From a virus: a stretch of 64,000 nt of DNA. The DNA lies in the IMG/VR virus record IMGVR_UViG_3300017829_000024, positions 1,157 to 65,156 of that record. The stretch is one strand, 5' to 3'. The number at the start of each line of letters is the position of its first letter. Within the stretch, counting starts at the first letter, position 1. This document shows, in pieces, positions 1 through 64,000 of this stretch. The translations under genes were made by a program, and so were the position numbers. The notes under the pieces were generated by a model. That model did no database searches and was not told where the DNA came from. It saw nothing but the letters and a program-made list of their open reading frames with translations.

Positions 1-837
1 GTAACCGGGAAAACGGATACGCACACGCGCGATCGCATTCTTCATGACCTCAAGACAGGCCGTTTGCGCGCCGTGACCAACGCAGACATCTTGACCGTCG
101 GATTCGACTGCCCACGAATCGATTTCATTGGCCTTCTTCGCCCCACGCTTTCGCCGGGACTCTTCGTTCAGATGGTGGGGCGCGGTCTTCGGCTTCATCC
201 AGACAAGGCCGACACCCTCATTCTCGACTACGGAGGCAACATTCAAAGACACGGAACGCTCGATGCGATCCGAATGCGTGAGCCCGGCGACAAGAAGGGA
301 ACTGCGCCCACGAAGGTCTGCCCCGTCTGTACGGCTGAGATCCCTCTGGCGGCCACAGAGTGCCCCGAGTGCCATGCCGATATCCGCAGCGAAGAGAGGC
401 CCAAGCCGAAACACGACGCAGAGGCCTCTGAGCAGGAGATCATTGGCACAGGCGCGCCCATAGAGGCGGTGAATGAAACTGTCACCGAGGTCCAGTATGC
501 CTATCATCGCGGCCGAAACGGAAAACCCCCGACCATGAAGGTCACCTATCGGCTCCAAGGCAAGCCTGCGCCCGTGTCCGAATGGGTCTGCATCGAGCAT
601 GATGGGTGGGCTCGGACGAGGGCCGAAAGCTGGTGGTTGCGTCGCTCCCTCGATAAGAAACACGCACCCGAAACGATTGAAGAAGCCCTCGCCCGAGCAC
701 CGGGCCTTCTTCAGCCACGGATCTTGGCCGTCGTCTACCCGCCTGATAGCTATCCAAAGATACGATGGGCAAAACGATTCATCGACCCGATCGGTCGACC
801 CGGGATGGAGAATGTGCGTCGGCTCAAACCAGTGTAG
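1..837 (+). CDS. SF2 (DEAD/DEAH, RadD/YejH-like) helicase, C-terminal part; 5' end outside window
   Basis: Frame open from base 1; motif V TNADILTVGFDCP, motif VI FVQMVGRGLR, LILDYGGNIQRHG, Zn ribbon CPVC..CPEC. Confidence 0.88.
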   Translation, partial: VTGKTDTHTRDRILHDLKTGRLRAVTNADILTVGFDCPRIDFIGLLRPTLSPGLFVQMVGRGLRLHPDKADTLILDYGGNIQRHGTLDAIRMREPGDKKGTAPTKVCPVCTAEIPLAATECPECHADIRSEERPKPKHDAEASEQEIIGTGAPIEAVNETVTEVQYAYHRGRNGKPPTMKVTYRLQGKPAPVSEWVCIEHDGWARTRAESWWLRRSLDKKHAPETIEEALARAPGLLQPRILAVVYPPDSYPKIRWAKRFIDPIGRPGMENVRRLKPV

Positions 838-1096
838 AGCACTATTATCATTGGCTCAAAGACGGCACGCGACTAGAACTTCTAGAGTGGGTTGGCGCAC
901 CGCTGGTCAGCTTTGAAGAGCTTGAAGAGATGGGCTACACGGTCATCATTGATAAGCGACTCGAGGTAACTCCTGGATTTGAACAGATGTAACGGGCCTC
1001 GGCATGCGGAAGCGGCGCGTTAAATGGCACAAGTTTACAGCATGCAATGGTATAGGCTTGACAGCGAAGCGAGGCGCCGCATACAGCGGTTTGCGG

Positions 1097-1768
1097 ATGA
1101 CAAAATCACAGCTTGCGGCGCCTCGTCGCATGAAGATCTCAACCGAATGCGCATTCACAATCAAGGGGCAAATAGACTGCCCCTTGCTGATGCACGCGCC
1201 GACAACCGTTGACCCGCTGAACCCATATTCAGTGAAGATGCGTAAGGTCTCTACAAAGCGCCAGAAAACCGAAGATGATTACGAGGCTATCTCTCGGATT
1301 GAGTTTCTTGCAGGGCTCTATTTCGAGGACGGAACCGGTCCGTACATTCCAAGTCGGGTCATTTCCGCGTGTTTGATTGATGGCGCTAAGAAGTTCAGGC
1401 TCGGTCGCGCCGCCCGTGCCGGCATTACGCCTAAATCGCCCCGGTTCTTCTTCAAGAAGTGGCGCGGACCCAAGACCGCCGAGGCGCTCTTTGAGTCTCG
1501 GCTCAAAGACGGAACACAGCGGTATGTTGATAAGCGATGCGTTCGCGTTACAACCAGCCGGATCATGAGGACGCGCCCCCGGTTTGACGCCTGGGAGATC
1601 GACGTAAGCCTCATCATTGACGCGACCGCATTTGATCCCGAGCGAATAGAAGACATCGTGCATGCCGCGGGCACGCTCGTCGGCATCTGCGATAATCGAC
1701 CCGAATGCGGACGATTTGAGCTCGATGGCGACATTGTCTTGACAGAAAACACACTCAAGATGGCCTAA
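1097..1768 (+). CDS. Small Cas7/RAMP-like RNA-binding protein (Vipr-like effector); start at 1097 or 1130
   Basis: FTIKGQ..PLLMH, YIPSRVISACL, R.RPRFDAW and C-terminal G-rich loop AGTLVGICDNRPECGRF typical of RAMP folds; lies upstream of a GGY-NN array. Confidence 0.72.
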   Translation: MTKSQLAAPRRMKISTECAFTIKGQIDCPLLMHAPTTVDPLNPYSVKMRKVSTKRQKTEDDYEAISRIEFLAGLYFEDGTGPYIPSRVISACLIDGAKKFRLGRAARAGITPKSPRFFFKKWRGPKTAEALFESRLKDGTQRYVDKRCVRVTTSRIMRTRPRFDAWEIDVSLIIDATAFDPERIEDIVHAAGTLVGICDNRPECGRFELDGDIVLTENTLKMA

Positions 1769-1781
1769 AAGGAGAACATCA

Positions 1782-2267
1782 ATGAATGCAGCAGAGAGGC
1801 GTCAACACGCACTTTCCCCGAAGGACCGAGCCATTGAGCGCGCTCATGTTCTCGCCGAGAAGATGATGGACTCACCCGGCGTAAGCTGGCCGGTTGACAC
1901 TGTCTGTCGCGAGCTTCAGATCCCCAAATGCAGAACGCATGACAGATACATACTGAGCGGATTCGAGGCGCTCTATCTGCATTCGGAGCTCGAACGTCAC
2001 GGTCATTACCTTGTGCCGGCTCGATCGGGAAACCGTGTGCAGTCCTACCATCTGGCAGATGATCGCGAAAAAGAACTGGTTGTCGCCAAGAAGTACGAGC
2101 AAAAGTCCATAACCTGCCTTGAAAAGCGCGTTCGCATCCTTGGTCAGGTTGTCAACTCGGACTACAACTCCGAGGAGAGAAAAAGATTAGAGGCCACGCG
2201 CCGCATCGCTTCCGCCGAGCTTGATGCGATAAAGCGCGCAAGAAAGCGCCACAAAGACGGCATCTGA
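1782..2267 (+). CDS. Accessory protein between RAMP-like gene and repeat array (function unknown)
   Basis: 161 aa ORF with RBS AAGGAG; stop codon 4 nt before the first pentamer. Confidence 0.75.
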   Translation: MNAAERRQHALSPKDRAIERAHVLAEKMMDSPGVSWPVDTVCRELQIPKCRTHDRYILSGFEALYLHSELERHGHYLVPARSGNRVQSYHLADDREKELVVAKKYEQKSITCLEKRVRILGQVVNSDYNSEERKRLEATRRIASAELDAIKRARKRHKDGI

Positions 2268-2271
2268 TCTT

Positions 2272-2850
2272 GGTTTGGCAGGGCATGGCCGGGCAAAGCC
2301 CGATCAGGCGCGGCCGGGTCAGTTGTGGCAAGGCTTGGCAGGGCTGGGCATGGCTAGGCATGGCAGGGCAGGGATTTGATCTGAATGTTTTACGGGGCCA
2401 GGCTCGGCAAGGCCCGGTGTGGCGTGGCAGGGCACGGTTCGGCACGACTTGGCACGGCAAGGCAAGGATTTGAATTCTAGATTTTTTCGGGGCATGGCAT
2501 GGCCAGGCTGGGCAAGGCAAGGATTTGAGTTTCAGAATTTAAACGCGGCCCGGCTCGGTGGGGTTCGGTGGGGCAAGGCACGGCGTGGCATGGCGAGGCA
2601 TGGATTTGAATTCTAAATTTAGATGCGGCTAGGCATGGCCTGGCTGGGCGCGGTCGGGCTCGGCCCGGCACGGTGCGGCATGGCCTGGCTGGGCTGGGCA
2701 AGGCAAGGATTTGAGTTCTAGGTTTTCACCAAGGCCGGGTTAGGCATGGCAGGAATTTGAGTTCTCAGTTTACGCGAGGCATGGCCGGGCGAGGCTCGGC
2801 GGGGCGCGGTATGGTGAGGCCAGGCGAGGCGCGACAAGGCAAGGGTTTGA
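2272..2850 (+). ncRNA. GGY-NN pentamer array, 7 units (20,14,6,11,16,4,13 pentamers), putative guide-RNA array
   Basis: Strict 5-nt periodicity; units at 2272-2371, 2396-2465, 2491-2520, 2547-2601, 2627-2706, 2733-2752, 2778-2842; each ends in GGATTTGA (variants GAATTTGA, GGGTTTGA); units separated by 24-26 nt AT-rich linkers. Confidence 0.9.
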
Positions 2851-2856
2851 GTGGAT

Positions 2857-3252
2857 ATGACACGCATTGAAACGATTGATCCGTCTCGGTTTGACGGCCG
2901 CCTTCGCCATCTTCCGCAGCCCAATGAAGACCTTCCCGTCCGTGCGTTTTGGGCAGACTATCTTGGTCAACCCAAAGGCCCCAAATGGAGGGGGCGCTTC
3001 GTTGACTGCGGAGACTATCGAGTCGAGCTTGTGCTTGATGATCAACAGTACCCAGACACGGTCAATCGATGTCCTCCGGGATGGTGGGATCGCCGCACCG
3101 GTCGGCCCTGCGGTGTGCCGGCGGATGTGGCATCGTTTCGGTTCGAGCTCATTCCAGCCGGCGAAACGCACTGGAGACAAGATGGCCAAAAGAAGCTTGA
3201 AGCGACGACGCATGACGAAGAAGAAGGCGCGTCAAAGCCTCCGAGACGGTGA
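2857..3252 (+). CDS. Hypothetical protein
   Basis: ORF starts right after the array; no recognised motif. Confidence 0.55.
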   Translation: MTRIETIDPSRFDGRLRHLPQPNEDLPVRAFWADYLGQPKGPKWRGRFVDCGDYRVELVLDDQQYPDTVNRCPPGWWDRRTGRPCGVPADVASFRFELIPAGETHWRQDGQKKLEATTHDEEEGASKPPRR

Positions 3253-3373
3253 CCCGCTAACCGACGAGCACCTCAAGACGCTCGAGATGCCCCGCGAGGC
3301 CTGGTGGGCCTATCGAGACATGCCTAAGCGATCGAAGCATGCCTTTGCTTGCGCGCTCGCCCAGCTCTTCTGA
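3182..3373 (+). CDS. Small basic hypothetical protein
   Basis: RBS GGAGA before ATG 3182; MAKRSLKRRR... Confidence 0.5.
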   Translation: MAKRSLKRRRMTKKKARQSLRDGDPLTDEHLKTLEMPREAWWAYRDMPKRSKHAFACALAQLF

Positions 3374-3393
3374 TGCGGGGTAGAAGAGACTTC

Positions 3394-3984
3394 ATGAAGC
3401 ATCTTCTGCTGTTCGCTCTTCTGCTTCTTTCCCCTCTCGCCTGCGGCTCCGATGAAGTCGATGCGGTCCTTGATGGGGGACTGCTCTCGCCTGATGCTCA
3501 AGTCGATGCCGGGCCGCTGCCCGAGCCCGACGCGGGTCCTGATGCCGGTGTGTCCGTCGAGTGCGCGTTCGCCACGTACTTTCGTGCCGATGCACCCCTC
3601 CCCTATGGGCCTGTGACGTACACATCGACGTCCGTGTCTGTGCTTTGCGATCTGCTTGTTTTCGGAGCGCCTTCGCCTCAAACCCTGATCGGCGGCGATG
3701 TCAGTCACTTCTTCGGTGCGCCTCGCGGCGAGGGGTTCTGGGTCGAGAGCCTGAATGCGCCCGATATTGTCGGCGGGCCCGAGACATCGACCGTCACCGC
3801 GCTCGTCCCCGCAGGCTTCAGCCCGGGCGAGTGGTCCATGCTCGAGCCCGATTGCTACGCGGCCGAGCTCGACGTGTGGATCGTGACCGCCTCCATCACT
3901 CCAGACCAGGAGGTCTCTCGAGGGACCGCCCGGGTATGGACGCGGCCTGACCGGCATGCCGCAGGCGATTGTCCGGGCCTCTGA
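3394..3984 (+). CDS. Lipoprotein with myxobacterial-style DAG repeats
   Basis: Signal peptide MKHLLLFALLLLSPLAC (lipobox LAC); DAGPLPEPDAGPDAG linker. Confidence 0.7.
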   Translation: MKHLLLFALLLLSPLACGSDEVDAVLDGGLLSPDAQVDAGPLPEPDAGPDAGVSVECAFATYFRADAPLPYGPVTYTSTSVSVLCDLLVFGAPSPQTLIGGDVSHFFGAPRGEGFWVESLNAPDIVGGPETSTVTALVPAGFSPGEWSMLEPDCYAAELDVWIVTASITPDQEVSRGTARVWTRPDRHAAGDCPGL

Positions 3985-3987
3985 CCC

Positions 3988-4383
3988 GTGTGGTTTTGGG
4001 CCTCGACGGAGCGGATGACGGTCGGGTTCGAGGTTGTCCGTGAGCGCGTTGTGACCGCGCCGCCCATCATCCGTCGCTTTGTAGGGCAACCCTGGGCCAA
4101 CCTGACCGACTGGCTCGAGAAGCAGCCCGGGTACCTTCTCGAGCGCACGGACCGCTTGATCGTCCCCCCGCCGCTCGGCCGCCCCTGCGACCAGTGTGGG
4201 TGCCCTCAGCCGCCCCACAGGTGCTTCTGCAGCCTTTGCCAGGGCTGGACCCATGACCGGCGCTGGCGCGCCGTCCTGGCCGAGGAAGCCAACGAGATCC
4301 CGCATAAGGACGGAAAGAACGTCCAAACGCTCTGGCCCGAGATCGCAGCCTCCTACGTCCATCCGTTACGTCGCCGTACGTAG
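3988..4383 (+). CDS. Hypothetical protein with Cys cluster
   Basis: CDQCGC..HRCFCSLC; start uncertain. Confidence 0.45.
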   Translation: MWFWASTERMTVGFEVVRERVVTAPPIIRRFVGQPWANLTDWLEKQPGYLLERTDRLIVPPPLGRPCDQCGCPQPPHRCFCSLCQGWTHDRRWRAVLAEEANEIPHKDGKNVQTLWPEIAASYVHPLRRRT

Positions 4384-4438
4384 CCCTCGCCCGCGGCGAG
4401 AGGAGGATAAGGGACGATCTGTGCCTACATTTTGCCTG

Positions 4439-4716
4439 TGGACCGGCTGGACCGGGGTGGACCAGAGGTCGCGGTCCACACTTTTCTCAGTGCTTTCATA
4501 TACATACCTTCTTGGACCGTTGGACCAAGTAATGTCTATATATAAGAGGGGGTGCGCGCTCCCTAAAAAAAAGAGGGGGGGAGGAGTCAACACATAGTGG
4601 TGAGCGGTTTTTTGCTGGTCCACATCAGGTTTCAAGCTAAACGCCTGAAATAATTGAAGATTTCCCGGACCACGGGTCGCGGTCCAGGCGCGGTCCACCC
4701 CGGTCCAGCCGGTCCA
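4439..4716. promoter_or_regulatory. Putative replication origin with GGACC/GGTCC iterons
   Basis: Perfect 25-bp inverted repeat 4439-4463 / 4692-4716; about 12 GGWCC motifs in both orientations; AT-rich core; directly downstream of primase-helicase. Confidence 0.7.
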
Positions 4717-4755
4717 GGCCAGGTTTTTGAAGGGTATGCCCGAAGAAAAGTAGGG

Positions 4756-7398
4756 CTAACGAAGGGTCAGCGTAGACCAGTTTTCGTCCATGGACCACCG
4801 CTCTGGGTGCTCAAAGTTCGGGGGAAGGTAAATCCTGGGTCGGGCCCCATTGGAGAGCCGGGGCCGATGAAAGGTCCATCCGAGCTCGGCCAGCGTGTTT
4901 TCGATCTCAAGCCGGTCTCGCTTCGTCCATTTGCCCTTTTCGAGGCCGACCGCGGTCAGGCAGGCGGACATGGTGACCGGGATGGGGCGCTCTTTGAGCG
5001 CGGACTCGAAGAGCTCGAACCAGGGATGGCGCGATCGGCGGCTGTCCCACACCTCTTCGATCTCCTGTTCGAACACCTCATCATCCTTGCTGGGCCACCA
5101 CTTCGCGCCGTTCTGAAGCTCATACACCGCCTCTGCGAAGATTTGGTCACGATGCGCCTCGACCCAAGGCACATCAATTTCCCTTTCGCCGAAAGGGACG
5201 CACCACATCCGTCTCGATCCGGTCGGGTCTTGAAGATAGCGCCGATCGTTGGTCGAGCCCCCAAAGACAACCCGTCTCGGGACGATGACCTCTTTGACGG
5301 CATAGGGGGGTCGAAAGTGGTCGGTCGCTTCGCTCAAAAAGGCCTTCGTGGCTTCAGTGCCTGCTCGGCCCGACTGAAGGAGTTCCCCGATCTCGATAAT
5401 GACTTTTCCGCAGAGGTGAATGAGGGAGTCCTTGCTTTGAAAGTCCGGGCTTCGACCCGAATACCACCGGGGTTCTTTGGCCATCGCCTTAAAGAACTGC
5501 GACTTTCCAATGCCCTGATCGCCCTCGAGCACAAGCATGTGATCAACCTGAGACCCGGGGCAAAAGGCTCTCGCCACGATGCTTATGGGCCACCACCGCC
5601 CCACCTGAATGAGGTACTCGCTTCGCGGAAGCCCCGTCAGATGAGGTAGCCAAGTATCAAGGATGGTCGGTGCTTCGGGGTCGTGCTCAAGGCTTTCAAG
5701 GTATTGCTTAAAAGGATCAAAAGGTCTCCTCATGGCCTCCGAGACAATCAGCTCGTAGAAGGTTCTTGTGGTGAAGTTTGTGCGAAGCATTTTGGTGCAC
5801 AAACGCAAAAGTCGCGTAACGCCTTGAGCCTGAAGTATCCCGGCGGGTATGCCGGCCACGCGTTGCTCAAGAACAACGATGTCTTGGGCGCGTTCGTCGA
5901 AGCCCAAAAGACCCTTCATCATGGGCTCTTCTTCGAGGAAGATGGCAGCATTATGCAAAAGCTGTTTGATCGTGCCCTTGTCGTTATACAGGTACTCCCC
6001 ATGAAGATGTCGCTGATTAGAAGATGACGATTGCTCCTCGGCTTTTTCGTCCTCGACGGCTTTTCGGGTATGTTGAGCGATGGCGCTTCGAATCTCTTTG
6101 AGGGGCAACTTGAAGCGGTTTTTGACCGCTCGCATATAGCTTTCGCGCTCCGTAAAGCGATCCCCGCGAAGCGCTTCACCCATCATCTTGAATATGGGGG
6201 AAAGCTTCTTCGTCAGCTTTGCGCCCTTAAGGTCGCGGTCTATGTCTTCAATGAGCCATTCGACATATGAGACCGCTTCACCCACAAAGCGCTCATCGAA
6301 GGACGCTTTGCTGTGCGCTTGAAGATAGGCCGCCGCGTCGGTCTTTTCGTCGGCCTGATGGGTCAGGATGCAAACCGATGTTTCACGCTCCGCACGAAAC
6401 AGCGCTTCGCCCACGATTCGTGCGGATTTGACTCCCGATCCGTTTGGCTCGATGTCCGGAACCAAGACAAGGCTGGTGCCTTCGCTCTTCTTGACGAGCG
6501 CCTTGACGCGCCCGGTGTTCCCGCCGAGCCCGCTGAGGGCGACCGCCGGCCAGCCGGCCTGTTCGATCGCCATCGCATCGAACTGGCCTTCGACCACGCC
6601 CAGGATGACCCCCGCACGACGCGCCCGGGCGAAGGCGTCCTCGTTGAAGAGGACCTGAGCATCGATCGCCGGAGAGATGCGCCGGTCGGTCTGAGACGTA
6701 CCGAGCATCCGGTATTTCGGCTCAACATCGGCCTTCATCGTTCGACCGGTCATGAACATGCACCGATCCCCTCGCCAGTAAGGGATCGTAATGCGGTGCA
6801 TCATGGTCTCGTATGTATGGCCCTTTTGGCTCTTTGAAAGCAGTCCAGCGCGCCAAGCCCATCGCTCTTCGATCCCTCGCTCCTTGAGCATGTCGAAGAG
6901 CCCACCTCCGATCCCGAGCTTGAAGCGATCGATTGTTTCATCCGTGAAGCCTCGACCATGCAGATACGACCGGCCTTCCTCGGTGAGGTTCTCGTGGTAG
7001 AAGAGGGCCGCAGCCGTCAGGGTTTCGATCGTGTTCTTCGCGTCCCAGTGTGCATCGGCCAGCCGCTTCTTCTCTTGGGGGCTGCGCGCAGGCCGACCAC
7101 CGGTGAGCTGAAACAGCATGTCGATGGCCTCACGCATCGTCATGCCTTGCTCTTTGGTCACGAAGTCGAGGAATGTTCCCCCTTCGCCGGCCATGTCGTG
7201 GTAAATGCCATAGCCATCCCCACGATCAGGAATGTATGTGAATGAGGGGTGCGACTCGCCCCGATGAACAGCCAAACCCGTCCAGTTGCCGCTGGCGGGC
7301 TTGTGATTGAACTGAACGAGACCTTCTCGTTCGAGCCACTCTCCAAAATTCAGTTTCCGTAGGGCTTCGAGGATCTCAGGATCGCGTTGTTTGCCCAT
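4756..7398 (-). CDS. DNA primase (Toprim) fused to VapE-like P-loop helicase
   Basis: DnaG-like N-terminus, Toprim VVEGQFDAM, Walker A LVLEGDQGIGKS, VFGGSTNDRRYLQDPTGSRR. Confidence 0.92.
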   Translation of the reverse strand: MGKQRDPEILEALRKLNFGEWLEREGLVQFNHKPASGNWTGLAVHRGESHPSFTYIPDRGDGYGIYHDMAGEGGTFLDFVTKEQGMTMREAIDMLFQLTGGRPARSPQEKKRLADAHWDAKNTIETLTAAALFYHENLTEEGRSYLHGRGFTDETIDRFKLGIGGGLFDMLKERGIEERWAWRAGLLSKSQKGHTYETMMHRITIPYWRGDRCMFMTGRTMKADVEPKYRMLGTSQTDRRISPAIDAQVLFNEDAFARARRAGVILGVVEGQFDAMAIEQAGWPAVALSGLGGNTGRVKALVKKSEGTSLVLVPDIEPNGSGVKSARIVGEALFRAERETSVCILTHQADEKTDAAAYLQAHSKASFDERFVGEAVSYVEWLIEDIDRDLKGAKLTKKLSPIFKMMGEALRGDRFTERESYMRAVKNRFKLPLKEIRSAIAQHTRKAVEDEKAEEQSSSSNQRHLHGEYLYNDKGTIKQLLHNAAIFLEEEPMMKGLLGFDERAQDIVVLEQRVAGIPAGILQAQGVTRLLRLCTKMLRTNFTTRTFYELIVSEAMRRPFDPFKQYLESLEHDPEAPTILDTWLPHLTGLPRSEYLIQVGRWWPISIVARAFCPGSQVDHMLVLEGDQGIGKSQFFKAMAKEPRWYSGRSPDFQSKDSLIHLCGKVIIEIGELLQSGRAGTEATKAFLSEATDHFRPPYAVKEVIVPRRVVFGGSTNDRRYLQDPTGSRRMWCVPFGEREIDVPWVEAHRDQIFAEAVYELQNGAKWWPSKDDEVFEQEIEEVWDSRRSRHPWFELFESALKERPIPVTMSACLTAVGLEKGKWTKRDRLEIENTLAELGWTFHRPRLSNGARPRIYLPPNFEHPERWSMDENWSTLTLR

Positions 7399-7400
7399 AT

Positions 7401-7649
7401 TTATGACGCTTGTCCGTTCTTAATGGCCTGCCGGACGCTTCGCACAGTCTTCATGGCGTCGATGAGAACTTGCTCAAAGGTCATGTGTCGAGGAGGGACA
7501 TAGCGCTCGAGGCCATTTGTCACGAGCAGTCGTACGGCATCCGATCGGGACTCGAGCTGAAGCTCTTCCTGAAAAGCTTCGATCGCCTGCAGCATCTCAG
7601 GCGAGAACCGGCATGATACGGAGATGAAGTCTCCGGGGCGATTTGACAT
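7401..7649 (-). CDS. Ribbon-helix-helix (CopG-like) regulator
   Basis: ISVSCRFSPEMLQAIEAF...SRSDAVRLLV pattern. Confidence 0.7.
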   Translation of the reverse strand: MSNRPGDFISVSCRFSPEMLQAIEAFQEELQLESRSDAVRLLVTNGLERYVPPRHMTFEQVLIDAMKTVRSVRQAIKNGQAS

Positions 7650-7670
7650 GCGTGTGCATAATGCACACGC
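7650..7670. promoter_or_regulatory. Palindromic operator candidate
   Basis: GCGTGTGCAT-A-ATGCACACGC perfect 10-bp inverted repeat abutting the RHH start codon. Confidence 0.6.
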
Positions 7671-7711
7671 GGATTGGACACAAGACCAAAAGCGTGTTTA
7701 CGGTCCGGACC

Positions 7712-8188
7712 ATGCCGTACGTCGTTCGCCGACCCGAGGGCCTACCGCCCGGACCTGTTGTCTATGTGCCCAACGTGGGAGACAACCGCCTCGATCTTGA
7801 GGACCCGTTTCGTTGCGAGATCCATCCCATCTCATATGAAGAGATCGGCGGCTTGGTGGCGATGACACCGCCCGACCTGAGTGACGATGCCGTCCTTGAG
7901 GTCGACGGAAAAAAGCAGCTCAGCGAACAGGGTCAGGTGGCCACAGGAAATCACCTTTTTGAGCTCCATATCCTGAAGTCTGTCAAAGCTGTTTGGTCTG
8001 GTTCGTTCGAAGAAGCCAAGACCGGCACGATGCTTTCACCTACGGATGGAGAGTCATTGCTTCATGCGCTCAAGCGGACATTTCCTCGTGAGGCCATGGA
8101 TGTGATGACTGATCTTGGGCGCGCCTGCACGAACATGCACCATCTTCAGCAGGGGGATTACGATTTTTTAAAATCGTCTCAGCCATAG
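7712..8188 (+). CDS. Tail assembly chaperone (gpG-like)
   Basis: Upstream of tape measure; ends just after slippery heptamer. Confidence 0.7.
   Translation: MPYVVRRPEGLPPGPVVYVPNVGDNRLDLEDPFRCEIHPISYEEIGGLVAMTPPDLSDDAVLEVDGKKQLSEQGQVATGNHLFELHILKSVKAVWSGSFEEAKTGTMLSPTDGESLLHALKRTFPREAMDVMTDLGRACTNMHHLQQGDYDFLKSSQP
8164..8170 (+). other. -1 programmed ribosomal frameshift site T TTT TTA
   Basis: X XXY YYZ heptamer in correct phase; -1 frame is stop-free to 8589. Confidence 0.85.
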
Positions 8189-8589
8189 CGTTCGACGTAT
8201 GGCCTGAGGCACGAAGATGGAGCTGCACCAAGTGTCGAACATCGGACATCGAGGAAGTGAACGTCAGGGGCGACGCCTGGCGCGCGAAGCGTGGATGCGA
8301 CAAGCCCGCCGATACTCCGTGCCACATATTACCCGATGGGACAAAAATCTTCCGCTGTCCGAACACTATCCACTCATCGTATTGGCAAGCTTTGATCGCT
8401 TGGCAGGACTACAAAGCATTGACCTTGAGGCCTTTCGGCGTCTCCGATATCAACAAGGCTCCAAACTGGATCGTCCAGTGCTTCCGGACCTTCGAATTGC
8501 ATCGAGCCGAGGCGAAGATGTTTCACATGCAAAAGATGGAACAGGACATGAAGACAAAGTCCCGTAAGGCACAGGCAGGCCGGCGATGA
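8167..8589 (+). CDS. Frameshifted extension of tail chaperone (gpGT-like)
   Basis: -1 frame reads KIVSAIAFDVWPEARRWSCTKC... and joins ORF 8257-8589; overlaps tape-measure start (ATGA). Confidence 0.75.
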   Translation, partial: FKIVSAIAFDVWPEARRWSCTKCRTSDIEEVNVRGDAWRAKRGCDKPADTPCHILPDGTKIFRCPNTIHSSYWQALIAWQDYKALTLRPFGVSDINKAPNWIVQCFRTFELHRAEAKMFHMQKMEQDMKTKSRKAQAGRR

Positions 8590-10520
8590 CAGCAGGAACC
8601 GAAACGATTGGCCTCGATATCGAGTCAAAGGACCGAGGCGCACAGGACAATCTTCAGCGCACCCGACAAGGTGTGCGCGATCTAGGGCGCGCCGTCGACA
8701 AGGCCAAACAGAGCACAACAGATTTCGCGAAGAGCTCGGCCGGGCTTTTGGATGTCATCACGAACACGAAGCGCGTTTTCTCTGGCAATCTTGAGAGTGT
8801 TGCCGGTTTGGCAAGAGGCTTTGGTGCGCTTAGCACATCAGCAGGCGCAGCGGGCGTTGCGGTGGGCGCTGTGGGCGCAGCCGCGGCAGCGGGCGCCGTC
8901 ATCATTGGCGGACTGGCCGTCGCCACAGCAGCCTCTGGGGTCGCCCTTTTTCAGTTTGCTAACAAGTCAAAGCGCCGCGTTCGAGAGCTCGACGACTCTT
9001 TTAAGAGCATGAACGAGGCCATAAACAGGCTTCGGTTTTCCATTCTCCGAGACCTCGCGCCCACCCTGATTCGACTTGCCGATATCGTGACAGAGGTGAC
9101 CAAAGAGTTCACAAAATGGTTTGATTCGTTGGAGTTCCCTCCAGACTTCGTTAACACATTAATCAATCTATTTTCAGAAATCGTGCCTTTGGGCATCAGA
9201 GTGATTGGTGATCTGACCGCCCAGTTCATCGGCTTCTTCAGCCCACTGATCAACATTGCCGCCGGCATATCTGTAGCGGCGGGAGGCCTGGCCGGACTGT
9301 TTGAGCTCGCGGGAAGCGAGGGCGCAAAGAACTTGCGCAAGCTTTTCGTTGACATCGGGATGGGCCTATCAAGCATCGCGACCAACTCGAACCAGGTTCG
9401 TGAGGCAGCCAACAATGCGGCCGGCGCCATTGAGCGCGCCATTCAAAAGGCGCGCGAGTTCAACATGACGTCACCGGAGAACCTGGGCATAGTCCCCGCC
9501 GGTCTTGGTCCGGTGCGCGATCTCGATCCGCAGCGGCTTGCGCACGAACGAGCTGTTGCGGAAGCAAGGATTGAAAAAGAGAAGCAAGAGGCGCTTGAAA
9601 AACTCAGAAAAGAAGCCGCCAAGAAGGCCGCGGAGCTCGTTAAAAACAACCTACAGACCATTGAAGACATCAGAACGGGTGAGATCGCCAAAGCCAAAGA
9701 AAGATTTGAGGCTTTACAGGAGATATCGGAACAAGCCGCCCAGGCCCGTGCTGATCTAGAAGAGATGAGGGTCGAAAAGCTAGAGGAGCTGGTCGATCGT
9801 GTTGTTAAAGCCAGATTCGGCGCTACGATGATGATACTCAACAATGAGCTTGAGGCCATTGAAAAGCTCGACAAGGAATATGATCGCCAACAAAAAGAAT
9901 CTGAGCGCCGCGCCAAAGAAATGGCAGAGCAACATGCTGCGGCATTCTTGCAGATTGCGGAGGCGGGAGGACGAGCATTCGCAGCGCTGATCAAGGGCGG
10001 AGACTCTGCACAGGATGGCGTAAAGGCCTTTGTGAACGCCGTGATTGGCGCAATGCGTCAAGCGATCTCGGCCTATGCTGCAGCCGCGGCGGCCGGCGCA
10101 GCCGTCTCGCAATCACCGATCCCGATCGCTGGCCCTGTGTTGGCTGCAGCGGCGGCTACGGCGATGCTGGGGCTTGTTCAGGGTCTTCTGTCCGAGTTTC
10201 ACGAGGGTGGGATCGTGGGCCCGGGCGGCCGACGCATTCCGCTTCCGGCTTCGGCGCGGGCGTCAGGTCTTGCGCCCGACGAGGCGATCGCGCGCGTTCA
10301 GACGGGCGAGGTCATCCTTCCTCGCGGCGCCATGGCGGACATGGCCGGCGGTGGATCGCTCAATGTGAACCTCACGGCTTCGGTTTTGACCTCGGCCGAT
10401 GTGAGCCGCGGTCAGTTCGAGCGCATCATGGAAGGCGATTGGATCCCCGGCATTCGACGTGCAGTTCGACGCGGGTTCGAGCTTCAGAATCCGCGTGAGA
10501 TCGGAAGACATAGACGATGA
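8586..10520 (+). CDS. Tail tape measure protein
   Basis: Ala/Gly-rich helical, coiled-coil segment, C-terminal FHEGGIVG...EAIARVQTGEVILP motif. Confidence 0.85.
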   Translation: MTAGTETIGLDIESKDRGAQDNLQRTRQGVRDLGRAVDKAKQSTTDFAKSSAGLLDVITNTKRVFSGNLESVAGLARGFGALSTSAGAAGVAVGAVGAAAAAGAVIIGGLAVATAASGVALFQFANKSKRRVRELDDSFKSMNEAINRLRFSILRDLAPTLIRLADIVTEVTKEFTKWFDSLEFPPDFVNTLINLFSEIVPLGIRVIGDLTAQFIGFFSPLINIAAGISVAAGGLAGLFELAGSEGAKNLRKLFVDIGMGLSSIATNSNQVREAANNAAGAIERAIQKAREFNMTSPENLGIVPAGLGPVRDLDPQRLAHERAVAEARIEKEKQEALEKLRKEAAKKAAELVKNNLQTIEDIRTGEIAKAKERFEALQEISEQAAQARADLEEMRVEKLEELVDRVVKARFGATMMILNNELEAIEKLDKEYDRQQKESERRAKEMAEQHAAAFLQIAEAGGRAFAALIKGGDSAQDGVKAFVNAVIGAMRQAISAYAAAAAAGAAVSQSPIPIAGPVLAAAAATAMLGLVQGLLSEFHEGGIVGPGGRRIPLPASARASGLAPDEAIARVQTGEVILPRGAMADMAGGGSLNVNLTASVLTSADVSRGQFERIMEGDWIPGIRRAVRRGFELQNPREIGRHRR

Positions 10521-11233
10521 TAGAGGCAGAGTACCGATACTGTGGTTCTTGTGGGGCGAAAGAAGGAGAGGATGACGGCTCCGGAAAGCCCATACAGCTT
10601 GTATGGGTAGACAACTCGAAGATTTACAATGGATGCGAAAAGGTTCTCGGGCCAATCGGAAGACTATGCCCATCGTGCACGGGAGAGATGTTTGGCAAAC
10701 GAAGTCGCGACGCCACACTTGACGATTGGACCGTGAAAAATGCATCGAACATCTTCTTTGATGATGCCGACGTAATGTATCAGGTCGAGTCTGCGCTCTC
10801 ATCATGCGGCATTCCGTTTTGGTCGGTTCGTTATGGGGCAATTCTTTTGCGTCAGTATGGCAGTGTTGCCTGCCACTCAGTCAAGTTCTGGTTGCGAGGC
10901 GTGACAAAGGCTGTTCGATTCAGCATCAACGAGGACTCGCCGTGGCTAAATGGCGACCAGTTCGGTGATGGAAGGCCGTTAATCCATATGGCCGATGGCC
11001 CCAAAATGGATCTTACTGTGCTTCTGTCCGAGGTTCATGACTGGGTCTACGAATTCGCGCACATGGTACGAGAGGGCAAAGACCGCTTTGAGCCCCCTAC
11101 TTCAATCGCCGAACAATACAAAGAGAACTGGGAGAACATCTGGAAAAAAGAAGGCAGTGTCTACGTTTGGACCGAGGCGGGGAGAGTCCAGGGCGACCGG
11201 CTCGAGAGCACGCATTACGGTGCATCCACATGA
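10517..11233 (+). CDS. Hypothetical protein with split Zn ribbon
   Basis: CGSC...CPSC; ATGA overlaps at both ends. Confidence 0.65.
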   Translation: MIEAEYRYCGSCGAKEGEDDGSGKPIQLVWVDNSKIYNGCEKVLGPIGRLCPSCTGEMFGKRSRDATLDDWTVKNASNIFFDDADVMYQVESALSSCGIPFWSVRYGAILLRQYGSVACHSVKFWLRGVTKAVRFSINEDSPWLNGDQFGDGRPLIHMADGPKMDLTVLLSEVHDWVYEFAHMVREGKDRFEPPTSIAEQYKENWENIWKKEGSVYVWTEAGRVQGDRLESTHYGAST

Positions 11234-11514
11234 GGCTGATGGCCGCATGGTTAATGCTTTGCGTGAGCTGCGCTACGGCGCCGCTTCCTTTGCCTGAGGA
11301 GTGCGCGGATCCGCCCACGCTTGAGACCCAGGCCCTGTGCATCGACGTCAAGCGCAACCGGCAGATCGACATGATGATCGAAAACCAACGAAGGTTTATC
11401 AATGCGTTGGGCGGTGTAGCGCTCTTCACGGGTCTGACAGTCGTGTTTTTGGGCGTCATCATTGCGCAGGCGAACACCATCCAAGACGAGCTCGAGGGAG
11501 ACCTGCTCCAATGA
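11230..11514 (+). CDS. Small membrane lipoprotein
   Basis: Signal/lipobox-like LCVSC and a C-terminal TM helix. Confidence 0.55.
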   Translation: MRLMAAWLMLCVSCATAPLPLPEECADPPTLETQALCIDVKRNRQIDMMIENQRRFINALGGVALFTGLTVVFLGVIIAQANTIQDELEGDLLQ

Positions 11515-11648
11515 AGCCCCAGGGTCGCCGCCGCCCACGTCGACACGGCATGCGCTATACGCACTGCCCATGCTGCAGGGACGCCCCCCCCAACCCGTGG
11601 GCGCGAAAAGCGCCGCGTTAAAAAGGAGATCGAAATCGAATGGAAGCA

Positions 11649-11846
11649 ATGGACAAGTTTCAAATCCTGAAACACTTCAAATACGATCATTTGCCGGCCT
11701 ACCTTCAGGAGGTGTCCAAGCCGTTTTGCGAGCTGGCGCATGCGCTTGCGGCTCGCGATGACGTTCATGATCGCGCAGAGCAGGCGACAGCGCTTCGAAA
11801 GCTTTTGGAGGCCAAAGACGCTGCTGTTCGGTGCGTCATCCAGTAA
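11649..11846 (+). CDS. Small conserved phage helical-hairpin protein
   Basis: F.YDHLP..LQ.VSKPF....ALRKLLEAKDAAVR, recognised as a widespread phage family. Confidence 0.7.
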   Translation: MDKFQILKHFKYDHLPAYLQEVSKPFCELAHALAARDDVHDRAEQATALRKLLEAKDAAVRCVIQ

Positions 11847-11847
11847 G

Positions 11848-12759
11848 ATGGCGACCGCGGTTCCCATACCCGCCAACGAGCTTGCCGCATGGAATGCCGG
11901 CGGTGCTGCGTTTATTGGTCGGAACCTTCTCCAGGAGGGTGCCGCCGGCCAACCGCAACCAAGCGTCACGCCCTCGGTGAACTATCCTGCCGCGAATCTG
12001 ATCGACTATTCGTTTGCGCACTGGACGACCGACGATGACGACGCGCACGTGGGCAGCGTTTCCGGCACCATCAACCCGCCGGCCGCGGTCGACACGGTGA
12101 TCGCGTACGTCTATCCCCAGGTGGCCGGCGGGACCGCGAGTCTTTCTCTGGACGGCGTTCAACTGGGACAGATTACGGGCATTGACCGGCCCCGGCGGCT
12201 CATCTGGTCCACCCCCGGAATGCGCTACGAAGACACTTCGACCGTAACGCTTACGCTCGGCGGGCTCATGTGGCCGGCAGAGCTGTGGGCGGGAAGGCGC
12301 CTGCAGCTCTCGCAACCTTTTCAGCCCGGATGGGACGATCGGCCGCTCATGGGTGAATCGGAAGACTTTGTAAGCCCCGGTCGATCCCGGTCTCAAGTGA
12401 TCTATTCGTGGGGCTTTCAAGATCACATTGGAAGTTTTCAGTTCTGCGGACAAGATCAGTTTGGGCTGAATGACCTTCAGACGCTTCGCACGCTTCAAGA
12501 AGAGAGCATGGGCGGAGCGCGCCCAGTGCTAATGCGTCCATTCGCCGGTGACGTATGGCTTCTTGGGCGGCTCGGTGGAATCGATCGGCTCGCATTGACC
12601 GGTTGGATCATGAGGCAGTGGTCGATGGAGTTCATGGAGGATGCCCCGCCGGCCTTTCAGGAGCGTGACGGCCAAGGCAACCCGGTCAATTTGCCGCAGC
12701 TCCCGCCGAATTTTGGGGATAGCGGATTCCGTCCATTCAATCCGGGCTTTCTCCCTTAA
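11848..12759 (+). CDS. Minor tail protein, paralog A
   Basis: Follows tape measure; clear homology to 12770-13651. Confidence 0.65.
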   Translation: MATAVPIPANELAAWNAGGAAFIGRNLLQEGAAGQPQPSVTPSVNYPAANLIDYSFAHWTTDDDDAHVGSVSGTINPPAAVDTVIAYVYPQVAGGTASLSLDGVQLGQITGIDRPRRLIWSTPGMRYEDTSTVTLTLGGLMWPAELWAGRRLQLSQPFQPGWDDRPLMGESEDFVSPGRSRSQVIYSWGFQDHIGSFQFCGQDQFGLNDLQTLRTLQEESMGGARPVLMRPFAGDVWLLGRLGGIDRLALTGWIMRQWSMEFMEDAPPAFQERDGQGNPVNLPQLPPNFGDSGFRPFNPGFLP

Positions 12760-12769
12760 AGCAAGAACC

Positions 12770-13651
12770 ATGGCAACCGAACTTGCATTTACAGATCTTG
12801 AGCGCCTGGCAGAGGCCGCAGGTGGGGCGCTCTTTTTGGCGGAATCGTTTGCGGACGACTCGGCCTTATCGCCGCCGCACATTTCGGACGTTTCGGGCAC
12901 AAGCGATTGCACGGATCGTCTTTGCCCGGCACCTGCACTTTGGGATCGGAACCTCGGCATTTTCGCCAAGGCTCAAGAGGGGACCGGCGCAAATGCGGTC
13001 TTCTGCCAGCTTTCTGAGCCCAAGACCATCGACACGGTGATGGCGTACGTGGACCCGCATGGCTCATCTACGGTGGTCACCGTTCAGCTTGACGATGTGA
13101 CGATCGGAAGCTTCAGCGTCAACTCGGCCCGCCGGATCGTGGCTATGCCTGCCACACGCTACGAAAACGTATCGCGCGTTGTCGTGTCGTTCGGGGCTGG
13201 TGTCGAAATGTGGTGCTCGGAGCTCATGGCCGGCAGTCGGATTCGGCTCTCTCGGCCGCCCACAGAATGGGACGATCGACCGTATGCCTCGGAGATGCGC
13301 GAGTTCGTTTCGCCCGCGCGCGCGCGACATCAGTACGCGTACGGCTCGGGCTACCAAGACCATGCGGGCATGTTCGTGTTCACCGGAGCGGATCAGTACG
13401 GCCATGACGACCTCGCAGCGCTTCGACGGCTTCAGTGGGAAAGCCGCGGCGGCGTGCGCCCTGTGCTCTTTCGGCCGCCCTATCGACCACCCGGGCCGCC
13501 CGGGCCCTGGCTCATGGGGCGGATTGGCGGCATCCAACAGCTCCCCCTTCAGGGCTTTGTGCGCCGAGAGTTTCGATTCTCGTTTGAGGAGGACACTCCG
13601 CCGGCTTTACGAGAATTCGATGGGGCAACGGGCGCGCCGCTCAACATTTAA
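12770..13651 (+). CDS. Minor tail protein, paralog B
   Basis: Shared motifs DTV.AYV.P, ELxAG.R..LS, WDDRP, FVSP.R.R, YQDH.G/FQDH.G, ESxGG.RPVL.RP. Confidence 0.65.
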   Translation: MATELAFTDLERLAEAAGGALFLAESFADDSALSPPHISDVSGTSDCTDRLCPAPALWDRNLGIFAKAQEGTGANAVFCQLSEPKTIDTVMAYVDPHGSSTVVTVQLDDVTIGSFSVNSARRIVAMPATRYENVSRVVVSFGAGVEMWCSELMAGSRIRLSRPPTEWDDRPYASEMREFVSPARARHQYAYGSGYQDHAGMFVFTGADQYGHDDLAALRRLQWESRGGVRPVLFRPPYRPPGPPGPWLMGRIGGIQQLPLQGFVRREFRFSFEEDTPPALREFDGATGAPLNI

Positions 13652-13652
13652 A

Positions 13653-13687
13653 TGAGCCCGGGGGCCGTAGCACCACCCCCGGGCTCA
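13653..13687. other. Strong GC-rich hairpin between tail genes
   Basis: TGAGCCCGGGGG / CCCCCGGGCTCA 12-bp stem, 11-nt loop, no U-tract. Confidence 0.6.
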
Positions 13688-13801
13688 CCATGAACAGGAA
13701 CACGGATTTCTCAGCGGGCGGGCTGAGTGCGCAGTCCGAGGCCGGGTTGTGGGACCCTTGCCACCCAAGGCAGGCCTCTTCCCGCGCAGGGAGAGCCTAC
13801 C

Positions 13802-16800
13802 ATGCGCGAGCTTGGCGACCGATTGCGAAAACTCCTGGCCCTGCAGGGCGTAACGCCCGTGATGCGGCTCCTGGTGCAGGTGCCGCAGGAGACGGTGCTT
13901 CGTGTGACGGACGTCGCCGCGACGGGCCCAACAGTCTCCATCGTGGATCGGGAGGGGATGATCCAAACAGCGGACGCCGCCGCGGGCGCGTCCGACGTTC
14001 TTGTACGCACGCCGGCCGACCGGGCAAAGGCAATCGCCAAGGCCATCCAGGACGCCGAGGTAGAGGGCCTTTGGGCGAATTCGGATGCGGATCGGTCCGA
14101 CGTGGGCTTTGTCCGCATCGTCGTTGCGCCCGAGCTCAACCAGCTTCCGCAGATCTTGGCGGGCGGGACTGAGGTGGTCGATACGCCCGCGACGCCAGGC
14201 GCGGTCCGCTTCGTCGAGCTCAATTCGAGCGATGTACCGATGAGCGCGATTGGGGGCGCGGTCGGCGAAGTCGATCAGCCTTCTGGCTTTGGGACGATCG
14301 TCGAGGCCGAATCCCTCAAGACCGCGATCGATGTTCGCTCTCGAGAGCCGATCGGCGCCGCATTCCTAATCCGCGTAGCCGGCGGCGAGGGCATCCGGCG
14401 TCTGTTTCTCGTTCACCCGCCGCAATCGCTAAGACTGAACCTCTTTCTTGGCGCATATCACGCGAGAGATGAAGTACGCGTAGCCGCGGCCAACCAGTTC
14501 ATCGGCCCGGCCGTTCCTGAGTTTGAATCGTTTGGTCAATGGTATGTCAGTGAAGAGCCTGTCGGGCATCCAGATGGAACCGTTACGCTGACGATCATTG
14601 ACGAAATATCGCGACTCGCAAACCTCAAGCTTCAGCCTCTTCAGTTTCGATACCTTCACCCGTATCAGGCAATTGAAGAGCATCTCGAAACGATCGGCCT
14701 GCGTTCAGGCGCAGGCTATGCGCCAGGCACATTCAACCCCACCAGAAACCCGACGAAGGGTCATTTCATCGTCGGCAACTACAATCTAGATCAGAACTAC
14801 ATTGTCGAATCACCTCGAGACGCACAAGAGCGATCGATTTCGTTCACAAAGACCCTTCAGGATCTCCTTGTCACCACCGGCGATGCGCTCCGCATTAATG
14901 ACGAGGGCAACCTCGAGCTCATTCTTTATGACCCTACGACGGAGCCGGTACGTCATTTTAGAGCAGGTCCCGATACTGGTTTTGACGCAACCGTGCCAGA
15001 GCTCGTCAGTCCGCACATGTACAACCGGATTGTTTGGGATGTGCCCATCAGCCTGCTTACGCCGGCCAATCGGGACGGTGTCGACCAGAAGTACCCCGAG
15101 CGCATATCTCAGAAGTTCGAAAGCGAAGCCTCTAGAATATGGCTGCGTAAGATTGAAGATCTAAGCATCGAGAATCCCTATATTGGTCGCGCCACGAGCG
15201 GCGGTCGGCCCGTCACAGGCTCAGTGTGGAACACCTTCGTCCCGCTGAACTACGGCCAGGACTCTATGGTCTTTGAGCCCTATACGGACTCGGCAGGTGG
15301 CTTGATTGCGGGATCGGATCGGGTCCGAGTAAAGCATCCTCACGTAAGCAACTGGTGCGGCCTTCGCGTTGTTATGCCAGATTACAATCTGGAAGAGCCT
15401 GCGAACGACGAAAGATACGACCGCTTATACGATCCGGACTTTAAGAACCCGTTTACCGGTTCCTATCCCGCCTTTGAGTACGATGAGCTTGTCTATGAGG
15501 ACGATGTTGCAAACCTAAATCCCGAAGAAGGGCGAATCGCGTTCATCCGATTTGATCCCCCTGGCGGCCGAAAGCGCGTTCTCGATCTCCCTGTGGCAGA
15601 GATGAGCGGCCTGTTTCAGTTTGAAGGCCGAGAGATTATTCCGGACGAACCAGAGTTCTTGCCGGAGGTCATTGCGATCGACGAGTGGATCGTTCTTCTG
15701 GGTGACGAGCCGGGTAATGTCCATCAGATCCGCACGCACGCAAGGGCGGTGCTGCTGAACCGATTCGACGCGTCACTGGCCGAGCGCGAGAACCTGCCCG
15801 AGTTTATTCGGGTCGATCCATACATCCGTGAAGCGGTTCTTGAGGACCTGCAGTTTCATATTGCAGGGGATTTCATGCAGCTCGATCCCGAAGAGTTCCC
15901 TCAATACCGGCGGATCATTTCAACACGCGGCGACGGCCGGGGCATCAACAACACTCTCGTCCCTCACGCTTGGGCGCTTCGTCCGGCCCCCAATCCTCGT
16001 GCGCCCAAAGATGTCGCGACGATGTCGGACATTACGATTGCGACGTATCGATCCGCGGAGCTCCTCAACCGATTCGAATTCGGTGCGCCCGAGATTCGGT
16101 TCGACGTCAGAATCTCAAACCTGGACCTTCAGCTCGCTGATGTCATCACGATTGATGACCCGAGCTATGTGGGCTATCGCCGATCAGGCCTCGACCGGAC
16201 GGTTACGTTTGAAATCACAGGCCTAGAATACCACTGGCTCGCCGATCAGCCGCGCATCACAATCACGGCGGTCCAGCTTGCTGACAACGGCAACACGTCG
16301 CCCTATGCGCTCAAGCCCACCCGGCTTGTGCCTGAGAACATGGTCCCGCGTAATCGCGGCGTTGAATATCTTCGTCGTTCAGAGGACTTCTCTCCGGATG
16401 CCGAGATCGGCTTTTCGGCCAGCACGCTCACCGCGGAATGGAAGCGCACGAACTCCGCACAATCGAGTCTTGAGGCTGAATTCCGGGTAATGAGGTGGCG
16501 GCCCGTCAAGAACTACACGCACGTCCTGGGTCGATTTGTGGCGACCGGAATCGTCTATAACGCGGTCACGCAAAACTATCGAACATTTCGTGTCGAGACC
16601 GACTACACCTTCGATTACCAGGGCGTTCTTTCGCTCCGATCCACCGGTCAAGCATCCAAACTCCGCGAGAGCGGCGCCCTGCCCGAGGACATGGAGATCC
16701 GCCTCGATGCAGTAAACAATGCGCTTGAAGTCTGGGCCATTGGTACGGAGGGCGAGCAAAAGGAAGCCCAGGTCAATGCTGAGCTTCACGCTATCGAACA

Positions 16801-19800
16801 GAGCGCACTGATTGAGCCGCCTGATCAGGTATCTTCGATATTTGAGTGTGACACATTTGCCGAATGTGAGTTTATCGGCCTCGAGTTCATTGAGGGCGAG
16901 TTTGAGTGTGATGCTTTTTCAGAGTGTGAGTTCATTGGGGCGGTGGATGACGTTGTTCAGGACGTCGTCTCGACCTTTGATTGCGAGGCTCGGACAGAAT
17001 GCGAGTTTGAAGGCGTAGTCCAGGCGCCGCCAGAATGCCGGGTGGCCGCCGACGGCTTTCAGGATGGCGATGTCATTGTCCGGGGCGACACCCAGACTTT
17101 GAGCTTCGAGGCGCGCGATGACGTCGGCGTTGTGCGGGCTGAGCTCTATATCAACCGAAACCTGGTCCAGACTTGGCCGCCGGCCACGCCTCCAGCGCTG
17201 CCTTCTGATCCCGACACTTGGGTGCGGTTCGATTATCAGTGGGACACCAGCAATTACACCGGTGATGGAGCAGTCGTCACATTTGTTGCTTTTGATGCCG
17301 GCGATCGGGAATGCGCCGAAACGATCAAGGCCGATTTTGAGGATGCCCCGGCCGATTTCGTCTGCACCGTAACCGGCTTGACCGATGGCGATGTAGTGTC
17401 TGGGACTGAGCGGCTCGTCATCAGCGTGACAAACACTCCAGGGCTTGCTGAGGCCAGGCTGACCATCGACAACATTCTTGTCCGGAAATGGCCGCCTCCG
17501 CCCGATCAGGTCATTCAGGGTGTGGCGCAGCCTGACTTGCCCACCACCCGATCACAGAGCGAGCGGACCTTTACGTTCACTTATGACTGGAACACCACCG
17601 CCTCGCCGAACGAATCGGTCGTGATTCGTTTCATGGCCACGGATCTCGACGGTCGTTCGTGCGACCTCATTGCCAAGGCGGTCATTGAAAACCCGACGGC
17701 CGCTCCTGGCCGGGTCACATGCGCGCTTCAGGCCCAGACCGCAGCCGGTGGAGGGCAGCCCGCGATTTCGGATGGCTCGACGGTCACCGGCAACGTCTGG
17801 TTCCGAATCACCGCCAGCGCACCCACAGGAGGGCCTCTCCTTCGCCAGGCCGCGCTCACCATTGACGGGGACGACTTCTGGTTCGACAGCTTCCCAGGGC
17901 CGCAGAACGCCCTCTCCATTGTCGTGGGCCCATGGGACTCGGCGCCCAAGGCGGGCTCGAGCGTCATCGTGCGGCTCGAGGTGGTCGATGTGAACGGTGG
18001 GGTTTGCGTCAACTTCCTGAAGCTCGAGGTGGGCGGGACGGCGCCTCCGCCGGTTGAGGATGTGCCCTTCAACTGCGGTCTCTTCCTCTTCGCGAACAAC
18101 ATGGAGGTGAGCGACGGGGACGAGGTCACTGGGGAAATCGAGATTCGCTATAACGCCGAGTACGCCGCGGGGATCGCCGGCTTTGAGCTTTCGATTAATG
18201 GGTCGGTGCAGGACTCGGGCACCTTCGGGCCAACGCCGCCCATGACGCGTCTGCCGGCCACGCCGGCCGCTCCGGCGAACCTGGGGTTTGAGACGTTCAC
18301 TTGGAACACCTCGGCCCAAGGGGGCTCGGATGGCGTCTTGATTCGCCTGGATGTGGTCGGCCTCGATGGTCGGACCTGCACCGAGTTTTTCAAGGTCGAC
18401 GTGGGAGGCGTTGCCCCGCCGCCCATGGACGTTGCCCCGCCAGAATGCCGACTCGATGCGCGGATTGATGCTTCGAACCCCATCAATGACGGCGATACGG
18501 TCTCCGGAACGATTCAGCTCCTTGTGCGCGGTCGGGATCCGGCCGGGATCGCCGGCTACACCATCACGGCCGACGGCCGGACCATTGGCGGGCGAGACTT
18601 TCCGCCCGAGGCCATGACCACGCAATTCGGGTTCGACAGCGAAGGCAACCCGGATCCGACGGTCTTCAACTTTGATACGACGATCCTCGAGAACGGTCAG
18701 GATTTGATCTTCAAGCTTGAAGTGGTTGGGGTCAGCGGGCTGACGTGCCTGAGCTTTTTGAAGCTCACCGTAAACAACCCTGTCATTCCAGATGCGGACG
18801 TCCCGGTCTGCCGCATCAACTCTCCGCAGGATGGGGAAACGATTTCCGGAACGGAAACGCTCGTGGCAACAGCGAGCGACCCCGCGACCATCACGCGCAT
18901 AAGCTGGCAGATCGACAGCCAGCCGCCCATGGTGACCAACCTGGACATGCCTGAAGCGAGTCCAGATCCGTTCGAGCTCGAGCTCGACACAACGAGCCTC
19001 AGCAACGAAGGCCACATCATTCGGTTTGAGGCGACGAACGCCAATGGTGTCATGTGCCGCGACACGATCAAAGTCGAGGTGCAAAACGATCTGCCGACAT
19101 GTCAACTCACTCTGCCTGTCGCGGGTCAGTCATTTGTTGGGCCCTACGATATCGTCTTTCGTGTTCAGGCGCCTCGGGGTGTTCAGACAACACAGCTTTT
19201 CGTGGATGGTGTACCAATCGATTCGCGCACGTTTGACGACATGCCCACTGATACTGGATTTTTAACTTTTGGTGCATCGGTTGCGGATCTTTCAGTAGGC
19301 AACCACACTTTGAGACTATTGGCGGTCGACGCCAATAATGAAACGTGTGAGGAATCAGTTCAGTTTGTTCGGTCGGATGCAATACCTCCCACTGTTGATT
19401 TTTCTTTTCCAGGAGTAAATGTCACGGAATTCACTACGGCTGCGGCGGTCTCCTTTCGCGCCCGAATACGCACATCGGGCGGCCGTTTTGCTCGCCGAAT
19501 CCTGATGCTAAAAAACGGTGTTCAGGTAGGACAGGTTGGCGAAAGCTCTGCCAGCACTTCGCTGTTAGAAACCCCAGTATTCACGTTTCAGCCAGGCAAC
19601 GAACCGAATGGTCCGGTTGTTTTTACGGCAGTTGGAACCGATTCTGATGGCGTAACGAATCGATTTGAGCGCCGTTTTACGATCAATATCGGAGCAAATA
19701 GATTGCTTCGGATCACTCCATCAACCCCGCCTGCAAACCGGCTTGTCACCTACACCTCAAGCATCAGTCTTTTGGCTTCGATCCAACCCACGGGCTACAG

Positions 19801-21520
19801 CCTGAATCCGGACCTGGTCTCTCGCCGCATCTACATCGATGACGATCTCCTCATGGAGAATCGTTCGACATCTCAGATCAATCAAATTCGATTTAATTCC
19901 TGGAACCCAACTGCGGCCGGCCTGACGAATGGACAGCACATGGTTCGTTTTGAAGCAGAGACAAGCGATGGCCGAATTTGGTCTTCAGAGGTGCCTTTCG
20001 TCTTCAACGGCGCGACACCTGGCCCCACGATTGCGTTCACGCGGCCTGAGGCGAATGAGGTTGTATCTGGCTCTGTAACGGTTGATTTTGACCGAACCCT
20101 GCCGCCCGGTGCCATGTTCAATCGTCTCGAGTTTTTTGTGGATGACGAGACTGACCCAAGCCTCGAGTTCACGGAAGAGCCCACCAGCTTTCAATGGGAC
20201 ACTTCTTCGTCCGTCGATGGAGAGCACACACTTCGTTTGCGCATTACGGATTCAAACAACCGATCAGGTGAAGCAACACTTGAGGTCATTGTCCGCAATG
20301 CGGACACAACCCCGCCTCGGGTCACGTGGAACACACCGGCTGCCGATGCGGCACTGGGCTTTCCGCTGGCCAATGGGAATCCAAATCCGCAGCAGTCAAC
20401 CCCTCTTTCAGTTTCGGTCATCGACGATCAGAGCGAAGTGCGCCTTGTGGAGTTTTTGGTCGACGGCACGCTCATCGACTCCGAAACCGCCAACACGCGC
20501 GCTCCAAACTATTCGGGCACCTGGGAGTTTCGAAACTGGCCTGATGGGCCACATCTTTTGACGGTGCGCGCCACCGATGAGCACGGCAATCGAGGGGAGG
20601 CCACACGTCGAGTGTTCGTCCGGAGCGGCGGCGAGGGCGGCGCAATCCCGACCGCGCCCACGGTCGACATTCAACAGCCGACCACTGGATCCACGGTCTC
20701 TGGGGACATCCCAGTTCGAGCAACGGTTCTCGGCGACAACGTTCAGACCACGCAGCTTTTCGTGGACGGCACGATCTTCCGGACGAACCAGGGCCGAGAC
20801 GGGGCCTTCAGCCTTCCGACCGACGAGTTCACGAACGGTAACCACACACTCACGGTCCGGGCGGTGGATGCGCAGGGCAACGTGGGAACGGACTCGGTCG
20901 TCATCACAATCGCGAACGAAGCGGCGCCCGCGATCTCGGTGCGCATCGATTCGCCCATGGACGGATTCACGGTCACCGGAGACAGCGAGGACATCGCCTT
21001 TACGGTCACCGGCGGAACCGCGCCCTTTTCGGCGCAGCTCATTGTGGACGGAGCCAATGTCGGATCACCCGTGAATATCACCGGGGCCTCCGGCATGCTC
21101 ACGTGGCCGACGGCCGGCGCTTCGAATCGAGGCTACACGGTTTCGGTTCAGATCACAGACAACGCTTCGATGATGGCGTTCGACACCATCAAGCTCACCG
21201 TGAGCCGCCCCGACGGCGGACCCCGCATCACTTTCGTGGGCCCGACAAACATCCCCTCGAACAACATCAATGTGGTTGCGCAAATCCGCGTAGATGGCAC
21301 ACGCACAGTGACGCAAGCTTTCCTTCAGGCGGGCGCCGACGCCGCCATCACCCCAGACACCACCCTTCCCGCCGCTCCAGGTTCGATCATTCGGTTTACA
21401 TGGCCGATCCCGTCTTTCACCGGCGAGTCGCGACAGTACCCGTACACCTTTACGGCGCGCGATTCTGAAGGAAATCCAAGCAATGTGATCCGAGGGATCT
21501 GGACGATCGACCGAAGCTAG
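13802..21520 (+). CDS. Giant tail tip/adhesin protein: hub-like N-terminus plus about 14 tandem bacterial Ig-like domains
   Basis: About 2570 aa; repeats such as PTVDIQQP..GSTVSG...QLFVDG...TNGNHTLTVRAVD; RBS GGGAGAG before ATG 13802. Confidence 0.85.
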   Translation: MRELGDRLRKLLALQGVTPVMRLLVQVPQETVLRVTDVAATGPTVSIVDREGMIQTADAAAGASDVLVRTPADRAKAIAKAIQDAEVEGLWANSDADRSDVGFVRIVVAPELNQLPQILAGGTEVVDTPATPGAVRFVELNSSDVPMSAIGGAVGEVDQPSGFGTIVEAESLKTAIDVRSREPIGAAFLIRVAGGEGIRRLFLVHPPQSLRLNLFLGAYHARDEVRVAAANQFIGPAVPEFESFGQWYVSEEPVGHPDGTVTLTIIDEISRLANLKLQPLQFRYLHPYQAIEEHLETIGLRSGAGYAPGTFNPTRNPTKGHFIVGNYNLDQNYIVESPRDAQERSISFTKTLQDLLVTTGDALRINDEGNLELILYDPTTEPVRHFRAGPDTGFDATVPELVSPHMYNRIVWDVPISLLTPANRDGVDQKYPERISQKFESEASRIWLRKIEDLSIENPYIGRATSGGRPVTGSVWNTFVPLNYGQDSMVFEPYTDSAGGLIAGSDRVRVKHPHVSNWCGLRVVMPDYNLEEPANDERYDRLYDPDFKNPFTGSYPAFEYDELVYEDDVANLNPEEGRIAFIRFDPPGGRKRVLDLPVAEMSGLFQFEGREIIPDEPEFLPEVIAIDEWIVLLGDEPGNVHQIRTHARAVLLNRFDASLAERENLPEFIRVDPYIREAVLEDLQFHIAGDFMQLDPEEFPQYRRIISTRGDGRGINNTLVPHAWALRPAPNPRAPKDVATMSDITIATYRSAELLNRFEFGAPEIRFDVRISNLDLQLADVITIDDPSYVGYRRSGLDRTVTFEITGLEYHWLADQPRITITAVQLADNGNTSPYALKPTRLVPENMVPRNRGVEYLRRSEDFSPDAEIGFSASTLTAEWKRTNSAQSSLEAEFRVMRWRPVKNYTHVLGRFVATGIVYNAVTQNYRTFRVETDYTFDYQGVLSLRSTGQASKLRESGALPEDMEIRLDAVNNALEVWAIGTEGEQKEAQVNAELHAIEQSALIEPPDQVSSIFECDTFAECEFIGLEFIEGEFECDAFSECEFIGAVDDVVQDVVSTFDCEARTECEFEGVVQAPPECRVAADGFQDGDVIVRGDTQTLSFEARDDVGVVRAELYINRNLVQTWPPATPPALPSDPDTWVRFDYQWDTSNYTGDGAVVTFVAFDAGDRECAETIKADFEDAPADFVCTVTGLTDGDVVSGTERLVISVTNTPGLAEARLTIDNILVRKWPPPPDQVIQGVAQPDLPTTRSQSERTFTFTYDWNTTASPNESVVIRFMATDLDGRSCDLIAKAVIENPTAAPGRVTCALQAQTAAGGGQPAISDGSTVTGNVWFRITASAPTGGPLLRQAALTIDGDDFWFDSFPGPQNALSIVVGPWDSAPKAGSSVIVRLEVVDVNGGVCVNFLKLEVGGTAPPPVEDVPFNCGLFLFANNMEVSDGDEVTGEIEIRYNAEYAAGIAGFELSINGSVQDSGTFGPTPPMTRLPATPAAPANLGFETFTWNTSAQGGSDGVLIRLDVVGLDGRTCTEFFKVDVGGVAPPPMDVAPPECRLDARIDASNPINDGDTVSGTIQLLVRGRDPAGIAGYTITADGRTIGGRDFPPEAMTTQFGFDSEGNPDPTVFNFDTTILENGQDLIFKLEVVGVSGLTCLSFLKLTVNNPVIPDADVPVCRINSPQDGETISGTETLVATASDPATITRISWQIDSQPPMVTNLDMPEASPDPFELELDTTSLSNEGHIIRFEATNANGVMCRDTIKVEVQNDLPTCQLTLPVAGQSFVGPYDIVFRVQAPRGVQTTQLFVDGVPIDSRTFDDMPTDTGFLTFGASVADLSVGNHTLRLLAVDANNETCEESVQFVRSDAIPPTVDFSFPGVNVTEFTTAAAVSFRARIRTSGGRFARRILMLKNGVQVGQVGESSASTSLLETPVFTFQPGNEPNGPVVFTAVGTDSDGVTNRFERRFTINIGANRLLRITPSTPPANRLVTYTSSISLLASIQPTGYSLNPDLVSRRIYIDDDLLMENRSTSQINQIRFNSWNPTAAGLTNGQHMVRFEAETSDGRIWSSEVPFVFNGATPGPTIAFTRPEANEVVSGSVTVDFDRTLPPGAMFNRLEFFVDDETDPSLEFTEEPTSFQWDTSSSVDGEHTLRLRITDSNNRSGEATLEVIVRNADTTPPRVTWNTPAADAALGFPLANGNPNPQQSTPLSVSVIDDQSEVRLVEFLVDGTLIDSETANTRAPNYSGTWEFRNWPDGPHLLTVRATDEHGNRGEATRRVFVRSGGEGGAIPTAPTVDIQQPTTGSTVSGDIPVRATVLGDNVQTTQLFVDGTIFRTNQGRDGAFSLPTDEFTNGNHTLTVRAVDAQGNVGTDSVVITIANEAAPAISVRIDSPMDGFTVTGDSEDIAFTVTGGTAPFSAQLIVDGANVGSPVNITGASGMLTWPTAGASNRGYTVSVQITDNASMMAFDTIKLTVSRPDGGPRITFVGPTNIPSNNINVVAQIRVDGTRTVTQAFLQAGADAAITPDTTLPAAPGSIIRFTWPIPSFTGESRQYPYTFTARDSEGNPSNVIRGIWTIDRS

Positions 21521-21534
21521 GTTTGGATAGCGGT

Positions 21535-22056
21535 ATGCGTGCGCCCTTTGTGAGCTCCTACACCGCATTCCTTCTTGCGCTGACCTATCTGGCCTCGGCG
21601 GTCTTCATGGGCAGTGCCATCGGCATTGCGTTCGCGGATCAGCCGAAGCCGCCAAAGCCGAAAGTCATCGTTCCTATTGTCGACGATCTTGAGGACATCG
21701 ACACATTCAAAAAAGAGGGGTTCGGCAAGCTGATGCAGGCCGCCCGGTTCGGGGTGCTTCCGTATGGCGAGCTGAAGTCCGAGCTTCAGGGCACGTGCCT
21801 TGAAGCTCACCACCTGCTCGAGCAACGCTTCGCGCCGCAGCTTGGCCGCCGACCGCGGGACATGCTTTCGGTCGCAGTCACCGACGATGAGCACCAGGTC
21901 TTTACGAACGCCTGGCGAAAGGCCATTCCGTACGGCAAGAAGACGCGCAAGGCGACGCTCGACCAGATCCATGGCGCTGCGTGTCAGATCTACAAGGGAC
22001 ATCAAGCCTTCCTCGACGCACTGAACATCGATTGCCCGTACGACCGCGACCGATGA
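21535..22056 (+). CDS. Signal-anchored/secreted protein with HNH-superfamily polymorphic-toxin-like nuclease domain
   Basis: N-terminal hydrophobic segment; PYGELK..LEAHHLLEQRFA...MLSVAVTDDEHQVFTNAWRKAIPYG as seen in RHS toxin tips. Confidence 0.65.
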   Translation: MRAPFVSSYTAFLLALTYLASAVFMGSAIGIAFADQPKPPKPKVIVPIVDDLEDIDTFKKEGFGKLMQAARFGVLPYGELKSELQGTCLEAHHLLEQRFAPQLGRRPRDMLSVAVTDDEHQVFTNAWRKAIPYGKKTRKATLDQIHGAACQIYKGHQAFLDALNIDCPYDRDR

Positions 22057-22114
22057 CCTGTGGTCGGCGCGCCCGGGGACCGGGCGGATCTGCTACCCTG
22101 GTAATCTTGCGCAG

Positions 22115-23059
22115 ATGAAGTCACTAAACGCCAAGTTGATATGGATTCTGGGGCTGTTCGCCCTGATCGCCTGCGAAGCGCCGACGGAAACAGAGCTCGA
22201 CTCGAGCGAGGTCGTGGTCGACCCGGGCCTTGTGATCGTGCCGCACCCGGAGTGGGCGCGCCCGACGCTCGAGAGCCCCAACTTCGGCTTCGTCACGCCG
22301 GTCTGGAACTCGGTGCGCGTCGTTGCGTCCGCCCCGAATGGGGTCACAGGCGTGCTGTTCAAGTCGCCGACGGGTCGAATGGTGTTCGATGCGGTGCGTC
22401 CCTTTTCGGTGCGCTTCGATTCAACAAAGCTCCCGAACGGGCCGACTCAGGTGGCCGCCTGGGCGACCGAGGCGGACCCCGAGCATCACTTCGGGCAGGA
22501 CGGGGCCGTCACACAGCACTTTGGACCGGGTGTCACCTGGCAGTTTCAGGTCAACAACGCGCAGCATCCTGACAACCCCTGTCCGCACACGATTCAGACG
22601 CGCAAGAACGATTGCGGAAACCTTCAGCCGCAGCATGTCGACGAGATCTTTTCACACGATGGCGTTGACATTTCATACGTGATCGAGGGCCCGGTCAGCG
22701 ACACGACCGCGCAGATTAAGCGGCATTCCGATTTTGTCGGCGGGCAGACGAAGTTTCTGCTTATGGTTCCCGGCGAAGGACGGATCGCAAACCTCTGGCT
22801 CGATGCGCGAGGAACCCTCAGTCACCATCAGCACACTGCGACGGGATCACTGAAGGGGCCGGACGGATTCGAAATGCCCATCAACGTTCATACGTTTGGT
22901 GGGTCGAGCCGGTTCATGACGAACGCCCAAGAAAACCTCTCGTCCTTTTTTGGGCGAGAGGCGAAGGGTAAATGGATCCTGAAGCTTCAAACCCCGGAGG
23001 GCGGGCGCCTAGATCACTTTAGTCTCAGGCTGAAGACCGATTGCGTGTTCGTGCCCTAG
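22115..23059 (+). CDS. Lipoprotein with C-terminal proprotein-convertase P-domain-like module
   Basis: Lipobox LIAC; FFGREAKGKWILKL...GRLDHFSLRL. Confidence 0.65.
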   Translation: MKSLNAKLIWILGLFALIACEAPTETELDSSEVVVDPGLVIVPHPEWARPTLESPNFGFVTPVWNSVRVVASAPNGVTGVLFKSPTGRMVFDAVRPFSVRFDSTKLPNGPTQVAAWATEADPEHHFGQDGAVTQHFGPGVTWQFQVNNAQHPDNPCPHTIQTRKNDCGNLQPQHVDEIFSHDGVDISYVIEGPVSDTTAQIKRHSDFVGGQTKFLLMVPGEGRIANLWLDARGTLSHHQHTATGSLKGPDGFEMPINVHTFGGSSRFMTNAQENLSSFFGREAKGKWILKLQTPEGGRLDHFSLRLKTDCVFVP

Positions 23060-23462
23060 GCACAGGCGGAATGTCGGTCGAGAACGTTCGACCCGGTGTC
23101 AACGTATCTTCCAAATGCACGTCATCTGGACTTGCAGTCGGTAAATCCTCTGACAAATCGTTCAACTCGTAAACCCTGAGTCTGTCCTCGATTTTGGCGC
23201 AGCACACCATCAGAGCGCGCCGGTATCCGATCATGAAGTCCGACGAGACCGCCGGATGGTTGGGGATCCGGTTCGCCTCCCATTGGAGCTCTTTCAAAAG
23301 CTGCCGAAAGGTCGCTGCCGGCTGGCCCTCATAGACGGGGACCAGGGCTTTGCTTTCGCGGCGAGGAGGCCGATCGATGATCTCGGTGACGTCGCCCATC
23401 GCGAGATCGTCGGTGTCGGCCTCCTCGTTGACCCAGTCGATCACCTGTTCTTCGAAGCGCAT
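23025..23462 (-). CDS. Hypothetical protein
   Basis: TGATG coupling to the upstream lipoprotein gene. Confidence 0.5.
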   Translation of the reverse strand: MRFEEQVIDWVNEEADTDDLAMGDVTEIIDRPPRRESKALVPVYEGQPAATFRQLLKELQWEANRIPNHPAVSSDFMIGYRRALMVCCAKIEDRLRVYELNDLSEDLPTASPDDVHLEDTLTPGRTFSTDIPPVPRARTRNRSSA

Positions 23463-25132
23463 CAGTCTTCGCTCAGGTCGCAATCCGAGAGGTCGAACAA
23501 GAGCGCGAAATCAGTGAGGATGGCGTTCTTCGCGGTCGTCACGATCTCGGCGTTCCACTGGCCCTTGGCGCTCTGTCCAACGGCCGAGGTCATCTCGCCC
23601 GTCTTCGTCCACGTGTTAGTGCGCGCTTCTGCGCCCGGCGTTCGATTCATCGACCAGAACCCCCCTCCGGGCGAAGTCAAGCGAACGTCGGTCGTCGAAC
23701 CCTGCGGAAGGTTGTTGATCACTAGGAGAAGGTTTGCGGTCCGAATCGTGCCGCGGCCGCGGACGATGATTCGAACGCGGTTGGTCTGCCCCCTCAGGAG
23801 ACGAAGCGTACGGACGGGCAAGAGGTCGCCGCCTTGCGCGTCGCTCGAATAGACCGCGGCGACCTTCGTTCCGTCGTCGAAGACGGTTCCCGCGCACCGG
23901 TGCGTTTGCATATCGCTGATGAACACGGGCTGTGAGACGAGCGTGCTAAATCGGCTGTTGTCTTCGGCCGACCGGGCTCGAGCCTGAATCGTCTTGGCCC
24001 CATCGCCCGCAGCCTTGGCGCCAAAGCGCGCCTCGAAGGGCCGCATCTCATCAAGTACGACCTTCCCGCCGGGCAGCCTGAACTCGACTGCATCGACGCT
24101 CTCAGGCGCCGTAGCGCGCACGAGGACAGAGTTCCACATCAGGTTATTCGAACCGAAGCTCGGCCGCGTGATCGTCGGGACAGCGACAGCCTGCTGAGCC
24201 TGGGCAGTTTCCCGGCATTCGGTCGTTAGGGTCAGGCTGTAATTCGTGAGACGCGCGGCCGCGGCCGTCGTTTTGATGCGCAAAAGCCACTGACCTTGTG
24301 CGGCCTTCCCGTTGAAGGCGGTCGTGATCAATGGAGAGAAGTTAATAACAAACGTCCCGCGAAATCCCGGTTGAACGGTGGGATTTGGCACGGTTACGAC
24401 GGTTGTTTTATCCGGGCCACGAAGTTCGATGGAGGTGATCTGGTTAGCGTTTGTAAGCCCGGACATGCCGAGGTTGAGCTGAACTCTCTCAAGGGTGCCC
24501 TTGCCTCGAGCTTGGATGACAAACCTGTTCAGCTTGTTTTGAAGAAGGACGGACTCCCTCGCAGGAATCGCAATGCTCCGGCCGCCGCCGATAGCGACCG
24601 ACTGAGCGCTGGATGCATCTGAAGAGATGAGACGAACCTGTCCCGGCGTAATCCCGCCCGAGCCCGGGATGCCTACGCACTTGCCGGTCTGGTGCTGAGC
24701 AATGCGAAAATTGATATTGAGCGGCTCGCTATACGCGCCGTGGTTATTCGCCCGACGGGCGCGCACCTTCACGACCTGGGCGCCCGTGTGCTGGCCGTTC
24801 ACTGCATTGAAGCGAATGGTGAACGGGCGTTTCTGGTCGATCGCCTTGCGACCATTGGGCATCTCGAAAAGAACCGCGTCGACCGAATCGTCCGCAACTG
24901 CCACCTCGAACTTGATCGAGTTCCACATGAGGTTGGGGAGCGCCGAAGGTGTCGTATAGTTCGGCCGAACAACCGTAGGTTTCGTGATCGTTGCGTCGGT
25001 CGTGAAGGAAAAGTCGCGCGGCACAGTGCGCGCTTCACCAATGTCAATCTCTGTTGCAGGATCGCCGCCGCACCCGAAGAGCGCGGGAAAGAAGGAAAGG
25101 GTCGCCGTCGCGACCAGGGTCCGAAGCTTCAT
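23462..25132 (-). CDS. Lipoprotein with two tandem copies of a (WNS domain + P-domain-like) module
   Basis: Lipobox LFGC; NLMWNSIKF/NLMWNSVLV, FNGKAAQGQWLL/GQSAKGQWNA. Confidence 0.7.
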   Translation of the reverse strand: MKLRTLVATATLSFFPALFGCGGDPATEIDIGEARTVPRDFSFTTDATITKPTVVRPNYTTPSALPNLMWNSIKFEVAVADDSVDAVLFEMPNGRKAIDQKRPFTIRFNAVNGQHTGAQVVKVRARRANNHGAYSEPLNINFRIAQHQTGKCVGIPGSGGITPGQVRLISSDASSAQSVAIGGGRSIAIPARESVLLQNKLNRFVIQARGKGTLERVQLNLGMSGLTNANQITSIELRGPDKTTVVTVPNPTVQPGFRGTFVINFSPLITTAFNGKAAQGQWLLRIKTTAAAARLTNYSLTLTTECRETAQAQQAVAVPTITRPSFGSNNLMWNSVLVRATAPESVDAVEFRLPGGKVVLDEMRPFEARFGAKAAGDGAKTIQARARSAEDNSRFSTLVSQPVFISDMQTHRCAGTVFDDGTKVAAVYSSDAQGGDLLPVRTLRLLRGQTNRVRIIVRGRGTIRTANLLLVINNLPQGSTTDVRLTSPGGGFWSMNRTPGAEARTNTWTKTGEMTSAVGQSAKGQWNAEIVTTAKNAILTDFALLFDLSDCDLSED

Positions 25133-25358
25133 CCTCTTGGGATAGCGAGCATCGCCGGGGGGTTTCCACCCTAGCGCGTCGACTGGCCGCTCAACCGCAA
25201 TTCCCCATGCAGGTCACAATTGAAATGAGTGATGATTCGTCACCGTTTCACCCATCGCGTGCGTCGGCCCCGCGCGTTCTTGGCCGAGGCCGTGGCGAGG
25301 CGCGTCATATTGCGGCGCTTATGTCTCGAGGGCTTTGCAGGCTTGGGCTTTCGCATGG

Positions 25359-25868
25359 CTATGGGCCTCGATCGAGGATCGTCGCTTTGGCAAGCTCAAT
25401 GGAGCCAAATGCCAGACCGAACCCGATCGCCAGCGTCAAAAGCCGAGCCCACCAGGGATCGCCCACCTTGTTGAGCTTGAATCGGAGCTCAAGGTTTTCG
25501 TCGAAAAGCACATCGGCCCTGCGCTCCCACTTCGTCGCTCGCGCCCGCGCAGACGTTGCGGTCCCCACGGTGAGCTTCAAAGCGGCCCGCGTATCGGAAA
25601 GCTCGAACTTGAGGTTTCTGTTCTCTTCCTGAAGGGAGGGCATGCTGTCGTAGGCCAGCTCCATGTTTTCGAAGAGCCCGATCGGCACCCACATCCCCGG
25701 TGCGCCGGTTTTAGGGTGAGGCATGGACTGCACCCCGACCCCCTGCGAAGGCGGCGGACGCAAACTGAACGACGCCAAGCTAGGCCTCGGGGGCAATGAG
25801 CCCATGGCGAAGGTTAAAGCGGCGAGCGCGCTCATCGTTTTCGAGCTCTTGCGATAGTTCCCGGGCAA
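25359..25868 (-). CDS. Spanin-like partner (coiled coil with C-terminal TM)
   Basis: Overlaps upstream TM/coiled-coil gene; follows holin-like gene; no clear lipobox. Confidence 0.4.
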   Translation of the reverse strand: MPGNYRKSSKTMSALAALTFAMGSLPPRPSLASFSLRPPPSQGVGVQSMPHPKTGAPGMWVPIGLFENMELAYDSMPSLQEENRNLKFELSDTRAALKLTVGTATSARARATKWERRADVLFDENLELRFKLNKVGDPWWARLLTLAIGFGLAFGSIELAKATILDRGP

Positions 25869-26133
25869 GCTTCAACCTTTCTTCTTCAAGCTCAATACGT
25901 CGCGCGCGTGCTTCGGCGGCCTGACGCAATAGACGTTGCGCCTCGGAAAGGCTTGTCTCTTCCTCGGCGCGCTTTTCGTCGGATGCGGCCTTTGCCTTAT
26001 AGCGCTCCGCTCGGGCGCGCTTTTCGTCGGCAACGCCCATGCGATACCGCTTGCGGTCCCACCAGTACATACCGATGGCGGCCGAACCGAGCAGTCCCAA
26101 TACGGCCAAAACCCACATCACGAAAGCACGCAT
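25780..26133 (-). CDS. i-spanin (Rz)-like protein
   Basis: N-terminal TM helix then charged coiled coil. Confidence 0.5.
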   Translation of the reverse strand: MRAFVMWVLAVLGLLGSAAIGMYWWDRKRYRMGVADEKRARAERYKAKAASDEKRAEEETSLSEAQRLLRQAAEARARRIELEEERLKLARELSQELENDERARRFNLRHGLIAPEA

Positions 26134-26146
26134 AGGCCTTCACCGA

Positions 26147-26578
26147 TCAGGAGCCGTTCTTAAGCTCGTTGACTTTGGCCTCGACCATGGTCCCGACAAA
26201 GCTCTCGACTTCACGCTCGGTCTTTGGCGTGGCGCCAAACTCCGCGACGATCTTCATCAGCCCGGGCATGCCAAAGTAGCTGACGATCTTTTGAACCGCC
26301 TCGTCTCGAAGCTGCTTTGCCTCTTCTTTAGTGATGCTTGTTCCGCCCGGCGAATTCGGATCGCGCGCCTTCATCATCTCTCTTCGCGTAGTCTGAGCAA
26401 GCTCTCGCACCACCATGGTGGTTACGTTCTCGAGGCCCTGAACGCCCCGGTCGAGCAGGTCGTTCTTCGACTTGTCCTGGAGGAACTTCGATCCCCGCCG
26501 AATGCCCCAGATGATCGCTGTCGATGCGGCCAAGACCGCGAGTCCAACAAAGAACCAAACATCAATGATTTCAGGCAT
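26147..26578 (-). CDS. Holin-like protein (LL-H type)
   Basis: Single N-terminal TM, soluble tail with ITKEEAKQLRDEAV pattern. Confidence 0.55.
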   Translation of the reverse strand: MPEIIDVWFFVGLAVLAASTAIIWGIRRGSKFLQDKSKNDLLDRGVQGLENVTTMVVRELAQTTRREMMKARDPNSPGGTSITKEEAKQLRDEAVQKIVSYFGMPGLMKIVAEFGATPKTEREVESFVGTMVEAKVNELKNGS

Positions 26579-26584
26579 ACCCGC

Positions 26585-26977
26585 TCATCGCTCTAGCAGC
26601 CGGTCGAGGTCAAGGGTCGGGCGCACAATCTTGATGTCGAGCTCTTCAGCGCGCGCAGCACAGTCTGCAGTTCCCGTTCCGCCCGGGAAGACCACGCAAA
26701 CAATGCGCTCCCACGACTCTTGGGTCTGCATGGCGAGTGCTCGCTGAAGCATTCGCGCATTGCGGATCGGTCCGGCTTGATCGCCATACATGCGCCATTT
26801 GGCGTGCTCGATGTGGTGGGTGACCTCATGCGTTCGGCACCATGCCCGGACCGCATCGTCGGCACCCGTCGGACAGCAGCCGCAAAAGACGCAGGCGATC
26901 GGCATGAGCCCGCGAAGGGTCTCGTCCACAAGGCGTGCATTGGCCTGGTCTCTCCCTCCTGTCGTAATGACAATCAT
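26585..26977 (-). CDS. SLOG family protein (DUF2493/YspA-like)
   Basis: VITTGGRD, CPTGAD, W..YG..AGPIRNARML, VFPGGTGTADC. Confidence 0.85.
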   Translation of the reverse strand: MIVITTGGRDQANARLVDETLRGLMPIACVFCGCCPTGADDAVRAWCRTHEVTHHIEHAKWRMYGDQAGPIRNARMLQRALAMQTQESWERIVCVVFPGGTGTADCAARAEELDIKIVRPTLDLDRLLER

Positions 26978-27331
26978 GTTGCAGTCCTTTCATTGCCAGG
27001 TCTTTCGGGGTCCAATTTGACCGCAAGGCCATTGAGGCGGTTGGCTGCGTTGTCGAGCGAGCTCACGAAAAACTTCCAGTCTGGATGATCCGAGTAGTCA
27101 AGAAGAAGCATGGCAATATTATGAGCTCTCAGCGTCAACCGAATTGCCTCATCAGATGTCATCGTCTTGGCGCTCTCCATCACAAAGGCTCCTTGTCTTT
27201 GATCCTTGGCTCGAACACCCAATGAAAAAGCACGCAGAACAGAGGGCAAAAGTAGACATGAAAACCATCCGGCCTCTTGTCCCAAAACACCCCGATCCAG
27301 ATGTCTCTTGGCTCTATTTTGAACTCGAACC

Positions 27332-27724
27332 TCACGGCCCGCCCGCCCCTTCTTCGTTGCGACTTTCTTCTTTTATCCTGAACTGAACAACATGATTGGA
27401 CAACAAGCAGGCCATCCAATGCGCGCCGCCCACGAAATCACCAGAGTAAGGAGAAGACGGATCCACACGGTGCGGCATCACGACCGGACAATCCTGCCAT
27501 TCTTGACCCTCAAAACAAAGTCGGTACTGTATTTTGAACGTCTTGGATGCTTCGTCGTTCAGCCGATAAGTCTCATGCGTAGTGAATCGCCCGTCACATG
27601 CGCCACAGATGCGGCGACGACGAATGTAGCTGCCATCCTCCGACACCCTCGAGTCGATAACCTTTATTTTCCAGCAATCGCCGCAATGCACACAGCGTAT
27701 GCCGGCCCGGATCTGCCCGTTCAT
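27332..27724 (-). CDS. NrdR-like Zn-ribbon protein lacking ATP-cone
   Basis: CVHCG...[29 protein letters not shown]. Confidence 0.8.
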
Positions 27725-27742
27725 TCGCGCCTTCTTTCTGGC

Positions 27743-28288
27743 CTACAGTGGATAATCTACGCCATGAGCACGCCAATCTTTGGCCCATGCGAACTTGATA
27801 CCGCATGCCTCGGCGGCTGCCTGATCCTCCGGTCGATCGCCGACCATGACGGCGAGATGGGGTGGGTACTGCTCTGAGCCTCCGCGTTGAGCGGTTAGTT
27901 CGCTTCGAGCCGTAATGATGGCGCCAGGATGAGGCTTTCGGCACCAACAGTGCGCTTCGAGTGGGTCTTCGGCTTCGGGGTGATGCGGACACACATGGAT
28001 TGCGCTGAAAGCCCACCCCGTCAACCGGTTCGTCTCAAGTAATGCATGAACCATATCCATGACGCTCACATGCCTGAGCGCCACGCCACCCTGATTGGTG
28101 ACCCCGCAAATCAGTCCGCCTTTGCCTATCCACTCGTGCATGCGCTCAATGGCTGCCGGAAAAATCTTGACGTCTGTCGCCTTGTTAACGAATCGGCCGA
28201 GCTCGTCTTTTCCATGACGCACAGTGCCATCCACATCCAGATAAAGGACCGCTTTCGGTTTAAGGTCTTTCACCACAAGTCCCATCAT
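27743..28288 (-). CDS. HAD-IIIA phosphatase (GmhB/histidinol-phosphatase-like)
   Basis: YLDVDGTV, VTNQGG, CPHHP...CWCRKP.PG, MVGDRPED. Confidence 0.88.
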   Translation of the reverse strand: MMGLVVKDLKPKAVLYLDVDGTVRHGKDELGRFVNKATDVKIFPAAIERMHEWIGKGGLICGVTNQGGVALRHVSVMDMVHALLETNRLTGWAFSAIHVCPHHPEAEDPLEAHCWCRKPHPGAIITARSELTAQRGGSEQYPPHLAVMVGDRPEDQAAAEACGIKFAWAKDWRAHGVDYPL

Positions 28289-28542
28289 TTATCCTCCCGG
28301 ATTCGCATCATCTGTGCGTTTTGCTCGGCAAAGTTAAAGGCATCAAGAAGTTCTGCGGATCGACCCTCGATGTACACAAGGCCATTGCAGACCACATGCC
28401 ACTTGTAGCGGCCCCGGGGGTCAAACTCGGGATCGATCTTCACATAGACGCTATACTCTCTTCGTCGACGTGGCCGGCTGTCGACCTCTTGAACGCGTCG
28501 TTTGATGCGCGCTGTGGGCCCCGCCTCAACAAGGGCGCTCAT
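28285..28542 (-). CDS. Hypothetical protein
   Basis: ATGA-coupled in operon. Confidence 0.55.
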   Translation of the reverse strand: MSALVEAGPTARIKRRVQEVDSRPRRRREYSVYVKIDPEFDPRGRYKWHVVCNGLVYIEGRSAELLDAFNFAEQNAQMMRIREDK

Positions 28543-28826
28543 TGTCGAAACCTCCTTTTGGGATCGGAGCCCTTGTCAATGATGCTTGGCCCAGGTGCAC
28601 GCCCTGACATAAAAATACAGGCCATCTCTGCCATCCTATGGGCGTCTTTTTGTGAGTTGGCATATCCCTGGCAAACGGCCGTCATCGTGGGCACATTGGA
28701 GTGCCGCACCTCCCAGAAGTACGCCGGCATCCAGCGCGCCCAATAGATCTTGGCCTCTAGCTCTCCATGATAGAAGACATCCCCCTGGGGGGCGTCGATT
28801 TCATCTTCGATGATGATGTCTTTCAC
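28539..28826 (-). CDS. Hypothetical protein
   Basis: Coupled in operon. Confidence 0.55.
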   Translation of the reverse strand: MKDIIIEDEIDAPQGDVFYHGELEAKIYWARWMPAYFWEVRHSNVPTMTAVCQGYANSQKDAHRMAEMACIFMSGRAPGPSIIDKGSDPKRRFRQ

Positions 28827-29092
28827 GGCTTCTTCTCTTTGGGTAAGGGCCAGATTTTCTCGACTTCAACCACGAGCTGTTTTCGGTCTTCTCGAAGCCG
28901 GTGCGCCAATGTGTCAATGTCTTGACCGCAAATGTCCTTGTAGGCTAGCCAGAGTCCCGGCCCAATAATCCTATCTTCAAGAAGACCCAGCAAGAGATCT
29001 GGAGCATCAACCTGATGCATGAGCTCCATGCACACGTTCACGGCACCCGGGTTGTTTTGCGCGATCGTCATGATGGCTTGTTTGATGTCCAT
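28823..29092 (-). CDS. Conserved phage hypothetical protein
   Basis: MTIAQNNPGA.NV...IIGPGLWLAYKDICG pattern; coupled to Bet stop. Confidence 0.65.
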   Translation of the reverse strand: MDIKQAIMTIAQNNPGAVNVCMELMHQVDAPDLLLGLLEDRIIGPGLWLAYKDICGQDIDTLAHRLREDRKQLVVEVEKIWPLPKEKKP

Positions 29093-30415
29093 CTACCCAT
29101 CCTCTCCGGGTTCACGGCTGTTGCCATCGCCCCATGGAATGTCTTCATCGAAATTTTGCGCGGGATCGGGAAGCTGCCCGCTCACTGATCGAAGCCCCGA
29201 CTCGGACATCAGATCGTGTTCCGTTGCGCCCTCACTTGCTCGAGCAATCGCCTCCGGATCCATTTCGGGCTCTACCGGGATATCCCGCCCCTCAACGATG
29301 TCTTCGCTGACAATCGGATGACCATTTCCGTCGGGCTGGGCCTCAGGCGGTGTGGCTGCTCCAAGATCGCGATGATGCATACGCTCGATCGCGCAATGCT
29401 CGCAGCCGTTGCGCTCGAACTTCACCCGATCGATCGACCGCCCACACCCTGGGCACTTGACCGGTCCCCAGTCCTTCCCTCCAAAGTTCTCCGCTTTCGG
29501 ATTCGATTCGATTTGAGAGTCCGGCCCCCATGGCGTCCCGCGTTTCCTCAGGAGCTCAAGGAACCAGGCCAGACCCTTTCCGGTCTCTTCCTGGTTCATT
29601 TGACGGACGTGCTTGTAGATCTTCCCGAGTTTGTCGACATGCTCCGCGGTCATGGCCCAAGGATCGCCGCGGAGAAAGACATCGAGCATTTCGACTTCCA
29701 CGCCTTCGGCGTCAAAGAGCTCCACGCACTTTCGGACGCGGTTTTGGCGCTGCGCTTCCTCGGGGCTTACCGGCTCTTCAGGCGGCCCAACGATTGTCTC
29801 GGGCTCCTCGGCTTCACCATCAAGGATCTCGTCGCCCACGAATCCCGCAACGCGCCGAAGAAGCTCTTTGGGAAAGGCCTTGCGAAACGCAACGCCCTCC
29901 GCACGAAGACTGAGCATGTGCGCTCCGCCGCCTTTGGCCCACATGCCAGTTGGGCTCTGAGGGCGAAACTCGGCAGACGTCGCAACGCCGATGACGGGAT
30001 GCTTCCAGCCATGCCGATATACGGCGACGCGGGCGGCTTTCGGCGGGCCCTTGTCGCACCAGGCTTCGAACCAGTTGTTGCCGTCATTGGTCCAAAGCGT
30101 GGGCCCTTGGCCCCCATAAAGACCGGTTCGCTCTGCCAGCGACCGGTAACCATCCATCATCATCATGACCTGGAGATAGTGCTTATTATCTTTCTTGTTC
30201 CACTTCTGAAGGCCCTTGATTTGATCCATAAAGGGCGAAAGCTGAATGGCCTCAAGACGAGCGACATACTCGTCAAAAATGTGCTCCTGCCAATCTGCGC
30301 AGTGCGTCTTTCGCAGAATGCGCGCATGGCTTTTGTCAAAGACCCTGGGGGCTAGCGTCGGGTTTTCATTCCGAAGTTGTTCGACTGCCTGACTCACCAT
30401 GTACCTCGCCGTCAT
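29093..30415 (-). CDS. bet: Bet/RecT-family single-strand annealing protein with long acidic tail
   Basis: LSPFMDQI, MMMDGYRSLAERTGLYGG, PPKAARVAVYR, MW..GGAHML..RAE..AFRKAFP. Confidence 0.88.
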   Translation of the reverse strand: MTARYMVSQAVEQLRNENPTLAPRVFDKSHARILRKTHCADWQEHIFDEYVARLEAIQLSPFMDQIKGLQKWNKKDNKHYLQVMMMMDGYRSLAERTGLYGGQGPTLWTNDGNNWFEAWCDKGPPKAARVAVYRHGWKHPVIGVATSAEFRPQSPTGMWAKGGGAHMLSLRAEGVAFRKAFPKELLRRVAGFVGDEILDGEAEEPETIVGPPEEPVSPEEAQRQNRVRKCVELFDAEGVEVEMLDVFLRGDPWAMTAEHVDKLGKIYKHVRQMNQEETGKGLAWFLELLRKRGTPWGPDSQIESNPKAENFGGKDWGPVKCPGCGRSIDRVKFERNGCEHCAIERMHHRDLGAATPPEAQPDGNGHPIVSEDIVEGRDIPVEPEMDPEAIARASEGATEHDLMSESGLRSVSGQLPDPAQNFDEDIPWGDGNSREPGEDG

Positions 30416-30606
30416 TGGAGCGGTTCTTGGGCGCTCGGTTTGTGCCGCATGCTACCGATTCGATCTTCGAAAGCGCCCGAATGATAATGCCCGACTGCTG
30501 ACGGACGACGGCAGCAAGCTCGTCTCCCTGATCGTGCGCCCATAGTCGGCTCATGTGCACAAGGGACGTCCGAATGTCGAACGCGTGCTCAAAGACTGTC
30601 TTGCTG

Positions 30607-30888
30607 TTATCCGTATTGGCCATGAATGATGATGTCCCGATCGGGCTGTTCAATCGCGAAGAACCGGCCCGTATCGGCGTCCTCGCAAACGACGACCGCG
30701 CCACTGCGGTGCGGCCCCCAAGGCTCTGCCAGGCAGCTCACCCAGATGCGCTCATCGTCCGGATCCATCCCCGCGTCCATCACAATCTCGGCATTGAACT
30801 CGGGCCGACGCGGATCGTCATGCGTAACAACCTTGCTCAAGACCTCTCGATCTGCGTTGTAGGTGAATTCGTAAACGACAAACTTCAT
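30607..30888 (-). CDS. Hypothetical protein
   Basis: RBS AGGAGG; downstream of repeated 12-mer promoter. Confidence 0.6.
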   Translation of the reverse strand: MKFVVYEFTYNADREVLSKVVTHDDPRRPEFNAEIVMDAGMDPDDERIWVSCLAEPWGPHRSGAVVVCEDADTGRFFAIEQPDRDIIIHGQYG

Positions 30889-30906
30889 GGCTCGTCCCTC
30901 CTGATC

Positions 30907-30980
30907 GAATCATACGAACATCCGTACGAACATCAAGCGGAACATCCATAGAAAAGTCCATACAAACACCTGAACAAAAG
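30907..30980. repeat. Tandem degenerate 12-mer operator/promoter array, site 1
   Basis: CCGTACGAACAT CAAGCGGAACAT CCATAGAAAAGT CCATACAAACAC; minus strand TTGATG-N16-TATGAT. Confidence 0.7.
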
Positions 30981-30982
30981 AT

Positions 30983-31258
30983 CTAATCGTCCTGTTCGGT
31001 CTTGGTGTCGCCATGAACCGCGGCGGCAACACGCTTCCAGTTCGTGTCGTATCCGGGGGCGTTCTGGCGCCGAAGGGGCGGAAGAAGCGGGAGATTTTCC
31101 TCCTTGAGGTGTCGATTCACACGGCGCCTCCATTCATAGACCGTCGAAAGAGGCATACCGAGCACCCTGGAAAGATCGGGCACTGAGCCATCGGCGTCCT
31201 TCATCTCCCGCCAAGCCGCGGCAAACTCCTCGTATGTGAATGGGTGTCGCGGCGGCAT
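30983..31258 (-). CDS. HTH DNA-binding protein
   Basis: SVPDLSRVLGMPLSTVYEWRRR. Confidence 0.65.
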   Translation of the reverse strand: MPPRHPFTYEEFAAAWREMKDADGSVPDLSRVLGMPLSTVYEWRRRVNRHLKEENLPLLPPLRRQNAPGYDTNWKRVAAAVHGDTKTEQDD

Positions 31259-31537
31259 CTTGATTCTCAATCCCTTGGCGAGTCGGTGCTCACCTGTCAA
31301 AAGCATGCTTGGCGCTTTGTTCGTGTGGATCGTCCGTTAGGCCCTCGATCTGCGTGTCCGATGACGCGATCCGCTCAACAAACAGATAGACGTCTTCGAC
31401 GGGGATCACGAGCTGACCGGCCAGCCCTCCACGGTTCCAGATGCGAAGAATTGCGTGCGAGCCGCGATAAGAGATCTTGATGCTCGAAACGAGCGGTGAA
31501 GAATGCGGTGCGTCATGCTTGACCATCAAAGACTCCT

Positions 31538-31837
31538 TCATGATGCCTGCAGGATGAGCCCCACAACGACCGAGCATCCGCCTGCGAGCATGAGGGCCGT
31601 CAAAAAAACGGCAGCGACAAAGAGGGCAAACCAGGGGATCTGAAGAGGTTCTTCAGGGACGGGATCCTGTGTCCCCTGCCACCCCTCATAGGACGAGGCC
31701 CGCCATCGCGCCCCTCTTCGCCGGACCAGTTGCTCCTGAGCCTCATGGCGGCTGATGCCATCCACGTAGGCACGCTCAGTCCCAAGCTGGAAGATGTGCG
31801 TCATCAAAACAGATGGATCGTCTTGGTTGTGCATCAT
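31538..31837 (-). CDS. Hypothetical membrane protein
   Basis: RBS GGGAGAG; C-terminal TM segment. Confidence 0.55.
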   Translation of the reverse strand: MMHNQDDPSVLMTHIFQLGTERAYVDGISRHEAQEQLVRRRGARWRASSYEGWQGTQDPVPEEPLQIPWFALFVAAVFLTALMLAGGCSVVVGLILQAS

Positions 31838-31844
31838 CTCTCCC

Positions 31845-31923
31845 GAATCATACGAACATCCGTAGAAACATCAAGCGAAACATTTGCACAAAGTGTTGAC
31901 GAATCACCTACGGCGTTTACCAT
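31845..31923. promoter_or_regulatory. Divergent promoter region with 12-mer repeats, site 2
   Basis: 39-nt near-copy of 30907-30945; rightward TTGACG-N16-TACCAT at 31896-31923. Confidence 0.65.
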
Positions 31924-31947
31924 GTGTTTGGAAGGGAGAATTGAACC

Positions 31948-32241
31948 ATGACCTTACTTCTTTCGAAGGCGATCGAGTTCGCCAAAGGGCACGAGGGTCA
32001 CGAGCCCTGTGTGGTTGAGGGCTACATGGCGGGCGTGGCTATGGTATACGCCTTGGTGGTCGCCGTTTCAAAGGACGAATCTATGTCCCAAGAAACGAAG
32101 GGTGAAATCTACAAGGCCATACGAAGCGAAATCGATGCGGCCGGCTTTGATGTCAAGATCAACGTGGTCCAGGTCGAAACGATGCAAGAACTGATGGCAT
32201 TTAAGCAAATGCCGTCAATTGACCCAAAGGATGCAAACTAG
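31948..32241 (+). CDS. Hypothetical protein
   Basis: RBS GGGAGA. Confidence 0.6.
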   Translation: MTLLLSKAIEFAKGHEGHEPCVVEGYMAGVAMVYALVVAVSKDESMSQETKGEIYKAIRSEIDAAGFDVKINVVQVETMQELMAFKQMPSIDPKDAN

Positions 32242-32573
32242 TGGAATCAGTCAACACGGAAGCTGCAACAAAGGCCATGAAGGAGGCGGTGGGCCATTTG
32301 AAGGCCGAACGTTCGGAGCTTGATGTGCGCATCGCATTTATCGAGGGCGAGATCAGCAAGATGAACGGATCGGGGTCGATTCGTCGCGGACCCGGTCGAC
32401 CGCCGGGCTCCAAGAACAAGCCGAAGGCAGCCGCCAAGACCATGGCTTCAGGCACGAAGAAAAAGAAAAAGCGCAATTGGTCTCCGGAGGCTCGGGCAGC
32501 GGCAGCAGAACGCATGCGCAAGACCTGGGCAAAGCGGAAGCGTGCTGCTGCGAAGGAGGCTCGAGGGGGCTGA
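32241..32573 (+). CDS. Basic nucleoid-associated/histone-like protein with AT-hook
   Basis: Coiled coil, RRGPGRPPGSK, KKKKRNWSPEARAAAAERMRKTWAKRK. Confidence 0.7.
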   Translation: MESVNTEAATKAMKEAVGHLKAERSELDVRIAFIEGEISKMNGSGSIRRGPGRPPGSKNKPKAAAKTMASGTKKKKKRNWSPEARAAAAERMRKTWAKRKRAAAKEARGG

Positions 32574-32801
32574 AGGAGGGGACGTCGTCGACCACGTGGC
32601 GGGACAATGTTTCCTGCGACATGGGGGGCCGGCGACCCGAAAAAAGAGCAAGCCGTGGCGGCTCTTCTTGGCGCACGTCAATGGATTCAGGAGGGTGCGC
32701 GAAAAAGGGCCGCCTACGGCTGGCTTTGTTTGATATGCCGAGAGCTGGGTCTCGATCCATTTTCGAATCAGGGTTGATTCCGTTTTCTGCGCTCTCCTTT
32801 C

Positions 32802-33392
32802 CTACGCGCCCACGCGTCGTTTCATGACCGGAACCCGGTCTGTGTCTTGAATCGTCACCGACTCAGGGGTCGTCCGCAGATCTCCGACCGGGATCGAACG
32901 CATTGCGGTTCCGGCGTAGAAGAGCGGTGCAGGCTCGAGCTCGAGCTTGGCGATCGCCGTAGCCGGTAGATCGGCTGTGACCGCTTCGAGCTCAAGCGTC
33001 GGACCAGCGGCCGTGAAAAGCGCACGGGCTTCATCGCTCGCCGCTGTTTGATCTCTCTGCTGGGCTTCGACCGCCGGTCCATGTCGAGACTGCCCGAGGA
33101 TGACGCGGTCGAGAATCTTGACGAAGTTTTCCCCAAGGAAAGCACACCAGAGGCCCGCGGCCACCTTGATGGCGGCCGGCTGCCCGTCGACCACGGGAAG
33201 GCCTCCGGCGAACGCCGCAGCGATGCCTAGGGCCTCCGGAACGAAGGGGAGCAGTCGCCGGGTCACCGGATTGCGCGCAAACCAGGGCGCATCATCGAGT
33301 GCCCGCGCCAGGAAGAAGATGCCGCCGGCCACAAAAAGCGTCCACTTGTTCAGTGCCAGCTCGGCCAGCCCCATCACGAGTGTTTCGTCCAT
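32802..33392 (-). CDS. Multi-TM membrane protein, possible second holin
   Basis: Three hydrophobic segments followed by soluble tail. Confidence 0.45.
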   Translation of the reverse strand: MDETLVMGLAELALNKWTLFVAGGIFFLARALDDAPWFARNPVTRRLLPFVPEALGIAAAFAGGLPVVDGQPAAIKVAAGLWCAFLGENFVKILDRVILGQSRHGPAVEAQQRDQTAASDEARALFTAAGPTLELEAVTADLPATAIAKLELEPAPLFYAGTAMRSIPVGDLRTTPESVTIQDTDRVPVMKRRVGA

Positions 33393-33976
33393 GCGCATTC
33401 GTGAACGAAGACGCTTTTCTGTGACCAAGGTCGTGTGATGCCGGCGTCACGCGCTGTGTCAGGCGCCGCGTAAACGCTGCGCGATTGAAGATCAGGGAGG
33501 GCTGTGATCCGTCATTGCCCTGCTTCGGTTCAGCCGCGCACGGAGCTCAGACCGGAGGACGGCCTCGGCTCGATTCTTTTCGGCTATCGCGAGCCAGTGC
33601 CGGCGGGTCGCCCGAGCTTCGCGGGCCTGTGTCTTCTTTCGCTTTGACCAGGTCTCGAGGCCAGTGGCGCGGCGCCTTTGAGCGGCTGCCATCTTCATCC
33701 GCATGCGATCAGCCAAGAAAAGCTTTCGCGCTTCTTCGCGCGCATGCCATCGCGTGTCGCTCGTCCAAGTGCTCATGTGGTGACAAACCGCATTGTGCAT
33801 CAGAGGTGAAGGGCAAAGAGCGACCGAAGACCACGCTCCCCAGCGGGAATCCTTCGGCCGCTCTTCATGGACCGTTTTTTTGTTGATGGTCGCCCGGTAC
33901 GCCCCATCCCCCCGTCCGCCGATCCCCTACGGTTCACAACAGATGGTGTTCAAGCCGCACAGAACGAGGCTCGAGC

Positions 33977-35536
33977 CTACAGCACCACGACTTCTTCGTC
34001 ACTAAGTTCTGCAAACGCATAGCACATCGCATCGAGGTTATCGCAGGATCGCCCAATGCCATCCCGCCGAGTTCGAAACTTCTCTTTCGACTCAATCTGA
34101 ATTTGACCGTTTTCAAGAACACGATACCGAAGACTGTGAAGCTCTTTGATGAGGTCCTTGTCGCCGGGGTCGATATCTATCTCTCCCGCCATAAAACGCT
34201 CTCGAAGCCCCCAGTAGAGCTCGGCCCTGCGGTTCTTGTAGATCTCTTCTTCCGAGGCTTTTTCGGCGAAGTTGACCGGGCAAACGCTGACCTCTCGTCC
34301 GCGCGATTCATCCCAAATAGATTCATCGGCCAACCAATTGTAGGGGCCTAGTCCAATGCCAATGTTGTCTATGTTGATGGCCCACGGTGGATCCTTTGAA
34401 GCACGAGCCGTTACCGCAATCAGCATGGGCAACTTTCGCATGTTGCTCTTCTGTTCTTTGCGGATTCGCCGGTAGTATCCGGATGCCCACGCTTCACCAA
34501 TGATTGAGGGATCAGGACCGGTGCCACCCAGGTCGACGCCCCATCGATGCCAGCCCTTCCGCGGCAGGCTCCGTGCAATGGCCTCCCGGATCGTATGCGC
34601 TGGAATGAGGGCGTCCTCACCGACAGGCGGGAACTCAGCGAGAACACGCGCTTGAAAGGCGGGATGGTGAAGGCCCCACCCGCGAAGGCGGCCTTCGGCC
34701 CATAGCGCATGAACCAGATAGGGCGCCGGCCACGGGATCTCGTCGTCTCGAGGAAGATAGCCGAGCTTGGCCTCTACCTTTTGTCTCCAGGTCTTATTGA
34801 CGAGATCCTCAAGCTTGATCCCGTAATGCATAAAATTGGGCGTCTGAAAGACGTCCATCTGAAAGTGACGATAACCAAGCTCTTCGTCTTCGCAGGCTCT
34901 TCGAAAGTCCCCCTCGACAGACACAGGGTTGGAGATCATGACGACCTTCGATCCAACGGAGCTCGTCACGCCCTCCATCTGTTCGTAGATGAGCTCGGGA
35001 ATGCCGGCCGCTTCATCAATGATCAGCAGGTTCGTTCCGGATTGCGGGTGAAGGCCCACGAAGGCACTTCCGCCCTCCGAGTTTGGGGATGCGGTATAGC
35101 CGATGCCATACCAGTTGTCCTTTTCCGGCTCGCCCGGTATTCGCCTCGGCCCAAGGTGCCAGGAGTTCTTTGTAAACCGCCCGCCCAGATAGCACCGCGA
35201 TTTTGCGGCTGCAGTCCGGATCTCCTTCCACAGAACGTGTACCACCTGACGATAGGTGGGCGCCGTAGTGATGAGCTCGGATTCGACGTTGCAGCACAGA
35301 AACCATGGCGCCAGCATTCCGCCGGCCCATCTGGACTTCCCGATCCCGTGGCAGGACCGGATCGCGACTCGAGGGTGGTCTCGGACCGCATATAGCCAAT
35401 CAAGCTGGTAATTGAACGGCCTTTGCCCGAGAACCTCCTCGACGAACCATTGCGGGTCCTCACGCCCCGCCTCAAAAATAAAGTCCCGATCCCGAAGGGA
35501 TATATGCTCTACGAGTCCCATTCTTCGTTCTCCCAA
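33977..35536 (-). CDS. terL: Terminase large subunit
   Basis: VAIRSCHGIGKS, LIIDEAAG, nuclease GVDLGG.G.D, DNLDAMCYAF. Confidence 0.93.
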   Translation of the reverse strand: MGERRMGLVEHISLRDRDFIFEAGREDPQWFVEEVLGQRPFNYQLDWLYAVRDHPRVAIRSCHGIGKSRWAGGMLAPWFLCCNVESELITTAPTYRQVVHVLWKEIRTAAAKSRCYLGGRFTKNSWHLGPRRIPGEPEKDNWYGIGYTASPNSEGGSAFVGLHPQSGTNLLIIDEAAGIPELIYEQMEGVTSSVGSKVVMISNPVSVEGDFRRACEDEELGYRHFQMDVFQTPNFMHYGIKLEDLVNKTWRQKVEAKLGYLPRDDEIPWPAPYLVHALWAEGRLRGWGLHHPAFQARVLAEFPPVGEDALIPAHTIREAIARSLPRKGWHRWGVDLGGTGPDPSIIGEAWASGYYRRIRKEQKSNMRKLPMLIAVTARASKDPPWAINIDNIGIGLGPYNWLADESIWDESRGREVSVCPVNFAEKASEEEIYKNRRAELYWGLRERFMAGEIDIDPGDKDLIKELHSLRYRVLENGQIQIESKEKFRTRRDGIGRSCDNLDAMCYAFAELSDEEVVVL

Positions 35537-35895
35537 GGGACAAGTTCAGGATCATCTTTCGCCAGCTCGGCCACTTCTTTCTGGGACTTGTTGCTTCGCT
35601 GCTCTTTTTCCCAGTTCTCAATGGCCTCAACCGCTTCCCCAGTCACATGGGCGCACCATTCTTGATCATTCAGCTTGGCGAAGCGGCTGTCACAGGCAAT
35701 GTCGAAAGGCAAAAAATCGGGCTCCCCGGTCGACATCCCGAACCTCTGATAAGACTTCGGAACATCTGGAGCCCGAACCACATCTGCCGCTCGAACCTGA
35801 AGGCCGCTTCCAATCTGGATCTGCACGACATAGCCGCTCGGAAGACGGCTTCGCTCATTGATCATTGTCTGTTCGTTCACGGTTTCGCTCTCCAT
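35509..35895 (-). CDS. Hypothetical protein
   Basis: ORF between terS and terL. Confidence 0.55.
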   Translation of the reverse strand: MESETVNEQTMINERSRLPSGYVVQIQIGSGLQVRAADVVRAPDVPKSYQRFGMSTGEPDFLPFDIACDSRFAKLNDQEWCAHVTGEAVEAIENWEKEQRSNKSQKEVAELAKDDPELVPWENEEWDS

Positions 35896-36349
35896 TTTTC
35901 AGCCTCTCTCGCGCAGAGAGCGCGAGCTCGGCCCATGATGTGTATTGGCTTCCTCGGCCTTCTTCTTCGAGCTGATAAATGACGCGATCCAGGGCAATAT
36001 CCGTTTGAAGTTTCGCCCAAATCGCCATGTAGCCGCGCCGTGCTGTGTGATCCATTCCGGCCTGCATCATGAGGATCGATAGGGATCGGACGCGCTCGAC
36101 CGCGTCATCGTCTGATGCGTCCGCGAAGGCGAGCGCATCGACCGTGCGAAGGCGTTTGGCCTCATAGAGCGCCGCCTCTTGCCTCCAGGCCTGAAGGAGT
36201 CGCGGGTGGTCCTTCATGCGCTTTGCGAGCGTCGTTCGCGCCATCATGAGGGTGTCCGCGATTTGGGCGGGCCGAAGACCCTGACCCGCAAGGACGCGGA
36301 TGCGCGACTCGAGAAGCCGCACATCCTTGTGCCATGGCCGAGGAATCAC
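35855..36349 (-). CDS. terS: Terminase small subunit candidate
   Basis: N-terminal HTH (GLRPAQIADTLMMARTTL); GTGA overlap start; upstream of terL. Confidence 0.6.
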   Translation of the reverse strand: MIPRPWHKDVRLLESRIRVLAGQGLRPAQIADTLMMARTTLAKRMKDHPRLLQAWRQEAALYEAKRLRTVDALAFADASDDDAVERVRSLSILMMQAGMDHTARRGYMAIWAKLQTDIALDRVIYQLEEEGRGSQYTSWAELALSARERLKNGERNRERTDNDQ

Positions 36350-46401: not shown

Positions 46402-49400
46402 CTATGTGGCCGAGCAGGGGCTTCGAAAGATAGCCGATGCCATTCAGATCCACGCTCGGGCAGAGCAGGCGAAGGCCGAGGTGCTGCGAGACTTTTTCAA
46501 TCGGATCGCAACGTCTGTTGAGCGTGTCGTGGCCATCATCGAAAAGGAGCATGCGGATGACCGATGAACTGAAGCCCTTTTGGGTGCGCTTCAAGACGAG
46601 CATGGGGCACTTTGAATATGAGGGCCCATGGTGGTGCTCGGGACTTGTCGGCGATGAGCGCGACCCCAAGCCGGACATCATCGTCGCGGCGGTGATGGCC
46701 TACTCGGAGGAGGCGGCAAAATCCATCCTGCGCGGCACGCACGATGACGGATACGAGCCAGCTTTCGACTATGTGTCTCGTCGCAACAAGAACTGGTCGC
46801 CGTTTTCGGAGCGCTTTCCGCGGCGGGATTGGATGAGGTGGCCGCACCCTGATGACGAAAAAATACAAGTCAGTTAGAGTCGAGTGTCCGGTGTGTGGCC
46901 GGGAGGTGGGCGGCCTCAAGACGGAGGCGCCCGGATACTTTCGGCCCCGCCGGCATACCGATCTTCGGTTCGGTCAAGGGCAAAAGCAGTGTGCCGGATG
47001 GGAGTATCTTGTGGGTCGGTCAAAGGCAAAGAGAGGAGCACGAAACGATGGAACACAATATTGATGCGAGGATCTACACAAACGGCTTTAAGCCTGAGCC
47101 CACACGCGCGCTTCGCACAGACACGCTCTGGGCGCTTCTCGAGGACGCGATTGACGACGCGGAGTTCATGAGCGGCGTCATTCACAGGCTTCCAGACCAC
47201 TTCTCGTGGAAAATGAGCACGTATGTCTCTACCTACGAAAAACCATACATTCGAGGAGAGCTCGGAACGCCCGCGCAAAGTGTTGATAAGCCAGCCCATT
47301 GCGCGATGTGTGTGGCGGGCGCATGCATGATTCGACGCGGTGTGACCTATTCATCCGGGGTTGATGCGCCTATCGACTGGAACGACGCCGTCGATCAGAT
47401 GCGTACCGGCGATTTTGTCAGCGCCTATGAGGTCATGTACGGTGATGAACCCGTCGGCTCGCATCTGGCCGCTTTAGAGCGGATCGCTGACCTCTACAAC
47501 CAGATCTACCTTCATGAAGGCCCAGAGCGAAAGCAGCACGGCCCGCCCCCTTCAGAGTGTTTGAGCTGGGAGGGGTATCGGAAGGTCATCACAGCCCTCA
47601 GGGAGCATGACCTATGAGTGAGCATGCCTGGCCGGCATCAGATCCCGGCACAAACGATACGCAACCAAGCAACCTGACGCTTCAGAACGAGCGCGTTGCG
47701 CGAAGCATGCAGCCCCCGGAGGACCATGATGCATGCATTGAGTGGTCGGCTAGAGCGCTTTTTGCGTTCGACAAGATCCAGAACATCTTTCTTGCGGATG
47801 CCTATGCGGCTCGCAATCCGCTCAAGATGGACCGGGTTCGCATGCTCGTGCTGTCTGTGGGTGAAGATCCGAGAGGGCTATGAGCAACCTGAAAAACTAC
47901 AAGATCGAATTCAAGCTGCTTGACGGCTATGCTTATGCGCGCGTCCTTCGGAACGTCACGTACGAGCAAGCGCAGTCCGAGTTACTGAAGGCGATCGCCA
48001 TGATGATGCGGAAATGCTCCGTGGAAGAGATCAAGGGTGACACAGCGGATCTCCGACAGTCTCTTGTTGAGGAGCCAATCATTCGAGAGGGGTCGTAAAT
48101 GACAAAAGCAGACTGGGTATGGCCGGCATGGTTTGTCATGATAGCCATGGTCGGATCTTGCGTGGGGCAAGCATGTTAGACAGTGAAGTGGTCATTTTGG
48201 GGTGGCAGCTTTTCCGGTTCCTTCTCGTCATGGGCTGGGGCATGGTCGCCGGGCTTCTTCTCGGGCGCCTTTGGCTCAGGAACGTCTGGACCGATGCGTT
48301 GATGGCAGAGCGTGCGGCATACAAAATCATCATAGAGTTTCAAGAGAAGATGAAGCTCATGGAGAACGCCGGGCGCGCCAGGCCGAACGCAGAGCGTTTC
48401 ATGGACAAAACGATGAGCTGATGGACCCGTTCAGCCCCTATGCGGTCGCGCGTGCGCATGTAAACGATCTGCTGGTTGCGGCGGATCGGCATGTGCAGGC
48501 GGGCCGTCCTGCGGCGGCGTATCGTGCGCTATGGGCGGTCTTCAAGAACGTGTGGGACAACGAAAACGGGATCACATGGACGGGCGTTGACGCCCGCAAT
48601 ATAACCGACAGATACGCGCTCTTACGCGCCGAAGTGCTCGAGGCCGAGCCCGATCTGTTTTTGCCGGAGGCACCTGATGGACGACCAACCGAAGACCTCA
48701 AACCCCCATGAAGAGATATGGGACCGCCTCTCTCGCCGCGACCAGCTGCGTCGCGACCGAAAGCGCATCAATGAGGAGCTCGACGAGCTCGAGCGGCATG
48801 CGCCAGCCTGGGTCGTATGGTTGCGCGACCGCGGCATCCTGGCGCTTCTTGCCCTTCCAGCAATCATGTTGATTGCTTTAGCTGCTGGATTGGCAATGAT
48901 TCTGCTTTGGCCTTTCGTCTATCTTGAGCGCCTTGCGGGCAACGAAAAGGATGAGAAATGAGGGCCAACAGCCGATCGCAATCCAACCCCAGATATGTGG
49001 AGGCCTACTTTCAGGACGTCCTGAAGATTGCCCGAAAGGAAGGCCTTGAGGACAGCGAACACATGATGCGTGCGCTTTTCTTTTTAGGCTATAGCGCATG
49101 CATTCACACGTTTCATGGTTCACTTGGCGAGTTTGCGATTGCAATCACCAAAGATCAGTCTCTTGAGATTTTCCAGTTCTTTGCGAAGGCCGCGGCTGAC
49201 GCAGAGAAAGAAGGAGAATTGACCGCTCGCTTTGCTTCGGCAGCAAGCGGCTTTCCTCCAGACCTAAAAGGGGTAGAAGACGATGATGGAAACGGATGAA
49301 ACGCTCCCCAAGGAGCAAGAAACAAAGTCACCCGAGGAATTGGGTGTAGCCCTCCGGAGCGGCGCAGTGGTTCATGCCGAACCGGAGGACGATGATGATG

Positions 49401-49945
49401 AAAAACCAGAAGAAGAAAAGCCCAGCGATGAAGGGGCCCAATAAGTGAGCCCCGCTTCTGATCATGCGGATCAAGACTCCCCGGGCGCTCAGGCCGGCGG
49501 GCCGGGCGGACAGGGTCCCGTGGATCTCCGCGTCCGTGTGTCGGAAGCGCTCAAAGATTACCTCGGGGGGCGGACGTTGTCCGTTGCGGTGGAGTCCGTC
49601 TTGAACGCCATCGATCCGCCCCTCGAGCGTTCCCGGTGGAAATCGATGCACCAGCTTGCCACAGGCATGCTTCAGCTTCTCGAGGCAGAGACGCGAGGTG
49701 CCCGCTCTTTCGATCCGATTGCGGCGGCTGAGGGCCGCAGAGCCCTTGAGGCGCGCTGGCGAGGCCAAGGACCCATTGCCCCTGTCGATCGAACCGATTT
49801 CGATGAAGCCGAAGACATCGACACCCTATTGAAGGTCGACGCACGAATCGCCGAGGTTGTTCCGGATGTCGCCGAATCAGACCTCGAGCGCGCTTTTCGT
49901 CAGGAGGACGACGACCCCGCAGACGAGCTCGAATCGACCGATTGA
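46391..49945 (+). other. Operon of about 12 small hypothetical early-type ORFs (e.g. 46557-46877, 46852-47064 Zn finger, 47048-47617, 47614-47883, 47880-48098, 48421-48711, 48677-48961, 48958-49299, 49445-49945)
   Basis: Continuous ATGA/TGATG-coupled ORFs. Confidence 0.6.
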
Positions 49946-49961
49946 CCCACATCCCAATCGG

Positions 49962-49982
49962 TATGTAGCCAGCCCTTTACGC
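49962..49982 (+). promoter_or_regulatory. 21-bp element copy 1, candidate late promoter
   Basis: TATGTAGCCAGCCCTTTACGC, identical at 55486; both precede structural operons. Confidence 0.7.
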
Positions 49983-50033
49983 TTTTTTCGGCCTCAGGTT
50001 TCGCCCTGAGGCTGGCCTGGGCATGCTCGCGGC

Positions 50034-50429
50034 ATGGCCAATACGCGCATAATCGAGCTCTCAGCGCCGGCCAACACGCAATTCACGGGGTCTGAGTCCG
50101 GCTGGGTCATGCACCCCACGGTCGGGAACCGCCTCTACCTCGCCGAGGTGAACCTGATCATGGGGGAGGAAGCGAAGCGGTTCGAGGTCCGAAAGGTTTT
50201 TCCGAGCGGACGCTTTCTTCGGCTCTACCGATCAGTCAATCGGGTCTCCGGAGCGCCCGATGAAACAACCGACTCCGACTTCTACGCCGGCATTCAAGAC
50301 ATCGGATCGTTCCTCGACAAAGGGGAGTACATCACGATTAGGACTGAAAGCTCGTCCAGTGAAATGTTTGCAAAAATATATTATTTGGACGGCAGTCTTG
50401 CAGAAATCTCAAGATACATAGCAGGATAG
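50034..50429 (+). CDS. Probable virion structural protein
   Basis: First gene of fibre-portal operon. Confidence 0.55.
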   Translation: MANTRIIELSAPANTQFTGSESGWVMHPTVGNRLYLAEVNLIMGEEAKRFEVRKVFPSGRFLRLYRSVNRVSGAPDETTDSDFYAGIQDIGSFLDKGEYITIRTESSSSEMFAKIYYLDGSLAEISRYIAG

Positions 50430-50431
50430 AA

Positions 50432-52108
50432 ATGGGAATAACGCAAGGCGGCAGAAGTCTCCGGGCAACGCGGCGGGCCTCGGTCGGTGGCGAGCTCATC
50501 ATCGGTGTCGAGGGCACGGGCGTTGCGCTCGAGCCCGGGTCAGGCGGTAGCCCTTCGGGCGCGGCCGATGGCCCGGACATCACCGGCACCTATCCCGATC
50601 AGCTCGCGCTGAAGCCCATCACCGGTCTTTCGCCGGGCGCACGTGTCTTCCCAGCTTCCGTAACGATCGACGGAAAAGGTCGTGTCACGGCGATTGTTGC
50701 GGGCTCTCAGCCGCTTCTTCTTTCGGCGCGCGGAGCCGCGGGTGGCGTCGCAGGGCTAGGCGCGAACCAGAAGATCCTCCCCGAGAACCTTCCGGACGGT
50801 GAGCTCAATTTCAAGGACACCTGGGACCCGTCGATCGCCTCTTCGCGGCCCCAGCTCGTGGCTACGGGCGTTCAGCTCACCGAAGGTTCAGACGATGTCA
50901 CGACACCCTCGGAGGGCGATATTTACATCGCCTCCTCGGGAATGAATAGCTCGGACATTTTCGCGGACGGTCCGGGCCAACGAATCCGCGGCCGAGACTG
51001 GGCCATCTGGGTCAATAATGGCTGGGACCATATCAATCGCTCTTCCGCCGGCATCGCCTCGATCAATGGAGACGAAGGCCCGGCAGTTGACTTTGGAATC
51101 GAAGACCTGGACCCGAATCGAAGCGACCTCGCCAAGCTCAACACAGTTCTGGGTGTCACGCTCGATACGGCCGGCACGCCTCGCCCTCCGGCCGGCACGG
51201 TTTCGGGCGACCTGACTGGGGCGGCAACGTCGCCAACGCTCACGAAGATCATGGGGCGCGCCTTGGCGACGACGGCGCCGCTCGCGCTTCAGGTGCTGTC
51301 CTGGGATCCGGCCGCAGAAAACGGGGCCGGACGTATTGTCTGGAGAACTGTTGGGTCGGTTTTCGCCACGGTCCAGCGCTTCGGCACAACGGTGCCGGCG
51401 CATGTTGAGCCCGGTCAGGACATGACCGCGGGCAACCCGTATACGATCGAGTACTTCCTCACACACGCCTCGCAGATCGCTCGCGCAAGACTTGTTGCGC
51501 GCCGTGTAACGCCCACACCCATGGTGGGGTCTACAGTCGACACCGAGATCGTCGCCTCGCTTCCGATCCAGGAGGGATCGAACATGGCGACATTCAATCT
51601 ACCAGCCAGCTTTGAGCTCGACAGTGCAGGTGATCGCATTGACCTGGTTGCCCAGTTCTATCGAGCGGACGAAACGCCAGCCGACAACGCGAATCCTGAT
51701 CTTGTGGCAAGCGAAAGCGTGACAGCAAGTGCAGCCCCACCTGCGGGGCATGTCTACTTTGGGATGGTCGATCCTGATAACGGGATGCGCCCTGCCGCTG
51801 CCGCGTCACTGCTCAATGATGCCGGCGGAGCCAGCTCGCTTCTTCAGGGCTTTACGAAGCAGTCGGGCGACTACACGGTGCCAACCTATACGGGGCAAAA
51901 GTATTTGATCTATGCGTTTCCGCAATCCCAGCACGACGTTCTTTCGCTTACGATTGGTGCCAGCACGAATCAGATCCAGGGCTTTACACGGACTGAGGAC
52001 ATCGAAGTAGGGTCACCGGCTGTCGATTACATCTTCTACATCTCGAACCAGCCGCAGATCGGAAGCACGCTCAGTGGAATGGTCGTACACATCGAACGCA
52101 GAGGCTGA
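50432..52108 (+). CDS. Tail fibre protein
   Basis: Fibre motifs GPDITGTYP, VTIDGKGRVT, GVAGLGANQKI, GDLTGAATSPTL. Confidence 0.75.
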   Translation: MGITQGGRSLRATRRASVGGELIIGVEGTGVALEPGSGGSPSGAADGPDITGTYPDQLALKPITGLSPGARVFPASVTIDGKGRVTAIVAGSQPLLLSARGAAGGVAGLGANQKILPENLPDGELNFKDTWDPSIASSRPQLVATGVQLTEGSDDVTTPSEGDIYIASSGMNSSDIFADGPGQRIRGRDWAIWVNNGWDHINRSSAGIASINGDEGPAVDFGIEDLDPNRSDLAKLNTVLGVTLDTAGTPRPPAGTVSGDLTGAATSPTLTKIMGRALATTAPLALQVLSWDPAAENGAGRIVWRTVGSVFATVQRFGTTVPAHVEPGQDMTAGNPYTIEYFLTHASQIARARLVARRVTPTPMVGSTVDTEIVASLPIQEGSNMATFNLPASFELDSAGDRIDLVAQFYRADETPADNANPDLVASESVTASAAPPAGHVYFGMVDPDNGMRPAAAASLLNDAGGASSLLQGFTKQSGDYTVPTYTGQKYLIYAFPQSQHDVLSLTIGASTNQIQGFTRTEDIEVGSPAVDYIFYISNQPQIGSTLSGMVVHIERRG

Positions 52109-52110
52109 TC

Positions 52111-53820
52111 ATGACCATTTTCTTTCTCGATAAGCTCGGCAAAAGCTTTCCGGGTCCGCTCGTTGACCAGGCGGATCTGGAGGCCATCCCAGCGCATCGG
52201 ACGGTCTATGTTTCAAACTCCGGGGACGACTCGAACTCGGGCAGCGAAAACAGCCCGGTTGCCACCCTGGCAAATGCAATTCAAAAAGTAACCGCGCTGA
52301 CCGGGACCGCAGATCGCGCCATCGTATGCAAGGACGCCTCGGTCTTTCCAGGGTTCAACGTGTTGCCGCTTGCCGTTGCGCAAACCACGTTTTTCGACAT
52401 GCCCCAGGCGACCATCAGGTTCAATGGAGCATTCATTCCTGGGATTGGCGTCCGAATGCGCCTTGGAAAGCTCGAGGGCGCGCTAGGGCCGGCTCGCGAC
52501 GGAAAATTCGAGATCGATCACATCACCGACGGGATTCTTTTCGAGCCGGGGGCGCATGCCACAACGAGCATCCGGTGCAGGATTCTCAACACCGACATTG
52601 ACATCCCGGGCGCGACAACCGGGGTTGCACACCTCGAGCTTACGCATCACGACGGCGTCATCAATGACTATGACCAAGAAGCGCTGACGCTGAAGGGGTC
52701 ACGGAACGACCTGCCGTTTGTCCCCATCCCGCAGGCGAACCTCAACATTACCGCGCTGCCGCAAGCGAGCCTCGTGGGCATCGCCTCGCACCGGGTCATC
52801 TATGTCTCAAACGCGGGTGACGACGATGACAGCGGGATGCATCCCAACCTGCCCAAGCAAACGCTCATGGCGGCCATCACCGCGGCCATCACGTTTCAGG
52901 GCTTTCAGCCCGCCGATGACGGGCAGTTCCCGCCAGCCGCGGTCGTCTGTCTGGACAGCTCGACGTTCAACGAAACCATTCCCTTGGGAAATGGATACGG
53001 GAACATTCAATTCTGGATGCCGCATGCCGAGATCCAGGGCCTTACCATCACGCCCGGGGTGACGCTCTACGTTCGCACCATCAATAGCAGTTTCGTCATA
53101 CCGCGGAATGCACACGTCGAAGCCCAGCGCATCCAGGGCAACGTCACCATCGGCTCAGGCGCGCATGCTCGAACCGTCCTTCGCTGCAATCGGGTGACGG
53201 GCTCGCTCGTGATCGATCCGGGCGCTACCGGAACCGCACACATTGAGGCCGCGGAAACCGGCACCGAGTTCTTCTACAACGATGACGGCAACCTAGCCGT
53301 CACAGGTTTCATCAGGGGCGTAAGCCTGTCACGTGTTGCGACGCGGACGCCTGAGCAGTTCTATTCGGTGCGTGCGGCCAACACGAACCCCGGCGGCGCT
53401 GCGCGCCAGCTCGAGGTCGGCGAGGCTGTCATCTTCACTGGGACGCCCCATGAAGTGGAGCCGCACAACGCGACGACCACCGGCCGATGGGGCAAAACGA
53501 ACACCATAGGCCGGCCTGAAGCAGTGGTCTCCAGAGCCATTCCTGCCGGGGGCGTAGGCGAGGTGCTCACGTTTGGCGATCTCGTGGTGCCGGTAGCCAA
53601 AAAGGATAGCCAGGATGATGACGACCTGCTTCAGGTTCGAGACATTGTTCGATACTCAGGTGTCGATGCCATTATGAACGCGCAAAACGTGGCCACGCAC
53701 TGGCAGGTGAAGGAGATATTGACCGAGCCAGGCTTTGGATACGTTCGCGAGCTCAATATCAACGAACAAAGCGCCACCGCGCGGGTACGTTTCGACTTCC
53801 GAGGAAAGTCCGCACTATGA
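52111..53820 (+). CDS. Tailspike/fibre with duplicated pectate-lyase-like (DUF1565-type) module
   Basis: Two copies: HRTVYVSNSGDDSNSG..PVATLANA and HRVIYVSNAGDDDDSG..PKQTLMAA. Confidence 0.7.
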   Translation: MTIFFLDKLGKSFPGPLVDQADLEAIPAHRTVYVSNSGDDSNSGSENSPVATLANAIQKVTALTGTADRAIVCKDASVFPGFNVLPLAVAQTTFFDMPQATIRFNGAFIPGIGVRMRLGKLEGALGPARDGKFEIDHITDGILFEPGAHATTSIRCRILNTDIDIPGATTGVAHLELTHHDGVINDYDQEALTLKGSRNDLPFVPIPQANLNITALPQASLVGIASHRVIYVSNAGDDDDSGMHPNLPKQTLMAAITAAITFQGFQPADDGQFPPAAVVCLDSSTFNETIPLGNGYGNIQFWMPHAEIQGLTITPGVTLYVRTINSSFVIPRNAHVEAQRIQGNVTIGSGAHARTVLRCNRVTGSLVIDPGATGTAHIEAAETGTEFFYNDDGNLAVTGFIRGVSLSRVATRTPEQFYSVRAANTNPGGAARQLEVGEAVIFTGTPHEVEPHNATTTGRWGKTNTIGRPEAVVSRAIPAGGVGEVLTFGDLVVPVAKKDSQDDDDLLQVRDIVRYSGVDAIMNAQNVATHWQVKEILTEPGFGYVRELNINEQSATARVRFDFRGKSAL

Positions 53821-55451
53821 GTTGGTTCTCCAGGGTCTTTGGCCGAAAAAAGGAGCCCAGCCCAGATAGCTCAGAAGCGAAAGCCGGGCTTGTTGAGGGC
53901 GAAACCAAAATCTTTGAGAGTTCGAACTTTCTTGCGGAGCTCATGGGTGAGCTTTCAAGCGAGATCAGGCGTGAAGACCAGCGCATGCTGGAGGCCTACA
54001 ATCAAAACCCTTGGCTCAATGCGGTTGCCGGCAAAATAAAAGATGATGTTGGAAGAGCCAACTGGCGTGTCTTTCGTGTCCAAGAGGCGCCAGATGGACG
54101 ACCGAGCAATCCTGTTCCGAGGGCTTATGTTCGCGCTAAGCGGCTTCGGGCTGAACTCCGCTCTATCCATCCCACAAAGCGGGCCGCCTTCATGCATAAG
54201 CAGATGGATAGTGATCTTCTGGAAGAGGTCGAAAACCATCCGGTGGTCCAACTGCTTGAGCGAGGACACTCCCGCCCGCTGCCCATGAGCGGGATGACAG
54301 TGCGGTCGACCATTCAACTCTACCTCGACTTGACGGGCGTAGCCCTGCTTGGCGTTGAGGGGTCGTCCACAGTCCAAAACGGAGACCGATCCGCACCGGC
54401 GGAGCTCTACCCCTTTCCACGGCACTTCATTGATCAGAATCAGACGACAGAGAGCACGGTCGTTTTTCGAGACCCCAAAAAAAGAAACCAAAGATGGGAG
54501 TTTCCGGCTGATAGGGTGATTCTCTTTCGGCAGATTGACCCGACGAATCCCTACTCGCTCATTGGCTCAAGCCCTGCAAAGTCTGTCGCAACAGAGATTA
54601 CCACATACGAGTTTGCCGGGCTTACATCAGCTGCGCGATTCAAAAACTTCGGTGTGCCCACGTGGGTGTGGGTGGCCAAAGGCCTGAGCAAGAGCGGCCT
54701 CAACACGCTCAAGGCCGAAGTGGTTAAGCCTGGCGGATCCATGCGGAACGCCAAGACGATGCACTTCACGAACGTCAAAGATCTCGATCTTCATAAGCTC
54801 GATGACACGATCGTGGAGATGGCCATTCAAGAGCTTCAGGACTTCACAGCGAAAGTCATCCGTCATGTGTTTGGTGTCCCGGATGAGATTCTCGGAATCT
54901 CTGACAACAGCAATCGAGCAACGTCTGTCACGGCTGAGCGCCGCTACCATGCGGGCACCGTCGATCCGCGCCTTCGGTTCATAGAGGAAACGCTTCAGTG
55001 CTTCTTGATGCCGATGTTTCCGGGAACCGAAAACGAAGTTCTGACCTATGATTCGACTGTCCCGGACGATGTCGACTTTCAGCTGGAGGTCATCAAAGCC
55101 ATGCCGGGAACGGCCGTTCGAGAAGAGGCGCGATCACTAGCAGGACTTCCAAATATGGAGCTCGAGCCCGTGGCCTTTTTGAACAGCAAGATCCCGGACA
55201 AGGCGGGCGCGGTCATCACCCAATTCAACATGGGTGCGCTCTCCGAGCCGCAGGCCCGGGCGTATCTCAAGTTCTATTTCGACGTTCCGGACAACATGCT
55301 CGAGGCCATGCTCACGAAGCCAGAAGTGATGGTGCAGCCGCCTTCGCCGATGCCGGGCCAGCCGCCCGCGCCCGAGCCCGAAGACGATCAGGACAACGAA
55401 AACGGCGAGGGTGACGATTCTTCACCCTCGGAGCCGGTCGGAGACGAGTAG
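53817..55451 (+). CDS. Portal protein (HK97 family)
   Basis: NPWLNAV, YLDLTG.ALL, IRHVFGVP..ILG, N.ATS pattern; acidic tail. Confidence 0.92.
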   Translation: MSWFSRVFGRKKEPSPDSSEAKAGLVEGETKIFESSNFLAELMGELSSEIRREDQRMLEAYNQNPWLNAVAGKIKDDVGRANWRVFRVQEAPDGRPSNPVPRAYVRAKRLRAELRSIHPTKRAAFMHKQMDSDLLEEVENHPVVQLLERGHSRPLPMSGMTVRSTIQLYLDLTGVALLGVEGSSTVQNGDRSAPAELYPFPRHFIDQNQTTESTVVFRDPKKRNQRWEFPADRVILFRQIDPTNPYSLIGSSPAKSVATEITTYEFAGLTSAARFKNFGVPTWVWVAKGLSKSGLNTLKAEVVKPGGSMRNAKTMHFTNVKDLDLHKLDDTIVEMAIQELQDFTAKVIRHVFGVPDEILGISDNSNRATSVTAERRYHAGTVDPRLRFIEETLQCFLMPMFPGTENEVLTYDSTVPDDVDFQLEVIKAMPGTAVREEARSLAGLPNMELEPVAFLNSKIPDKAGAVITQFNMGALSEPQARAYLKFYFDVPDNMLEAMLTKPEVMVQPPSPMPGQPPAPEPEDDQDNENGEGDDSSPSEPVGDE

Positions 55452-55485
55452 GTACTTCTGCCCAATCAACGGCCTTTGTTTACCC

Positions 55486-55506
55486 TATGTAGCCAGCCCT
55501 TTACGC
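55486..55506 (+). promoter_or_regulatory. 21-bp element copy 2, candidate late promoter
   Basis: Identical to 49962-49982; 45 nt upstream of protease gene. Confidence 0.7.
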
Positions 55507-55551
55507 CTACAGGGGTTCCACAGTTTCACGTGAAACGGCATCGTCTTCGCC

Positions 55552-56598
55552 GTGGATCTTGCGGCCCAGCTCGGCGCGACATGGGTCTCCCGATATGAGC
55601 TGCGCGAGCACCTGACGCACCAAAAGGCGGGCTCGATCGCGACGCTTCAGCCTGGCATCACGCAGTCTGCCCGTCTCACGCCACGAAGAGCCGAAAAGCT
55701 AGGCATTCCGTTCGTCGAAAACGCTTTCGAAACGACGATGTCGAGCGATCGGGTCGACCGCCATGGCGACACGATCCAGGTCCCGGGCTGGAAGCATGGG
55801 GCGTTTCGAAAGGCCGGCGCGCCACTTCTGTGGTCGCACCTCAGCTTCATGCCGCCCATCGGCAACATGAAGGCTCTGTGGGCGGAGACGAAGGACGAGG
55901 GCTTCAGGTCGAACCGCTATCGAGGCGTCGAGGCCTATCACCTCAAAACACGCCTCTCCGAAGATACGTACCGGTTGGTCGATGGAGACCATCTCCGGTC
56001 AGGGTCTGTGGGCTTCATTCCGCTCAAATGGGGTGATCGGAAGTCCGAAGATGGATCGCGTTGGCTCGGCTTCAACTTCACCGAGCAAGAACAGCTTGAG
56101 TACTCAAAGACCCCGATCCCCGCCAATCCTGATGCTCTGAACGGCAAATCGGCCGAGTTCCCCGGCTTCTTCAAAGCCATGGAGGAAACGCTCGATCGAA
56201 AGCCGAACCAATGGACCGCACTCGAGCGGGCCTACTTCGCCATGAAAGCTGGAGGACAGCGGATGCAAGTGCACCTCGTGAACGCGGGCTATGAGCCCGA
56301 CGAAAACGACGATGGCGAAGACAGAGACGAGGGACAGACCGCCGCCGATCCGGGCCCTGTCGATCCGCCGGCCGGCCAAGAGAAGAAAGACAAGGGCGAT
56401 GCGCTCGAGCGCTTGTTCGATCGCGCTGAAAAAGTCGCGACCCGGCTTGAAGCTGCGGTCAGTCGACTCGATGGCGGAGAAGACAAAACGCCGCCTCCGT
56501 CCAATGACGACACCCCCGCCGACCCGCCGCCCGCGGAACCTCCGGCGAACAAACAAGACGAGCCCGAGCGTCGGTTTCGGCTTCGGATCAACGGTTAG
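55552..56598 (+). CDS. Prohead protease (HK97 type) with scaffold-like tail
   Basis: SSDRVDRHGD, PLLWSH, LRSGSVGF, LEYSKTPIPANPDA. Confidence 0.92.
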   Translation: MDLAAQLGATWVSRYELREHLTHQKAGSIATLQPGITQSARLTPRRAEKLGIPFVENAFETTMSSDRVDRHGDTIQVPGWKHGAFRKAGAPLLWSHLSFMPPIGNMKALWAETKDEGFRSNRYRGVEAYHLKTRLSEDTYRLVDGDHLRSGSVGFIPLKWGDRKSEDGSRWLGFNFTEQEQLEYSKTPIPANPDALNGKSAEFPGFFKAMEETLDRKPNQWTALERAYFAMKAGGQRMQVHLVNAGYEPDENDDGEDRDEGQTAADPGPVDPPAGQEKKDKGDALERLFDRAEKVATRLEAAVSRLDGGEDKTPPPSNDDTPADPPPAEPPANKQDEPERRFRLRING

Positions 56599-56613
56599 CA
56601 AGGGAGATTGCAG

Positions 56614-58074
56614 ATGTCTGGGACCGATAATGCGGTAGACGTTGGACTCAAAGAGATTCGCGGCATCGTGGGCGACATGATGGACGCGAAGAGCGATGAG
56701 CAATGGAAGGAGCGCAAGGTCGAGCTCGAGCGCGGCTTTGATGAGCGGCTTAAGAATTTCGAGACCGAAATCAAGAGCTCCTTTAACAAGCTCCAAAAAG
56801 AGCCCGCAGAAGGCCGTCAGCGTTTCCATCCGACCAACAAAGACCATCCCTACGTTGCGCAGAACTGGGCCCAGATCCAGGCCGACCGCATCAAGGTGGC
56901 CGGCCGAAAAGACCGCGAGGTCGAGGCTAAGGGCGCAGGGCTTCTTTATGCCCGCCTCGTTCGCGCGAATGTGATCGCATGGCGCAAGGGCCATCACGAT
57001 GTTCGTCGCGTCTTAAATGACTGGGGCGACACATGGATGGTCAAAGATCTGGATGCCCAAGCCGAAAAGGTCTACGGCTCCGTCGACAAGGCCGCAGGCG
57101 CGGACATCTTCGACACCGGCGCCGCGCTCATCCCGCAAGACTATACGGGCCCATTTATTGAGGCCCTTCGGCCGGCCGTCGTCGTACGTGCTGCAGGCGC
57201 ACAAGAGATCGACATGCCACAAGGCAATGTCACCTTCAGCCGGCAGACCGGAACCTCCACGCTTCAGTATGCGCCCGAGTCGAGCAACGTTCGGGCGAGC
57301 GGGCTGCGCTTCGACCAGATCCGCATGGTCAGCAAAGAGCTGCGCGGCGTGGTTCCGATCAGCAATGCCCTTCTCGAGAACCCTTCGGCATCCGCCGATA
57401 TCCGGTTCCGAAACGACCTCACGCGTCGCCTGGCTCAGCGCGAGGACGAAGCCTTCATCCGGGGAGACGGCAAGCTCAACTCTCCGCTGGGCATTCGATT
57501 CCGCGGCACGCTCGATGTCGCCAGCGATGCAAGCAACGCCAATGTTCACGCCTCCAGCGGTAATGAACTGGCCGACATGGTCATCAATCTCAAACGCTTG
57601 CTCACGGTGTTTGCCGAGCGCAACGTGACGTCAACTTCGTTTGCGCTTCTCATCAATCCGCGAAACCGCATCAATATGCAGTGGGTCCGAGGCGACGAGA
57701 TGGACGCGATGTTCCCCTTCCGTCTTGAGATTCAGGGCGGAACGATCGGCGGCATTCCGTGGTTCGAAACGACTTCTGTGCCGGCGAATTTCGCGGCGCC
57801 TTCGGGCACCGATCCGAACAAGGTGGCCGACGATGACCCGTCCGGAGTCGGCGCGGGCAACACGGAAATGATCATGTGCGCTATGGATGAGTTCTATATC
57901 GGCGATCAGACGATGGCTGAGCTGAGCTTCTTCCCGGGCGGCGCATATCATGACGGTGCCAACGTTCAGTCTGGCATCTCCCGTGGCGAGTCGGTCATCG
58001 CGATCACGGCGCGCCATGACTGTAACCTCACGCGCGCAGAGTACGCCCACACCCTCGCGGGCATCACGTACTAA
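56614..58074 (+). CDS. Major capsid protein (HK97 fold) with N-terminal delta-domain-like coil
   Basis: GAALIPQDY..FIEALR...VVRAAG, ISNALLE, FIRGDG...PLGI. Confidence 0.95.
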   Translation: MSGTDNAVDVGLKEIRGIVGDMMDAKSDEQWKERKVELERGFDERLKNFETEIKSSFNKLQKEPAEGRQRFHPTNKDHPYVAQNWAQIQADRIKVAGRKDREVEAKGAGLLYARLVRANVIAWRKGHHDVRRVLNDWGDTWMVKDLDAQAEKVYGSVDKAAGADIFDTGAALIPQDYTGPFIEALRPAVVVRAAGAQEIDMPQGNVTFSRQTGTSTLQYAPESSNVRASGLRFDQIRMVSKELRGVVPISNALLENPSASADIRFRNDLTRRLAQREDEAFIRGDGKLNSPLGIRFRGTLDVASDASNANVHASSGNELADMVINLKRLLTVFAERNVTSTSFALLINPRNRINMQWVRGDEMDAMFPFRLEIQGGTIGGIPWFETTSVPANFAAPSGTDPNKVADDDPSGVGAGNTEMIMCAMDEFYIGDQTMAELSFFPGGAYHDGANVQSGISRGESVIAITARHDCNLTRAEYAHTLAGITY

Positions 58075-58098
58075 AGAGAAAGGAAGGAGGACTTTCAA

Positions 58099-58575
58099 AT
58101 GACTGGACGCATGGAGCTGCATCCCGAATTCCTTTTTCAGCACGCTCAGGTAGCCTCCGGCGCCTCAAATGCTGGAGATGGGCTCATAATCGGAACGTTC
58201 GAACGCAATGGCGAGGGGACTCGCCCGGTGAACGAGGACTTTCCGAATCCCGCTGAGGGCACAGCAGGTGTTCGTTCGGAGAAGCTGACGACGCTTGAGG
58301 ACGATGAGGTCGCAAACCACAACATCGGCGCGATTCTCTTCGTTATGACGACCCCTGCGGGCGTCACCGGGACCTTGAGTCTTGACGAAAGCACCGACGG
58401 CAACACTTGGACCCAGGTGCCTGAGTCCCGGGCCAAGCGCATTGCGCTAGCGGCGAATGAAACCAAGTGGGGCAGCATCTTGGCGCGCAATACGCAGCGT
58501 CACTTGCGCCTCGTGTTCGACGGAAGCGCTGCCACTGCGGTTCGTGGTGCAGCCTTTGCGACGCGGGAGGGATAA
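58099..58575 (+). CDS. Capsid-associated/decoration protein candidate
   Basis: RBS AGGAGG; directly after MCP; beta-rich. Confidence 0.55.
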   Translation: MTGRMELHPEFLFQHAQVASGASNAGDGLIIGTFERNGEGTRPVNEDFPNPAEGTAGVRSEKLTTLEDDEVANHNIGAILFVMTTPAGVTGTLSLDESTDGNTWTQVPESRAKRIALAANETKWGSILARNTQRHLRLVFDGSAATAVRGAAFATREG

Positions 58576-58578
58576 GGC

Positions 58579-58779
58579 ATGCCTTCACGAGACAGAATGG
58601 TCGTTGAGCTTCTTTGCTATATGAATGGCGCAAACCCCGGGGAGCGCGTCATCCTGAGCAAGAAGGAGGCAAAGGACATGATCGAAAAGGGTCATGCCCG
58701 CGCGCCTTCAGGGCCCCCTCAACCCGACCCCACGAAGGAAGACCACGAGACCGAGAACCCGAACCCGCCCGCAGGCTAG
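58579..58779 (+). CDS. Small head-associated protein
   Basis: Position; V.LL......PGE.V.L...EA..MI.KG.A pattern. Confidence 0.55.
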   Translation: MPSRDRMVVELLCYMNGANPGERVILSKKEAKDMIEKGHARAPSGPPQPDPTKEDHETENPNPPAG

Positions 58780-58789
58780 GAGATGACGT

Positions 58790-59470
58790 GTGGTTTTGCG
58801 CTCAAGTGCCCTTACGACGGTCGAGGCCGTCAAGGCGGACCAGGGTTCGGCCTCCGGGCTTGAAGCGCGCACGCGTCAGGACAATGTCGACAGCCGACTC
58901 GAACGCCTGATCGAAGCAAGCTCCGAAGAGATTCGGAACTATTGCAATCGAAACTTCGAACACGTCGAAGACCATCAGGAGTTCGTTTCCTCGTCTGGAA
59001 ATCGCTATATCCGGTTGATGCATGCTCCGATCGAATCGGTCGACAAGATCGAGTGGGTCGATCGATCGACGGGCGATGTCATCCAAGAGATCGAGCGATG
59101 GGGCATCGAAGACGCCGAGGCTGGGCTGATCTATCGGCCCGAGCTCTTTCCGTTTTACGTCGGAGCGCAAGGCTTTGACCTCTTGGTCTCGGATCGCATC
59201 AATGCTCGCCTTCGTGTGACCTACACGGGCGGATTCGTGACACCGACACAGGCCGCGGTCATGACAGACCCGCCCGATCGCACGCTTCCCTTCGCTGTTG
59301 AGGAGGTCTGCGTTCGTGAGGTCATTACGCGCTTTTGGGGTCGAAACCGAAACCGCGAGATCGAGACCTCAACGAGCAACAATGCGACTTCGGTTTATCG
59401 GGAACGGCGCGGCCTTCTTCCAAGCTCCCAGGGCGCGCTTCAGCCCTTCTGGTTGGGCCTTCCGTCATGA
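58790..59470 (+). CDS. Head-tail connector/adaptor
   Basis: LTTVEAVK, RLIEASSEEIRNYCNR, VTYTGG, LP.AVEE.C. Confidence 0.85.
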   Translation: MVLRSSALTTVEAVKADQGSASGLEARTRQDNVDSRLERLIEASSEEIRNYCNRNFEHVEDHQEFVSSSGNRYIRLMHAPIESVDKIEWVDRSTGDVIQEIERWGIEDAEAGLIYRPELFPFYVGAQGFDLLVSDRINARLRVTYTGGFVTPTQAAVMTDPPDRTLPFAVEEVCVREVITRFWGRNRNREIETSTSNNATSVYRERRGLLPSSQGALQPFWLGLPS

Positions 59471-60333
59471 CGGATGTCCCCGCCATCTTCGTCAATGATC
59501 TGGGTCGATCCCAGATACGACGCACCATCTTTCAGGCGCTGCTTCGCATTCAGCCGGAGAATCGCCCGGACAATTCGAACCGAAACTTTGGGACCGCCGT
59601 TCAGCTCGTGACCGATGCCTGGGTGACCCCCGAAGAAGTCACGGATCTACCAGCGGTTCAGCTCAGGTTCAGCCGAACAAATTACCATAGCCGTCAAAGC
59701 GAAACACTGAACGCGCAACTCTTCTTTCAACTTCGCTGCATTGTGGGCCTGGATGACTGGACGGACGAATCGCTTTTGGGCGCTCGCCTGGACCTTCTGA
59801 TGGATGACGTCATCGCCGCGATGTACTCGAACTATCGCGCGGCCGGCTTCGCCTATGAGGTGTCCTTGCTCGAGGACTTCGAAGAAGAGCCGATCGAAGG
59901 CGGCAAGCGATCGGCGGTCATGCATTGGCAGATGCATTACACCCGGTCGTACGGCCTTGATGCGCGCGAGGGTGGCGACGATCCGATCCCTGATCCGTCG
60001 GACAGCTTCCGATGCGCACTGGCCTCGCCTGTGGCCTCGGCCCAGGTGACCGGCGAGCAGGTGATCGCCATGTGGGCGCTTTCCGAGCTCGGGCTCGACC
60101 GCGCGGAGCTCTTCATCAACGACATTCGGGTCAAAGAGTGGCCGCCCAATGATGCCCCGAACTCGGCGCAGCCTCCGCTTCCTGTGGGCCCCAGAAGCAA
60201 CCCCTCCCGTACGAACTTCCGCTACGTGTGGGACACGTCCACTTCGGCCTTGGGCAACGCTCGGCTTCGATTCGTGGCTTTCGAGCCCAATGGGGCGATG
60301 TGCGACGCCTCGGTCACGGTGGAGGTGACCTGA
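59467..60333 (+). CDS. Tail terminator/completion protein fused to C-terminal Ig-like domain
   Basis: DLPAVQL, LDLLMDDVIAA; C-terminal FRC...RAELFIND..VKEWPP...YVWDTS...FVAF...MC. Confidence 0.7.
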   Translation: MTDVPAIFVNDLGRSQIRRTIFQALLRIQPENRPDNSNRNFGTAVQLVTDAWVTPEEVTDLPAVQLRFSRTNYHSRQSETLNAQLFFQLRCIVGLDDWTDESLLGARLDLLMDDVIAAMYSNYRAAGFAYEVSLLEDFEEEPIEGGKRSAVMHWQMHYTRSYGLDAREGGDDPIPDPSDSFRCALASPVASAQVTGEQVIAMWALSELGLDRAELFINDIRVKEWPPNDAPNSAQPPLPVGPRSNPSRTNFRYVWDTSTSALGNARLRFVAFEPNGAMCDASVTVEVT

Positions 60334-60896
60334 TGCCCGTTCAGCTCCGACTTCGCGATCGCGGTCTCAAGGGCGCCGAAGCCTGGGTGAACAACATCCG
60401 GCTCGGCCTTCGCCGCGGCCTGTCGGATCGGTCCATACGTCGCGCCGCGACCCGGGCCGGTGATATCATGCTCGAAGAGATCGAGCGGTCTTCGAACCAG
60501 CGGTTCGAACGCCCCACGGGCCGGCTCGCCGGCTCTTTTCGGGTCCGCATTGAACGCAGCGGGCGGTCCCTGTTCAACACACGCGTGTTCAGCAGGCTGC
60601 CCTATGCCGGGATCCAGGAGCGCGGCGGACTGATTGTTCCGAGGACCTCTCGCTATCTCACGGTTCCGTTGAATCAGCCGGCACGCAACAGACGTGCTCG
60701 CGACATTCAAGGACTCCACCGCCGGGGGCGGGCGCTCTTCCTTCGCAATACCGCGATGTACGCGCTCGTGAGGAGCGTCCGTATCCCGGCCACCTTCTAC
60801 TTTTCGGAGGCCATTCGGGCCGCCCGGCCAAAGCTTCGAGAAGCGCTTCGCGTGAGCGTTCTGAGGATGGTGCGCGAAGCGCGCCGGAGAGGATAG
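60333..60896 (+). CDS. Neck/virion morphogenesis protein (HK97 gp10/Mu gpG-like)
   Basis: Arg-rich; TGRLAGS, PYAGIQERGG, IPATFYF. Confidence 0.75.
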   Translation: MPVQLRLRDRGLKGAEAWVNNIRLGLRRGLSDRSIRRAATRAGDIMLEEIERSSNQRFERPTGRLAGSFRVRIERSGRSLFNTRVFSRLPYAGIQERGGLIVPRTSRYLTVPLNQPARNRRARDIQGLHRRGRALFLRNTAMYALVRSVRIPATFYFSEAIRAARPKLREALRVSVLRMVREARRRG

Positions 60897-60898
60897 CC

Positions 60899-62269
60899 AT
60901 GGGACTCGTTCAGCCGCATGCCCTACAGCGAACCGTTCGATCGCTCGCCCAATTGCTCGACTTCGAGACAATGGGTGGCGATGCCATCACTGAGATCGCC
61001 GAGCGGGCCGCCTATTTTGGCAATCCGGAGCATGCTGACTTTGAGGCCGTAAACGCATTTCGGGTGCTCGAAGGATACACGGTGGATGCCGCCCAGGCGC
61101 GCGAGCCGCGCATTGATGCTCGGCAGATGCGCGGTCATCGCCAGCGCTTGCCCCGTCGAACTCAGACCACGGCGAACTTCACCACATACATTGACCTTCC
61201 GACGGCCGGAAACTTCGTGCCCGAGCAAGATCTTCTGCTTCGCGCGGCGCTCGGAAACAATGTCACCAGCGCTTCCGGCGGCACCTCTTATGCGGTCGCC
61301 GAAATCCCGCCCGCGCTCAACCTGCTTTTCGAGACCGCGAACATCATGGGCGATGGGGTGTTCGGATGGGGCTGCGATCAGCTCACCATCAACATCCCCA
61401 GCACCGAAGAGCCCACGTTTGAATTCTCGGGCCCGGCCAAGCTGAACACGAGCTCGGCACGCGTTCGAGGAACTATTGCCGAAGCCGTCTTTTCGGTCAC
61501 TGGCCCCGCTATTCGCGCATTCGGTCTCGAGGTCGGCGCTCTTGTCGACGGGTTCAATGCTGCAGGCACGCGGATCGGATCGCCCACCCGCGTCGTTTCT
61601 CGAAGCCTTGGCAACGGCGCAGACGGCGCCGGTCGCATCACGCTCGCGGCAACGATTGCTGGAGCGGTCGAGCTTGCGCCTTCGATTGAGGGCTACAGCG
61701 AAGCCCCTGGGGCTGCGAACGCGTTTCCTGGCACCAGCCGCCCCGCCTACACGGCGCAGGCCTTCATGTGGATGGTCCCGAATCCTCCTGCAAGCGCAGC
61801 GACCGGGCTCATCACGGCGCCCACGCTTGCCGGCAACAACACGGCGAATCGGTTTGAGTTTCAAGAGGCCAGCATCACCATCAACAACAATCTGATGCTG
61901 AAGGAGCCGGCCTCGGAGCCCACGTTGACCGACTTCTGCCCGGACTATCGAGATGTGGGGGGCAGCTTCACCTTTTTCGCCGGACAGCAAGAGCTCTTGC
62001 ACAAAGTCATCAACAAGACCTTCAACCGCGAACCCGGGTTCGAAGAGGTGACGTTCTTTGTGAGACTTCGGCTCGGCGGCGCTATCGTGGGCGATCCCCA
62101 GCTCGTGATCGACATGCCGCGCGTGCAGTTCGATCGAGGCGCACTCGAGCTTGCGGCCGGCGCGCTTGGATCCTTCACGTTGCCATACATGGCGCTTTCG
62201 CAGCCCGCATTGAATGCGGCCGACAACGAAATCGGCCTGGCTTACGGCGCGCGGCCGGCGGACGCATAG
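60899..62269 (+). CDS. Major tail tube protein
   Basis: Position and tube pattern (ASITINNNL, RDVGGSFTF, LVIDMPRVQF). Confidence 0.8.
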   Translation: MGLVQPHALQRTVRSLAQLLDFETMGGDAITEIAERAAYFGNPEHADFEAVNAFRVLEGYTVDAAQAREPRIDARQMRGHRQRLPRRTQTTANFTTYIDLPTAGNFVPEQDLLLRAALGNNVTSASGGTSYAVAEIPPALNLLFETANIMGDGVFGWGCDQLTINIPSTEEPTFEFSGPAKLNTSSARVRGTIAEAVFSVTGPAIRAFGLEVGALVDGFNAAGTRIGSPTRVVSRSLGNGADGAGRITLAATIAGAVELAPSIEGYSEAPGAANAFPGTSRPAYTAQAFMWMVPNPPASAATGLITAPTLAGNNTANRFEFQEASITINNNLMLKEPASEPTLTDFCPDYRDVGGSFTFFAGQQELLHKVINKTFNREPGFEEVTFFVRLRLGGAIVGDPQLVIDMPRVQFDRGALELAAGALGSFTLPYMALSQPALNAADNEIGLAYGARPADA

Positions 62270-62280
62270 GAGCCCTTCAG

Positions 62281-62886
62281 GTGTCTCTTCTATTTCAGCG
62301 CGCACACCGATCGATGATCGGCGGTCACCATATGCTGGGTGCCCTTCAGATCACGAAAAATGTTGGATTCATGTCGCCCACCACCGAGGCGATCAACACA
62401 AGAGAGGGGCTAAGGACGGCGAGAGGGGCCGGGAACAATCTCGGATATGACCCATTGGATTTTGGCTTCTGGGTTGAAGAGCCAGGCCTGATTGCGCCGA
62501 CCGAGCTCATAGAGCAAGAAGTCATATATCCGCCCCCAAGGGGGCTATTCGTCGCGATTGCCTCAAGCACATCCGGCGTCGTAGAGGGTCGAGATCAGTA
62601 TGTCGACATGACGCTCTATCAAGCGGATGATGTATCAGACAGTTCTTCATTCGAGAGGATGCCTGGGGTTCCATGGAGAAGATTTACGAGACCCGCAGAT
62701 CTTGGCGCACGTGCTGAGGGGCTTTGGGCTTGCGTTTTCGACCTCAGCGGATCGACGAAGGAGTATGGAGTCGTCGCGCTTCGAACCAGCCTGATCCCGA
62801 CCGCCGAAGAGATCAGAACAGGCGCCGTTGTTCCCGACCCGTCGCAATTCCTTGCATTTGGCGGCTTTTACTTCTTTACGGCGTGA
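62281..62886 (+). CDS. Hypothetical, probably virion-associated protein
   Basis: Follows tail tube; start uncertain. Confidence 0.55.
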   Translation: MSLLFQRAHRSMIGGHHMLGALQITKNVGFMSPTTEAINTREGLRTARGAGNNLGYDPLDFGFWVEEPGLIAPTELIEQEVIYPPPRGLFVAIASSTSGVVEGRDQYVDMTLYQADDVSDSSSFERMPGVPWRRFTRPADLGARAEGLWACVFDLSGSTKEYGVVALRTSLIPTAEEIRTGAVVPDPSQFLAFGGFYFFTA

Positions 62887-62888
62887 CG

Positions 62889-63149
62889 ATGAACGACGAA
62901 ACACGTGCTCAGGTCCGGCGCGCCGCGGCCCGCGGCATGGATCGCGATTGGATCGCTCGCATCTGTGCGGTCTCGAGAGAGGACGTAGACGCCGAGCTCG
63001 GCGACTTCCCCGTTCAGTGCGTCCATAGTTGGGAGGTGCTCGAGCACACCCGGCGATGCACAAAGTGCGGCTTCGCAGAGCCTACGGGCGACATGGTGCA
63101 GCGCATTCGCCGCGAGGACATGCCGACGAAGAAGCGGGGCATGGTATAG
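62889..63149 (+). CDS. HTH plus Zn-ribbon small protein
   Basis: GMDRDWIARICAVS; C.H.W....RCTKCG. Confidence 0.6.
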   Translation: MNDETRAQVRRAAARGMDRDWIARICAVSREDVDAELGDFPVQCVHSWEVLEHTRRCTKCGFAEPTGDMVQRIRREDMPTKKRGMV

Positions 63150-63154
63150 CTTCA

Positions 63155-63220
63155 GGGCGCACGAGACGGCCCTTGAGCTCTATAGGTCCCCCGGGGAGGG
63201 GACGGATCGTGCGCCCGCCA
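63155..63220 (+). ncRNA. tRNA-like small RNA ending in CCA
   Basis: 10-bp terminal stem GGGCGCACGA/TCGTGCGCCC followed by GCCA; inner GTCCCC/GGGGAC hairpin; no canonical anticodon or T loop. Confidence 0.35.
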
Positions 63221-63317
63221 AGTGTACTTTGCACATCCTGAAAGCCGGGGAGGTGTCGGGTGAGAGACCCGGCGGCGGTCTTTGATGTGACGTCGCGTCC
63301 GAGTCGGTACGCAGATT

Positions 63318-63391
63318 TGGTGCAAGCCGGATTTGAACCGGCAACCCATCGGTTAACAGCCGATTGCTCTACCAAAGTGAGCTATTGCGTG
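63318..63391 (-). tRNA. tRNA-Asn(GTT) with defective or short acceptor stem
   Basis: ATCGG-CTGTTAA-CCGAT anticodon arm, GCTC/GAGC D arm, TTCAAAT T loop; only 4 acceptor pairs. Confidence 0.75.
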
Positions 63392-63419
63392 TAGGCGCAT
63401 CCTTGGAGGATGCGACGTC

Positions 63420-63491
63420 TAGCACAGGAGGGACTCGAACCCCCGACCTTCAGATTATGAGACTGAAAAGCTGCCGCTGCTCCACTGTGCT
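63420..63491 (-). tRNA. tRNA(CAT), initiator-Met-like body; CCA not encoded
   Basis: Acceptor AGCACAG/CTGTGCT, loop CTCATAA, T loop TTCGAGT, D arm GGAGCAGCGGCAGCT. Confidence 0.85.
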
Positions 63492-63528
63492 ATGCGCTCG
63501 AAACGAGTTGTGCAGCATGAATTGCAAA

Positions 63529-63606
63529 CCGCGCTCTAACCATCTGAGCTACACCCCGACACCGGGGTGACAGGATTCGAACCTGCGACCTCGGGCTCCC
63601 AAAGCC
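63529..63606 (-). tRNA. tRNA-Pro(TGG) halves in permuted order (3' half precedes 5' half)
   Basis: 3' half 63605-63562, 5' half 63558-63529; joining gives a full cloverleaf with a perfect CGGGC/GCCCG anticodon stem. Confidence 0.6.
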
Positions 63607-63855
63607 AATGCGTGTAAGCTGCACACGGGGTCTCAAGCGCGGCGAGCCTACCTTGATCTTCGCCGCGATGCATGCACGATTCGGCATGCGTCCTGTGCGC
63701 GCCCGGTCTGGATGTGCCTCAACGCTGTCGCATGCATGACGATACGCCGCTCCCCCCAGGCTAGACCGGGACTCTGCGCTCATGGAGGGGGTTCCGCAGC
63801 ATGCCGGCGCGGGCACGCGTCGTGAGGAGGCCTGTCAGAAGGTCGCCACAGTGCG

Positions 63856-64000
63856 TCAGATCGGAAGAAGAGGCTGCACACAAAGCGATGCTATCTCATC
63901 TTCAATCCGCTCGAGCTCGGCTTCAGCAAGCTTGACTGCCTCTTCGGCGAGCTCGAGGTCGGCATCAAGCGCGGCCTGCTCGAGCGCAATGTCTCGAGTC
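63856..64000 (-). CDS. Partial coiled-coil protein (5' end outside window)
   Basis: Reads TRDIALEQAALDADLELAEEAVKLAEAELERIEDE... to TGA at 63858-63856. Confidence 0.6.
   Translation of the reverse strand, partial: TRDIALEQAALDADLELAEEAVKLAEAELERIEDEIASLCVQPLLPI

What the first reader, a model, noticed from the sequence alone, without database searches (positions are those of the whole stretch)
63509..63625. Apparent circularly permuted tRNA-Pro gene with pairing flanks
On the minus strand the 3' half (GC-TTTGGGA-GCCCG-AGGTC-GCAGG-TTCGAAT-CCTGT-CACCCCG) comes first. After a 4-nt linker GTGT comes the 5' half (CGGGGTG-TA-GCTC-AGATGGTTA-GAGC-G-CGG). Joining the halves restores a perfect 7-bp acceptor and a 5-bp anticodon stem that neither half has in place. 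An 8-bp inverted repeat (TGTGCAGC/GCTGCACA) lies exactly 12 nt outside each junction and would hold the ends together. Permuted tRNAs are known to me from red algae and an archaeon, not from phages. The alternative is two decayed tandem tRNAs.
Basis: partly seen in the sequence, partly recalled or inferred. Interest (0 to 1): 0.78.

Follow-up and report, generated by a model that had tools for sequence, protein, structure and literature searches.

The report
Phage tRNA-shaped Y-like RNA
The "back-to-front tRNA-Pro" is real, but it is most likely not a tRNA gene: it has the layout of YrlA-type Y RNAs, small tRNA-shaped RNAs already known from bacteria and some phages, and here no gene for their usual protein partner Ro60 is in sight.

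Summary
On the minus strand a tRNA-Pro 3' half is followed by GUGU and then the matching 5' half. An 8-bp helix lies 12 nt outside each junction. Rejoining the halves gives a tRNA-Pro(UGG) that ARAGORN accepts.

The interpretation as a permuted tRNA gene is not the best one. The order T arm, closed 7-bp acceptor stem, D arm, enclosed by a long end-to-end stem, is the published architecture of YrlA, the tRNA-mimicking Y RNA bound by Ro60/Rsr and reported in 22 phages. Three results support this:
- Rfam YrlA scores the element at 41.3 bits. Seven Ro60-linked phage elements score 24-42 bits, and none reaches the 69-bit cut-off.
- Among IMG/VR records with such closed-acceptor elements, 7 of 12 carry a Ro60 (TROVE) gene, against 2 of 15 tandem-tRNA controls.
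- Ro60-linked elements also "rejoin" into tRNAs.

A second copy, tRNA-Ile-like, lies 436 nt upstream, just outside the window. The helix extends to 19 bp, and the RNA ends at the 5' end of tRNA-Met.

Caveat: no Ro60 gene is in the 65.5-kb contig (81% complete, ending 1.9 kb upstream).

Verdict: a new member of a known kind. This scan has noted such elements in other phages before.

The parts
63494..63640 (-). E1, the whole stem-enclosed tRNA-like RNA (147 nt): outer stem, 4x4 internal loop, inner stem, composite anticodon-like arm, T arm, closed acceptor stem, D arm
   Evidence: MFE folds keep both terminal stems and the T, acceptor and D arms (z = -2.7). Rfam YrlA matches 63525-63594 at 41.3 bits, E 1.2e-7.
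63639..63666 (-). Upstream hairpin CGGCGA / UCGCCG carrying GGCGAAG (63664-63658). It may be a Ro60-binding-type motif and part of the same transcript.
   Evidence: Sequence and fold. The GNCGAAN0-1G motif is defined in PMC4201824. The helix has the same letters as P1 of the Rfam YrlA consensus. The motif alone is weak evidence: 104 copies in the window, about 5% chance in a 60-nt stretch.
63631..63640 (-). Outer terminal stem, 5' strand (pairs with 63503-63494)
   Evidence: 10 pairs plus one C-G; duplex statistics; folds.
63618..63625 (-).
63563..63605 (-). tRNA-Pro-like 3' half: anticodon-like loop UUUGGGA (63603-63597), CCG that pairs in trans, AGGUC, T arm (63586-63570), acceptor 3' strand (63569-63563)
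   Evidence: The last 27 nt are identical to genuine tRNA-Pro genes in at least 120 bacterial species.
63559..63562 (-). GUGU loop closing the 7-bp acceptor stem; predicted RNase P cleavage site at its 3' edge
   Evidence: Sequence. Precedent: M. smegmatis YrlA with a 7-bp stem is cut there and receives CCA (PMC4201824, section 8). The cleavage here is inferred.
63529..63558 (-). tRNA-Pro-like 5' half: acceptor 5' strand, U8 A9, D arm (63549-63533), G26, CGG (27-29)
63509..63516 (-). Inner terminal stem, 3' strand (GCTGCACA)
63494..63503 (-). Outer terminal stem, 3' strand. It ends one base before tRNA-Met, so RNase P processing of tRNA-Met would set the 3' end of E1.
   Evidence: the processing is inferred.
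63419..63492 (-). tRNA-Met(CAT), next gene of the same-strand cluster
   Evidence: ARAGORN; Rfam tRNA 58.7 bits.
63318..63391 (-). tRNA-Asn(GTT), last gene of the cluster
   Evidence: ARAGORN; Rfam tRNA 53.1 bits.
63856..64000 (-). 3' part of a 70-codon coiled-coil ORF (continues to window-equivalent 64068) between the second element E2 and E1. E2 itself (L001:2233-2097, window-equivalent 64212-64076) and tRNA-Thr (L001:2354-2281) lie beyond the window end.
   Evidence: ORF list, sequence, ARAGORN on L001, Rfam YrlA 34.1 bits for E2.

Best explanation
E1 is a YrlA-type Y-like RNA, that is, a structured non-coding tRNA mimic. It is not a gene for a decoding tRNA.

Proposed working:
1. It is transcribed on the minus strand with the phage tRNA cluster: tRNA-Thr, E2, small ORF, E1, tRNA-Met, tRNA-Asn.
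2. Its 3' end is set by RNase P cleavage at the 5' end of tRNA-Met.
3. It folds into an L-shaped tRNA-like body. The acceptor stem is closed by a 4-nt loop. The anticodon-like arm is made partly in cis and partly by pairing CGG (27-29) with CCG (41-43).
4. The body is clamped by a 19-bp two-part terminal helix.
5. By analogy with YrlA, the helix or the upstream GGCGAAG hairpin would bind a Ro60/Rsr ring. That protein would be encoded by the host or by the missing fifth of the phage genome. The tRNA-like body would recruit a tRNA-binding or RNA-degrading enzyme.
6. Because the acceptor stem has 7 bp, as in M. smegmatis YrlA, RNase P may open the loop and CCA may be added. That would give two paired pieces of 82 and 65 nt.

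Shown here: the architecture, its significance, a second copy, and the association of this class with Ro60 in other phages. Inferred: transcription, processing, Ro60 binding and function.
For: - Rfam YrlA (RF02553) matches 63525-63594(-) at 41.3 bits, E 1.2e-7, over model positions 23-89, the tRNA-like domain.
- A 62-nt stretch across the closed acceptor stem is 86% identical to an unannotated stretch of mycobacteriophage Sparky. That stretch lies 280 nt upstream of Sparky's Ro-like gene and scores 36.6 bits.
- Ro60-linked elements in six IMG/VR phage records score 24-42 bits. E1 (41.3) and E2 (34.1) sit in that range and above tandem-tRNA junctions: 25.0 bits for the Met/Asn junction, and a 27.1-bit match in L026 that is probably another.
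- In a scan of IMG/VR for T loop, 7 nt, a short spacer, 7 nt, then TAGCTCAG, acceptor complementarity is bimodal. There are 12 perfect 7/7 cases where about 1 is expected.
- 7 of 12 records with a closed acceptor carry a TROVE gene, against 2 of 15 tandem-tRNA controls (Fisher p = 0.019).
- The trans pairs 27-43 and 28-42 are both present in 62% of closed-acceptor cases against 16% of controls. The sequences differ (CU/AG, UC/GA, CG/CG, AA/UU, UA/UA).
- Ro60-linked elements also rejoin into ARAGORN tRNAs (Ala, Pro, Ser, Thr).
- E2 repeats the layout with other sequences: tRNA-Ile(GAU)-like, 7-bp acceptor stem, 5-nt loop, 8-bp plus 7-bp terminal stems.
- The literature describes exactly this layout. 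It also reports a 147-nt M. smegmatis YrlA cut into 82 nt (with CCA) and 65 nt (PMC4201824; 10.1101/312249). E1 as delimited by its outer stem is 147 nt and would give 79+CCA and 65 nt.
Against: - No TROVE/Ro60 gene is found in the 65.5-kb contig in any frame. No Ro-like hit appears among 10 large ORFs in PHROGs or among the 72 ORFs scanned in Pfam. The published criterion is a Ro60 gene within 4 kb on the same strand.
- The Rfam gathering score (69 bits) is not reached.
- The GNCGAAG motif sits in a separate upstream hairpin, not in the closing stem, and is only about 5% unlikely by chance. E2 has no exact copy.
- The YrlA model also 'rings' below its cut-off on tandem tRNAs in 13 of 14 control genomes.
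- No relative of this phage with a long enough contig was found, so there is no conservation or covariation evidence for E1 itself.
- There are no expression data.
- Unlike most Ro60-linked elements, E1 keeps a coherent tRNA-Pro identity: C1-G72, UGG with G37, and 27 nt identical to real tRNA-Pro.
Confidence: 0.72

Rival explanations
1. A Ro60-independent tRNA mimic. The same RNA works with another partner, or acts as a decoy or substrate for host enzymes that recognise tRNA, such as anticodon nucleases, modification enzymes, RNase P or the CCA-adding enzyme. The intact Pro(UGG) and Ile(GAU) anticodon-like loops would matter for this.
For: - No TROVE gene in an 81% complete contig.
- One 97% complete, 170-kb IMG/VR phage (G003, locus L123) has a closed-acceptor element and no TROVE gene.
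- E1 and E2 keep canonical anticodon loops (U33; G37 for Pro, A37 for Ile) and tRNA-class-coherent bodies.
That is a lead only.
Against: - The contig ends 1.9 kb upstream of E1, and Ro60 genes normally lie within 4 kb.
- The class as a whole is linked to Ro60 (7 of 12 records, most of them fragments).
- No candidate partner was found: nothing related to RNA metabolism among the Pfam families hit in the contig.
Confidence: 0.14
2. A relic of two tandem tRNA-Pro genes. The first has lost its 5' half and the second its 3' half, and the remnant has no function of its own.
For: - Tandem tRNA-Pro genes exist in phages. Streptomyces phage Wakanda has two abutting copies, and BLAST aligns E1 across their junction.
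- A dimeric-tRNA origin of YrlA has been proposed in the literature (10.1101/312249).
- The YrlA model also scores tandem tRNA junctions.
Against: - The flanks have no residual similarity to the missing halves (p 0.37, 0.60, 0.50, 0.80).
- The retained halves are perfect: 7/7 acceptor pairs, all tertiary-interaction nucleotides, and 27 nt identical to living tRNA-Pro genes.
- The flanks have instead become complementary to each other over 19 bp.
- The same outcome is seen a second time, with a tRNA-Ile-like unit.
- Uniform neutral decay would not spare exactly the two inner halves twice.
Confidence: 0.07
3. A true permuted tRNA-Pro gene. The precursor is cut at the 29/30 junction, the ends are ligated, the acceptor loop is opened, and a decoding tRNA-Pro results.
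For: - Rejoining gives a canonical tRNA-Pro(UGG) with C1-G72 and G37, up to 88% identical to real tRNA-Pro genes.
- The 7-bp acceptor stem fits RNase P.
- ARAGORN and Rfam find no ordinary tRNA-Pro or tRNA-Ile in the contig.
Against: - No tRNA splicing endonuclease has been reported in bacteria.
- No ligase or endonuclease family appears among the Pfam hits of the contig.
- By inspection, the junction is a 12/12-nt internal loop, not a bulge-helix-bulge.
- The base at the discriminator position is G, whereas all 120 real tRNA-Pro genes with this 3' end have A.
- 'Restorability' is shared by Ro60-linked mimics whose anticodon-like loop does not fit the body, for example Ser(GCU) without a long variable arm.
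- E2 would need a different cut site (26/27).
Confidence: 0.05

Closest known systems
YrlA of Mycobacterium smegmatis and of mycobacteriophages (Rfam RF02553; Chen et al. 2014, PMC4201824)
   Same: - Same order of parts: 5' strand, anticodon-like hairpin, T arm, closed acceptor stem, D arm, 3' strand.
- Same 7-bp acceptor stem with tRNA-Pro-like letters (CGGGGUG/CACCCCG in Sparky too).
- 86% identity over 62 nt.
- Same overall size, and the same predicted RNase P products as reported for M. smegmatis (147 nt; 82 and 65 nt).
- Lies among tRNA genes, as in Sparky.
   Different: - No Ro60 gene within reach; in Sparky it lies 280 nt downstream.
- The terminal helix is longer and two-part.
- The GGCGAAG motif is in a separate upstream hairpin.
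- The anticodon-like loop and the body keep one coherent tRNA identity (Pro). Sparky combines a Pro-like acceptor with an Ala-like loop.
YrlA of Salmonella Typhimurium (crystal structure 6CU1; Wang et al. 2018, 10.1101/312249)
   Same: - tRNA-like L shape built from T, D and closed acceptor arms.
- The stem in the anticodon position is formed by the 5' and 3' parts of the RNA and leads to the Ro60-binding module.
   Different: - The Salmonella acceptor stem has 6 bp and is not cut by RNase P.
- It has no cis hairpin with a 7-nt anticodon-like loop in the Rfam consensus.
- It lies in the rsr-rtcBA operon.
Yrl1 and Yrl2 of Thermus phage phiLo with phage Ro60 (PMC12135203)
   Same: Two Y-like RNAs side by side in a phage, each a stem-bulge-stem structure with a CGAA-type motif.
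   Different: They lie directly upstream of the phage Ro60 gene, and binding was shown by experiment. No tRNA-like domain is mentioned in the passages read.
Circularly permuted tRNA genes of Cyanidioschyzon merolae and other algae, and of Thermofilum pendens (from my own knowledge; Soma et al. 2007 is cited)
   Same: - The 3' half precedes the 5' half.
- The acceptor stem is first a closed loop.
- The ends pair in the anticodon region.
   Different: Those precursors carry a bulge-helix-bulge motif and are matured by the splicing endonuclease and a ligase through a circular intermediate. Neither the motif nor the enzymes were found here.
Tandem tRNA-Pro genes of Streptomyces phage Wakanda
   Same: BLAST aligns E1 at 80% identity across the junction of two abutting tRNA-Pro genes. 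This is a plausible ancestral state.
   Different: In Wakanda both genes are complete and annotated. In E1 only the inner halves exist, and the outer flanks form a helix.

Membership tests
YrlA-type Y RNA (RF02553) | tRNA-like domain in the order T arm, closed acceptor stem-loop, D arm, with the nucleotides for tRNA tertiary contacts | tested here: met
   U8, A14, G15-C48, G18 G19, U54 U55 C56 and G26-A44 are all present. There is a 7/7 acceptor stem with a 4-nt loop. The rejoined form is accepted by ARAGORN.
YrlA-type Y RNA (RF02553) | A stem in the anticodon position formed between the 5' and 3' parts of the RNA and continuing into a long terminal helix | tested here: met
   CGG pairs with CCG in trans. 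This pairing covaries across the class. Then follow 8 bp, a 4x4 loop and 10-11 bp.
YrlA-type Y RNA (RF02553) | GNCGAAN0-1G motif near the 5' end (likely Ro60 contact) | tested here: inconclusive
   GGCGAAG lies at 63664-63658, in a hairpin 18 nt upstream of the closing stem. The motif is common in this genome (104 copies). E2 has only GUUCGGGA.
YrlA-type Y RNA (RF02553) | Ro60/TROVE gene within 4 kb on the same strand | tested here: inconclusive
   None in the contig. Downstream lie convergent structural genes. Upstream the contig ends after 1.9 kb, and the record is 81% complete.
YrlA-type Y RNA (RF02553) | Rfam gathering score of 69 bits | tested here: not met
   E1 scores 41.3 bits. None of the Ro60-linked phage elements reaches the cut-off either (24-42 bits).
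YrlA-type Y RNA (RF02553) | Bound by Ro60/Rsr in vivo | not testable with these tools
   Needs co-immunoprecipitation or a gel-shift assay.
Circularly permuted tRNA gene (algal/archaeal type) | 3' half upstream of the 5' half; rejoining gives a canonical cloverleaf | tested here: met
   This feature is shared with Ro60-linked mimics, so it does not discriminate.
Circularly permuted tRNA gene (algal/archaeal type) | Bulge-helix-bulge motif at the junction of the leader and trailer | tested here: inconclusive
   By inspection only. The junction is flanked by 12-nt unpaired stretches. At most a 4-bp AUUG/CAAU helix can form, with a bulge on one side only. No dedicated bulge-helix-bulge search was run.
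Circularly permuted tRNA gene (algal/archaeal type) | Splicing endonuclease and RNA ligase available | tested here: not met
   No such family appears among the Pfam hits of 72 ORFs of the contig. None has been reported in bacteria. The host is unknown.
Bacterial tRNA-Pro | A at the discriminator position after the acceptor strand | tested here: not met
   E1 has G. All 120 genomic tRNA-Pro genes sharing its 27-nt 3' end have A.

The most novel reading that the evidence does not exclude
E1 and E2 work without Ro60. RNase P opens the closed acceptor loop and CCA is added. The resulting two-piece, stem-clamped tRNA-Pro and tRNA-Ile look-alikes, with intact anticodon loops, are then either charged or serve as decoys or spare substrates against host tRNA-cleaving defences.
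Probability: 0.1. Interest if true: 0.75.

Novelty: new member of a known kind. Interest (0 to 1): 0.3.

Why it matters
The finding adds an uncultivated phage with no close relatives in the collections searched, about 59% G+C, to the phages that carry tRNA-shaped Y-like RNAs.

Two features stand out:
- It carries two such RNAs, each still nearly a perfect tRNA of one identity (Pro, Ile). This fits the published idea that such RNAs arise repeatedly from tRNA dimers.
- No Ro60 gene lies within the 65.5 kb recovered. If the completed genome also lacks one, the phage would either borrow the host's Ro60 or use the mimic in another way.

As it stands, this is an annotation gain rather than a new principle.

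Tried and rejected
- **Close relatives for covariation.** Pattern and protein scans of IMG/VR found only mycobacteriophage Sparky or nothing. Tail-tube and capsid homologues exist only on contigs of 3-7 kb without the cluster. Two JGI metagenome pattern scans found nothing.
- **Exact-protein look-up.** The look-up of the tail tube protein found no record.
- **Sequencing runs.** None was listed, and no RNA holder was listed.
- **Host inference.** The 27-nt tRNA-Pro 3' end occurs in many phyla, so it says nothing about the host.
- **Residual similarity of the flanks to the missing halves.** None.
- **A divergent Ro60.** PHROGs on 10 large ORFs and an Atlas look-up of one 481-aa ORF gave nothing.
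- **Promoter and terminator scan of the cluster.** No promoter at the tool's threshold; the only 'terminators' are hairpins inside E1.
- **Supplementary tables of Chen et al. 2014.** Not held, so M. smegmatis YrlA could not be aligned directly.
- **Own covariance model of the phage class.** Considered and dropped, because Rfam scores with internal controls answered the same question.

Full report
**Where the window lies.** The window is bases 1157-65156 of a 65,515-base IMG/VR virus record. The record is classed as linear and is estimated at 81% complete. The finding lies 1.9 kb from the contig end. I fetched that end as L001, where L001 position plus 61979 gives the window coordinate.

**The observation.**
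- TGTGCAGC at 63625-63618
- 12 nt
- a 43-nt tRNA 3' half at 63605-63563
- GUGU
- a 30-nt 5' half at 63558-63529
- 12 nt
- GCTGCACA at 63516-63509

ARAGORN and the Rfam tRNA model see tRNA-Met (63492-63419) and tRNA-Asn (63391-63318) next door, but no tRNA here. When the halves are rejoined, ARAGORN calls tRNA-Pro(tgg).

A symmetric 8-bp inverted repeat arises in 0.1% of shuffles.

The pairing of the flanks is longer than reported. Beyond a 4x4 internal loop, 63640-63631 pairs with 63503-63494. That gives about 19 bp in all, at -34.6 kcal/mol against -14.4 +/- 3.3 for shuffles. With unselected 60-nt flanks p is 0.012.

The 3' strand of this helix ends one base before tRNA-Met.

**What it resembles.**
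- A permissive Rfam scan gives YrlA (RF02553) at 63525-63594(-), 41.3 bits, E 1.2e-7, over the tRNA-like part of the model.
- BLAST against phage records finds 118 mycobacteriophages with about 86% identity over 62 nt spanning the closed acceptor stem.
- In phage Sparky that stretch is unannotated. It lies after a tRNA cluster, 280 nt upstream of a 'Ro-like RNA binding protein' gene, and scores only 36.6 bits.

YrlA is the tRNA-mimicking Y RNA bound by bacterial Ro60 (Rsr):
- Chen et al. 2014 (PMC4201824) found it near Ro60 in 254 bacteria and 22 phages.
- They defined a GNCGAAN0-1G motif and V, T, AS and D stem-loops.
- They showed that the 147-nt M. smegmatis YrlA, which has a 7-bp acceptor stem, is cut by RNase P into a 65-nt piece and an 82-nt piece that ends in CCA.
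- Wang et al. [quoted passage not shown] They also discuss an origin from dimeric tRNA transcripts.

E1, delimited only by its outer helix, is 147 nt. It would give 79+CCA = 82 nt and 65 nt.

**A second copy.** Beyond the window end, L001:2233-2097(-) has the same layout with different letters:
- an 8-bp outer stem
- an internal loop
- a 7-bp inner stem
- a perfect 5-bp hairpin with loop CUGAUAA
- AGGUC
- a T arm
- the acceptor stem CCCCGGC / ACGCU / GCCGGGG
- a D arm

.

Rejoined, it is called tRNA-Ile(gat). Its flanks also pair better than shuffles (p 0.014 and 0.022).

The helices of the two copies differ in sequence. They share the internal-loop strands (ACCC.. and ACUC) and a UUACA motif before the hairpin.

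The cluster on the minus strand reads: tRNA-Thr, E2, a 70-codon coiled-coil ORF, E1, tRNA-Met, tRNA-Asn.

**Is the class linked to Ro60?** I scanned IMG/VR for a T loop, 7 nt, 3-7 nt, 7 nt, then TAGCTCAG. I scored complementarity of the two 7-mers.
- The distribution is bimodal. Most junctions have 2-4 pairs (ordinary tandem tRNAs), while 12 have 7 of 7, where about one is expected.
- I took twelve records other than ours with a closed acceptor and no flanking full tRNA. Seven carry a TROVE gene, although most are small fragments.
- Of 15 records with ordinary tandem junctions (all 4 of 7 pairs or fewer), two carry one (Fisher p = 0.019).
- The Ro60-linked elements score 24-42 bits with the Rfam model, and none reaches the 69-bit cut-off. 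So failure of E1 at that cut-off is not informative.
- Known or probable tandem junctions score 25-27 bits. The model 'rings' below its cut-off in 13 of 14 control genomes. The score alone is therefore weak, and the architecture carries the argument.

**The joined anticodon stem is a family trait.** Across the closed-acceptor elements, the two or three bases after position 26 pair with the bases just before the AGGUC-type variable loop. The sequences differ from element to element. Both of the first two pairs are present in 62% of cases, against 16% in tandem controls.

A short cis hairpin with a 7-nt loop of anticodon-loop type completes a 5-bp arm.

Ro60-linked elements, once rejoined, are likewise called tRNAs by ARAGORN: Ala, Pro, Ser and Thr. 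Several are incoherent, for example Ser(GCU) without a long variable arm.

**Against a decoding tRNA.**
- The last 27 nt of the E1 3' half are identical to genuine tRNA-Pro genes in at least 120 bacterial species of many phyla. Every one of these is followed by A, whereas E1 is followed by G.
- Pfam scans of 72 ORFs of the contig found no RNA ligase, RtcB, nuclease of the splicing type or CCA-adding enzyme.
- The junction has no evident bulge-helix-bulge. This rests on inspection only.
- The two copies would need different cut sites (29/30 and 26/27).
- A 19-bp helix leaving the anticodon stem would have to be removed before the RNA could enter a ribosome. This is an inference from tRNA-ribosome contacts.

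**Against a mere relic.** Local alignment of each flank with the half it would have replaced is no better than shuffles (p 0.37, 0.60, 0.50, 0.80). Meanwhile the inner halves are flawless and the flanks have become mutually complementary. This has happened twice. A tandem tRNA-Pro ancestor, as in Streptomyces phage Wakanda, remains a reasonable origin.

**What does not fit.**
- A six-frame TROVE search of the whole contig is empty.
- PHROGs on ten large ORFs shows nothing Ro-like.
- GGCGAAG is present at 63664-63658, but in a separate hairpin (CGGCGA/UCGCCG, the letters of the Rfam P1 helix). The motif is frequent in this genome.
- One 97% complete phage in my sample has a closed-acceptor element and no TROVE gene.

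The Ro60 step is therefore inferred, not shown. I put it at roughly even odds within the tRNA-mimic reading.

**Limits.**
- The phage has no close relatives with usable contigs in any collection I could search.
- No sequencing run was listed.
- The host is unknown.

So there is no conservation evidence for E1 itself, apart from its paralogue E2, and there are no expression data.

**Earlier notes of this scan.** I consulted these after I had reached the YrlA reading. They describe similar permuted tRNA-like RNAs in tRNA clusters of other phages beside Ro60-like genes, and one case with a different proposed partner. I treat them as leads only.

**Verdict.** This is a real, non-random, twice-occurring structured RNA of the YrlA kind. 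It is a new member of a known class. The one unusual point is that no Ro60 gene is in view.

Noticed in passing
L001:2097-2233 (-), window-equivalent 64076-64212, just outside the window: A second permuted, stem-enclosed tRNA-like element (E2). It is tRNA-Ile(GAU)-like, with a perfect 5-bp hairpin and loop CUGAUAA, and a 7-bp acceptor stem closed by ACGCU. A weak Rfam tRNA hit (31.6 bits) overlaps it, because its inner-stem 5' strand GCCGG can also pair with the acceptor 3' strand.
   Followed up: yes
L001:1877-2089 (-), window 63856-64000 and beyond: A 70-codon ORF between E2 and E1 encodes a strongly helical, charged (coiled-coil-like) peptide. The overlapping plus-strand ORF looks like antisense noise. 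No Pfam family matched. It starts 8 nt after E2 without an obvious ribosome-binding site.
   Followed up: partly
L001:2240-2268 (-): TTGACG, 17 nt, TACATA lies between tRNA-Thr and E2. It may be a sigma-70-type promoter for E2. The scan tool does not count it because the last base of the second hexamer is A.
   Followed up: no
window 36256-36350 (-): ARAGORN calls a 95-nt tRNA-Glu(ctc) here, but the Rfam tRNA model does not reach its threshold. It is probably a false call or an unusual tRNA-like stretch.
   Followed up: no
L129:2545-3068 (-) (same place as L078:6481-7004): An IMG/VR phage record carries three YrlA-like elements in tandem (41.6, 28.7 and 24.1 bits) and a 544-codon TROVE frame in the same locus.
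   Followed up: partly
L123:3675 (+), record G003: A 170-kb, 97% complete, AT-rich phage has a closed-acceptor tRNA-like element with a terminal stem but no TROVE gene. It is a possible Ro60-less case.
   Followed up: no
L005:4815-5336 (-): In the nearest relative found (tail tube 56% identical), a minus-strand AAA_33 kinase-type gene follows the tail tube gene, where this phage has other genes and the tRNA cluster. No tRNA was found on that 6.6-kb contig.
   Followed up: no
L002:2440-2470 and 2610-2640: Mycobacteriophage Sparky repeats GUUCGAUG twice upstream of its YrlA-like element. It also has a second (G)UCGGUUAUC-containing stretch downstream, perhaps a YrlB-like partner RNA. Neither is annotated.
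   Followed up: no
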